From Moniliella sp. 'wahieum' (Eukaryota): 64,000 nucleotides of DNA. Below the pieces are notes generated by a model. It was not told the origin of the DNA, did no database searches, and saw nothing but the letters and a program-made list of their open reading frames with translations. Both the position numbers and the translations under genes were made by a program. Position 1 is the stretch's first letter; each line of letters begins with the position of its first letter. This document shows positions 1 through 64,000 of the stretch, in pieces. The stretch spans positions 124,001 to 188,000 of the forward strand of contig RSEE01000110.1 of the NCBI GenBank assembly GCA_003971905.1, read 5' to 3'.

Positions 1-370
1 GAAGCGGGGCCTGAATCTTGAGTGGCGCCCGCGGCCGCAACGAGGTAGCGTGCCCGTTCCTGGCGGAGCGCAAACTCGAGCATCTTAACACGGCGCATCA
101 GATCGGTCTTGGCATTCTCCATACTCGCTCGCTCCCCTTCGAGCAGGGCAATGCGGGCTCGCATCTCAGCGCGTTCGATCTCCCATTCGTTGCGTTCGCG
201 CTCGTATTGCCGCCATTCGGATTGGAGGTGGTGGAGCACCCCAGAGAAGGTTATTGGCTGGTGTCGCTAAGACCCATCAGGCCGGACCCGCTTCCCGTCC
301 CGTTGTCTCCAATCCCCCCACTTCCACTTGCACTCCCGTTCCCGTACTCGTTGGCCATCGTTGTTACCAT
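1..370 (-). CDS. FAR8: Striatin (STRIPAK scaffold), 5' part, runs off the window edge
   Basis: My minus-strand translation gives TFSGVLHHLQSEWRQYERERNEWEIERAEMRARIALLEGERASMENAKTDLMRRVKMLEFALRQER, the striatin N-terminal coiled coil. ATG at 370; one frameshift near 252. Not shown in the ORF track. Confidence 0.9.
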
Positions 371-1578
371 CCAGGAGCTCCACTTGCTCGCCACGTCCAG
401 AAATCGAAGCTAGAAAGGACCAGGGGGGCTGAGCTAAGCAAACGAAATGTTCACAAATGCAATTTACTCCACATTTTTATACCAGGCACCGCTTTACCAT
501 CAGGCCAATAGTCCTTCAGAATAAAAGAACGAGTATAGTATGATGATGGCCAGTGAGTACTGAGTATACAATTTGGAGAGTGGGTGGGGAAGGCAACATG
601 TAACGTAGATCACTAGTGACATGTGGCCCGACCTCTGCTCCTGGCGTTACGCGTTATAGCCCGCATACAGGTCAACGTTGAGTGTTATGGGGTGGAATAC
701 GTTGTCGAGTGCTGAAAATCTTCGTGCGCAAAACTCAGAGGCTATGCCAACAACTTGTGGGTTAGAGGGATAATGGTAATTGCTCCAGAGGAGGCGGCTT
801 ACTAGCTGGTGGAGAAAACGTCAAAAAAAGTCACAGGAGCAGAATGACTGTGTCAAGATTGACGATCGGATGACATGCATAACACGGATAATGGAACCGG
901 GACCAGATAAGTTCGCGACGGTCCAATTCTTTTGTGGCAACGGAGGCGGAATGGACATCCTTATTCATTGATCGCCGAGACCATCGATCATCGACCAAGC
1001 TGTCCCTCAGTGAAAGTCACTAATTGATGAGACCTGCAATCCACTGGTGGTGGTAATGATCTAAGCCAACCAGTAACGCCTACAGAGGAACATCAAATTT
1101 CAAGCAGGGTGTCGCCACCAGGGGCTAAGCTGCGGAACAAGGAAAAAACAGCAGAGTGAAGACAACGGAACTCCTAGGCCCGAGGCCCGAGGAGGAACAG
1201 AAGGGATGTTGGCCGGAGCACGAGCCAGCCGGTGGCTCAACGCTAGTGAGTGACTATGACTAGTAACTAGGAACTTCGCTAGTGCGCGTGAGCCTCACGG
1301 GTAAGTCTGAGATATCTGAAGGTCTGAGAGGGTGACCGTGACGCGCTGATACCTGAGGCTCAGGCCCCTGAGGTCGGGCGTTGATTGGTTGATTCAACTG
1401 GGGAGTTTGAAGCTACTCAGCTTGAAGCTTGAAGCTCTTGGCAAATGGGTAGAAATCCACCCGCCTACCACCGGCCACCGATCGCCAAACGCAAATCACT
1501 TGCAGGCCCCAGCAACAAAGAAACAAATAGGGTTGGCCTGAACGAGTACATCATGCGGTGATCGGTGGGTGGCTCTGG

Positions 1579-1996
1579 ATGCATCATGCATCATGCATCA
1601 TGCACATCATCGACATCATCTGCATCTGCATCATCCTGCATTGCATGATCGATCCATCGACGCGCGACGAGCGAAGCGCATGACGAGGACGAGTGACCGA
1701 TGACCGGCCAGTGACCGGAGTGACCGGTGACCGGTGACCGGCGACCATTGACCAGGTGGCACGCGCCACGATCCTCTTCTTGTTAGATAATCCAGTAGTA
1801 CTTCAACTTTTTCCCATGTCTCCCTTCTAGCCATGTCACTCTCCTCTACGTCTACTCGTACTCAGTACTCACTACCAACGAATCTTTTACCTACCTGAGT
1901 TATCAACTTGAGTACTCGTTGAGTACTCGGTGCTACTCGTCTTCCCTCGACTATACAGCGACGTTTTTCAGCTGTGATGCATGATGCATGATGCAT
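1579..1996. repeat. Cluster of 7-bp-period palindromic arrays: (ATGCATC)n, (GTGACCG)n, (GTACTCA)n, (GATGCAT)n
   Basis: 1579-1604, 1711-1746, 1858-1871 and 1975-1996, read directly. Confidence 0.9.
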
Positions 1997-2743
1997 GTGG
2001 ACTGTCTTCGATGCGTGAATCTTGTCAGTGCAGTCCTTCGCCACCGGGCCACCATGCATCAGTGCATCCGTCCCATCGGGCGGCGGCAGCGGCCCAGAGC
2101 CAGCGTCAGGCCTCAGACGTGGCCCAAAGCTCTAAAGGATTCAGTCGGTGTGTGATGGAGGGAGACCGCTCCTGGGCTGCATTCCCAGCCACATCAATGG
2201 GGCGCGGGGGCGCTTCGGGGCCCGGAGGCTGTGCTGCCGCGGTAGGCGTTGGGTCAGGCCAGCACCACACCAGTCTCGTGTGCCCTTCCGCCGCGAAGCG
2301 CTATGGGATCAGGAGGGCTATGCTATATGCAGACTATGGCGCTGAGCCGCTGAGCCGGGGGTGCCTGGCTGCAGATCTGCTGAGGACGGGCACGGGGGCA
2401 GTTTCGCTGAGATTGTGGGTGAAACTAGGCCTCGTGCTCTGCGCTTCCTCGGCCGTGGCTTGGTGGCCAGTGACCGGACCAGTGATGTTCCCGGCTAGCT
2501 ACTGGCCATGCTCTCCTGCACCTGAAGCTGGACAGAAGCTGGAAGCTTGACTTCCCAGGCAGAACAGGGGCCAGCTTAGGTAGCGGGAGGAGGCGGGGCA
2601 CTGGCGGAGATTGCCGGTGGGCCATCCTCCACCTCACCAGTCGTTGGCTGCCTTCTGCCCACACACTTCGTCTCCCCCCACCTTCCTCTCTGCCACCCTT
2701 TTGAGCCACCTCCCCATCCACGTTCTCTACCCGCTTCTTGGGC

Positions 2744-4684
2744 ATGTCATATCCCTTTGCCCAACCCACGACGCCTGAGGCGGACCATTTCCCCTCCGAA
2801 GTGCCCCACCTGCCCACCTCTCCTACCGGTCCCAAGATTTTTGCCACGCAGCCCCTCAGTCCCCCGGTTGATGTGGGTTCGGCCGATCCGTACCTCACCA
2901 CCGCAGATGGTCTAACCCAGCGCACCTCTTACGGCCGGGCCTTCACTCCCTCTCCCTCCGCCAGTCCACTCACCAGCCCCCTTCCCAGCCCCAATCTCGG
3001 AACCAATGACGGGCCTCTGTCGCTCGCGAGCCACTATCTCCCCGGCAAGATTGGCCGGATGCACCGTCTTGGCTCCCGTCGCCACCGCGGTTCGTCGCCC
3101 TACGTTGACCAGCAGCGGAGGAGCCACTACGAAGCCATCGGAGAGGACGAGGAATTTGGTGCCAGCGCACCTGCCACTCCTCGGGGAAGCACGTTTGGTG
3201 CGGGTGCCTTCCGTAGGGGTGATCCCAGCCGCTGGTCCACCCTCTCGGCCAATTTGGCTGCTTCCAAGAACACGCCCAAGCCCACTCTTCAGCAACTTGC
3301 TGCAGAAGACGGCACCCTTGATCTCCCGACCTTGGGCGGGCACCGTTCTCCTACCCCTTCGCTCCGGCCCCATTCGCATCTCAATTCCATCGCATTGCCG
3401 AAGCAAGGCGGGGGGAGGGATGCATGGGGTCCGAACGGCGGTGGCCATTCAGTCTTGGGCGCGGGTGGATTTGAAGACGACGATGGAGTCAATCTCGGCT
3501 TTGCATCGGGCGCAACCCCCGCCGCGCAAGAGGCTGCGCTACGGCACCGGACCGTGTTTAGTGTGACGGCTAAAGAAGTGCTTGACACTTACAAGGACGA
3601 CCCCGACACGCAAGAAGAGCCCAACTTTGTTCATCGCCTCATGAACAGCGTCTTTGCCCGCGATTCAGACGGAAAGGGCAAACGCCGTCTCCGCTGGAAC
3701 AAGTTCAAGTGGGCCCTTTTTGGTGCCAATACGCTGCTGACCCTGATCTCCATTGGTGGGCTGGTAGGCACCATTCTTACCTGGACCAACGTATGGGCCC
3801 GCTCGGACATTGTGCGGACCGTCAATCGTACTGAACTCATTCTCGGAACTACCGCCGCGTCTTTGATGTTTACCACGTCAATCATCGGATGGGCGGGGAT
3901 CCTGCTCAACAACCGTGCTTTCCTTGCTGTTTGGACCCTCCTCCACTGGATCTGTTTCGCCTTCCTTGTCGCGCCCGGATACATTGCCTACAAGCGGCAC
4001 ACCTTTAACCTTGAAGGGAAAATGAACGAGGCCTGGTCTCGTTCCCTTGGTGTGGACGGCCGCAGGATGGTGCAAAACACGTTAACCTGTTGTGGCTGGT
4101 TCAACCCTACAATCGAGGCCAGCGAGAGCAGCCTGTGTTATGCCCGTTCTGCTCTTCCCGGGTGCAAAGGGCGGATGACACGGTTTGAACGCATGGCCTT
4201 GCGGTACATTTACACCTGTGCTTTCTCACTCGTCGGCCCGCACCTCGTCCTGATTGTAATTTCCCTCTTGTCATCCAACCACATCACCTATCGTTTCGGA
4301 AAGGGTCTCACTCCCCCTGCCTATCGTCTTAATTCTACCACGGTTGCTCGGATCCAGCAGGACTTTATGTCCAAACTTACCGATATGTACGGACCCGAGA
4401 TTGTACCGGCGGTACTGGCGACCCAGAAACGGTTGCAGCAGGACCGCCAGAGCCTGCTCGACGATAACCGGAGCGATACGCAGCTGATCCCTGCGGCCAG
4501 TCGAGCCATTCCGGACTCTGCTTCTGAAGCATATCTTGCGCCTCCTTCAAGCCACTCTCACCTGGGCGACTTGGGCGATCCTCTCAGTCCTCTGGATGCG
4601 TCGGAGCAGTCGAATGCATACGCCCAGGCTTACGGAAATGACCTCTATCCTTACTCGCCATCCCGGGAACAACTCATGCGGTAA
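2744..4684 (+). CDS. TSP2: Fungal tetraspanin, Tsp2 family (long cytoplasmic N-terminus)
   Basis: Intact ORF with a long S/P-rich N-terminus, 4 TM helices, and a CCG motif plus further Cys in the large loop (LTCCGWFNP...CYARSALPGCKG). Confidence 0.85.
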   Translation: MSYPFAQPTTPEADHFPSEVPHLPTSPTGPKIFATQPLSPPVDVGSADPYLTTADGLTQRTSYGRAFTPSPSASPLTSPLPSPNLGTNDGPLSLASHYLPGKIGRMHRLGSRRHRGSSPYVDQQRRSHYEAIGEDEEFGASAPATPRGSTFGAGAFRRGDPSRWSTLSANLAASKNTPKPTLQQLAAEDGTLDLPTLGGHRSPTPSLRPHSHLNSIALPKQGGGRDAWGPNGGGHSVLGAGGFEDDDGVNLGFASGATPAAQEAALRHRTVFSVTAKEVLDTYKDDPDTQEEPNFVHRLMNSVFARDSDGKGKRRLRWNKFKWALFGANTLLTLISIGGLVGTILTWTNVWARSDIVRTVNRTELILGTTAASLMFTTSIIGWAGILLNNRAFLAVWTLLHWICFAFLVAPGYIAYKRHTFNLEGKMNEAWSRSLGVDGRRMVQNTLTCCGWFNPTIEASESSLCYARSALPGCKGRMTRFERMALRYIYTCAFSLVGPHLVLIVISLLSSNHITYRFGKGLTPPAYRLNSTTVARIQQDFMSKLTDMYGPEIVPAVLATQKRLQQDRQSLLDDNRSDTQLIPAASRAIPDSASEAYLAPPSSHSHLGDLGDPLSPLDASEQSNAYAQAYGNDLYPYSPSREQLMR

Positions 4685-5077
4685 CTTTTCTTTTTTCATG
4701 GTCATTGGTCACGGGGAATGTTTTTGCAGGCTCCCTCGCATCTCTTTCTCCTTATGGAGACTTCTTCACCTTCGTTTTTCTGCCTCACTGCCGATCTCTC
4801 GTTTTTTGCTGCATTCTCGTGTCCCTCTGCGTTCGTCACCCGACTATATCGTCTTCCACTATATCATCTTCCACAGCGTGCCCCAAAGTGCTCTGCAACG
4901 CAATCAAAACTGCTTCAATCGTGTGTCCTAGATCACGTCCATTTCATTGATAGAGCTTAAGGCTGGGACAGGGGAACGTTACGTCTAAACGGCTAACCGT
5001 TCATCTTGCGGAGGGTTACTTGGGGGCGCCACTAAGGTCAAGGAACCAGGGGGATCGCCAGGATATCAGGACCCTCC

Positions 5078-5236
5078 TGTCAGCGCCATCATGCATGCAG
5101 CTGATCACGCATCACGCATCGCTTGTTCTATCCGACTCTCCTCTATGTTCTGCCCCTAACGGGCTCCTCTCTTGGAATAGATCCATCACCTCCCTCTGTC
5201 TTCTTCTTTCCGTAGGCTTTTGTCCTCGCATTAACA
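5078..5236 (+). repeat. 5' LTR (159 bp)
   Basis: TGTCAGCG...CATTAACA; identical by eye to 7486-7644. Confidence 0.97.
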
Positions 5237-5246
5237 GGTTGAGCCC
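5237..5246 (+). promoter_or_regulatory. Primer-binding site, half-tRNA-iMet type
   Basis: GGTTGAGCCC directly after the LTR. It matches the usual fungal copia PBS GGTTATGAGCCC (tRNAiMet anticodon region) but lacks AT. Confidence 0.7.
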
Positions 5247-5346
5247 ACACTATCCTCTGAGTAGGCGGAGACTACACCTCTCTCGTCTGCCCGCCTGAGC
5301 CCTACTTATATTTTTTTTCCCACCTACCCCCACCCCACACGGCTGA

Positions 5347-6794
5347 ATGCCTGGTCTCCGTTCCGGAGCCGATACTGCTTTTCCACCCCTTTCCAAGAAG
5401 AAGCGTAACCCGCGCGCCGAAAGCATGTCTGCCGACGCCATTCTCCCTGTCGAAGCTACCCATGAGGAGCCCGCAGTTTCCATTCCTCGTGTCGAGGCTA
5501 CCCAAGAGGAGCCTGCAGTTCCCCACGCCACCCCCGCCGCCCCCGAGCGTCTGGACGTGAAGACGCCCAAATTGCCCACGATGGCACCCCCCCCCTCTGT
5601 CGAAGGAATCATCACTCCCCGAAAACCAACCTAACCCACCATGAGCTCATGTTCCTGTTGCATCTTCAAGATTTACACCCCGAGTGGTCTACGGAACAGG
5701 CACAAGATGCGATTCACGACCCCGCATTCATGCACGAATTTGCTTACTTTGCCCGCAAGTACCGCATTCAAGGTACCGCGGCGCTGATTCCCAATTGGTT
5801 TCCCCCAGTTCGAACATCTGCCCCACAGCCCCAGCAGTGTTGACACTTTCCCCCTCTGGAAATCCCTTCTCATCAGACACGTTCTGTGGAGGAGGAGATG
5901 ATTAGGGCGCTGGCTAAAGGAAACAGCTTACCCTCCTGGGAACTCGGAACGACGCACTGGCTTGATTATGACTATGATACGCGCAACCAGCTCTCGGCAT
6001 ACCAGTTCCTGAACCTAGTCGTCAACGGCCCCTCTTCCCCTGAGGAAGAGCTGATCGACAGGTGGCTCGAGCATGTCCTTTTGACCAAATGTGACTCGAC
6101 CACGCAGAGTCATGTTGCCTGCGGTTCGGCCTCAGGCCTGTACCGCAAGATGTGCGAGCGCAATCGTCCCACCCAGGTCAAACTTGAGAGTGATGTCAGT
6201 TCCCGCCTGGACACACTTAAGCCTGCGGCGCATGAGACGGCGCGGAAGTTCCTTGCCCGCATCGAGCGGATCGTGGGTATGGGTGAAATGATTGGACTCC
6301 CGCTCAGCGTTCGTGCCTGGAGCGTTCTTGCCAATAGCTGCCCTGAGCCGAATCGCGTGAAGGAGCAACAGCTCCAGGGCAAGACCCGGAGCCAAGCGCT
6401 GCAGTTCTTGAACATCGAGGACACAGTGCTCGTCACCAAGGCTGTTTCCTCGCACAAGGGCAAAGGAGGGCGCGCAGAGCGCAATGGTACCTGCCGTCTT
6501 CACCCCAATGGCAGACACGCAGAGGCCCAATGCTGGTCACTGCATCCGGAGTTGAAGAACATGCCGATGTCGAGCAGCTCGAATAACTCCAATACTTCCC
6601 ATTCGGCCACAGCAGTTAGTCGCTACGCCAGGCAGGAGGAACCCCCCGCCACCGATGTACTCGCCCGGCTATATGCCGACGTACTACCCCTCACCTCTGG
6701 TTTACCAGCTCCGGCATTCCCACAGCCAACTAGCCCTACCGCGAACGCGCAAGGCCTAGCCCCCGTTTCTTTCCCGCCTCCTGATCGCCAGTAG
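5347..6794 (+). CDS. gag: Copia Gag (frameshifted in its 5' part)
   Basis: ORF pieces 5347-5634, 5649-5843 and 5886-6794; zinc knuckle CRLHPNGRHAEAQCWSLHPEL; ends at TAG 6792-6794. Confidence 0.75.
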
Positions 6795-7014
6795 GAACTC
6801 GCGGCAGCCCTGTCACAGGGGTTGCCACCACCCACCACTGCGTCTGCGCTCCACAAGCTGGTAGTTGACAGCGGCGCGACGCCGAGCATGGTCCGCTCGC
6901 CCGAGGGTTTCATTTTCCTCGAGCCTGCGACTGGGTGGGTTGAGTTGGCTGGCGCGTCCAGGAAGCTTGCGGTGACAGGCTGTGGGGTGAAGCGGGTTCG
7001 ACTCCCGGCTTCCA
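6795..7014 (+). pseudogene. Copia aspartic protease (N-terminal part, in frame with gag after the TAG)
   Basis: LVVDSGATPSMV...VELAG...LAVTGCG; truncated by the internal deletion. Confidence 0.8.
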
Positions 7015-7419
7015 CAGTCGACCGCTGAAGCTGAGATGATGGCTATTAGTGAGGGCGCCCGCGACGCTCTCCGCATTCGTAACCTCATGGTCGAGCTTCA
7101 ACTAGTACCTTCCAACTGTCCGGTGGATCTCTATAGCGACTCGGCTGTTGCCCTGTCAATTATCTCTCGCCCTGGTTTCATTGGACGCCTTCGTCATATG
7201 GACATTCGCAACCATTGGTTCCGCGAGCATGTCGATTCGGGGCGCATTTTGTGGCACAAGGTTCTTGGAACCGAGAACCCCGCGAATGATTTTACCAAGC
7301 TCCTACCGTATACGGTTCAACGCTCCAGTGTAGGTCGCTACCTCACGCTCACGCCGGATCCTGGTGGGGCTGAGGAGACTTCCCGCATCAAGCCCATTTT
7401 CGGCTCAGATTCCTCCTAG
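7015..7419 (+). pseudogene. Copia RNase H (C-terminal part)
   Basis: QSTAEAEMMAISEG...LYSDSAVAL...RHMDIRNHWFRE...TENPANDFTK match the copia RNase H consensus motifs. Confidence 0.9.
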
Positions 7420-7470
7420 CCAGCTGGCTCTTGATTTGTCACTCTTCCAATCTCGTCGGATCCTAGCGTC

Positions 7471-7485
7471 GAGTCGTGGTGGGGC
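7471..7485 (+). promoter_or_regulatory. Polypurine-tract-like plus-strand primer
   Basis: G-rich GAGTCGTGGTGGGGC directly before the 3' LTR. Confidence 0.6.
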
Positions 7486-7644
7486 TGTCAGCGCCATCAT
7501 GCATGCAGCTGATCACGCATCACGCATCGCTTGTTCTATCCGACTCTCCTCTATGTTCTGCCCCTAACGGGCTCCTCTCTTGGAATAGATCCATCACCTC
7601 CCTCTGTCTTCTTCTTTCCGTAGGCTTTTGTCCTCGCATTAACA
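7486..7644 (+). repeat. 3' LTR (159 bp)
   Basis: Identical by eye to the 5' LTR; followed by the TSD CCTCC. Confidence 0.97.
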
Positions 7645-8058
7645 CCTCCGGCTCACGCCATCCGGTCCCGTACCCTAGGAAGCGCGTGTGGACACGGAGG
7701 AACGTGGTTGACATCCGAGCGAGGAAAATATATCTACACGCTCACATAATTTTGCATCCACCAACGGAGTTTCCAAGCCCCAGGTCCCTGCTCCACAATC
7801 ATTGTCAACAGCTGTTGGTGTGGCTGTCTTCGGCGTTGGCTGTCGGCGTTGGCTGCACCAAGCACCCTTGGATGAGGACGAAAGTGAAACAACCATATGT
7901 GCCGAACTGGCCCTGTGTCGGACGCTGCGGTGCAACTTTGAAGCGGTAGGGTTCCGCTGCGCTCCGCATCGGGCGTGGGGCTTGTCAGACGTCGCATGTG
8001 TCACCGGGGCGCCAGGAGCGGGGGCCTGGTGCACCACCACCACCAGCCGTTCTGCACG

Positions 8059-8898
8059 ATGGGCCGCCACGGGATTAACTTTTGCTGCTGTGTACGTTGG
8101 TGCTTTGCTCTTATTGCCCAATCCCCGGTCTAACATACTACCCACTCACTCTAGGCCTTGCCACTGATCAACAGTGGCAGCTATGGCATCTGCCTTCTCA
8201 ACTTTCTCATGGGCATCGCCGGTGTGCCCTTGCATTTGGCCCCAAGGAGATTGTTGCTTTGATGGGGGTGTCATTGTCATGGACAAAGTATCTCACTGGT
8301 CTCTCGCTCCTTGTTGTGGGTCTGTGGCAGGTGGTGGGTGTGATTGGAATCGCGACGGAGCGGTACTCGGTCTACCGTCTCTACCTCTTTCTCCACCGGT
8401 TAGGCCTGCTGGTCATCTTCATCCCTGCCATTGTGTTTATCATTGTGGCCGGGGTACAGCACTCCAAGACATACGACTCGTGCATGGGCAACTTTGGGTA
8501 CAACCCGCCCATCACCGCCTCGGGCCACGTCAATAATTTCAACTCCAATACCTCCAATGAAGTTGGCCACGACATTTGCAACGCTCTCATCTATGCCCAA
8601 TTGGGCTGCATGTGGTCTCCTCCTCCTACTTGCGGTACTTGAAGTGCGTTTCTCCCTTCTCTGTGTCATGAGCGTTCGAACTGACTGGTGATCTTCCTCC
8701 CTTCCCTAGGCCTACTTCGTCACGTTGCAAACCTCCTATGGGCACCAAATGCGCGACGCTCTCCATGACTTCAAGAAGTAAGCTCTCGAAACCTCTGTTG
8801 GACTATGTGTCTCTTTTTCTTTTCTATTCCATGTACTAACCCTCCCCTTCCCCTGGTCACCAAGTGCCGATGAGATCCCCCTCACGTCTCATGCGTAA
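8059..8898 (+). CDS. Multi-pass membrane protein of unknown function (tetraspan-like, 4 exons)
   Basis: MGRHGINFCCC, intron 8092-8154, then ALPLINSGSYGI; several TM helices; two more GT..AG introns with CTGAC/CTAAC branch points; stop at 8896-8898. Confidence 0.65.
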
Positions 8899-9448
8899 CC
8901 TATGAGTCCTGTTTACTCCCGCTTGCTCCTGCCCCTCTCATCTGTTTTTCGCTCGTACCTCCCCGCCTCCCACTGGACCTTCCCTACCTCAGCCTTTTTC
9001 TGTATTAGCCCCCTGCGCCGCCTGGGGTCGCCACGATTGAAGCTACAACGATGGCAAGTGACATGTCAGGTTGGGCAAAGTCTCGATTGCGCCATCATGG
9101 GTAAATACCAATCGTTCCCCTGCCATGTCTGTGCCGGCCCCGCTGTGAAGATCAGGTGTATTACAGAGAAAAGTCCTTTTGATGTTAATAGTCCATAGTG
9201 GTATGGGCTTTGAGGGAGCATTGCCAAAGTGGATAGTTGATGGGGGGTCCTTTTGACAAGGGAACCGAAAGAATGCATGAAACTGTGGCTTAGACTAGCG
9301 GCAGAGGTTATAATATCCCGACCATTAGGGTACCCCACTGCCAACTCGTGACCCCGCTGAATCATTGGCCAGTCCTCCCGAGCTTCAAGCTTCAAGTTTG
9401 GAGTACCCAGCCCTAAACCAAGGGAGTGCATGAGACGGGTTTCAGATC

Positions 9449-11290
9449 TCAAGCTTCCGCTCCAGCAGATTGAGCTTTTCGACGAGGAATGCCAGTGGCC
9501 TTTCCTTCGTGGACTTGCTGTGCGAACGCCAGTCGGCCGAGACGGACCCTGCGAGCGGTGGCGAACCAAGAGCCTGTGAGCGAAAGGGCCCACCATGCCA
9601 TGGCAACGGGGATGCTATACTTGAGTGTGTTCGTCAAGCCTCCATCAGAGAGCACACACATCTCGAGATTGAAAGTGTGGTAGCTGGGCCAGAAGTAGAT
9701 CGTGCGGTAAAAGTGGTGTGCTGCGTGAGGGAAAGAGAAAAAAGTCGGTGGAAATGGGTCAGTAGTTACTCCAAGATAACGATACTGGGTGTTGTAGCGC
9801 ATGATCTGATGCCGGGCAGGCTCTGGATCTAATGTGGTCTCGATTCCAAAGAAGGAAGGAATGGGGGGGGGACGTACTGAGTTCGGGGGCCGCTAAAGTC
9901 GATGTCACGTTAGACAAGGTCCACGTGACCACGACGAGGGGAAGAATGGGGAGGGGGACGTAGGTAGTAATCACGTCCATTACCCCAAATTGGATTGCGT
10001 TGTTAACCCAGATAATGGGCCAGAGAGAAAAGAAGGTGCGAGCGACGGGAATATCGTACTGTGGGCCTTTGAAGACCAACACAAACCCGGTGCCGCAGAG
10101 GGAGGTGAGCAAGGGCCAGACGAGGCCCAAATGCCAACGAGCAACATGGAGTCTAGCACTGGGCATGGACGCCCACAAGTTGTAACCATTGGACATGGCG
10201 TTAAAGCCCATCATGAAGAAGAAACTCATCAGAATGTTCAAGACGACGGCCACTGTTCCGAGTAAAGGTGCATTGTACGGGAGTTGACTGCGGCCGTCGG
10301 CATATTGAGGGGTTCCGACAGCAGCAACCGCGGCCGCTGAGCGAGCTGTGGCACTTGTGCTTAGCACACTTGATGAGACGTTGGCTAAGGCTGGCGCAAC
10401 CACATTGGTACCAAGGGACACCTGGAAAGCTGAGAGCAACTGGTTGCCACTGATGAGCAAGTTGCTCATGTAAAATACATACTTGCGAATGGGCAAAACC
10501 AAGGTGTGAGCTGTGGCAGAGGGATTGTAGGCAGTGGCCGTGCCATTTATCGCTGCCATCCAGCGCTCGGTGGCACCTGATTCGATGTATACTGCGCTCC
10601 AGTATTTTCCCTTCCACACGTCATGGGCGAGCTGGTGTGGGGACGTTTCGTTCGCCGAGTGAATGGTGTAGGTGGGATAGCCGTGGGTGGCATTGAGCTT
10701 AGCTGCGGTGGCCACCAAAGCTTGGCCAAATGCACCCCCATCAAAGTCGACAACGGGTACTTGGACGCGTCGAGTGAAGTAAGGCTCGTGGTAAAAGGAG
10801 CCAAAGAGGTAACAGACGTCGATCCAGAACACCGCCATAATCATAGCGGCCATGATGCATAACTGGAAAAGGAATTTGGGGGCAGGCACTGGGGCACGAA
10901 TAGTTTTGGCAAGGTGTTCGATTGTGGATATGCGTTTTGGTTTTGAGTGAGCCTCAGCGTGTTTACCACTGCCCTCCTCCGTGTTCTCGCCGCCAGAAGT
11001 ACCCTCAGTATTCCCATTGGTCTCCTCAGCTTTGATGCCGTGATCGCCATTCTCAGTAGGCGACCTTACGGAAGTACTATCTGGAGACCTGACCTGATTG
11101 AAATACTCGGTCCCCCCAGGCCTTCTGGGCGTGCGTGAGGCGGGCGAGATCTCTGGGGTTCCGGAGATCTCATCGACCTCATTGACCTCATCGACCTCAT
11201 CCCCTTGATGGAGCTGCGGGGGCACAACGATGTTGTTAGTATCGTGGCTCAGTGTCGACCACAAACTGTTGTTGCGCTGTTGGGGGGCAT
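9449..11290 (-). CDS. SNG1-like / DUF3533 membrane protein
   Basis: YLFGSFY..., VVDFDGG, VWKGKYWSAVYI motifs followed by multiple TMs; one intron near 9715-9876; start inferred across a frameshift. Confidence 0.8.
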
Positions 11291-12283
11291 AATGGGGGCG
11301 AGATGGTGACGGATGGTTGTGTGGAAGTCAAGTTTCAAGGGAGCGGCGGCAGGATGTTCGCACACCGAGTCTTGAAGGCCACCTGGGCTTGCCTGTCTGA
11401 ATCTGCATCTGACATTCTGACCATCGATCCTCGGCCTCATCGGCACCCAGTCTAAGGTCAGCCGGTCACCGGTCACCCGTCAGGCCTGGGCGCCCTGCGC
11501 CTGAACCGCTGAGCCTCAGCCATGATGCATGATGCATCAGTACATGCATCAGTGATCGTTTCCCCGCCGTCGATATCACACGTCACATGTCACACAAATG
11601 GCACATGCCACACACCGTTGTCCCACCACAGCTGCCTTCTTCGAGCTTCAACAGTGCGAGGCCGCCCTGTTTCGCCTCTGTTCTGCCCCCTTCCTGTTGC
11701 GCCTTCGGGCTGCCTTCCCCTTGATTGCATCCACACCACGTCGCTCCTGCCTTGCTCGCCTCCCACAATTGTATGGGACTCTTTGCGCTCAGGCCGCCGG
11801 CTAGGGCCAGCGCTCACGCGGTCACAGCCTCAGGCCTTAGCGCTTAGTCTTCGAACCGAGCGCTGAACCAGGTTGAACTCAGCCAACTCAGCGCCTGCTC
11901 TGTGTGCTGAGGCGTTGAACTTAACGCTGAACTCAACGTTGAGTGTGTTGAATGTGCTGAACCCAACTGGACCATCGTCACCTAGTATTGTAGGGCGGAA
12001 AATAGCACACTCCGTATGAAGGTCGGACGCAGACAGCGCTGTCAGAGTTACATATATGCAACCTCCGGACCGGAAAATATCTCCCTACTGTGGCCTATAC
12101 TACTTCGATCTTTACCGTATATTTGCCCGGTGACACGTGGTTGTACTATCCAAAAAAGGCCTCTCCTTGTTTTGGCAACGTCGGCAACTACCCCTATTAT
12201 ACTTGGCAACGGTTCTATGCTCATACCCTTGCTTCTTCATTTGTACTGGTGAACCCACGATTTCAGAAGGTTAAATGAATACC

Positions 12284-13250
12284 TTACTTGGCTGCGGCGA
12301 CGGCTGCTTGGCTCACTGTTTCGAAAGTGGCGGTCGGTGTGAACCCGAGCAGCTTGTTGTCGACCTTGTCCGTGGCGGTGTGGGCACGACCGTCAGCCTG
12401 GGCCGCCTTGAGGAAAGCAGCAAAGCCAGCCGGATCAGGCTGCTGCTCAATCGCCTTGACCTCCGCTTCAGGTTTGTAGGTAACATCAAACTTGGACCCG
12501 GTCAGCTTCTCCAGCTGCGCAATCCATTGGTTCCACGAGGCAGTGATGCCAACGACATAGTAGCGTCCGGCCCCCGGTTGCGGCAGCGGCGCCAGCGTAG
12601 CCAATACGGCAGCCCGGCCAATGTCCACTAGAGCAGTCGCGTCAAAAGGTTGGTTTCCGTCACCGTAGATGGTCGCCTTGCGGTTCTTGACGTCGATGTC
12701 GAAGAAGGGGGTGAGGGCCCAGTCGGAAAACAGGCCATTGGCCTGCGAAATCCAAGGTACTCCCAACTGAAGTGGAATGTCAGCATACGAGATTCAAACG
12801 AGAGGGAAGGGAATAAAAAGGAGGAGAGGAGCGTACCTCGTTCAAAGTGGTGTGGAAGGCCTTGCGGTCCGCAAGCCAAGGGTGGAGCTGAGCTGGGGAG
12901 AGGTACCGGAAGTCGAGGCCAAACTCAGCCGAGACAAAGAGCTTGAGGCCAGCCGCCTTAGCCGCCTTGGCAATCGGCAGCTGGGTGGAACCGTTGGCAC
13001 CACCAGTGGCAGCAATCAGAGCCTCGATGTTGTGGCTCTTCAGAGCCTCGGCCACTGCGGCTTCGTCGTCGTAGGAAGGGATCTTGACGAGCGTGACCTT
13101 GTCCGCATACGGTTGGACGGTTGGTCCAGAGGGGTTGCGAGTGAGCACGATAGGCTTGGCCAGACCGGGCGTAGCAAGCAGGGCGTTCAGCACGGGCGTG
13201 CCCACGTGGCCCACGCCAGCGAGAGCAATGCGAGTGATTCCGTTGGTCAT
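12284..13250 (-). CDS. NmrA-like / isoflavone-reductase-like NAD(P)-binding protein
   Basis: IALAGVGHVGTPVL Rossmann motif, LFVSAEFG, GDGNQPF..DIG; intron of roughly 12768-12836. Confidence 0.85.
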
Positions 13251-14515
13251 ATTGGTGAAGTGGTACTACGGATATGTGAAGATGTGGTGGTGGGAGGAGG
13301 AAGGGAGGGAAGGAGAGAAGGGGGATAAGGCTATAGCATCTTAAGGTGCAACAACTACAGCGTGTTTTTTGAATTCCGATTCCGGGCGACAGCACGTCAA
13401 CCAGTGGCGTGATGGCCCGTGCGGGCGCATGATAATCTAAGGGTGACCGGGTACGGGGCCAGCTATTTTTGGAGCAGTTACATCAGGCTTGCATCAAGCG
13501 TTGGCGACATGCTGTACTTGACAGCCTACTAATGGGCTCTGAGGAGAGGGGTGCGCGCGTGTATCAGCAACCCGCCCTCCGAGAATCCCATGGGATAGAA
13601 TAGGGACGGATTCGATCGTCGAGACACGCGGCAGATGCTTTGGTTGTATAAGTGCACAAGTTTGGAGCCGCGGGGCGACGATGAGGCTCAGATATTCAGC
13701 CCTCAGCCTCACTGGCTGAATCGTAGCGCAGGATCTAGCATGCGGCCTGTGTGTGCCCCAGTGTAAGGTGGGCTCACATATGTCACACCGACACCATTTG
13801 ACGAAGAGGTCGGATCGATTGGCTGAAGCTTTGAAGCTTGGAGCTTGAAGCTTGAAGATAGCGTGCTTCGGGGGACATATATCGCACCTCGAGTGCGACG
13901 TCAGCTTTGACGTGGCTGGCGTTACGCACCCAGCGCCTTTGTCTTCAGCGGGCCTATGAGGCGCAGTAAAAGCAATGCGGCCCGGCGGTTAGGTTCTGTC
14001 GAACCTTTCCCAAGACCCAATAACCTGATAGGTGGGCGGGACGAGGCACTTGCGAGCGCACATGGCTGTCACACTGCTGCCGTGCGGCTGGTTTCAGACA
14101 GGTGTCAGACCTAACTCCGACCCTGCACCCTTTTATTAATAGTGTTTGCTGGTTACCGGCTACTGGCCGGATACTAGTTAGTAGTTACCGTTACCACAGG
14201 CCACCGGAGGTAATCGGTAGCCGGTAAGGCTAGTAACCGGTAACCGACAACCATCGGCAACTCGGCTGCTTCAACCCCTCCTTCCTACAGAATGCGCATG
14301 CGCCGCCACTGGCCTAACCTGGGGCTTTACCTAGGCCTTACATCCGTGGATGTTGGAGTTGAGCCAGGCCAATGCAAGCGTCTGTCTTTTGTCCACAAAA
14401 CTGAAGCTTCAAGCTTCACGCAGCATACGGCATTATCTATGGACTGCTTCTCACATGGCTCAAGCCACACGTCACGCCATTAGGTCTCACACGATCTCAC
14501 CTAGCCCGCCATTCA

Positions 14516-17500
14516 TTATCTGTTTGGACCATCCCAAACACGTAGACAGAGCTTTTTAGTTAGGTCCGGGGCGAAGGGGAGGGAGCGCGTCCCATGCCCG
14601 CCACGGATGGTGGTGCACTGGGCTGCTCGCCGGGCCCTTGGGCCGGTTGTGCCAAGGGCGATGCTTTCGCTTGGTAGCGCAGTGGGAACGATCCAGGCGT
14701 CGACGGTGCCCGATGTACCGTGGCTATAGTCGGACTGGAAGGTCGAGCCACAGACACTGGCGGAGTGTCGGGCAGCTTGCTGTTGCCCTCTGGGCGGAGA
14801 GTGCTGCCAGGGCTCGCCTGTGAGCGACCAAGGGCGATTCGAGCCGTTGGCCCTGCGCTGCAGCGACCGCGAGGGCATCCAACGGGGAACCATCATCCTC
14901 GCCTCGCCCATTGGCCAACTGTGGTGGTAAGGGCGGCACTGGATGTCCCCTGGGAACGGCTGTTCGTGACCCTGGCCCGGACGCGGTACTGGATGTGCCA
15001 CTGGAAGGGGATGCCTCTGACCCTGTCCTTGGCCCTGATCCTGACCCTGACCCTGGCCCGGAGAGGCAGGCGTGCCAGGATAACCGATTGGCGGTGCATG
15101 CACTCCATTCGCCCTAGGGGGGAAACCCGGTGGACCTGGTGCGAAACCCTGTGGGACCCCGGCTGCCGGAGGGCGTCCCCAGGGAAGAATGGCGGTGGGA
15201 AAGGGTAGGGTGGAGCAAAGTTGGATCCCTGAGGCAGAGGGGGTGGGGGTGGGAGACGGGGGGAGCAAATCCAGCTGCTTGCGAAGGAGTATGCGTGTAA
15301 GGCGCTGGGGTGACGGCGGTAGGCGTGCTCGCTGGACGAGTAGAGGGAGGAACCGAAGCAGGAGGAACCGAAGCAGAGGAACCGAAGCGGGAGGAACCGA
15401 ACGGGAGGAATCGAAGAAACAGGAGCTGAGACGGGTGGAGACGAGACCCCCTCCGTGCCTAGGGCTAAGGTGAGGGACTTGCGAGACGCTCTGCGTTCTC
15501 TGGCCCTGGCTCGTTGGTCTTCAAGCTTGCGCTGGCGCTCGTCGCTTGGACGTTCGATCGGCTGACCATCGGCACCGAGGATCGGAGAGGACGGTGCTGA
15601 GTGCATGGAATATCGTCTTGGGATCGGTCCATTTGGGAGCTTGGGCACCATGCCGATTAACAAACTTGGACCAGCACTGGGTATGTTGCCATACCCACAC
15701 GTTTCGCAAGCGACAGTCCTTCCCTTGGCTAAAAGATTGTGCCCATGGATTCCACAGACCTCACAGGCAAACTCCCAGTCTTGAGGGGCAGAAACTTTGG
15801 CCTTCTTGTGTGCCGGAGGCGGAGGGAGGGAAGATGGCGTGGCCGGTAGCGACGTAGCTTCAGCATGAGGGGTAGATGGTCCCCCTGATGAGGCACGTGC
15901 CTCGTCCCGCTTACGCTTGCGCTCTTCCCGAACCCTCTCACGTTCCACTCGGTCCATCTCCTGCTTTTCACGACGAGCCTGCTGTTCCTCAATCCGGGCT
16001 CGCAACCGATCTTCCCGTGCATGGCTTTGTTCAGCTTATCCCGCTCGGCACGCTCCGTTCCTCTTTTGCCCGTTGAGCAGCCAAGATGCGTGCTTCGGGC
16101 TTCGGCTTGTGCTGCTGCCTCCGCCTCGGCACGATGCTGTTCCTCTTCTCGGCAACGAGGCGAGAAGACCGTTTGCGCGACGCCAACGCTAATTCCATCG
16201 CCGCTGCTTTGGCCTGGGCATCAGGTCGGCCAGAATGCGGTCTAGAACGTCAGAGGCAAGATGGGCATGGAGCGAGCGCGCCTCGTCCGGGTCTTGGACC
16301 ATCCCCCGGCCTGCCCCTTTCTGTGTGGCTTTGCCTTTTCCGGTGGACGAAGGGCAGCAAACGCCTCCCATTGCGCACGGTCACACACACCACTTCCATC
16401 TCAACTGAACGCGGAGAGCCTTCGGCATCCACCTCTCCGGGCAGTCCGGCCTCGAGTGCAGCTGCATCTCGTTCCACTTGCTCATCCCACTGGGCCACCT
16501 TTTGTTCCAATTGGGCTTGGGCAGCCTCAGCTTCGCGACGCTGGGCCTCCGCTTTCTCCTGGGCCAGTTGCTCTGCCGTTTTCGGTTCCTTATCCACTGG
16601 GAGCTCGCCGTTGAGTGCACCATTGCCTCGGAACCCTTCGGCTCCTGCGGTTCGGTTCCGGGCTGGCCCACATCGTCAATTCGCATCTTTTCATCCTGGT
16701 CGAGATGTCTGTACGCTGCTCGTGTGGCGCACCATTTTGTTGGGTCGGCTGTGCCTGCTCACTCTCGGAGGCTTCGCCTTCCCTCTTGTCCTCAGTCAGC
16801 TCGGACCTGGGAGCATCCTGATCCTGAGCGTGGTGACCATCTGAGAAGAAGCCTCTTGTTTGTCCTCTTGTTTGTCCTCAGTTGGGAGGGCTCCGGGTCT
16901 TCCTCCTCTTTGGCAGGGGCCGGGTTTTCATCAGCTGGACATTCTCCTGCAAAGCGTCTGGTCGACACTCGTGTCGTTCAACCATTCCTCAGGAGGGTCT
17001 TCCCACTCCTCTTCTCCGAGTTAGCCCTGCGCCGGCCTCTCCGGCTGCGAGGTGAAGGGTGCGAGCGAGACTTGGCGGCTTGGGCACGCAGCTCTCGTGC
17101 CGACAATTTGGGTGCCTCCTGCTCCTCCTGCTCTCCCCGTTTTCTTCCAGATAAGTGGAATTGCGAGTCGATCGACGGCCCTTGGCGCGTCCGTTGGCTT
17201 GGGGCTTGGGTTTGCCCTTGGCGCGCGGTGGGGGGGGGTTGGCTCGGGGCTGGGCTCGGGGGGTGGGGAGGAAGCGTCCGAAACAGGGGGTGGGGGGTAC
17301 TGCACCCAGAGACGGTTATCATCAAAGAGCCAGTACGTGTTGGCATGGCGGTCCCACCCGATTGGCTCGATTCGGCCCCACTGGACCAGATCCTCGTCCG
17401 AGCCCAGCAGTTTACGAAATCGTTCAGGTTGGTGCATAAACCATTCCGTCACATCGTGCACCACGCCTACTTTGAGTGTCATCGCAAGGGAAGACCACGC

Positions 17501-17915
17501 GCGCGGGTGAGCGTCGGAGCCGAGCCAGGCGGTGCGCTCCGGTGCGCGGAGGGCATACTCTTTGCGCAGGATGGAGAGCCAAGTAGCCTGCGAGACTGGG
17601 CGGAGGGTGAGGGCGCGCAGGAGCCTGAGCAGCACATCGGCGGCGTATGTGCCGTCATGAAGGGCGAGGTCTTGTTCGAGCGTGTGGGTGGAGAACTTGG
17701 GGAGGGCAAGGGCGTCCTGGAGGGTCCAGAGGAACTGGCAGACGGCGGCAAAGCGCCAGTCGCGTCGCAGGCGGGCGATGGGGAGCGGGACGCTGGGCGC
17801 GACGGCGAGGGCGGCGGCGAGCGGGTCGGAGGCCGGGGGGGAGCGGGGCGGATGGCGGTGGCGGCGGGGGGGGGTCGCGGGCGGCAGACACGCGGCCCGA
17901 GCGACGGCGGCTCAT
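14516..17915 (-). CDS. DDT/WHIM/WSD plus PHD-finger chromatin protein (ISWI-accessory-like)
   Basis: LRRDWRFAAVCQFL (DDT-like), RIEPIGWDRHANTYWLFDDNRLW (WSD), WEFACEVCG...VACETC..WQHTQC (PHD); many frameshifts; 3' end uncertain. Confidence 0.75.
15346..15417. repeat. About 15-bp tandem repeat x5 (GGAGGAACCGAAGCA), coding ASVPP-like units
   Basis: Degenerate tandem copies inside the Pro-rich tail of the PHD gene. Confidence 0.8.
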
Positions 17916-18176
17916 CGGGCGAGGCAGCGGCTATGGCTGCGATTGGCGGGTGGGAGCGGAGGCTGGCACTCCCCGTGCATGGCGCCCAGCATGCGTGCTA
18001 GGGTTATGCTCTCCGCTTCCGCCCTCCTCTGTTCCGCCGCGCTGTCCCAAGGCACCCCGCCTGCTTTTGCAATTTCATGCCTGCTGCCTGGAAACTTCTA
18101 GCGGCCGCATGCCCACAGCGCCCAATCCCCAGGCCCCAGTACCCCCCGTTGAGCCACCACCACCACCGCAACCGCC

Positions 18177-18910
18177 ATGTCGGCTGCCCCCTTCCGCGCC
18201 ACCGCGCCCGTGCTCGGCGCGCTGCGTCTGCCCATCTACTCCAAGTCAGGAAACAAGAACTTCTACAAGGGTACGGGCGCCAAGAATGTGCTGCTGCGCC
18301 AACGTATCACGCGCACCACCCGCCGCGGCAAGGTGCTGCTTGACAAGAAGGGCTTCCCCGACGAGTGGACATGGAAGATGGCCCAGATCGACGAGTCCCG
18401 TACCACTGCTTTTGTTGTCCCCCTGGCCTGGGCGAGTGCAAGGTACGCAGCCTTCTTGCTCGCCCGCACTGTCGGCCGCCTCAGCTGACTTTTCTGCTTA
18501 CTTGCTTGTCTGCGTGTGCCCGCCTGTCTACCTGTCTGTCTGTATCTCCTCTGTCCCAGCTTCGTCCCTTTGTCTTCACAGGCACAGCAAAGGAGGGTGG
18601 TCTGCCTCAACGCTCTCAGACGGGCTACCTGGACTCGACGTGGGCCTACCCCGAGCACAAGGCCGAGGATGCAACGGATGTCAGTCACCCACGCTTGGTT
18701 GAGCTGGACGGCGTGCCAGCGTTCGAGGGAGGGCGGTTCAACCCTCGCTTCTATTCTGTGCTGGGAGAGACGATCCGGGAGCGACGTGCGGACCGCGCCA
18801 CGGCTCATCCTCCAAGTCGGACGGGTCCGAGCCAAATGCTCAGGGCGGCATGCTCAGTCGCTTTGGTTTGGGACGCAAGTAATCATTTCGTATTTGACTA
18901 TGCAACCTGA
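18177..18910 (+). CDS. MRPL27: Mitochondrial ribosomal protein mL41
   Basis: SKSGNKNFYKGTG motif; FVVPPGL..K, intron 18443-18559, then LRPFV. Confidence 0.85.
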
Positions 18911-19081
18911 GCTATGGGGGACGGGAAGCAAAGTAGCAGGGCACACGCCCGGTGCCTTGTGATTCAGTAGGGGGCCTTCGTAGTTGCTCGGATCGAGCCG
19001 AGACGTTAAATGAGCGTCCATCAGTGTAAGGCGAGAAGAGACAGAGGCCGGGAAGAAAGAGGGGGGTAAATGCCATATACG

Positions 19082-19874
19082 TTACTCGCCAGTGGAGATA
19101 CCAACAATGCTCAGCGCCCGCATTTCGTTCAACACGCCCTCTACCTGTTCGTCCAATACACCGCCAGCATAGTCTTCGCGCACCCGCTCGTCAAAGTACC
19201 TCTGTACGCCACCCAGCTTTTCGTAGCCCATTTCCGACACCTTGGCTTGTACGCGCACCATGGCTTCGAACGAGGGGTCAGATAAGGGACCCGGAGCCCA
19301 CGCAGCTGGGGAAGTTCTTCCTTCAGTTGCTGATCGATCGTCTCAAACAAGAGCTTGGTGTCTTCCATCTCCTTCTCTGCACGAGGCAGCTTGGTTGGGT
19401 CCTCGTGGTTCTTGTCCAGCACCTTCTTGTACCGCGAACGAGCGGCATCGTATCAAGCAACTTCTTATTGCGCTTTTCGATGTTCTTGTTGATCTCAGGG
19501 AAGTAGGATGCCATCTTGCCGATCGGGTCGAGCACGGTGGCGCGGAAAGTAGCGTCAATGTCCTGAGCCAGTTCCGAATCGTACTCATCAGCCGCGCGGC
19601 GGTAGGCGTTGGCGGCGACGGAGGACTCGTTTGTGTCGTTAAAGAAGAGCTCAACTCCATCTGCAATGCGGGATTGGGCAGCGGCCATACCACGAACTGC
19701 ATCGAGGTAAGTCTTGGCTTCCCGCTGGAGCTGCTGGATCTGTTTCTCCATGCCCTTATTAACCGAGATGAACTCGTCAAACTCGGGGTCATCGGTGCGC
19801 TCGATCTGCCCGGTCTTTTGCATGACCGTGGTGCCGGCGCGGTTGATCGCCTTCTGGAAGCCCTTCCAGGACAT
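19082..19874 (-). CDS. RVS161: BAR-domain amphiphysin Rvs161/Hob3
   Basis: MSWKGFQKAINRAGTTVMQKTG...KRNKKLLDYD...LKEELPQL...LSIVG. Confidence 0.95.
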
Positions 19875-20311
19875 GATGGGCGGATGGGAGTGCGCAGGAG
19901 GAGGTGGGGGGTGGGGGAGAGATGTGGGTTGGCAGCTACGCGAGCAATGCCACGCCCACGGCAAGCGCAGGGCAACCAACCGCATCGCAGCACCAGCATG
20001 GCGCCAGTCTCACCCGCCTTGGCTCCTCCTGGGCGGCGGAATATCATATGGCCCAACCCCCAAGAGCGCGGAATTGGCTACTGATACAAGGGTCTCACGT
20101 CCGAGGTACATTAATTAACAGCGGTCTCCCAGCACCACCACCAAGCACATTCTCAGCCATGCATCCATATCCATACGTGAGTAGCAAACATTGGGTTGAG
20201 CAAGGGGATAGACTGGACTGGATTCGAAATAGTGGGACGAGACTGGCCTGGATCAGACGAGGCGAGAGCAGACCAAACCGGCCAAACTAGGCAGCTTCCG
20301 GTTGGGCGTTC

Positions 20312-22878
20312 TTAGTCGGCAAACGCCCAGATGGTGCCCACGACCGCGGCGACTGCCGACACAGCGAGAATGAAGAGATCGAGCATGATGGCACCATAGC
20401 TCATCTCGTGTCTAAACAGCTTGAGCTTAGCCAAAAGGGTCCGAGCACACAGGTAGTGATGACCAAGAACGAGCCGAGGAAGGCCATCACCTTCTCAAAC
20501 CCAGGCAACGCAATGGCCGTGAGGGTAATTAGGACCGACACGCCCACCTGCACACCAATCCGGACCAAGCGGGAGGTACGGTCCTCTTCCGCTGGCGCGT
20601 GGCTGGCGCCAGCACCATCGGCAACGCAGATGCTTCGCCACTGGGACCCAAGCCGAGCGAATCGAGGGTGGGGGCAGTACCGAGCGAGGTGGGGCGCTTA
20701 GCGTTAGGATCTGCTGTTCCATTCGGCGCAGCGACCGAACGGCGGAAGGAAGTGGTGGAGGTGCGTGTGAATTTGCGCGACATACGACGGTTGTCGCCCA
20801 TGGCTCCGTACCCTTCTTCTTCTACTGCGAGAGAAGGGCGGTGAGAGGCGCGTCGGTGTGGGTGGTGAGGCGGATGCGAGGGCGTGCATGTGGGGCCGCA
20901 GGCTCTTCCACCCCCAGAGCTGACTCGAAGGTGTTGATTACCGGCCGCGCAGCGAGGGCAAACTTGGAAAGCGGGTTGATCACAATCAGCCAGACTGCCA
21001 CCTGATTGAGTGTGGGCGGGAACCCAGGGGTGCGAGCCAAGTCCTTGGTGATTTCATCCGAGACGTTCGTACCAAACATGGCGTACCCCGCGGCCCCCAT
21101 GGAAAGGTACAGCACAGTCGCAGCGAGGTAAGCGCGGTCAAGCATCTTGGGGAACTGAATCGGCTCCCGCATGTCCCGTGCCAAACTGGGGATGACTGGG
21201 TGCGAGCTGAAACCAGACATGATCAGGCCAAACGCCAAGGGTACGCGGGCCCAGTCGGGACGAACAGTGCCTGAAGGATCCCATTCCCAAAGACTGCCAG
21301 GCGCCGAAGGCTTAATCACCCCGTCGACCAGCACCACAGCGACGAGCGTCAATGCCGACAGAATTCCGACGACACTCACAGGGCTCAAGAGTTTGAGCGG
21401 GAGGAAGATGGTGGGGAGAACGAAGGCGAGGCAGACGATCTTGTATGCATCCGCGCTAGGACCAGTGGGGAAGATGGCGTGCAAACTGTCGGCAAAAAGG
21501 ATAACCAAAGCCACGCACACTGCCCATAGTTCCAGGCAGAAGAGGGTGCTAACCCACGCGCGCACGGGACCAAATGCGTACGAGCCAATATCAGCGTACG
21601 TCTTGAGTCGGCCATTGCGGGCCAGAATGTGAAAGAGAACCTTGCCAGTATAGTTGGTCAGACCGCCACAGATCAGAAAGAGCAGTGGGCCCCCAATCCA
21701 GCCAGCATAACTAAATGCCAATGGCGTCGCCAGAATGCCAACGCCCATCACGGCATTGAGGGTGTTGAACCAAGATTGGAGGAAAGTGCTCGTACCAGCA
21801 GGATAAGCCACCCCTGGAGCTGCATGGGGGTGGATCAGAGTGCTACGCCTGCGAGCTGCGATTCCCAGCCCAGACGAACGACGCTTAGCCCCATCCAAAA
21901 GGGCGGCCTGCTCCCCACTGGCCATCGGGCTACGCGGACCCAGCTTGGGATCACCATTCTCGAGGTCAGTCGAACTGAGAGGGCGAGGACGCGGGTGGGA
22001 GCGGCGGGTACGAGAGGTGCTGCTGGATTGAGAGCGGGATTGACGGGTGCCGAGGAGGTGTCTGCCGGAAACAGTTGAGCCAGCTGTACTGGGCCGACGA
22101 CCGCTCGAGCCCAAAGTAGCAGGAGGCTGCAGCAGTCCAACCTCCTTGTCCATGTCGGACCGGCTTCGACGCCGGCCGCGCTCACGCCCCTCGTCTTGGG
22201 ATGTGCCATCGTCGTCGGCGAGTTTGCGCAGCTTATCATTACGTGCCTGCAGCGCGCACGCGAAAGATTGCTCAGGCCCTGGTTGGCCTGGTTCAAACCA
22301 AGACCATCGTTCAAGTGCGCCGCGTCCGCCTGTCCTCCCAGTGGAGCACGCGCATTCGAGGGAAGCTGTCCCCAACCCAGTGGTTGGGCGGCGATGGGCG
22401 AAGTTCCACGGTCGTGCCACCGGCCTCATTCTTCGCCGTGCTCGCTCTCGGACGGGGCAAGGCTATCGTCCACAGGGGCTTCAGACGCATCAGGGGTATA
22501 GCCGGTGGCATAATACTGTCCCGACCCCTCCTCCTCTTCCTCATCGCCGCTGTACTCTTCGTCCTCGTCTTCGTCATAATAGTCCTCGTCATCTTCGAAC
22601 GAGTCGGAGGCGTCAAAAGCCTGCTCCTCATCCGAGGCGCCAGGAATGTAGTGCTCGACAAAGGAAGGCGAAGTGCCAATGTTCTCGGCGTAGAATGCCT
22701 GGGAACGGGAGTAGGACCAAACAAGATCCAAGCTGCTCTTCCATGTTGGCTGCTGGTGGCCACGAGTCTCGCGATCGCGGCGGCCAGAGGAAGGGCCAGG
22801 GGCGGCGCCCCTACCGCTGGGCCCAGGAACGGGGCGCGGTGCTGGGATGGGCTTGCCACTGGACGCGGCAGCAGGCAT
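20312..22878 (-). CDS. AVT1: Vacuolar amino acid transporter (AAAP family)
   Basis: Acidic N-terminus with SYSRSQ; STFLQSWFNTLNAVMGVGILATPLAF; GFSSHPVIP; NPLSKFAL; many TM helices. Confidence 0.85.
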
Positions 22879-23325
22879 CAAGTCGGGTTCGATTGGTTGG
22901 CACCTCAAGGGAGGGTGAAGAGCGAGCAATGGGGGTGGTGGCGCGCTGGAAGAAGACGAGAAGGAGGAAAGATAAGCAGATGCTGTGCTGATCCTCCCTC
23001 AGTGTGTCCAACGCCGTTTGCAACAGCAGCCGGCGTTCGCTGCAACCGAACCACGCCAGAATTCCCTCCGCTTTTTTCTTGCTTTTCTTTTCCGTTTTCT
23101 GTGACATGTGATGCATGATGCATGATGGCGGTCAAATACATGAATTGAAACGTTCAGCTGCTGTATCGGTCGGTGGTTGCAGATCCTGTGGACCTACTGC
23201 TTGCCTTGTTGCACTCGACCCCCCAGGACCGCGTCGCCAATTATATGCTAGCCACTCGTGTCTCGTCATCGCATTCGTCAGGTAGCAGCGCATCGACACA
23301 GCACTGGCCCTGCCCGCCCTCACGC

Positions 23326-26292
23326 TCACCAGCGCCGTGGGCCTGGCCCAGTGAGATACATCTGGTCCAACAGCCCCCGCACCCCCGCCTGGGCGGCCGC
23401 CATCTGCGGCGTCGGCTCTGGCATCGACGACGCTGCCAACGCAGCGGGGTCTTCAAAGCCATCCTCCATCATTGCTGGGGCTGTTGGGGCCGGTCCAGGT
23501 CCCCCTCCCCCTCCCCCTGTTTCCACCCCTACCTCGCCACTTGGGCGTCCCGAGCGGGCAAGCTGCCCTGGCTCTCTTCCACCGCCTGGAGGGGGCCGAC
23601 CGCACAGCCAAAGGCGACGTACTGGCCGCCAAACCTGTGCCCATCCTCCCGGCCAAACCCAGCTGGATCGAGTGGGCAATCTCGTCGTCGGCGCCATAGG
23701 CATAGGGATTGTACCCATTACCTGGGTAGCCCGGGTCGGGCCCATGTCCGAACCGGTGCCGGTACCTGCGGCGCCCAGCATCACCGAGTTCATCGGGGTA
23801 AAGTGAAGGCGCCGCCGCGGCACAAGGGGAGACGATGTGGTACGCACTCCACTTGCCTCTCCCTCGGGCTTGCCTGCCATGCGAGAGGTACAGGTTCAGC
23901 GAGCGCGGTGGGGTTGCCAGTCCGGGTGGGCGGCCTTAAAGTTGAGCACCGATTGCTCCATTTTCCCCTCCTTGGACGCCATCCGCTGGTCCGCCGCTGA
24001 TTCGGGCGCCCCATACGCATTAGACCCGTTGCGCTCCAGGTTAAAGTCGGCAAAGGCACAGACGTAGCCCAAGCCTTCGACATATACGGTGTAGGTCCGG
24101 AAAAAATCGATGATCGCCTCTGCACTCTGAGGCAGAGAGCGCCAGAGGATAAATGGAGTCAGGAGCACCGACCACAGCTCGGTGACAAACAGACTGACCT
24201 TCAACTGGCACAATCGACCAAACTCTTGGTGCACTTCAGCGCTGTGAAAATGCCCAACCCAATGCGGAGGGAGGTAATGAATGTAGTCCACCACCTCAGC
24301 CAGAGTCTGTTCCGGATCAAAAACCAGATGTTCCTCGGGGATCATGCCACGCGCCACGGCGGTAATGGTGGCAAACACGCTCACGTAGAATAGAACGCTG
24401 CGCTGCCCGCCGAGATAAAAGTGAAGGAACAAGTCCGAGTCATACAGAGACGCCAGTAGTAACACCGCCGTGAACGCACACCAGCGACAAAAGCGACGAA
24501 GCGGGCAACAATGGCGACCGATTCCTTAGGAAACTGGTTGATGTATCTTCGGGCAGCAGGGTAAGACCGATGAATTCGTCGCTTGAAGAGGTGTGGCAGC
24601 TCGTTAAATTCACGAAACTTCCAGCGGGCCCATTCAGTGTACTGCCGCGAACCAAGATTGGAAGGATCCTTGTGATACTCTTCAAAGTAGCGGAGAAATG
24701 AGTAGACTAGCACATACAGTACAATGAAGGGAGAACACAGCGTGTTGACCAACGCCATGAAATAGAAGCGATGGCGTAGACCCCGGATCAACGGCTCGCG
24801 GTACCGCTCGAAAGAAACTGTTTACGGAGCACAGAGTGCTCATCAAACAAAAAGTCCAAGAGACAGTACTTGAGGTTCCACAGTAGGCTGCGCGTCAAGA
24901 TGGGCTCAGGCGTTATGCCAACAAAACGGACCCAATACGCCATTCGCGGCGACAAGGGAGGACGAAGGTCCGGAACGTCCTTGTTGAAGAGGGCAATGAG
25001 GAAATTTTCTTGACGCATGATCCGATTCGCCACATTGTGTGCATCCATCGTGTTCGCCGCAGGGGGGGGTCCCCCGGGCGGTTGCTGCTACCGGCAGCAG
25101 CTGGGCTCGTTTGGTCAAGGTTCGTGTTGCGAGGCTCGAGCGAGACGATGGGATTGGTGGTCCGCAGGTTGGAGAGGCGATTCACGACTTCATTCCATGA
25201 GATGGAGGCCACGTCCGCCTAAAGAAAGAGTTTCAGCATAAACACTCAGCATGTAGCAATGATGGAGTAACTGGACATACATCAGGAATGTCGAGAACAT
25301 ACGTGTAAAAGCGCCTCATAGCCCAGAGCTGGGGGATCTGAAATGCGGTGGCTACAACCTGCCAAATAAAGATCAGGAACAGGAAAAGTATAGCAGCTTG
25401 GAGGAAAAGGAAAAATGGGAAAAACATTGGGGGACAATGATGTCGTCCAGCTGGCCATTGTGACGGATCTTACTGAAGTCGAGGCATCCGCCAATAAAGG
25501 TGGAGAAGCTGACCACAAATGCAAATGTTGCCAAACCGAGAACTTTGGATAGAATGAGGGCGATGAAACCCTTTCCATAGTAGTAACTGTATGCCTCGCG
25601 CAGAAACGCGTCCAAGTCAACAATATTGACCCACTGCCATAGAGCACGATCACGGGGGGAGAGTGCTGCTACTGATCCACGAGTAGCGGATGATCGGGAA
25701 GCATAGTGGGACCGGTACACCGCCGACGTCACGTCGTCAGGTGGTGGTGGGGGAGAGAAGGCAGAGGAGCGGCGGCGGAAGGTATGAGTGCGGGTATGGG
25801 GGGATTGTGTTTCAACATCAGCATCAAACAGGGGATCTCTTCATCTTGTTGGTGAGACAAAGTTGCAGAATGGCTCAGTCCGAACGCCGACCGCTCCTTC
25901 TCAGCGCGTGCGGCTATCCTGCGGCCAACGCTGGCGATGGAGGCGGCCATGCTCTGAGCGGCCGCAGCAAATGAGGTCTGTCCATATCCATCAGCGTACA
26001 CATCGTCATCGTAATCTTCGACATCAGCGTGGTCATCGTGGTCTTGGTTGTCGTAGTATTCAGACCCACGGGCGACGGGTGCAGGCGAGGGTGCCCCCGA
26101 AGATGACGACGATGCAGCATCCGCTGCGCCGGGGCTGGGAGCACTGGCGGGATGCTCCTCCTCGAAGGGCGACGCAATGCTGGTGTCGGGCAGGAGAGTG
26201 TGAGAGTGGGGATGGGGATATGGATGGGTATGGGGATGGGTGGTGTGGGGGACAGGACCTGGATTTTGGTCTGGAAGAAACGGGTCAGCCAT
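23326..26292 (-). CDS. ATG9: Autophagy lipid scramblase Atg9
   Basis: ALWQWVNIVDLDAFLREAYSYY, DAHNVANRIMRQENFLIALFNK, WKFREFNELPH, GLGYVCAFA, KMEQSVLNF. Confidence 0.95.
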
Positions 26293-26399
26293 GGCGGCGG
26301 CGGGAGACAAGGTGGTGGTGGCACAGCCGCTGGTAATCGTAATGTCCCAAGCGGTGCACACAGTAAATGGGACAGGAGCCAGCTGATGTCAGCGTACCC

Positions 26400-27275
26400 C
26401 CGCATCGCTTATCAACATCAACAGAATATCACTTGCCAAGGCCGCAGGATTACGATTACCTCGATTACCCTTCACAAAAGAGGTCGTCGTGCGGGGTTAA
26501 ATGTGTAAAAGCTAGTACTTGTGGTTTTGCTTAGGATCAGCAATCCAAGTGCTTCTGTGGCCGCTTCACAACCACACTGGTGTTGACCCGACCCGGGTAC
26601 AGAGTGACCGGCAATAAACACACAAATGCTATTATGTGGCACGCAAACATCTCATGTTGCCTTTTCGACTGTGCCCACCAACTAGGATTTGCCACACGGG
26701 CGACCTGGATGCCGACGCGTGGACCATCACATGCACTTTGCTCATCAGCACGGCGACATCCCTTTACTTGTGTGCCTTTTCCGACAATGCAGGCTTGTGC
26801 CGCGAGCGAGTTGGCGCACTGCATATCCTTGCGCCTAGTTGCACAGCGCAGGTTGCTTCCCAACTCAGTACCCTGATTCGCACGGAAGTCAGTAGACCCC
26901 TCCCGCATATGGAGCACAGGTGGTGCGGTGCCTGCTCACGGATGCAACGTTCATCCGCCAGTGGGAAGCGGACATCAAGACGGTGGCACTGGGTATCCAG
27001 GAGATGCGCCGGGAGTTGTATACGGCTTTGCACTGCAGCGCTGTTGTAGTCATACCCCCTCCGACCGGCGTGAGTGATTTGTCCCCATACTGGTGCAGAT
27101 TGGCATGTTGTGTTTTACGGAGGCGAACCCGCCGCAGGGTCAGGTTTTGGTCGGCAAGCATCACATCTTAACTGCCAATGGCCGCATCTCCATCGCCGGC
27201 CTCACTCACCCGGTCCAATGTGGAATAGGTGTGGCACCGGCTATATTGATGAAATCGTGTGCGCCGCCGAACTAG
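26400..27275 (+). pseudogene. Degenerate, 5'-truncated aspartate aminotransferase relic
   Basis: Collinear AAT motifs: HNHTGVDPT, FDCAHQ.GFA.GDLDADAW, FSDNAGLCRERVGAL, VASQLSTLIRTEVS, YGAQVV...QWEADIK, QIGMLCFT, GRISIAGL. The PLP Lys position is Asp; many indels. Confidence 0.85.
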
Positions 27276-27508
27276 ATGCTTTAGACGTCTTTGCTTTTTG
27301 TTGCTCTCTCGTCCTCCATTTCATGTTTAAACCTCGACATTTGTATCGCCCTGCCTTCTTGTCCCCTCTATCCTCCTACCCGACCAATCTGCTCCCGTCC
27401 GATCCAACGTTTCTGACTGATTCCAATCTCATGGGTTTCCAGGTCACGCCAATCCCATAGCCCCATATCCCCACCTCGTCAAGGGCGTCGTCCCTGTGGC
27501 CAAGTGGG

Positions 27509-28335
27509 CTACGTGAGCCGGATCAGGATAAAGATAAGATCCAGGAAACGACGACGGTGGCAAGGGAGTAGATGGTGAGCCAGGTCATGGAGCGAGCGCG
27601 GTGGCTCACCTCGCCCAAGCGACCTCTCGTCCGCGTCATAAAGTCCAGGTTGCTCGTCAACTTGGTCTCGGCCGCCTCGACGAGGTGACGATCCCGCTCC
27701 AGTGCCTGAGCCAAAGCTACGCTGTTACCTTTAAGTGTCCCATCCGCACCAACTCACCCATCAGCCCCTTGCATTGCACGCGACGAAGCGTGTTCCGCAT
27801 TGTCCTGGTCCTCTTCCTCTTTCGTATCCGTCTCGTCTTCCCCGGCCACAGGTGGGGAAGGGGCCAAAGGAGACGCACCGCCATATTCAGCTTCTAGCTC
27901 GTCCGCATCCAACGCTGGTTGGCGGCGGCGAAGACCACCTGAAAGCCGGAGCGCTGTAGAAGACTGGGATGGAGGCGGTGGAGCGGGAGAAAGAGGGGCG
28001 GAGAGAGAGGGGGCAGAGCCGATGTCGAAGGGACAGATGCTGATGTGGGCGCAGATGGGGACGAGGCGCTGGCAGGAACGGACTTTGAAGTGGTAGGAGA
28101 TGAGGTGCCAGCGTCGGAGAGAAGCGGGAGAAGTGAGATCGACACTACCACTACCCCCAGCTCGGCCAGAAGATCTGCAAAGACGGGCTGGAAATGAGGC
28201 GGTCTGGTCCGGCAGGCAGCGGAATGGGGGTCGGTCAGTAGTCTAGGCTGGTGTCGGTAGGGAGCAATGTAAACATATCCCCGTCACAGATGGGCCAACG
28301 TACTGGGACGTGAGCAGCATTGGTGCGGCGGCCAT
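27509..28335 (-). CDS. USE1: ER SNARE Use1
   Basis: C-terminal SNARE coil (AQALERDRHLVEAAETKLTSNLDFM...RGRL) followed by a terminal TM helix. Confidence 0.7.
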
Positions 28336-28703
28336 GGCGAGGGGTTAGAAGGAGGAGATGGCAGCGTGGCGGAAACGGGATGAGCGCCACGTTCCAACTT
28401 CACCTCGAGGGCCCCCCACTTAATTAATGAGCTGCAGTGATCTGTTCAATGTTTCGACTTTGGCCGGTGGGCAGCGCCTATTCGAGGTACAATTCTGTCG
28501 CATAACATGGTCCGTGGGGGACCTACTACCACTGCGGTTACTGAACCGCCTGAGGAAAGTGGGAACAAGAGCTACCAGCCCGCGTAACCTCATCCGCTAA
28601 ATGCACTCTCCGTCCATCGTCATCCCCATCGCCATCCTCCTCCTCATCATCATCATCTTTTTCTTGGGGACAAACGGTAGTGCAGTCGCTTATAGGCCCC
28701 GAG

Positions 28704-30071
28704 TTACGCATCCTCCCGTACCCAATCTCCACTGCGTCCCCCGCTTTTGGCCACAACCTTGAGGTCGTCAATCACCATCTCGGTACCAGCCAGGGCCTTT
28801 GTCATGTCCCAAACGGTGAGGCAGGCGGTCGAAACCCCAGCCAAGGCCTCCATCTCGACACCCGTCGGGCCAGTAGTATGCGCGGTACAGCGGACCACGA
28901 CATAACACCCCTCCTCCTCTGGCTCGTCCCAGGCCAGATCCACCTCCACTTGGCTCAAGGCCAACGGGTGGCACAGCGGTACTAGCTCCGCCGTTTTTCT
29001 TGGCACCCATGATCCCAGCCAACTGAGCAGTGAGGAAGATGGGGCCTTTGGTAAGAGGTCCACGACCCTGTTCTGCCGCCTGTACCGCTTCCACCGTCCC
29101 GCTTGGTAACCAGATCCGGCCTTGGGCTGTGGCGCTGCGCCGGGTAGCAGCTTTTGCGATACATCCACCATGTGCACTCCGCCCTCTTTGGGGCCAGGGG
29201 GGCAACATGGGTTAGGCGTGGAGCTGCATGTACCGGGCGTGGCACAGGCGGGGGTGAAGTGCACATTGGTCCCCTCTTGGCCGACGGGGCCGATGCCTCC
29301 CCTTGAGTCGAGTCCCGTGCAACCATCTGCTCCACGAGGGCTTTCATGGCCAATGTTTCAGCGCTGTCCCCAGGCTGAGGGGCCGTAGCTGAGCTGCGTT
29401 CACAGACGAGGTGGGCGCGGGCGCCGGCACAGGCCAGACGGAGGCGCAGGTGTTTCCCTAGGCGGTGGGGCCAACGGCCCACCCAGGTTCGAGTCCCGTG
29501 CGACCATCTGGGCCACAAGCGCTTTCATGGCCAGCGTCTCTGCGCTGTCCCCCGGTTGCGGAGCCGTGGCAGAGCCCATAGCCGGACCTTGTCCGTCCCA
29601 CCCTTGCGAGCGAACGGGGAAGAATTCGGACCGGAAGGCAAGGGCACAACGACGGTGGAACTATCGGCAAAGGCATCGAGGTTGGCCAGGGGTTGTCGTC
29701 GTCCTGGCTGGTACCCATATACTCGGACCAGGTCTGTTGCCCTGGGTTGGGGTTGGACTCCATGCTGGGGGCGGTGGGTCGAGGCGGTAATGCGGACGGA
29801 GGCAAGGACGAGGGCGATGAGCTAAGGTACTTCCTTGGGTCCACGTCTTCCCATCCGTCAAAGTGTAGCATATCGTTCCATGCGCTGGCGATGTCGTCGT
29901 TATCGGTACTGTGGTTGGGGGACGAGCGAGCAGTAAGAGTGGAGGTGTGGAGAGTGCGAGCAGAGCTGCGCAGTGCTGCTCCGTATGGACGGGCACGCCA
30001 GCGCGCGTGGAGCCGGGGGCGGGCAGCGCTCCCAAGCGGGCGGGACGAGGGCAGGGGAGACGATGTGGGGG
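28704..30071 (-). CDS. moaC: MoaC / MOCS1B cyclic pyranopterin monophosphate synthase with a long N-terminal linker
   Basis: LTHV...VHMVDVSQK, KGPI...AQLAGIMGAK, LVPLCHPLAL, TGVEMEAL, VWDMTKA, KSGGRSGDW. Confidence 0.9.
29308..29575 (-). repeat. 87-bp duplicated coding segment (29308-29394 and 29489-29575) in the MoaC linker
   Basis: Both copies encode SATAPQPGDSAETLAMKALV(A/E)QMVARDS. Confidence 0.92.
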
Positions 30072-30262
30072 CTGCAAACAAAAGGGAAAGTGATGGGATC
30101 AGCAGCTACTCGACAAGACAACCATTCAAATGTCCCTCCGCTGGGTCCCAAAAGCAGGGGCATCCCTCCCCCCCCCAAGAGAAAGGGGAAGGAAATATGA
30201 GGAACAGGGGATAAATAAGGGGTGGAGCAACGCTGCAGGTACATGTGGGCAGGAAAGCGAGG

Positions 30263-31779
30263 CTACCCGCCGATGTGGATCATGGGTCGGTTCTTGTGCC
30301 GTGCAATGTCGCCGGGCGATCGCATCCCGGCATGCTTGGCATGTTTCCGCCCCACCGCCGCTGCAATCACCTCCAACAGCTCATCATCCGTTGCCCCGCC
30401 CTGCCCAGCAGTCGTTGCGTCCCCTGCCCTGAGCCCCATGCCCCGCATCTGGTCGCGGAGGGAGACCTCCGTGTTCCCAAACAAGCACACCTTCAGTTTG
30501 CCATCGGCTGTGATGCGCAATCGATTGCACGTACCGCAAAAATGGTCGGTCATACTGGCACCAGTATGTCAGTACGGGCAAACGCAACGAATTTCCTATC
30601 AAGGATAGGACGTACCTTGTGATGAAACCAATGCTACCTTGGTACCAGGGACACGCCAGTGCTTGCTCGTGTCATTCTCATCGTCTCGTCTGGAGGCGTT
30701 CCAGCGGCCCATAGATGGTTTTGAGTGAGCTGAGCGAGCAATGTCTGATAAGGGACCAACTTGGACGTTTGCCATTGGTTGCCGTCAAAGGGCATGTACT
30801 ATGAGCCAGCCAAGTGGTTAGGGCCACCAAACCAGAACCAGAAATAGGCGAGGCCACAAAAGAGGAAGGTGAACGTACCTCAATAAACCGCACCACAACG
30901 TTATGCTCACGTGTGTAATTAACAAACGCGCGCAATTCCTCGGGCGAATCGTTGAGGCCCTTGAGGACGACGACATTGATCTTCACGCTCTGCAAGGGAA
31001 GTGACTGGGCCAGTTCAAGCGCGGCTAATACCTTGTTCAGCGCACCAGCCGGGCGCCGCGTCATAATCTCAAATTTGAACGGGTCCATCGTGTCGAGAGA
31101 AAGGTTGAGGTGGGTAAGTCCAGCGTCAACGAGCGCAGGCAGGCGGCGGGTGTGCCACCCCATTCGACGTCATTCCAATCGATTCCAGGCCATCGGCACG
31201 TAGACCACCAAGCGCAGCTGAATGTGGAGCAAGTTAGACGGGCAGAAGAGAGGACAGGACGGAGAGAAGGGAGTAAGAGTTTGGGGGGAAAGGGGAGGTA
31301 TGGGCACGCACTGAGAATCTCGGGCAAGTCGCGGCGAATAGTAGGCTCTCCCCCCGTAAGGCGGATTTTGGTAACCCCGCTGTGCACAAAAGGCGGGCAA
31401 GACGACTGAGCTCGTCCGCGGTGAGCAACTGAGAAGATGGAGTGAGCAGGACGCCGTCGGCGGGCATGCAGTACATGCAGCGCAAGTTGCATCGCTCGGT
31501 CAGGGATAGCCGGAGGTAGGTGTGAGCACGGGCGTGCCGGTCGATGAGCGCTGGCGCAACCGCACGGCGGTCGATAACAGCAATGCGACTGCGAGCGGCG
31601 CTAGCGAGGGCTTCGGCGCCAGCAGGAGGGGGAGCGGAGATGGGGGCAGCAGCGAGGGAACCGAGGCCGCGCCGCCTCGGCAAGGACGAGGACAAGGGAG
31701 AAGCCGGAACAGCAGCTTTAGCCCTTGCTATGGCCATCGCCACTGAGCGACGCGTGGCTTGCATCGACGGCAGCACCAT
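30263..31779 (-). CDS. moaA: MoaA / MOCS1A GTP 3',8-cyclase (radical SAM), 3 introns
   Basis: [52 protein letters not shown]-terminal NRPMIHIGG*; presequence-like N-terminus. Confidence 0.95.
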
Positions 31780-32430
31780 GATGGTGGTGAGCGGGGCCGC
31801 GTGCGTTGAGATGGAAGTAGGTAAGAAGGTTTGCTGTGGCGGAGTTTTTTGTTTTCGGCGGGTTGAGATCCGAGATACCAAAATCGATATCACAACCGCA
31901 CAATCGATACTATTTGCGTAACAGCGTAGCTTCACCGCCAGAACCCGCCCCGGTGAATCACCTTCATCACCGGCTACCAACTGCGGTGATGAATATCCAA
32001 TGGTGTAAACCTCTCCCCATTCCAGGCCAAGTTCCAGCTGATGGATGCTACCCACTTACGGCCACCGCAGAAGGAAGATGATATGTGTGTCCGCATCGAG
32101 ACTCACAGCAGCAGAGTCCTTGCGCCCTCATGCGGAGTTCTATGTGTTTGATGGGGGGTGTAGAACTGTAGTGAGAAGCAAAAGGCAACGAAAAGGGAGA
32201 AGAGGGAATGCATATACTGATGCGCAGTAAATGGGGGAAAGAGGGGACAAAACGGAGACTACCCGGAGAAAGCCCGTGGAAAGGCAGATTACCAAGCAGA
32301 ATCCGTAATGCCCGGGTAAAGTGTGCTTAAGGTGGGGTCATACAATGGCTACCAAAAAGAATAGAGGTGGGTGGAGGTGCCAAAAGGGGGGGAGAGCATA
32401 GAAGTGCGATGGGTGCGAAAAGGGGATGGA

Positions 32431-35400
32431 TCAATCCTCCTCGTCGACCTCGATCCGAGTGGCGAAGGAGTAAATGTCAGGGTCACCGTCCTCGGTCTTC
32501 TCATGGACGACGTGAGGCGCTGCAAGTTGGTAAAGAAGTCTTCCAGGACCTCGTTCTTGGTCGAACGCACCCGGCGGCCCATACGGTTGATCCAGCCAAT
32601 CTTGTTCAGCACATAGTACACCACCGTGACAATGATCGTCACACCAATCGAATACGCCCAGACGCGCACAACAGTCACCACGTCGGTCCAGTTGTGCTTG
32701 TTGTGACGCAAGCGCGGGAGTGAATGTACTCGGCAATTGGCCCGCCCAGCCAACCAAAAAGACAGAAGAGCGTGGCCATCGCATCAACACCCAGAATGGC
32801 CCCGACCAACTCCCAGGATGGAATGGTGTTTTCATCCGCCGAGCCGGAACCAAGACGGGTGACAAAGATGAGCCAGTTCTCAGTAAGCGAGACTTCGAGG
32901 AAGAGGATGAGCTGCAGGTTACCAAAGTTTTGCACGATCCCGCCGTCCGGAAGGAAAAGGGTGCCCCGGACAATCCACGTGCCGGCCGCAAGCAGGATGC
33001 CCAGGATGGTTGAGATGGTCCAGATCTTGGGCAGTTGCCACTCGACTGGCTCTTTCGCAGCGGGAGCATTGTCGTAGGCAATGGCGATCGTGGCCAAGTC
33101 GGCAAAGAGGGCGATAAAGACAATCAGGTCCGCACGGATCACCTCGTCCCGGATGCAGATCGAGAGCAAGAGGTAGATTTCAAGGTGGAGACAAAGCGAG
33201 ATACGGTACTGGATGTACGCCTTCATACGGTGGAAGATCTGACGAGCAACCTTGATCGAGGTGATGATGGTCGACAGACCCTCGAGGAACACCACGTCGG
33301 CTGCCGAGCGGGCAGCGTCCGATGCACCCTCGACGGCAATCCCACAATCTGCCTTCTTCAGCGACGGGGCGTCGTTCACACCGTCACCCGTCATGGCGAC
33401 CAAGTGACCACGGTGCTGGAGCATTTCAACGACCTGGTACTTGTGTTCGGGGAACACCTCGGCGAACCCGTCAGCAGCCTCAATAAAGTCGTGGATGGCC
33501 GAACCAGCCAGTCCGCCAGATCCAATCAGGCGCTGCGAGTCGTACACCTTGGTACCAAGCGAAAGCATCTTGCACGTTTCCTTGGCAATGGCCACCGCAT
33601 CACCCGTAAGCATCTTGACAGCAATCCCCAGGTTCTGGGCCTCAGCAATCGTCGCAGCCGTGTCACCACGAGGAGGGTCAAACATGGGCATGAGACCGAG
33701 GAGGTGCCACTCGCCATCGTTGATGGCAACACCGAGGGAACGGAAGCCACGAGAGGCAAAGTCGCCCGAGACCTTGCGGTACTGGGCAGCCTGCTCAGGG
33801 TCGGGTTGGCAGAGCTTGAGAATCGCGTTGGGGGCACCCTTGGCGGCGATAAACTGCTTCCCATCCTTTTCCACCTCAGCCGTGATGCGCTTGGAAACAG
33901 GGTCAAAGGGAGTGAACCGGTGGGTGATCCATCCGGACGCGAGCTCTTCCTGGGCACCGGGATAGTCCTTAAGGGTGGAGATGGTGACCTTGTCAATGGG
34001 ATCGAGCGACTTGATGTTGTGGGCGAGGCGAGGGCAGCCACGGCCATCATGAAGCTCACGTCCACACCCTCCGAAGTGAAAGGCTCGTGGATAGAGAGTT
34101 TGTTAGCAGTCAGGGTACCCGTCTTGTCCGAGCAAAGTACGTCGACACCGGCCAACGACTCAATGGCGGTGAGCTTTTGAACGATAGCCTGGCGCTTGGC
34201 GAGGTAGGCAGCACCGACAGCCATAGTGGTGGTGGTGACGCAGGGCAGACCTACAGGAACACCAATGACAAGGAAGATCAGGGTGTAAGTGAGCAAGTTG
34301 TTCTCCTTGGGCTGAGCGATGCCAGTATGGCGGAAGAAACCCGAGATCCAGAAACCAACAACAAACGCCATAACCAGCACGAGCAACGCAGTGCCGATCG
34401 AGTCCATAACCTTTTGGAAGTGACCCTTGGACGCACCGCCAAGCACAAGGCAGCGGTGCGGCCCACAAACGTCTGTTTGGCAATGTCGGTCACCAGGACA
34501 TAGCCCTTTCCACGCTTGCAGCCAGTGGTGTAGAAGACCGTGTCACCAATGTGCTTGTCGACGGCCAGCGACTCACCCGTGATGGCCGACTGGTCGCAGG
34601 CAATGATGGCCGGGCCCTTGTCCACGCCCTCGTCATCATCCTCGTCATGAGCAGTAGCACGTGCCTTCTCAAGAATCGCAGCGGCCGCCGAACCATCTTT
34701 GTCGTCATAGTCGGCCAACAGACGACCGTCGCAGGGAACCGTCTGACCGTCCTGCACCACAACAATGTCACCGGGCACAACCTCCCGAGCCTCAATCTCA
34801 ACCTCTTGACCGTTGCGAATCGCAATGGCGCGGAGAGCAATGCCAGCCTTGAGCTGAGCAACAATGTCACCAGCCTGTTTCTCCTGGTACCAACCGACAA
34901 AAGCGTTGAGAGCCAAGATACCGCAGATGACACCCAAGTCGATCCAGTCACGAAGACCACCAGCCAGTGCAACCGCCAGCTCCATCACGTACAGAATGGG
35001 GCCCTTGAAGAACCCAAGGAACTTGAGAAAGAGGTTCTCGGACGGAGCCTCCAGCTCATTGTAACCAAACTGGGCACGCCGAGTGTGGACATCCGACTCG
35101 GACAGACCCTGCTGCATCGACGTCTCAAGCCTGCCATATACGCAAAATGTAGTTGTCAACACCGGGCCGAAATGACGGGTGGGATGTAAAGGCAAAATTA
35201 AAGGGGGCCGGAACACGTACCAGCTGGCGGGAACCTTGGCAGCTACAGTCTCCTCCTCCCCGTCTTTGTTGACGCGAATCTCACGAACCTTCCAAGGGCG
35301 GAGGAACTCGCGTTTGCGGACGATGGTAACACCGTCGATTTCACCATCGTCGGCAGAAACAGACTTTTGGGCGCGAATAAAGTCGATGAGGGCGGCATAT

Positions 35401-35456
35401 TCGTCGTTGACGTGGGCGCCGTAAGCGCCCTTGCCGTAGCCTGTGTCGTCGGACAT
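32431..35456 (-). CDS. PMA1: Plasma membrane H+-ATPase (P3A)
   Basis: [42 protein letters not shown]; intron 35131-35220. Confidence 0.97.
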
Positions 35457-35601
35457 TGCGAAAGGGGGGAGGCCCGGCGTTCGGGTGGCTGGCTTGGGGA
35501 GGGAGACCGAGAGGGAGGGGGGAGGGAGGGGAAGAAGGGGGGAAACGGCAGAGAGCAGGAGGGAGGGGTGCGGCCGAGGCGAGGGTGTGGGCGCAAAAGG
35601 G

Positions 35602-35612
35602 TTATATTTATA
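35602..35612 (-). promoter_or_regulatory. TATA box of PMA1
   Basis: TATAAATATAA on the minus strand, about 150 bp upstream of the ATG, followed by a pyrimidine-rich leader in a GC-rich context. Confidence 0.6.
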
Positions 35613-38095
35613 CACACTAACGCCGAGTAGCGCCATAGTAGTAGCTCTGACTAGTCCCACACAGCAGCTGAGAGGGCGCCGAGGAAGACCAGGAAAGCGT
35701 GCTCCCACGCTCTACAAGCGGACATTGCCTTAGGCCTTATGGGGGACACGGCGCCAGTAGGGTACGCAGCCAAGACGCGGCTGTGGAGAAGCGAAGGGTG
35801 CAGGGCAAGTGTGCTGTCGTGCGACCCGGAGCAGTCCGGAGGAGGCACTGGCGTGTGCAGCATCTTAGGTGTGAGGGTGTTCACCTCGTGCAGGCAGGTG
35901 CAGGCGTGGGCACGGGGGCTGCCTCCGCCACAGAAGGCCCTGCGGCACCGGGCCGCCAGTCTCAGACTGCACCAGAGGCGCAGACCGAGCGAGGCAGATA
36001 AGGCTGCTGGTGTGCCTGCACACTGTATCGTCCAAGCAAAAAGGATGGGGAGTTGTGCCCCTGTCGGCCTCAATAGCAGTACCCGTGGCTGCTCTCCTTG
36101 GGGCTGCTGGGCGAGGCTGCCGCCACACACGTCGGTGGGTACGGAAAACTACTTGCGAGTAAGGTGTCTCTGCACGGGCCAGCTCGCGCTCGCGGATCGC
36201 CCTCTCCACATACACAGACGCCGTGCGGGCCGCCTTTCACTGCAGCACATCGCACCACAGCGCACCTCAGGGTGTTCCTGCTGCCCCATAGCTTCTTATG
36301 GCCATTAGGGTTGCACTTGGCAGGGCTGCGTCGGCTAGGTCCAGTGGGCTACTCCTGTCCCTTTGCCTTTGCCGACCGAATGCATTCCCACGCCGGTCCT
36401 CCGCCGCGCGCGTCGCTCACAAACAAGTGCTGACATGCTGACACGCCTTCGGCCATCCGGCTTCCCCGGAAGATTCCTTCGTTCGCCTTTCTCTCCTTTT
36501 TGGCTGCGATATATGATGGCAGATACGCCCCCGCCGTTTGGTGCTGTCCGAGGAGACGGCATCAAACGCAGCCGCCGCTCGCAAACACCGCAAGGAAAGG
36601 GTTCCAATAAGGATCGACAATGCTAAACGCGCTAAACGTTACACGTTATTTGAGGCTCCTGATGTGGGCCCTAAAAAAGAGGGAAGGGAGGTAACTCTTC
36701 CATGGCGCCTCCCACGGTCTGACGCTCGCGCCGGCGAATGGAATGCGCGAGCGAGCTCGTGAGCAAACTCTGATGCATCTGATGTCATATGCTACAGTCT
36801 TCGTAGCACACGCAAAACCGCCTCTCAGACAAAACAGATCCAGGACCCGCATTAAATAGGGTGCGAAAAAGCACGTGGAAAAGCGCATGCGTGAGCACCA
36901 CGCGACACAGAAAGCTACTATACTTCTACTTTTGAAGTTACCATTTGTCCCCACACAAGTTCTCGAGACCCACATACCCGGAATGGACCAAGCTCTACGT
37001 TATTGCTGTCGGTATACGAGAAGATACATGTGTAGGTAGTAATGTGTGGGTACAGGGCAAAACCCCCATATCGCAAAGCAAAAAGCAACCCGGGCGCCCC
37101 CCCCCCCACCCACATATACTGACACCCCCTCCCTAATGGATCGGCGCTGCATTGGGCCTGCCCAGCCATAACTTTCTTAACTATCAAAGAACCACGAACA
37201 CATCTGTCACGGGCGACAGCGGGTATAGCCGAGCCCGGCCGAGCACATTCTCTCCCCTCGTCTCCTCCCTGTATGGCCTGTGGGTTAGGTATTCGTCAAG
37301 ACCGGACACTGAATTGAGCCTCTTGCAGGTCTGAACCCTCAGGACGCCGAGGAAACTTAAGTCCCTTTCGTATGGCTGAGGTGATTAATTCGTGCGTGAG
37401 CTTCTGAGTCCTTGATTTTATTCTTCTACTTCAATTATTTTGTCTTTTTGGTCTTGGATGCAAGTGAGCTTCAAAAGTTGAGCCCCCGGGTCTGGACGTC
37501 AGTTTCCTGATCGGACGGAGTGTCTCGTATTCGTTGTGAGAGGTTATCCCCTCATGCCTTTTTTGCGTTTGGCTGAAGGCGGAGAGCCTGCCCTGTACTT
37601 TGATGGCCTTTTCTGGGTGACTGTTCCCGTGTTCCTGGATGGGTGTGGGAACCTTTCCCTACTTGGTCTGTGCTCCTTTCTGGGAGGTTTGTGTTTTGTT
37701 CTGTGACAGGACCGGCCCTGTCTTTACCTGCGCCAACCGTCTGGCTAACTCTTCAGGCTAGGCCCGCCCATGATCATGGAGGCTGGAGAAAGGCTTCTTT
37801 AAAGGATACAACGGCATGAGGGACGTAACAGAGCGAATTGACCGCGAGCGCAAGTGATAGGTCGTGAGATCCGTTAGAACAAGGGGCAATAAGAGAGTAC
37901 GAAGAAGACAAGCTGCAGCAAGAAAAGGGAGGCTGCTAGTGCGAACCACATCACAGAGATAGTATCAGTTACAAAAATGGTATTTCCGTGACCATAGCAC
38001 GCGGTCTAATCCTAGCATCGTGCGAAGTAAACAAAGATAAACAAACACTGCACAGCAGTCACGGGAAAGCGTGACTCAGTGGGGCTCAATTTTGT

Positions 38096-40054
38096 TCAAG
38101 CCGTTCCGGGAGGCGGGTGCGAAGGGTGGGCGGTTCCTGTCAAGTGTTGTTCGGCCGACTGGACGTGCGCAATGGCCGCAGCAAGCGGATGGTGTTCGTG
38201 CGTGGGGAAAGAAGGGGAGGCACCGGTGGCTTGCCAGGCCGGTGGCGGGGTTTGGACTAGGTAGCCTTTCGTCTCGCCCCCGCCGCGAACTTTTTCGACG
38301 CGCAGCTCAAATTGCAATGTGCCCGTGCCCGCCGGGTCCAGTCGTACGTCGCACCAATTCCGTGCTCCGATAATGTACTTGTCATTCTGTTTCTGGCCAC
38401 TCAGACCTTGCTCAAACAAGCCCAGCATCGTCTCCTTGGTACCAATGTAGAAGAGCGAGCGGTGTTTTTTGGCGGCAAGTTTGTTGAGGATGCTGATGAG
38501 TGCCGCGGGCGGAGGGGTATTGACAATGGCCGAGGTAATCACGGCGAGCATGTGCTTCGGGTCCTTGGGCGCGTCCTGGTGCGTGTAGCCATAAAACAAG
38601 CCTGCTCCCCCAGCGTGCACGTCGCCCGAGATAAAGGAGATGCGCAAAGCTCGAGCAGTAGCGAGGTGCTGCAACTGCTCGACGAACCAGTTGCGCTCGC
38701 GCTTGTGCGGGCCAGCACACCAATGGTCCCCCAGGTCGTCCAGAAGCTCGGGACGTTCATCAAACGAGTTGGTAAACCCACTGCTGAATGTCTTGGCCAA
38801 CAATACCACGGGGTTGTATGAGTTGGACAGCATCTTCTCTACAAACACCATGCGCGGGTACGCCAGTGGTACACCCAGCAGTATCACAAGGTGGTTGACC
38901 GAGCTAGGGAGCTTGTACAAGTTCTGCAGCACCTTGCGGTACGTCGGCTCGCTTACCACCGTGTTGACCGTCCGCTCAGCGCGACAGTCGAGAGAGAGAA
39001 GATACTGCTGGGGCCCCAGGTAGGTAAGGAAGGTGTGACCGCGAGCACCCTTGATGAAGGGGGCGTCCACCGCACCAAAGATGATCGACTTGTTGGGATG
39101 AGTCGCCTCGTCGGTCCCATCGACCTCATCGACGAGGAACTGCTGGAAGAGCAGGTACCACCAGTAGCCGCGGGTACCAATGTGGTTAAAGATGGGGGTG
39201 GTGGACCATTCCTTTTCGTAAGTGCCAAAGCCATCGATCAAGTCATGATCGTCGGTCATGTTGACCATGGGGATCTGGGCAATGGCACGGCTAAATGCGC
39301 CCGTGGAGAACCACTCGGTACCATTGGATCCAAAACCGGTCTAGGCCAATGCGGATTTCTTCAGTCAGAGGCATGGCACCCCGCTCGCGGGCATTTTTGC
39401 TGTTGTGCCAGGCTTGAAGTTCGGGTTCGCGGACCATGCGGTCACAGTAGACTGGATCGACGGGTTAAGGTGGGCGGGGGGCAGAGAGAAAGGAGGGCGA
39501 GACGTACTCTGATCGCCGCCTCCATTGAGCACATGGAAAGGGTTGCGCTCATGTGCGCGCAGCAGGTCTTCCCACACTGGGTTGGGGCCATTGAAGTCGG
39601 CCGGGTTGACAGAGAGGGAGAAACCGTTGCAGGAGTAGGCGGCCCAGTGGAAGTTTTGCTGGGCACCGGGCACAGCAAAGGTGTAGGGACGGGTAGGGTC
39701 GACCGAGTCGGACTGCTGCTGGGGCTTGGGGGCAACGCGGCCTGGGGAGATCTGGTAGGAGCAAAGGCAGGGGTGGGGGCCATGGGGATCTCGAGCAGGA
39801 AGCGCCAGAAGGTGATGTCGCGGCGGGTCCTGTGTAGTGGTAGAGGGGTGTGGGATGCGACAGCGGTGTGTCCTGGGCGGGATCGAGAGGCGCGTTGGGC
39901 TGCGGGACACGGTCCAGACGAGCTCGGGGGCGAGGCCGGGGGTGGAGTGGGCATTATCGACAGAGATGAGGACAAAGATGCGGTAGGTGTTGCTGATGAC
40001 AGTGTCGTACTTGAGCATGGGCCCAGCGGGCACCTGGAGTGTAGGTGCGGCCAT
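38096..40054 (-). CDS. PhoD-like metallophosphatase domain protein
   Basis: YSCNGFS, GGGDQ, DDHDLIDGFG, LDCRAER, VPLAYPR, ISGDVH motifs. Confidence 0.85.
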
Positions 40055-40667
40055 GGCGGAGGGGGCGGTGGGGATGCGCAGTGGCTAATGGCTTCTGAAA
40101 CGAAAGAGCAGAGAGCAGGCGAGTGCCTCCCGATTTCTCGCGTCGCGTGGATGTTTGCAGGCGCCGAGGTAGTATTTTTGTTTCTTATTTTGCTCGCTTC
40201 GCGGGGCAGTCGGCCTGGTGCCTGGCTGCGGGTTGCAGCGCTTTCAGCGTGCGGCTGCAGCCGCACTGCGCCAGCCAGTGCCTGGGCCGAATGGATCTTG
40301 AAGCTTGAATGGCGCGCGGCTCGTCTGCCCGCGTCCCAGACCCAACAACTCCGACCCCAGCCGAGCTGCTGCCCATGTGCCGAGCTGCCGTGCCGATGCA
40401 GGCCGCGCCCACTGGTGCTCTTCCGCAGTGCGTCGTTGTTTACAGCGTACCCCGGCCGATCAGCTGGAGAGCACAACCCTACTGCTGTTGGGCGCTGCCC
40501 CATTTGCCCCACTTGCACCCACCTTTCATTCCGCCCTTCCGTCCTCGCTTCCGCTGCCCATCAGCATGCCGCCAAAATCAGACAAGCAACCCACACCCAA
40601 GTACTAAGCTGCTGACTTTGGGTACTTCTTGCCTGAGCTTCCGCTTTCGAGCCCCCTCCTTGCTCCC

Positions 40668-41688
40668 ATGTCCCCCGCCCCCCCTCCTACCAGTATCAGC
40701 GGCCTGGTGCTGGGCGTGGGCGTAGACGTGCTGCAGCTCACACGCCTCCAGGCCCTGCTGCACCGTCACAGCGTTCGCATCGCCGCCAGCAGCCCCACCG
40801 CTGTCCCCGAATTCCTCCGCCCCGGTCCCGTCCATGCAGCCCCGCCGTACACCCTAGCCGCAGCTGCCAAGCTGGCGCACCGCATCATGGCCCCTGACGA
40901 GCTCAAATCCTTCCTTGCCGCCTGTACGCGGGTCTCTCCGTCCTGATGGAAGCCCCATCATGCAGTCCCGCCCGCCCCGTCCGCACGACCGGGTGGTGGA
41001 CCCAGCGATTTTGCGTTCGCTCGCGCTTCGTTGGACCGCTAAGGAAGCCACTTTCAAGGCCCTCCAGCCCCACTTCACCCTCCGCTGGTACGACCTCCAA
41101 CTGACCAAGCATAGCCCTCTCTCTTCTCCGGGTCGCCTGGCCCGCCTCCAGCTGTCCGACGTGCCTGCCACCGCAGCCCACGGTGCCGGACCCTTACCCT
41201 GGGCGCTGCAGGACCGCGCTCTGGGCAAGAAACTCAAACGTTCGCAGCAAGCTGCCACACCAGCGTTTGAGGAAGGAGCCCATGACTTCATTCTACAGCG
41301 CGAGCAGCAGGACACGGAGGCCGGACTTCCATCCACGGCGAGAGTGGATGAAAGTCTGCCGTCTTCCAAGTCGGGCAAACCATTTTTGACATTTACGCCA
41401 GTGTTCCATAACCGATGGAGGGAAGCGCGCGCCCTAGCCCGTGGGGCACCCCCTGACCAGCCCGCTGAGACTGACCCTTCGGGGGCGGCCCCTTCGGGCC
41501 AAGGCACCCTGGATGACCCCCTGAGCGCGGCCAATGATTTACCCCCCAGTCATGACCAGCGCATCCAACTTCACCTTTCCGTCACTCACGATGCCGGCCT
41601 GGTTATGGCCCAGGTTACGGCCCAGTTGGTCCCTTTCAATACCCCCCAGCCATGGGAGGTGGATGTACTGCGAAATGTGCGATTCTAA
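40668..41688 (+). CDS. PPT2: AcpS-type 4'-phosphopantetheinyl transferase
   Basis: GVGVDV, RWTAKEATFKAL, GKP, HLSVTHDAG; long insertions; one frameshift. Confidence 0.85.
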
Positions 41689-41806
41689 AGGCATTCTACA
41701 AGGCACCGATCTTGATGAGAACGTTACAACTGGGTTATCGTATACATGCACATAGGCACTTAGGTTTAGGTTAAGCATCGAGATAGGAGGCACAGTTGTG
41801 CAGCTG

Positions 41807-43413
41807 CTAATCAAAAGTGGTTTTCGTCCCGGCGGGCGCCGCGGCCACAGGAGCACGCTGGGCCTGAGCCAGTGCCGCGCCCGGCGCAGGACGGTGGGAA
41901 GACCCGCCCTTTTTGGCGGCCCTGGCGGCGGCACGTTCTGCCTGCGTCGGCTTGTGGGCCTTTGGCAATGGGGCTGAGGGATCAAAGGGAGCTGGGGCTG
42001 GGGTGATACCGGTTGGGCTTCTCCACCGTTGGCGGGTGCCCCCATTGGCGCATGGCGGGACCAGCCTCTTTCTGTTCTTGGTCTTGCTCTCGCTTCTGCA
42101 TCCGTGCCGTCTTACCCAATCGCATCGGCTTTGGCCGATCGGTATCCAACATACGAACAGCCTTCTTGGCCCCTCGCCGGACTGCATCGGGGGACGCATA
42201 GGCCACTTCCAATTGCCGCCCAAGGAGACGGTGGGTGGCAGGCGCATCGATCAACGACGCTGTGGCATGCTCCAATGTGTGAAAGTCGACAAATGCCCAT
42301 CCTTTGCACTTTTCGGGTGCATCCTCAAATGTCCCATCCGGATTTTGCGGATCCCAGCCCCACGGATCCCCTTGGTCCCACTCTCTTTGGCAGTCTTCTT
42401 ATCCTTCGTCGAGGCTTTGGTCGACGCAGTTGCCTCACCGGCCTCGTCTGCTGCGACTTCGCCATCCTTCATCTCTGAATCGGAATCAGAGTCGGAGCCC
42501 GAACCCGAGTCGGATCCTGGCCCAGATGCAGCCTTGGCCCTTCCGGGCAGCAGCCTTCTTTTGATTCCGGTTCATCCGCTCCTCGGCTGCCCGGGTCAGC
42601 ATCATTTCAATGTCGGCCGGGGTGGTCTTGAAGCTAAGGTTGCCAAAGAAGAGGGTTTCGGCGGGGGGGGCTGTTTGCGCAGGATAGCAGCCGCCGTTTT
42701 GGGCAGACCCGGGCGGGCCTTTGGGCCTCACTCAAAGCATTCTCACCGGCTTGCACCGCCGCCGAGGGAATACCCGGCCGGCCGGAAAGTCGCCGGCCGA
42801 CTTGATGAGGAGCTTACGTCCATCCAGCATCAACTCCGACATGCGAATACCAATCTCCACTTCGGCCTGGGAAGGCACGTCGACATGGCGTACCCACGGT
42901 TCTTTCCCCCTTGCGCACACCCTTGGGCATCGCCACGCGCGAAATGCCGTGGATGCCCTTATCCTCCAACCATTCCACCAGGTGCTCCGACGTGGTCTTG
43001 AACGACATGTTCCCACACACAAGAGCAAAGGGAGACGCGCATCTTTTTCCTTCGTGTGTTCTACCTGGACTTCCGGTTCAGGCAGACCTTGTTCCCGCCG
43101 CTGCGCACTCGCTTTGGCCAACTTTCTCCGTTTGCGCGCCTCCTTATGCGAGATGGCTTCTTCCTCCGTCACCTCATTTGGCTGTTCGGATTCAGCAGCT
43201 GCTTCCTCGACAGCCTCCGTTGCAGCATCAAACGGCATCGTTCGGGGCGGGACGCTACGTTTCTTGGCCTCTTGGCCGCGGAGGTCGGGCTTGGCAGGCT
43301 TGGCTGCAAGCGCGCCTTGGCTTCGGCGCGCGCTGCCTTTTTGGCCATGCGAAGAGCTCCTTATTCGTCAGTGCGGGTGTGTCCGCAGATACGGCAGGTT
43401 CAGTGTCGGACAT
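41807..43413 (-). CDS. Two-RRM nucleolar RNA-binding protein (Nop13-like)
   Basis: CVGNMSFKTT..., LDGRKLLIK, TLFFGNLSFKTT, GIRKIRM, LLGRQLEVAYASPDAVRRG; C-terminal TKTTFD. Confidence 0.75.
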
Positions 43414-44008
43414 GGTGTCGATGTACACAAAGCGCCTGTCGGGAGTGGTGGTGAAGGGAGACTCCGCGTCTCCGCCTTGCTTCCACCAAGCCAAAACCTG
43501 CCAAAGCTGGACAAGGTTGCCTGCTCGCCCGCCCATCCCGCCAAAAAAATCGGTTGCACTTTGCACCGATTTCCACTGTGCACGTGATGTGTGATGCATG
43601 ATGCATGATGTCCTTTCCCATCTGAAGTGATCGAGTGATCATCGGTGTTGGGTTGTAATCGGTGATGGTGGGGTCACCGGTCACCGCCATCACGTGATCA
43701 GGGATGCTGCGACGCCGAAATGGAGGGAAAGGGCTGGGGCAGTGAGACGGGCGAGTATTAATTGCGCCTTTAACCCTAGCAATAATTGCCTAGGTACCGC
43801 AAAGGGGGCAGTGACTTCTTGGTTTGCAGGGTCTGTAGGCACAGGGGCGGTGTCGGGCCCGAGCCGCGTTTAGCTGGGGTATCGAGCCGCGGGGGTGAGG
43901 TGGCCTCGCAGCCTTTCACCATCTACCCAACTAGTCCGGAGGTCAAGGTACGTCTTTCCTGGTGCCAATGTTGGCGGCGCTAGCTAACGTTGGCCTTTTT
44001 CTTCGCAG

Positions 44009-44437
44009 ATGTCGACCCAGGCTTCGTCCTTCAAGCGCTACGTCGAGGTGGGCCGTGTGGTGCTCATCAACGATGAGAAGTCGCCGGTCAACGGCAAGCT
44101 GGCGGTGATTGCCGAGATCATTGATGCCAACCGGGCCATCATTGACGGGCCTACCACGGGTGTGGCGCGCCAGCCGTACCAGTACAAGTACTTGCTCCTG
44201 ACCAAGTTTGTGGTCAAGGACCTGCCGCGCGCCGCGCGCTCCAAGGTGGTCAAGAAGTACTTCGAGAAGGCCGGTGTGGCCGAGAGAAGTGGGCCGCGAG
44301 CAAACTGGGCCAAGACCCTGGCTTCGCGCGCTGCCAAGAAGTCCACCACCGACTTCCAGCGCTTTGAGATTACCCACCTCAAGCAGCAGCGGAGGAAGCA
44401 GCTGCTCGGCGCGGAGCTGAAGAAGACGGCGGCCTAA
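44009..44437 (+). CDS. RPL14: 60S ribosomal protein eL14
   Basis: FKRYVEVGRVVL...GKLAVIAEIIDANRAIIDGP...TDFQRF; intron 43948-44008 ends directly before the ATG. Confidence 0.97.
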   Translation: MSTQASSFKRYVEVGRVVLINDEKSPVNGKLAVIAEIIDANRAIIDGPTTGVARQPYQYKYLLLTKFVVKDLPRAARSKVVKKYFEKAGVAERSGPRANWAKTLASRAAKKSTTDFQRFEITHLKQQRRKQLLGAELKKTAA

Positions 44438-44818
44438 GCCTTCTTGATTGCCCATTTCAAGAGCCGTTCCTTGCCCCTCTCTCTTTGCCCCTCTGCTGGG
44501 AACGTGCCGCTGTCGTCCCGAATGAATGGACCTAGTGGCTGTCTCCCAACCGAGTCTATGGCACTACTTCGCGTGACGATTGATCGCGAATGTGGTGCAT
44601 GCTCATCCAACCCGCCTTTGTCTCCGACTTCGGGCGACAAAAACCGACTCAATTCATTGAGGATGCCTCTCATGGCGTTCATATGATGTCGATGCAGGTC
44701 GATTCGATTCCACTGTGATATCTATAGCTCCTGGATAGATAGGGACGCATACGCTAATAGCGGAGTTGGAATTACGTGGGTTGGCAACGCCAGTTGTGGT
44801 GAATCGAATAAGGGCGAT

Positions 44819-45940
44819 TTAGGCCCCAAACTTGGTCCCGGTAATTCTCGAACGCCTGGGCATAACGATCCCGGGTCGCCGCAATGATCGTGTCTGGCAA
44901 CAAAATGGGTTTCCCACCAGCCGGTTGCTTGTCGGGGCCAATGAGTTTCGTCTCCAACAACCAATCGCGCACAAATTGCTTGTCAAACGAGGTCTGGGAC
45001 GGCCCACAGCGTACGTGGCAGCATCCCAAAAGCGGGAGCTGTCTGGTGTCAGCACCTCATCCACCAGAATCAGCACCTCCTCCACCCCCGTTTGGGGGTT
45101 GACAAAGCTCGGTTGCGCCTGCACCAGCGGGGTGGAGGGCAGGTGCGCCCGGGGCACCAGTCCGAACTCGAACTTGGTGTCAGCCAGGATCAGGCCACGG
45201 GTGGCAGCATGTTCGGCCCCCGGGTGTAAACAGCTTTGGCGGTTTGAGCTAGGTGGGCAGCAAGTGCCGTTCCATACTCTCCCCGCCCAAGATCTTGGGG
45301 ACCTGGTCCGGGTGGATGTTTCATCATGGTCGCCTTGTTCCGCCTTGGTGATGGGGTAAAGAGAGGACCATTAGGGATCTTGGCGCTCTCCTCCAGCCCG
45401 GCGGGAAGGGCAATGCCATGCACCGTACCAGCCCGCTTATATTCGGCCCAGCCACTGCCAGGAAAGGTAGCCACGAACAATTGCCTCAATCGGAATGACG
45501 CTGGCGCGACGCACAAGCATCGACCGGCCCTGAGCACGCTCCAGCGCACCGGCGGACTTGGAAGTTTCCTTGAGAGCGGCAGGGAAGGTTGACACAGAGG
45601 TGCTGAGGACGTGGGACGGTACAATTCCATCCTTGTCGGAGGTGAGAAGGTCAAACCAAAAAGTAGAGATGCCGGTCAAGATCTCCCCCTTGGACGGGAC
45701 ACCCTACAGATGAATTAGCGTCTCCTTCTCTTCCTGATTAGGAGCGGGAGGGGGGAGGACGCACGTTGTCCATCAGAACGTCAAAGGCACTGATGCGGTC
45801 CGAGGCAACAAAGAGCAAGGGCGCTTCGGCGCCCTGCTCACCCTGTAGCACGGACTTCGTGTCGTATACGTCGCGCACCTTTCCCGTGCGAGAAGTGGTA
45901 GAGGCAAGTCGCTCTGCAAGACAGCGGCGGGCAGACCCAT
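44819..45940 (-). CDS. ADE1: SAICAR synthetase
   Basis: [66 protein letters not shown]. Confidence 0.95.
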
Positions 45941-46212
45941 GTTGGACGTTGTGATGAGGTCGATGAGGGGAGGGAACGGAGATAATGCAGAGCTACACGA
46001 GCGAAGACAAAAAATGAATTTGGTGCACGTGCTGAGGTAAGGGCGCACGTGCCATTTGTGCCCGATGATCGATGAGTGGGGCACACCAGCATTTCAACAT
46101 TCAATTCCACTCGCTTACCTCAGCCGGCCCCATCTTCCTGGCAAACTTCTTGCTTGTTGGCGCCAGCCATCCACGCGGGACAGCGACGCTGACACCGACA
46201 ACGACGACGACC

Positions 46213-47671
46213 ATGTCGTGCGGGTGCGTTTCTCGGACGGTGCGTGCACGAGCCGGCGCGCTGGCCAGGGCACCCCTCGCATCTGTTGCCCAGGTCCCCG
46301 CCCCTCGCTACCTGACCTCCTCCACACCGTGGCTGGCAAGAGCATCCGTCGCTTTGCCAAGAAGGACCGCAGCATTGTCAAAGTATCCGACACATGATCC
46401 GTGAGGCTGGCCCACCCATCAAGTGGACCACCGAGTCCGACTTCCGGCGTGAACCCCATCCCCTGCCTGCTTCGGTGGAATACGACGCTACCCACGCAAC
46501 GCCACCAGCCTTCATGGCATCTTCCGCTGGTCGGACGCTGTGTCCTCGTCCTTCTCCACCCTTCGGTCGTACAAAGCCCGCGGCAAGGAGGTGAGTACCC
46601 TCCCTATAATTGCACTTGGGCGTGACACTGACGCTTGTGGACAGGACAACCCCGATTTTCTCGTCCCTGGGTCTACCGTCCGCATTACTACGAGATGGCC
46701 GGGACCATTAACAAGGCCTTCGCCCAGGACCCTGCTGCACCGCGTGACCATTCGGCCTTGCTTCTGATGGGCCCGCAGGAACAGAAAGTCACACCTTCTT
46801 TACGCTATTGGCCACAGCAAGGCCAAGGGGGCGGTGGTTCGCGTATATGCCCAAGGCTGACACGCTGTCCATGAGTCGGAACGAGTACGTGTACAGCCCG
46901 GCGCTGCAAGCGTGGGTGCTGCCCAAGGGGTGGATGGATGACATTCTGCTGGATCTGCAAAAGACCAACAAGGACGTCCTGCCAGATTTGCGCACGATTA
47001 CCTACCCTGGGCTGGAGTTTGGAGCGGACAAATCGATCACCGCACTGATCCAGGAAGTTGTCAAGGAAGGCGTTTCCCCGACGCGCAAGCAGGAAGGGCT
47101 CGAGCTTATCTTCCGCTCGCTCATCGCTCAGGACAAGGTTCCATTTGTGTTTGCCCTGGAGGCGAGGCGGAGACGTGCTTTACCCCGACGGAGTACAAGG
47201 ATCCTAGTTTCCATACCCTCCAGTCTTGGGAGTTTGCCCTGCAGCGCTTTTTCCTTCAGATCTTTAAGGAAACGCGCGTTCGGCCGATCCAAGTGCCGAG
47301 CTGCGGATCAAGAAGGGGCTGGCGATTGCAGCTCAATCCTATGCACCGTCGTGGTTCCGGATGGCGTACCACTTACTCCAGGTCCACGACAAGAAGGCGG
47401 GAACGATCTGGGAGGTTATGACAAGAGGCTCAAGCCCGAGCATGTGGCCCACGCCAAGGCATGCGAGTTTACTGTGTTCAACACGGAGCGAGTCATTACC
47501 GTGCCTGAGGCGCTGGCGTTTAAGGAAGTGGCAGGCACCAAGATGGTGGTGGGTGGGATGACGCAGGACGACCTGCGTGCGCGGCTGGTAGAGAGCCGGG
47601 CAACCCCAAGCGTCGCTGGGAGCACTGCACTCGACTATGTTCCACTGGGGGCGACGGCCCTAAGCGAATGA
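46213..47671 (+). CDS. RSM23: Mitochondrial ribosomal protein mS29 (DAP3/Rsm23)
   Basis: Presequence-like N-terminus; P-loop-like LMGP..T.KS region; YMPKA..L....YVYS; TEYKDPSF..LQS; several frameshifts. Recognised from motif pattern only. Confidence 0.7.
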
Positions 47672-48252
47672 ATGTGTTGGGCACATGCAAAACTATCTCG
47701 TGGGGCAGGGAGGAGCGACGGGGGCTGCTAGTGGCTAGGTGCTCGTTACGCGTTACTCGTTACCAACCGAGGAAAAACGCCCGTTTATGACATTTCAGTC
47801 TCTCCTCTTCGTGCGTCTTGCGGTTGGGGGGTCCTGCCCATACAGGCTAGGGTTGGTAGGGTTGATGGGGAGGCACTGGCGCAGTGCCCAGGCGACAGCC
47901 ACTGGTCTGTACCCATGCTCATGTGTCATGCGTCATGCATCATGTGCCTCAAAACTGCACTTACAAAGTGTCAGCCGGGAGCTTCCGGCGGACAGTCCAC
48001 CTCCACCCCCACCGTCGCCATTGCCACCGCCACTGCCACCATCGCATCGCCATCGTCATCGACCCCACCATCTCCACCGACACCTTAATCGCAACTCCTC
48101 TTCCCAGCATCGGAATCGCTTCCTAGCTGACTGGCCTGCACCGCCCGCTACAACCGTCCATCTCGCTCTACCTGGCGCTACCAACGCCTGCGCTCTTTTC
48201 CTTACCCCCACTACCGTGTGCCTTGAGCCGCCAGCCTGCGGGCACCGCGCCG

Positions 48253-48526
48253 ATGGCAAAGAAGAAGAAGCTACCCTCAAGCAAGGCCATGGATGCCAAG
48301 AAGGTCTCGCGCCGCAGTAAGGTCAAGCCCTTTGTCAAGGCAATCATACAATCACCTATGCCTACGCGATATGCTCTGGAACTCGAGGGTTCAAGGGCGT
48401 AGTTCTCCTGACTCATTGAAGGAACGTGAAAACTAAGAAGGACGCCGTGAAGGCGGCCAAGAAGGTGCTGGAAGAGCGGTACCTGACCGGGAAGAACCGC
48501 TGGTTCTTTCCCCCTTGCGTTTCTAA
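48253..48526 (+). CDS. RPL27: 60S ribosomal protein eL27, partial or disrupted
   Basis: KKVSRRSKVKPFVK...PTRYALEL...LEERYLTGKNRWFF.PLRF*; the N-terminal KOW half is not visible; dense deletions. Confidence 0.8.
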
Positions 48527-49215
48527 CGTGCTTCTTCTTATCATATTGTTACCACTACCAACCCAGCACCACCACAATTGCCGTTTTTTTCCATCTCTGC
48601 ATCGCATATTTTACCCATTCAGGCTTTGTCATTCTTTCATCGCGCAAGTGCACGGTACCCATCTTCGCTCCTCCTTAATCGTTCGGTTCGGCCTAGTTGT
48701 GGCGTCGGTTGTGGAGACAACACCAGCCCTCATCCTCACACTGGTGTGGACGCGGATATTGGCACACTGCTTTGTCTAAAGCTGGCCTCGAACAAGTGCA
48801 TTGTATCGTTCATGTTGACTTGGGTGGGAGGTAGAAATCGAGACGGGATGGCTGGGTTGCGCACTTCGCCTCTGGGGCAAGGACGAGGCTATCCTATGGA
48901 TATGTTTGGCGTGTATAGGGAAGATAGGAGAACAGGGGCCGATCGGCAGTAGCTTGTGACCTCGGCATTCCTTTTGCATACAAAGTTTTGGGCATCCACC
49001 GGGGGGAGGGTGGCACGTTTGCCGGTATCGGTTGTTACTGAACGCCCGCGAGTCATCATACCCGGGGATGCATGGCACATTCTCATCGACGAGAGAGAGT
49101 AGATAGGAGAGATATGTTGATGAGCTGCAGAGGATGAGATTGAGGCTTAGATGCCCGGGTTGTGCAATCCCAGCCGCGAACAGTCAATCGTTCTACCGGA
49201 CCTTGGCCTGCTTCG

Positions 49216-50260
49216 TCAAATTTTCGATCCGAACTCGGCTTCAGACGAGTGCGAGTTCACCACCTGGAATCGGCCACCCGTGCTCGAGGGCTGACTGAGG
49301 CCGGTGGTGAAGGAGAGTTCAGAAGCAGTCGCCGGCGGAGCACTTGGCTGAGAATGGGGGGCTGGATGTAAGCTGCCGCCATCGACTGTGGTGCCATCCA
49401 AGGTGCTGGGGCCGGTACCGGCAAGGGGGAGAGGCCGAGGTGTCACTGGATGTGACTGCGGCTGTACCTGTGGCTGTGGCTGTACCTGCGGTTGTGGATG
49501 TGACTGTGGCTGCGAAGAAGCGTGAGTTGCCAGGGCCTGCAGCCGATGCGGTTCGCCAGGCATACTGGCATGTTGGACTCGGAAGGTGGAAGAGAGTTAG
49601 AGCTTGGGGCAGTGGATGCTGCCGGCGGTAGGGGAGGAGGCTCCTTGGAGGGGGAAAGTTGGACCGCCAATCATTGGTGCTGAGGGAAGCAGCGTGTGAA
49701 GCAGGGGTGATTGAGAACCAGTAGGCGCCGATGCCGGCAGAGGTGGACGTTCCTTGGAGGGAGGAAAGTTGGACCTCCAATCATTGGCACTGGGTTGTGT
49801 GGCCGGAGTAGCGTGCAGAGCAAGACCACCTTGTGATGGAGGGGATGGCTGTGCGTCTCTCGCCAAATCTGAGGCTGTGTAATAGTCGGGAGCGGGTGCG
49901 TGATGAGGTGGGGAAGGCGGAGGCATGGAGGGTCGAAGGCCGAAGGGGCTAGGTTGGCTTGCCGCCGAGGCGCGGATGGAGTCTGCTGCCGGGCTCCAGC
50001 CTCCGGCGCGCGTGGGCGGTATCATTCAGGTCGAGTAGCTCGGTGTCGAGGGGCTTAGGCTCTGGGTGAGACCCAAAGCAGATGATCCAAGCATATACCA
50101 CGGATGGGATGTACAGCAGCACGAGAAGGCCCATCGAGAGCGCCGTCTGTGCGCCACAGCGCCCAGTGTGGACATATACGGCGAGTGGGGGCAGCAGAAA
50201 GACGAGCACAACAAGGCCGATGGAGTCCGAGGGCGAGCGCGCGACCGCCTCGTCTGGCAT
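49216..50260 (-). CDS. Pmp3/Sna-family proteolipid with a long Pro-rich tail
   Basis: VFLLPPLAVYVHTGRCG...LLYIPSVVYAWII; the tail continues across frameshifts; 3' end uncertain. Confidence 0.7.
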
Positions 50261-50669
50261 GGTAGTGGCTTGAAAAGACACGGCGGTGACAGCAAGAGGA
50301 GACACAACTGGCGGGCAGGCGGCGAGGGTGGCGGGGTTCCTCTGGGATCCTCCTCCGCCCTACGTCTCCGCCGACACGCAGGGGTGAAAAAGAGGGTGGT
50401 GAGATCTGAGATGGATAGATCTTGGATAGTTCCAGCATAGGGAGTGGCCTGCCTCTCGCCTGGAGCCATCTCCCGACTTGTACTTACAGCTTCCAGTTAG
50501 CAAGCTAGATACTATTAGCAACGAGTACTAAACGTAGTAAGTACTAACCGAGTACGCGGTAACCCGGTAACCCCCCACTGTGCTTGGGCCGGCCAGGAGC
50601 GCGGAGCAGGGCACGACAGGATGACAGTGGCCCAGTGCAGCAGCGAAATTGGTTATCCGCGTGATCGGG

Positions 50670-50709
50670 TCACCGGTCACCGGCTTCACCGGTCATGCAT
50701 CATGCATGA
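50670..50709. repeat. Mixed TNA+palindrome heptamer array
   Basis: TCA-CCGG-TCA-CCGG-CT-TCA-CCGG-TCA-TGCA-TCA-TGCA-TGA. Confidence 0.9.
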
Positions 50710-51613
50710 TGATCGACCATCGACCGCCCCGCATGCGTGTGCGAACAACCGGCTAATCACTCACCACTCACGCGTCACTATTAGCCTCACTATTTGATAC
50801 CTGCGCGCGGAGGCGCAACAGGGATAGCCCTTCTCAGGGTTGAATATTTTGAATCGATGGGGTCGCCCCACTGGCATTGAATGCTTGAGATGACTGCCAC
50901 TTTGCCATCCACCTCACCACCCCTCCCTGACGCCTCATCCACTTTCTCCTGTGCCCATGTTGATGGCAGCTGATGACCGCGAGCACAGCATCACGAGAAT
51001 ATGATACCAAATCTTCCTCCAGTCGTGTTTGCCAAGAAACCCCTGGGCAGGGACAATCAGGCCACCTGTGGGGGTTGTTGTTGTGAGGTAGGAACACACA
51101 GGGGTTACACATGTCGCTCTCCCTACTACTTAACTCGCTCGCAACACCCAATCTCTCGCTCGCGCACATCTCCCTCGACCCTCGCCTCCCTCCCTCGGCC
51201 CGCCGCCGTAGACGAGGTCCAGGCCTTGCACGCTGCGCATGGCCTGTCAGACAGGACTCTGTATGAGTACTCATCATATCTCTGACTCGCTCCCGTTTGT
51301 TGGGGGCAACAGCACCTAGAAAGTGCTCTGCTGTTGGATGGCGCCACCGCACGAAAGGCGGCATGCTGCCTCTAAGGCGCCCAGGAGCTACAACCGCAAC
51401 GAGTATTACGCCCGCCCGCCGTAGCGATCTTCTCTCTATTACAGGCTCACACCCCCTTACACACTCCCGTCGGTTGCCCTTCATCCATCCTCCCTTTTCA
51501 GTTCTCCATATCCTCGATTTGCTTCCTCCAAGTCTCCACCACCTCTCCCCCCTCGCCACACTCTTTTCCCTCGCACCCTCTGACACACTCTTTTTCTTCC
51601 TTTTCATTCACAC

Positions 51614-53913
51614 ATGCTTCCCCCCAACCGACTGGGCTGGCAGCTGCTTGCGCTCGCCACCTCCTTGACCGCAGCTGTGGGGTACTCGGTAGCCATCACG
51701 GTGGATTTGAGCGTCGCTACAGCCATGCGGACGCACGCTCTGTTGCCCCTGGAATCACCACCAACGGCAAGAAATTTGACGGTCAAGCTTTTGACTATGG
51801 TTCGTTTGCCCAGTTCACATCCTGCTGAAGAGCACTCTCCTTGACTCCCCTTACTCCTTTCTTGTATAACCAAAACAGTTGTCGTTGGAGGTGGCACTGC
51901 CGGGCTAGTCGTCGCCTCTCGTTTCTGAAGACTCATCGACAACGGTTGCTGTCATTGAAGCAGGCGAAAGTGGCGAAGGTGATGTAACAATCACTACCCC
52001 AAGCGCTATGGTACGCGACGATCCCTCCCATTCCGTCCAGGTTGCAACCCCTCTTGGTAGCAGGAACTGACCAGAAAAAACAGCTGTACAATTCATCTGA
52101 GCATACATCGAAAGATTGGGCTGATACACCGTCAACCAAACCGGTTTGGCCGGGCGCTCTATCTACTACCCTCGTGGCAAGGTTCTTGGTACGCTGTTCT
52201 CTTTTCTCGTCACAAGGTTCCCATTTGGCTAACACTTTTTTCAGGTGGATCAAGTGCTATCAACGGAATGTACCTGGTGCGCCAACCCGCGGCAGAGCAA
52301 GAGAGTTGGGCCAACTTGGTTTCAGATATTTCTCCCGAGGCGTCCAAGACGTGGGGCTGGGACAACATGTTGAACGCCATGAAGAAGTCAGAGAACTTCA
52401 CCGCGCCCAAGAAAAGCGTGCAGCGGACCTTGGCCAAAGGTGCACAATCACAAAAGTCCTCGTTGGTGGCGTACGAAGAAGACTCGCATGGGACCAAGGG
52501 CAACATCCATGCCAGCTGGCCCGGCATTACCTTCCCGTCCGTGGGAGCATTTTTGCAAGGCGCATCTGACACGCTCAATATCCCCATCAATCAGGACCCA
52601 GACAGTGGAAACAATACTGGGCCCTTCCTTAGTACTTCCGCCGTGAACCCCTCGAACTGGACCCGCTCGTTCTCTCGTACCGGCTACTGGACCCTGTTCT
52701 CACCCGCTCCAATCTGCATGTCCTGGTTGGGCACCAGGCTACCAAGATCTTGTTTGACCATTCCTCCAACCCTCCCCGGGCCAGCGCAGTTCAATTCGCC
52801 CATTCTAACCACTCGAAGGTGCGCACGGTCAAGGCAAACAAGGAGATCATCCTTTCGGCGGGTGTTATTGGAACGCCGCAGCTGTTGCAACTGTCAGCGT
52901 GGCAGACAGTCGGTCTTGGATCCAGTAGGAATTGAACAGGTTGCAAACGTACCTGGCGTTGGCTTCCACATGCAGGATCACCTTAGCGGAGCAGTGAATT
53001 ATGCTCCTGCCGAAGGGGCGAAGATGCCGGCGTCCAAGGTGACCGGCAATGCCAAACAAGATGGGTTCGTCAATAGCGCGGTGGCCTACGTCCCCATCTC
53101 CAAGGTGACCGATGCCAAGGCTGTTATCGACAACATCACTTCCCCACCGACAAGTTGTCAAGGCGTATTCGGCACCTTCTACCGTGCAAGAAGGCTACCG
53201 TGCCGCATTGGGCGAGCTGGCCGACACTCTGTACCCGGCTGATGTGCCTGCGATTGAGATTTTGTGGTTCATGGCTGGCGGTGCCATCTCCGTCTCAATG
53301 CGGCTTGCAGCATCCCACTTCCCAAGGTTCAGTCAAGATCACCTCGGACAACGCCTTTGATCCGCCCGCGATCGACCCGGCTTATGTGAAGAATGAGGTG
53401 GATATGAATGTGCTGCGCTCGGGTTGCCAATTGGCACGCAAAATCGGCAACTCCGCGCTGTCCAAGTACATTGGCAACGAGACCCAGCCGGGTACCAAGG
53501 TGCAAAGTGACCCCGACTGGAACCAATACATCCAATCGCAGTTTGCCACCGAGTACCATCCTTCGTCTTCTTGCGCTATGCTGCCCCTCGAACATGGCGG
53601 GTGGTAGATGATGAGTTACGGGTGTACAACACCAAGGGCCCGTGTGGCCGACGCCTCTGTGCCTCCCATCACCTTCTCTCAGCACTTGCTTACCGTCACC
53701 TACGGCATTGGCGAAATCGCGGCTGAGCTCATCCAACAGGGATCGAGCTCGGGCTTGATGACCTTGATATCTAACCCGGGCCTTGGTTTCAACCTCCTGC
53801 TTTTCACTCTTACAGCTCGGAGCGAGCAGCCCCAGAGCTCTTTTCTTGTGCCCACCCGTGTCAGTTCCAAACTGTTCTTCTGCTTTTGCGACGACCTTTA
53901 CGCCTTTCTTTGA
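51614..53913 (+). CDS. Secreted GMC oxidoreductase (AA3_2-like)
   Basis: Signal peptide; VVGGGTAGLVVA, RGKVLGGSSAINGM, EIILSAGVIGTPQLL, TEYHPSSSC, RVADAS, FSQH (His/His pair); introns; 3' end approximate. Confidence 0.9.
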
Positions 53914-54155
53914 TTTACGAGATTCAACGAAGTTGCTTTTGTCTGGTAACGACGTCTTCCATCTTCAAACATACATTCATGTGGGTTCATGTAGGGTGGC
54001 CTTGGAAATGAGCCTGCGTGCCGCCGCAGTGGTGCGACAGTGACAGACGAGTAAGGCAGGGGAAGAGATTGTGGATGCAATGTGGGGAAGGCAGCCTGGA
54101 GGCCGCAATGGAAGGGAGAGAGGAACAGGGGCGAAATGGGACAATTCGCTCAAAT

Positions 54156-54251
54156 GGTCGATTAGCTCAGTTGGTCAGAGCGTGGTACTAATATGTCCAC
54201 TTACGGAGTGTTGGTGATGCCAAGTCATGAGTTCAAGCCTCATATTGACCA
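54156..54251 (+). tRNA. tRNA-Ile(AAT) with 23-nt intron (54194-54216)
   Basis: Acceptor stem GGTCGAT/ATTGACC, anticodon stem TGGTA/TGCCA, T-loop TTCAAGC, poly-T terminator. Confidence 0.93.
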
Positions 54252-54975
54252 GTTTTTTTTGGCTGACACAAACCCCTCAGCCGTGTCAGGATCTTTTGCG
54301 CAGAGGGAGGTGGCCAACCGCTTTTGGCACTTGCGTCCGCCCTGGCGCTTGGAGGGAGATGTTTGGTGTTGAGGTGTTATTGCATCAGTGCGTGCCGCAG
54401 AATCGGGGCCTTTGTTGTGCTCCTGTACGTCTCTTCTGTAGTAGTCTATCTTTCTTTTGTCCGCGACTCTCCTTCTCCATCACTCACCGATTCACTCCTA
54501 TATCGATGTGGCCCATTCAGCTCATCGCTCGTCGAGCTCTCATCGCCTATTGAAACAAAATACGATGCTTGTACGTTGGAGAGACGCGTGATTGTTCACC
54601 AAGTAGTACTGCCTATATCCCCCTTTCTATAATGAAGAGTTCATGAGGGTACAACTCATCAAATCCAGAGTTACACCTCTGTTCGTTGTTCGGGACTGGG
54701 AGACGCGTCAAGCTTCGCTGTGGATGCCCGGAGTAGTAAGCGGTGGGATCCTTGGGGGAGTAAGACGCTGTTGAGAGGGTGCTGCTGACGCAGCACAGCC
54801 ATCCAAGCGTGCTTGCAAATTTGGAGCTAGGAATCCATGCAAAAATGTCCGTGCGACAGAAAATCTGCAGCAGCCAAACCAGATCATCTGTCCTACGCGG
54901 CATGCAGCACCTATTTAACTCGCAGTCCCCATCTCACCACCAACAATCCCAAGCCTATCTTGTGCGTCACGCGGC

Positions 54976-56020
54976 ATGGTTACCTACCACCAGTACGTGC
55001 TACTCATAATTTCTTGCCTGTGGACGTTCAGACTGATCTTCCTCCTGTGCCGAAAGGCCTGTTTCTGCCTTCACACTCTCCAACAACAACACCATCCCCT
55101 CTGTTGGCCTCGGCACATGGCTCAGTGCGCCCGGCCAAGTGGAGACAGCTGTTGCCCATGCCTTGACTCATGGTCAGAAGCTGATTGACGCTGCCTGGTG
55201 CTACGGCAACGAGAAGGAAGTGGGCCAAGGCATCAAGAAATCAGGCGTGCCGCGCGACCAAGTCTTTGTCACCAGCAAGTGCTACGAGATTCACCAGACG
55301 GATCCCGAGGCGGCGGTGCGCCAGACACTGAGTGACCTGGACCTGGAGTACCTTGACCTCTATCTTGTCCACTGGCCTGTAGCCTTTGAGCCCGTTCCTA
55401 CTTCCGATGGTTCCCTCCCCACAAAGGAGAAGAAGACGAGCGAGGGCAAATTCATCGTCAACAAGCAGCTCTCTGACGACCCGCTTCTCACCTGGCGCAA
55501 AATGGAGGCACTGGTAAAGAAGGGCCTAGTCAAGAACATTGGCATCTCCAACTTCAATGCGCGCAAGACGCGCTATCTTCTTGACCACGCTGAGATCGCC
55601 CCGGTGGTGAACCAGATCGAGGTCAACTTTGGGAACCCCAGCCGGATTTGGTCGACTGGTTACAGCGCCATGACAGTCGTCGAGGCCTACTCACCGCTGG
55701 GGTCAATTGGCGCCAAGTACAACTCGTCTCCAGCGATTGAGGAGGTGGCGCAGGCCCGCGGCGTACCGCCGGCCACGGTCACCCTTTCGTGGCTCCTCAG
55801 CCGTGGCCTCGTCGTCTTGCCCAAGAGCGTCACTCCCAGCCGCATCGAGTCGAACATGGCTTACATCACCCTTACCCAGAAAGAGTTTGACGCGATCGAG
55901 ACTGCTGCCAACTCTCATCCGGCCGTGCGCCTGTGCGACCGGTCAGCCGACTGCAACTACGACATTTTTGAGGACAACCACCCGCAGTACAACGACCGTG
56001 TCCAGGCCAAGCTTGACTGA
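54976..56020 (+). CDS. Aldo-keto reductase
   Basis: IPSVGLGTW, IDAAWCYGNE, FVTSK, YLDLYLVHWP, IGISNF, LPKSVTPSRI; short first exon. Confidence 0.93.
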
Positions 56021-56184
56021 CTCCGGCGTGCCTTCCTTTCATACTACCCTTCTCTCCCTATTCAATCGGTCCCAACTACGTAGACTCGTAGGTAGCCTCA
56101 ACGCAGAACTTGGAACGTTGGTCAGAGCCGAACATCGTGCGATGATCACGCCACCGCCATCATGCATTCCCTAAACATCGTCAA

Positions 56185-56562
<378 letters not shown>

Positions 56563-56785
56563 GGCGGGGGACAGAGAAGGAGGAGGTGGTGGGTGACGAG
56601 GGTGGGATGCCGCCCGAGCGTCTTTTTGTACGGCGGGCACGTCGGCAAAAGGGGTCCGGATCCCCGACAGTGCCCCGAAAGTGCCCGGGCCGCGGCGATG
56701 ACGTGATGCCCGCTGGGCCGGTTGGTCGCACGGAGCAGCTCGTTGGTTCCAATTGTGTAACACGAAACCGGAGATAGAGCAAGTC

Positions 56786-56873
56786 TCCTCGATGGTCCAA
56801 CGGCTATGATGTGACGCTCTCACCGCCTCTGCGGAGAACCGTCAAGACCCGGGTTCGACTCCCGGTCGGGGAA
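56786..56873 (+). tRNA. tRNA-Glu(CTC) with 16-nt intron (56823-56838)
   Basis: Acceptor stem TCCTCGA/TCGGGGA, anticodon stem TGACG/CGTCA, T-arm CCGGG-TTCGACT-CCCGG, poly-T terminator. Confidence 0.93.
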
Positions 56874-57219
56874 CTTTTTTTGATCATTTATCATCCTCAG
56901 TTTTTGTGTGCGCACCGTCTGCAGCGAACGGCTAGCACAGTCGAGTTCGGGCTATGTGGATGGGCCAGGGTTGCACTTCTCATCGCGCATCGGTGTTGGT
57001 GAGCCCAGGCATACTAAGGATGTCGCACCAGTCTAGAAGAGGGGGTGAGGGGATGGGGGAGCGATGAATTGCATAAAGGGAGAGGGACAGGCGAAAAGTG
57101 AAGTGGGCAAAGGAACTCCCGCATTTCCATTCGCGCCGCAAGTCACGAACCAATCCGATGGGCAGCGAATGACCAGCGAGTGACACGCAGCCAGCAGCCG
57201 GTCCGTCCTGATCCGAGCC

Positions 57220-59646
57220 CTACTCGGTCTTGGCGTAGTTGAGGATGGATTCCGCCGGCACATCCGGCTCGGCCCAGAAGGAGGCCTCCTTCGCATTGTA
57301 CTCCTTCAGAGCCTCAGCGTACTCCGCAGCCAGGTTCCCGCCCGAGAGCGGACGCGCAGTCTTTTCTGCGACTCGGCCGAGGAAGCAACCGCATTCTTCA
57401 GCGCCGTGCCCGGCTGCGTGCGGGAGGTGAGCGAGAACTGCAGCAGCGCCGTGCGCGCACGATAGGCACGCCGCGCAAGACTACCTGCGGCGCACTCCCT
57501 TGCCACACCGCCAGCTTCAGCAAGCGGGCCACCAAGGTACGCAGGAGCATTAGCGCCTGCCCGCCAGCCAGGGCAGCCAGCAGGGTCAGCACCATTGCTC
57601 GCCCGTCCAGGCCACGGTCAATGTCGTCCGCCACATGCGTAACGCCCATCAGCTTCACGTCTCCCTGCTGCGACAGAGGCTTGGACTGGTGCACACCACC
57701 CCAGGCGGCGTGCGAGCGAAGCACGGTCGCGTTCGCTCCGCCGCTCGTGCCAGGTGCAGCTTGGAAAAGCCAGACGAGCGCCACGTTGGAGACCGCGCTA
57801 AAGTACGAAATGACGCGCAGCACATTGAGCCACGGTCCAATCGTCTCCACCCGCCCGGAATGGGCCGACGCGCATTGAGGCTGATCTTGGCCGTCCGACC
57901 GAATCTCAAAGAAGTTGTTGACAAAGCCCATCACCGGCGTCAAGGTCCAGATGGTCGACCACAGAACAATGTAGCCAAATTGGCTTGCCATCTCGGCGTA
58001 ATCGCCAAAAATGTCGTAGCCGGGTAGGGCAAGTTGGTCCAAGGCAAAGGTCACCATCGTGTCCGGCTTTTCCTCGGGCGTCGACGCCGTCTTGCCTTCC
58101 TTTTCCTCCAACTTCTTCTCAGCCTTTTTGCCCACATAACGCAGAATCATGGGAAGCACGAGCTCGGTAAACGCGTTGATAATCTGTGACGTCACACTCG
58201 ATGCAAACAGCTGGGTGTGCATCCGTCCAGGGTCGATTTGAAAGGCAACCCGGCCAAATGTCATAGTGCAATTTACCCTCGGCCACGGCCGCGTCAATGT
58301 GGGAGCTGAAGAACCGCGGGATGAGCGCATTGAGTAGCTGTTGCCCAAAGGGAATGTACACATAGGCCGACAAGAGCAAAGCGCCATAGGAAACGATGCT
58401 TTGCAAGGCGAACACCTTTGATTGTCAACGACGAGTGGTACGCCTGTTCTGTCGCGGGATTCTCAGCCTTGGACAAATAAGTCGCGGTTGCCTGCCAGAT
58501 GGCCATGACAACCGGAACAAGCGTGGTGAAGACGACCGTGGGCGCTTGAGACAACACGGCCGCGCCCGCCCGTGTAGAGCTTGGTAACAAAAATCTCCAG
58601 GACAAAGTTGCCGGTTAAGATGCCGGCGAGCACGAGAGCGAATAGGGCCATGGTCACAATCGAACCAATCGACCGAAGCTCGCGGCGCCACCACTCATAC
58701 ACGTGCACAACTTGTCCCGTAACCTCGTCTTTGAACGTAATGCGCGGCTTGAAGCCCTCCAGGGCGGGTCCGCTTTGGTCACGCCGGCACAGCCCCAACG
58801 CACCGCATACGCTTTCTCCCGCAGCGCCCACAGCTCCACGATGCAGGACCAAATCACAAGCGCGAGCGAGTAGAGGTACGAGTAAGCTCCACCTGCAACC
58901 CAATAGGACAAGCCGAGAAGGGCCAGAGGGGCCTGGGACTTGAAGTAAAAGACCAAGAAACCAAAGTACAAGGCGACCTGAGGCAATGAATGCTGTCTGT
59001 TAGCAATTCCTTCGTGAGAGGAGAGGGGTACACGCACTTCTTCACCATACTGGTTGCGCACAGCGTCCAAGTCTTTCACTCCCAATGAGAGGGTTTGCTA
59101 GGAGGGGCCCAACGCGGACCCATGCCCCGTCAAAGGCGCGGTCATGAAGGGCAGTCAGATCAGTGACGTGCGGGAAGGGACCAGTGCCGTCGGTGCGGAT
59201 GCCGGCGCCGGCGATCTTGCCAGGCTCGTCCTCGCCGTCCGAGGGAGGGTTCGTGGCGAGGAGGTAGGCGTAGCGCAATGCATCGGCGGGGGTGAAGGCG
59301 GGCGCAATGGCAAACGGGTTGGCGGCCTGCAGCTGTTCCGCCGCGTTGTCCGAGTTGGACTGCGCGTCGTGGAGGTAGTCGTTGATGCGGTCGGCAGCGG
59401 CGACAGAGGCAAGCGCAGCAGGGGAGGCCTTGAGGAAGAGCAGGATCGTCGCGGGCTGCGAGGGGCCGGCGGGGCGGGAGGCAACGTGGAACCCGACGGC
59501 GCGGAGCGCGGCGAGGAGGGCGTCGTACTCGGCGGCGCGGTCCTGGAGGAGGCGGGGGGGGCGGACTTGGCGAGGGCCTGGGACTTGAGGAGGGGGGTGA
59601 AGACGAGGACCAGTCGGCGGGGTGCCGGGCGCCGGGTGTCGGACAT
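57220..59646 (-). CDS. IST2: Anoctamin/TMEM16 family protein
   Basis: LHDRAF, VRNQYGEEVALYFGFL, YDIFGDYAEMASQFGY, VNNFFEIRSD, RVETIGPW. Confidence 0.9.
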
Positions 59647-60041
59647 GGCGGGGGGGGGGTGGTGGGGGGGAGGGCAGGCGGTGGTGTGCTGGGGTGCTGT
59701 GTGTGTGCTGGGTGCTGTGTGTGTCTGTGCGCAGTGCGTGCCTGGGCCGCTGTGGGTGGCTCTGCTGTGCCCCGTGCACGCGTGGCGGGGGACGCGGCAC
59801 GGCGCGTGTGTGTGCACCGCAATTGTCTCAGTGCGTCCCGAACGCTCCTCACGTAATGCAGGCCGCACCCGCAGGTGTGGGGGGCGTCTGCCGCAGCGCC
59901 CGGCTCGCTCCCTCGCTCGGTTGCGATTGCTGATTGCTGGCTGGCTGGCAAGAGACGGCGCACTGAGCGTAGAGCGTACTGGCACCGATCGATCCTGCTG
60001 GTGCCCGGACGATGCCCGTTGAGCCGCCGCCACACGGACGC

Positions 60042-62046
60042 TCACCGCACCCAGCGGAAGAAGCGGCAGCTGGTCGGTGTCTGCGCCAGGGCTTGTTGCG
60101 CCTGCGCAGGCGCCGGCATCGGCGATGGCGATGGCGATGGCGATGGTGATGGCGCCCCCCCGCCTCCGCCTCTGCCCCTGGCCCCAGCGCCAGCGGCCGT
60201 GCCAGCTCCAGAACGCCCGGCCCTTGTTCCGTCCCGCCTTGGCCACCCGCCCCTGCGCCGCGCCGGCTCGCCGTGGTAGCACAGCGGCGCAGGCCGCGGC
60301 CGGCTCGACAGCAGCTGCGCCCACGCTGCCTGCGCCTGCGCCTGCGCCTGCCCCTCAGCACCCGCCTCCGTCTCACTCGCCCGCACCGGCGCACCAGCAG
60401 GAGGCGGCCCAGACTCCCGACCAGCTGGCCTATGCGGTTCACCTGACCACCATGCTGCGCGTGCAAGAGGAAGCGGTTCATGGACAGCTGACGGCTCCGT
60501 GGTGCACGTACTTTGGTGCTCTTGGGCGTCACCCGGCGACGCTTGAGCTGGCTGGCATGTGAGGCGGGGGCAGCATCGGAGGGAGCCACCGCATGCCCGC
60601 GCCGAGGCCTGACCCCGTGAAAAACATCGTGTCGAGGGTGCCTTGGTTGCGAAGGCAGGCCAGTGCGCAGGCAGCACGCAGGTCTGGCACGAGCCACGGA
60701 TCCTTCTCTTCCTCGCCCCTCTCAGGCTGGGAGACCAAGGCCGGCGATGGAGCCAGGTCAAACGCAAAGCAGGCAGCTATGGGTGCATGGTCCGATCCCT
60801 TGACATCCACCACCTCGGCCACAGCCCCCGACGGACCTGGAATGCCATATTGAGCCAAGGCAGGGTGGGCCAGAATGTAGTCGATGCGGCAGCCGTAGTT
60901 GGTCTTGCGAAGATCAAACTTGATGGACCAGCAGGTAAATTTGGCTGTTCCACTACGGCTCCCTCGGCCAAGTCAACAACCCCCGTGCTGGTCCTGTGTG
61001 AGCGAGTGGAACCACACCCGACTCAGCAGCGCGCCAAGCCAAGTAGAAACGTGGCAAGAGCGAAGCTTCCGGCGTGGAAGCAGCAACTGGCGCCCGACCG
61101 GGCCGTTGGGAAGGAACGTGAGGCGAAGCACCTCGGCCGCCTCCAGCGCAGCAATTGCAATCGCACACCAGCACATTCGTGGTCATTGCTTGAGGTGCAA
61201 TACATGCCGGCAAGGGGTCTCATCCACCGGGGTAGGATCTGTGCGTGAGGGGGAACGTAGGGCGTGAAGAGCGGCTTGCTCCACTTCTTCTGGCCACTCG
61301 TCGTCCCAAGCTTGATCGTTGGAGGAGGCAATCACATTGAGATCGCCGCGACGAGAGGAGGCGCTGGGCTGGCAGCGGCCGCGACGAGGGCGCGGTGGAG
61401 GCCGTGTAGAAGGCGAGCTTGAAGGGGACGCGGTCCGGGCGCGTCTCATTGGGGCATAAATTGAAGAGGGTGAACAGAGTGGGAGAGCCGGGGGCGCGGA
61501 GGATGGCGTATCAATGGCGTGGACAGTGACGACAGCGCGACCCTCGGCATTGACGTCGGCCGTGGTGGTTACGGGAGAGGGTGGGAGCTGGAGCAGCGCA
61601 GCCGACAGGGGCAGACGGGCTGCGGAGACCATCGGGGCAATGCCAGCACAGCCGCACCACACCGTGGCGCCGGCGGGGGGTGGCGGTAGGCGGCGGGCGG
61701 ACGGGGAGCGGGCGGGGGCGTGGGGCGGGTGCGGGGTGAGGCCCTCTGCGGCGCGGAGGGGCGGGAGGCGGGGTAGGTGGCGACGCCGCGTATCCGCGGG
61801 TGGGGTGGCAGACAAGACAGGCGGTCCAGGCGCGGCGGCGGCGGGGAGGCAGGCGATGCGCTGGGCGAGGCGGTGGGGGTCGGGCGGTGGGTGAGCTGGG
61901 CGGCGGTGAGCTGTCTCCTGGAGCGCCAGCAGCGCGGCGGGCGGCGTGGCGGGTGTGGGTGCGGCGGCGGCATCGACAGCGTCGGGCGCGTCCTGGAGGG
62001 CAGCAAAGGAGCGGAGGCCGTTGACGTTCCAGCTGACCAGCCGCAT
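60042..62046 (-). CDS. APN2: AP endonuclease 2 (ExoIII family, PIP box, GRF zinc finger)
   Basis: MRLVSWNVNG, LQET, EGRAV, GDLNV, FTCW...TNYGCRIDYIL, GSDHAP, QLSMNRFL, PLCYHGEP...NKGRAFW...CRFFRW. Confidence 0.9.
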
Positions 62047-62194
62047 TGGGCGACCGCCGGGTGGTTGGCGGACGGCAACCCCCGAGCCTGCGTGGGGTAA
62101 TTGGCATGCCACGCTTCCAGCGTGGAGGCAGCACGTGCTCTTAGCTCATCGCTCCTCGCGCCCCCCCCCCTTGACCGGCGGTTGAAACTTGAAC

Positions 62195-64000
62195 ATGGCT
62201 GCACGCCACCACTGCCTTCTCGCCTCGGCTGGGCTCTGCACTGGGATGGAACGGCGGCTGTCAGGCAGCAGCACCGCCTCCGCCTCGTCGGCGCCGCGCC
62301 GCGCCTCGCTCCTCAACCTCCTCGACGGCGGCGAGCCTGGCCCACGCCCACTGCTGCAGCACCCGCACGCACACGCACACCCACACCCGCACGCCCTCCC
62401 CGCCGCCTCCACCTCCACCCCCGCCTCGCCCGCCCTCGCCTCCGCCCCGCCCCCGGCCTCCGCCCCCTCCGCCCCCCGCCGCTCCCTCGCCTCGCTCCTC
62501 AACCCATCCCCCGATGCCGCCGCCGCCGCCCCGCCCCGACCCAAGCGCCCATCTGCTCCCTACAGCCCCTCGCTCTCCTCCATGCCCGCCCCCGCCTCGG
62601 GCCCTGCCTCTGCCTTCTCTCACCCCGCCGACCGCTCGACCCACTCCCTCTTCTCCTCCCCCAGCATTGCCGATGCGGCCCACCCGCCGCCCCGCAACCA
62701 CCCCGACGCGGCCGCCACCGACACTGACACCGACACCGACTCTGGTACCGATCCCGACCGTGGCGCCAACCAAGCCGCCGAGCTTGAGCCCGAGTCGGAT
62801 GATGACTTGGCGAAGGAATTGGACCAGGAGCTGGACCAGGCTGCCAACACCACCGTCTCGGAGCATTCAGTCGCCCATTCGGCCCAGCCCCCTTTGACCG
62901 ACCCTCCATCATCGCCACACGTGGAGTACGTGCCCAACAATGAACAACAACAACATCGCAAACGCCTCCGGGCAACCCCGGAACGCGCTTCCCCTTCCTC
63001 TGTCACTGGCTCTCCTGAGCTTAAACGAATTCGCTCTACCGAGCCTCCTGCTCGTGCTGAAGCACAACCTGTGGTGCTACCGGCGCCCAAGCGTTCCCAA
63101 CGTCCTTACCGTCCCACCAAGCGCGTGTCAGAGGCAAGCCCGGAACTCTTTGTTGGTCTGTCGGCAGTTGCTGTGGCAGCGATGAAGCGCGATGCCCAGG
63201 CGCGCAATGTTTTGCGCCAGCGTGCCGCCGGCGTCACCTCGGATCAGCCCTCTCGCTCTGGTCCCGTGATCACATCCAACCCAACTGCTGTAGCTGGGCA
63301 CTACAATGCTCGTCGCGATCAAGGCGAGCAAAGACGCCAGGCCTCCCCCATCTTACCGTTGCGCAACCTCAATAACTGGATCAAGTCTGTCGTCATTCAA
63401 CGCTTTGGCTCCCAAGCTTTGGCGGAGGCGGCCAAGGCTGGTATACGCGGCACTGTTCTCGAACTTGGCGCCGGGAAAGGTGGTGACTTGCACAAGTGGG
63501 CTCGTGTGCGCCCTGGGCCGGACGAGGTGGTGCTGTGTGACATTGCCGCTTCGTCGATCGCCGACGCGGAGCGAAGATACGCCAACTCGGAGTTGGCTCC
63601 CAAACCAGGACCGTCGGGGTATTGAGCTGCGCAAAGGGCAGTTCCGTGCCCAGTTCCATGCGTTTGACTGTTTTGGTGAGCCCATTGAAAACAACCTCCC
63701 CCTGCCGCCCCCAGGGCAGGGATTTTCAGTGACCAGCCTTCAGTTTTGCCTTCATTACGGCTGGAGTTCGGAGGCTGCTGCTCGGCAGATGATGCACAAC
63801 GCCGCTCGCCTTCTCCGTCCGGGTGGCGTGATGATTGCGACCCTCCCCGATCCCGATGTGATCCGCCAACGTATCGGCTCGGGCCAAGGCCAACAGGTCG
63901 GCCATTCCTTTGGCAACTCGCGCTATAGCGTCACTTTCCCCCCGCCCCCTTTGCAGGCGCTGACTTTGGGGAGGCATACGTCTTCTACCTGGAAGATGCA
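62195..64000 (+). CDS. ABD1: mRNA cap guanine-N7 methyltransferase (3'-partial)
   Basis: VAGHYNAR, RQASPILPLRNLNNWIKS, VLELGAGKGGDLHKW, QFCLHY, FYLEDA. Confidence 0.93.

Follow-up and report, generated by a model that had tools for sequence, protein, structure and literature searches.

Palindromic TNA heptamers in non-coding DNA of Moniliella sp. 'wahieum' are best read as a natural record of DNA-break repair

The spacer between the divergent striatin and tetraspanin genes of Moniliella sp. 'wahieum' (positions 540-2000 of the 64,000-nucleotide stretch analysed here, hereafter the window) is filled with units in which the triplet TNA alternates with a 4-bp palindrome, and it raises the question of which process could write one rule in so many different sequences. 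A preliminary description of these units had put forward three hypotheses: stacked footprints of transposons with a 3-bp TNA duplication and a core derived from the element ends, a hairpin or template-switch repair process, and sites for a factor reading TNA at 7-bp spacing. The window covers positions 124001-188000 of contig C110 (assembly of 69.5 Mb in 223 contigs), and the identities that had been given to the two neighbouring genes were borne out by domain matches on both sides:

3-266, minus strand: striatin coding stretch, the left, divergent gene (PF08232, E 4.2e-34)
2705-4684, plus strand: tetraspanin reading frame, the right gene (PF00335, E 2.9e-9)

The locus is present in four copies that form two pairs, a hybrid tetraploid-like arrangement. 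Sisters within the pairs are 3.2% and 3.6% diverged, and divergence between the pairs is about 11% in the alignable parts only.

All ten examples quoted in the preliminary description sit at the positions assigned to them, to within one base. The run given as (TGA-CCGG)n is present, but its strict 7-bp phase is broken by one 9-bp step, from 1712 to 1721. The features of the interval are listed below, unstranded except for the LTR; a heptamer is written ab-TNA-xy, with a prime denoting the complement.

554-563: putative scar TGA-GTAC-TGA, core from the right flank; the sister copy differs
610-623: TCA-CTAG-TGA-CATG, palindromic cores, off the simple rule: the first core mismatches the outer flank and the middle bases are complementary
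647-656: putative scar TTA-CGCG-TTA, core from the left flank
672-681: TCA-ACGT-TGA, no flank template; one extra base in the sister copy
984-994: TCGA-TCA-TCGA; the sister copy is 11 bases longer here
1025-1242, minus strand: old solo LTR of a multi-copy family, recognised by alignments, ends and 5-bp duplications
1093-1102: TCA-AATT-TCA, +7 within the LTR, as expected in period and triplet but with a core off by 2 bases
1257-1270: TGA-CTAG-TAA-CTAG, core from the right flank; the middle bases differ
1419-1436: AGCT/TGA array, longer by 67 bases in the sister copy, in part through a larger tandem duplication
1579-1618: TGCA/TCA array, then a 9-bp form at 1607-1618 (7-bp duplication plus 2 inverted bases)
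1712-1741: 9-bp form at 1712-1723, then a CCGG/TGA array; about 21 bases shorter in the sister
1858-1871: GTAC/TCA pair; the sister copy has one 7-bp unit less
1975-1997: TGCA/TGA array; a CATG unit at the first position in the sister copy

Comparison with controls confirmed that the 7-letter repeats between the two genes are real. TNA-N4-TNA carried a palindromic core in 51 of 138 cases in the window, forming 39 clusters, against a mean of 6.6 (sd 2.6, maximum 16) in 200 dinucleotide shuffles of the window. The interval 540-2000, with 14 of 21 palindromic (shuffles: mean 0.32, maximum 2), is the densest 1461-base stretch in the window, as had been claimed. The enrichment is specific to the triplet and to the 7-bp period. 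In the window and three homeologous stretches, 167 of 456 TNA flanks (36.6%) enclosed a palindrome, against 3.8-7.7% for the remaining 15 X-N-Y flank triplets, including the self-complementary ANT, CNG and GNC (4.8%, 5.9% and 5.3%). Other TNA spacings in the window gave 4 of 138 at 6 bases and 0 of 84 at 8 bases; a spacing of 2 bases gave 27 of 91, where chance is about 1 in 4. The 12 cores originally listed all occur in the window, with AATT and TTAA besides, and all 16 possible palindromic cores were found in a 544,171-base sample.

The near restriction to non-coding DNA also held. Gap-free blocks conserved between the subgenomes, used as a proxy for coding DNA, had 0 of 29 palindromic in 40,930 bases, against 133 of 321 in the remaining 92,712 bases. 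An assembly artefact of this contig does not account for the pattern, since 9 of the 14 interval motifs recur in the separately assembled sister copy. Of 139 motifs compared with this copy, 3.2% diverged, only 67 are shared and 72 differ, which indicates that the process ran while the sisters diverged.

To establish what is duplicated at these junctions, same-triplet pairs were counted in a 476,033-base sample and middle bases, cores and mixed arrays in the sample of 544,171 bases; both consist of two long homeologous stretches and loci picked through repeats, rather than a random draw, and the larger holds one 3-kb locus twice. Among same-triplet TNA pairs, 387 of 723 were palindromic. The core was copied from a flank in 339 of these 387 (121 from the right only, 121 from the left only, 97 from both), and the other 48 cores matched neither flank. 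Because array ends could yield left/right symmetry trivially, isolated pairs (n=240) were tallied separately. Their use of the two flanks was about equal (87 left, 78 right, 35 both, 40 neither), and their best flank match of 0/1/2/3/4 bases occurred in 18/22/103/47/50 pairs, peaking at exactly 2 bases, whereas the 15 control triplets dropped from 0 (248/178/95/23/48). The core is, as judged from these matches, taken from the host flank and not from element ends. The original formulation of one rule with many sequences is right. Longer forms were also present in the smaller sample: the 8-bp forms numbered 31 and 39 of 340, the 9-bp forms 38 of 455 for TNA against 0-6 for other triplets, and the 11-bp forms 2 of 285.

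A scan for a duplication plus inverted bases, with no sequence motif assumed and compared with one shuffle, gave a similar picture. Observed and shuffled counts were 496 and 77 for 5+2, 74 and 23 for 6+2, 73 and 4 for 7+2, and 10 and 1 for 8+2, and the 7+2 cases had T at heptamer position 3 in 74% and A at position 5 in 78%. The 7+2 excess, the drop at 8 and the T and A at positions 3 and 5 hence indicate a duplicated unit of 7 bp, centred on TNA, with 2 inverted bases. At the level of sequence, the junctions shown by these tallies consist of a direct repeat of 5-7 bases surrounding T-N-A and of 2 inverted bases, taken from either side equally, in non-coding DNA. The middle base was identical in 467 of 583 palindromic pairs in the larger sample. 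Complementary middle bases, present in 60 of the 583, are not directly given by an excision model and may reflect later fold-back correction.

Alignments between sister copies place individual changes next to this rule. The clean cases read TNA-xy to TNA-xy-y'x'-TNA-xy, or the mirror form with ab. Indels of 6/7/8 bp numbered 29/42/19 and 38/45/21, with a peak at 7 bp. Clean 7-bp indels (n=61) comprised 12 exact non-tandem fits, 9 of them on TNA, 15 plain tandem copies and 34 that fit no model exactly. Exact non-tandem fits made up 2 of 28 clean 8-bp indels (2 on TNA) and 6 of 32 clean 9-bp indels (6 on TNA), and a looser fit, allowing one mismatch and either short allele, accommodated 34 of 55 indels. 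Polarity, taken from the other subgenome for 50 indels, was short-ancestral in 3, long-ancestral in 1 and gave no direction in 46; polarising within repeats yielded 8 insertions of 5-7 bp, only one of them near the rule. The direction of change, from short to long, is weakly indicated by these comparisons. Indels of 1 bp make up 1064 of the 1859 sister indels, and some of these are probably assembly error.

The sole event polarised inside the interval lies within the solo LTR at 1025-1242, which is found in the sister copy too and is missing from the other subgenome pair. The LTR family has 547 candidate copies, 40 of them scored, and all 4 other copies that were aligned have 5-bp duplications; the solo LTR is the substrate of one scar and stands outside the mechanism. 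The +7 at 1093 does not occur in the sister and is lacking in 17 of the 24 alignments with other LTR copies that cover the site. Its core is AATT against a predicted AGCT, and it is one of the 3 of 14 interval motifs with no flank template (610, 672 and 1093). Further instances of the rule lie elsewhere in the window, again unstranded:

2343-2353: 8-bp form (7-bp duplication plus 1 inverted base), just beyond the interval
11830-11846: mixed-core array, GGCC then GCGC; two separate in-phase events
23102-23125: mixed-core array, CATG then TGCA
36769-36784: 9-bp insertion relative to the sister; 7-bp TNA-centred duplication plus 2 inverted bases
46066-46075: +7 relative to the sister, core from the left flank
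50686-50709: mixed-core array, CCGG then TGCA

Core triples in the larger sample were mixed in 26 cases and uniform in 79, and a mixed-core triple needs two separate events. The 583 palindromic pairs in 544,171 bases correspond to about 1 per kb, some 520 above the rate of non-palindromic cores, which suggests, by extrapolation from a non-random sample, a genome-wide total of some tens of thousands.

Taken together, these data make it probable that a hairpin-forming cut-and-paste DNA transposon with a 7-bp TNA-centred duplication left the units behind as healed excision scars, its hairpins having been opened 2 bases from the tip. A 7-base staggered insertion at ab-TNA-xy would duplicate the heptamer, and on excision each flank would be sealed into a hairpin, flush with the element border. 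A host nuclease would then open each hairpin mostly 2 bases from its tip, creating the 4-base 3' tails xy-y'x' and b'a'-ab. End joining that keeps one tail and loses the other would produce TNA-palindrome-TNA (+7) in two mirror forms, and joining that keeps part of both tails would produce +8 and +9, less often than +7. Each scar would itself be a fully palindromic site, so that re-insertion and ordinary slippage could extend arrays, and a new hit with the opposite flank could give rise to mixed cores. On this reading, the repeats would form a natural archive, closely packed, of repaired DNA breaks and not a regulatory code. The footprint class of the first of the earlier hypotheses thus stands, without its 3-bp duplication (here 7 bp) and its element-end core (339 of 387 match the flank).

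Several elements of this scheme are known from other systems. Flank hairpins have been documented for hAT, Transib, RAG and MULE transposases, with host enzymes opening them (PMC5499845), and Artemis opens coding-end hairpins mainly at +2 (PMC2175297). The scars are like V(D)J coding joints and Transib (RAG1-type) products in that a hairpin would form on the flank (PMC5499845), and opening at +2 predicts the 2 inverted bases seen here, with the last flank base kept (PMC2175297); they differ in that the products are fixed throughout non-coding DNA. The 7-bp TNA-centred duplication of the scars and the CTC termini of the candidate element described below also depart from the RAG/Transib type, for which duplications of 2-5 bp (the range of the CMCT clade, PMC12730594) and CA..TG termini would be expected. 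The junctions point to a flush flank hairpin with 2 P bases as the main product, which would make the RAG/Transib likeness one of working only. Footprints of Ac/Ds (hAT) likewise combine a duplication with short P-nucleotide insertions and few dominant products, two types accounting for 35 and 18 of 128 clones in Candida (PMC5873905). According to the same paper, Ac footprints have the complement of the border base at their centre, whereas the joint types tallied here were 298 flush, 11 of the Ac-type offset and 30 plain double duplications. P-nucleotide footprints are a known phenomenon; the present ones stand apart by being 7-bp, TNA-centred, flush and of the +2 form, and by having accumulated genome-wide as a repeat class. 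In Ustilago maydis, a related fungus, many small intergenic '10-bp repeats' have been suggested to be transposon footprints (PMC4081816), the same origin as is proposed here; compared by description only, they could be related to the heptamer scars. No description of the TNA-palindrome heptamer pattern was found in a search of mainly open-access literature.

The agent of the putative scars was sought in the genome. A pattern search for CTC-type ends with a 7-bp duplication returned 6 matches in the genome and 0 for the control. Three of them are elements with terminal inverted repeats (TIRs) of 4970, 4945 and 4856 bp, with both TIRs and subterminal repeats, located elsewhere in the genome than the window and bounded by a perfect duplication CA-TCA-AC in unrelated flanks. 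These elements, known here by their ends and flanks, were picked by that heptamer, and one of them is reversed relative to it, which shows that CA-TCA-AC is the target and not element sequence. A fourth match has one TIR only, with no far end in the 500 bases examined, and an unselected further copy has the TNA-centred CA-TCA-CC at the one end seen. The two remaining matches had no TIR and were set aside as chance. Beyond the pattern matches, the sampled DNA held no CTC-ended element with a 7-bp duplication, and the candidate TIR motif had 0 matches in metagenome contigs. About 270 kb of sister alignments, surveyed for large indels, contained no insertion with a 7-bp duplication and no filled-versus-scarred site.

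The best candidate for the agent is this 4.9-5.0-kb TIR family, which has CTC termini and duplicates 7 bp centred on TNA, or else older relatives that were less specific; the link to the scars is conjectural. Candidate elements and scars match in duplication length and TNA centre. The scars comprise 201 different target heptamers among 349, with CA-TCA-AC and CA-TCA-CC accounting for 1 and 4 of the 349, and the target range of the candidate copies, chosen by one heptamer, may be too narrow for them. If the family is narrow, the scars would stem from broader or older relatives, or the retained copies would be a biased sample. The family shares long TIRs with subterminal repeats with fungal EnSpm/CACTA elements, and Tnp2-like genes are present in the genome; its CTC termini and 7-bp duplication differ from the CAC termini and 2-3-bp duplications given for EnSpm/CACTA, from the CACTG start and 3-bp duplications of CNIRT6 and from the TA duplications of CNEST (the latter two from PMC12810828). 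The CMCT clade makes 2-5-bp duplications and has CA..TG ends, again unlike the candidate; duplications of 7 bp are made by hAT7 and Kyakuja, and hAT7 families with such duplications exist in rusts (all from PMC12730594).

Profile searches gave no transposase for the three candidate elements: neither the Tnp2 profile (PF02992) nor a search for Tnp2-like proteins matched them. The profile had 3 matches in the genome, all outside the candidates, on contigs C17, C34 and C127, and none lay within a convincing TIR pair with a duplication. The Tnp2-domain gene of C17 (G000:C17:556181-557982), without TIRs, is retained, at 92%, by both members of one subgenome pair but is missing at the matching place in the other, which raises the question of whether it has been immobilised or domesticated. 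Contig C127 carries a large inverted duplication (G000:C127:102702-118000), one arm of which lacks 2.6 kb of a Tnp2-like gene. The Harbinger transposase profile (PF13359) had 0 matches in the genome, the control matching in 1 of 14, and the Harbinger-type agent envisaged earlier accordingly finds no match. The hAT dimerisation domain (PF05699) also had 0 matches, as did its control genomes, and a loose first look with the MULE/KDZ/Plavaka profiles PF10551, PF18758 and PF18759 likewise returned 0 matches, with none for the KDZ control either.

Three other candidates were rejected. A 3512-bp candidate with an apparent 7-bp duplication (L054:2055-5566) turned out to be two oppositely oriented copies of a dispersed repeat on either side of a ubiquitin-like gene; the pair is also present in the homeologues and mimics a TIR element. 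A 117-bp MITE family with CAT-type termini (81 candidates, for example G000:C46:76225-76344) is flanked by 2-bp duplications at 18 of the 21 copies whose ends are intact. A very young transposon (L145:1420-6033 on C16, with further copies on C19, C20, C3 and C153) is represented by five copies 98.9-100% alike at four distinct sites, and its 3' flanks are not TNA-centred at 4 of the 4 distinct sites. It has a GTG end, long stop-free frames and motifs resembling the CMCT clade, with no Pfam match and no longer homologue found, and it is possibly active.

The same tallies bear on explanations other than excision. In an unlikely one, no element needs to be resident: a DDE nuclease, either domesticated or acting abortively, be it a RAG-like or Tnp2-like enzyme or an abortive integration, would cut open non-coding TNA sites with a 7-base stagger, and the ends would be filled, hairpinned and rejoined without insertion. 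The abundance of scars, about 1 per kb (583 in 544 kb), while 7-bp-duplication elements are rare and absent among large indels, speaks for such cutting, as does the retention, in one subgenome pair, of a TIR-less Tnp2-domain gene in both copies; there are, however, genuine TIR elements whose target geometry is the same, and two-flank hairpins, which would follow directly from excision, would need extra steps after a bare cut. If true, it would amount to an undescribed endogenous mutational signature that rewrites promoter regions and makes new heptamer microsatellites. Replication template switching, with a nascent strand folding back over 2-3 bases and returning via T-N-A microhomology, is distinctly improbable. 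It would yield short inverted flank copies, and the 60 pairs with complementary middle bases agree with it, but ANT, CNG and GNC are equally self-complementary and fall far below TNA, a control that largely refutes it; moreover, most pairs (467 of 583) keep the same middle base and duplication length ends at 7. Only the hairpin part of the earlier repair hypothesis is therefore retained, since plain template switching explains neither the use of TNA alone among four self-complementary triplets nor the cut-off at 7.

That the units are selected binding sites for a factor reading TNA at 7-bp spacing would fit their restriction to non-coding DNA and their peak density in a divergent spacer. Every one of the 16 palindromic cores is found, cores are copied from the local flank, more than half of the motifs (72 of 139) differ in a copy 3.2% diverged and one arose inside a dead LTR, which leaves this third hypothesis very improbable; secondary regulatory use of single arrays is conceivable. 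The Tc1 footprint TA-CATG-TA is a direct repeat around an element-derived, fixed 4-bp palindrome, and the scars likewise have a direct repeat around a 4-bp palindrome, with a core that is flank-derived and takes all 16 values. A Tc1-like origin, in which a Harbinger-type agent leaves a 3-bp TNA duplication and 2 bases of each element end, agrees with the 10-bp shape and with the identity of the middle bases and could explain the 48 of 387 untemplated cores, including that at 1093. It would require 16 different element ends that chance to match the flank, would give no 8- and 9-bp forms and has no PF13359 match; flank templating refutes it as a general rule, and we give it hardly any credence. 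Equally remote as an origin is ordinary slippage of chance palindromic heptamers. The plain tandem copies (15 of 61 clean 7-bp indels) are of the kind it makes, and larger duplications lengthen the 1419 array in the sister copy, whose 67-base expansion indicates that duplication acts too, yet non-tandem junctions, 2-base matches and mixed cores are beyond its reach. Slippage lengthens arrays without starting them.

Should the excision reading be true, one genome would hold tens of thousands of fixed excision joints, a figure extrapolated from a sample that is not random. Sequence alone would then reveal how an uncharacterised transposase lineage staggers its cuts, on what its target is centred and where its hairpins are opened. 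The scars would also offer many natural examples of fungal end joining at RAG-like ends and would make it possible to trace how new tandem repeats arise. The same reading cautions against taking such arrays for regulatory motifs.

The comparison of the four copies also revealed further differences. A 2.8-kb insertion at 4934-7726 of the window, with an identical 160-bp direct repeat inside and no target duplication seen, occurs in none of the three homeologues. The segment at 9346-12243, which includes a DUF3533 gene, is found in the window's own pair and is not aligned in the other subgenome pair. At 48281, synteny to all three homeologues is lost abruptly in mid reading frame, through either a rearrangement or an assembly misjoin. 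An aldo-keto reductase marks the organism as a smut-related basidiomycete, its best named single-domain matches, at 50-51%, being in Ceraceosorus, Parajaminaea and Violaceomyces.
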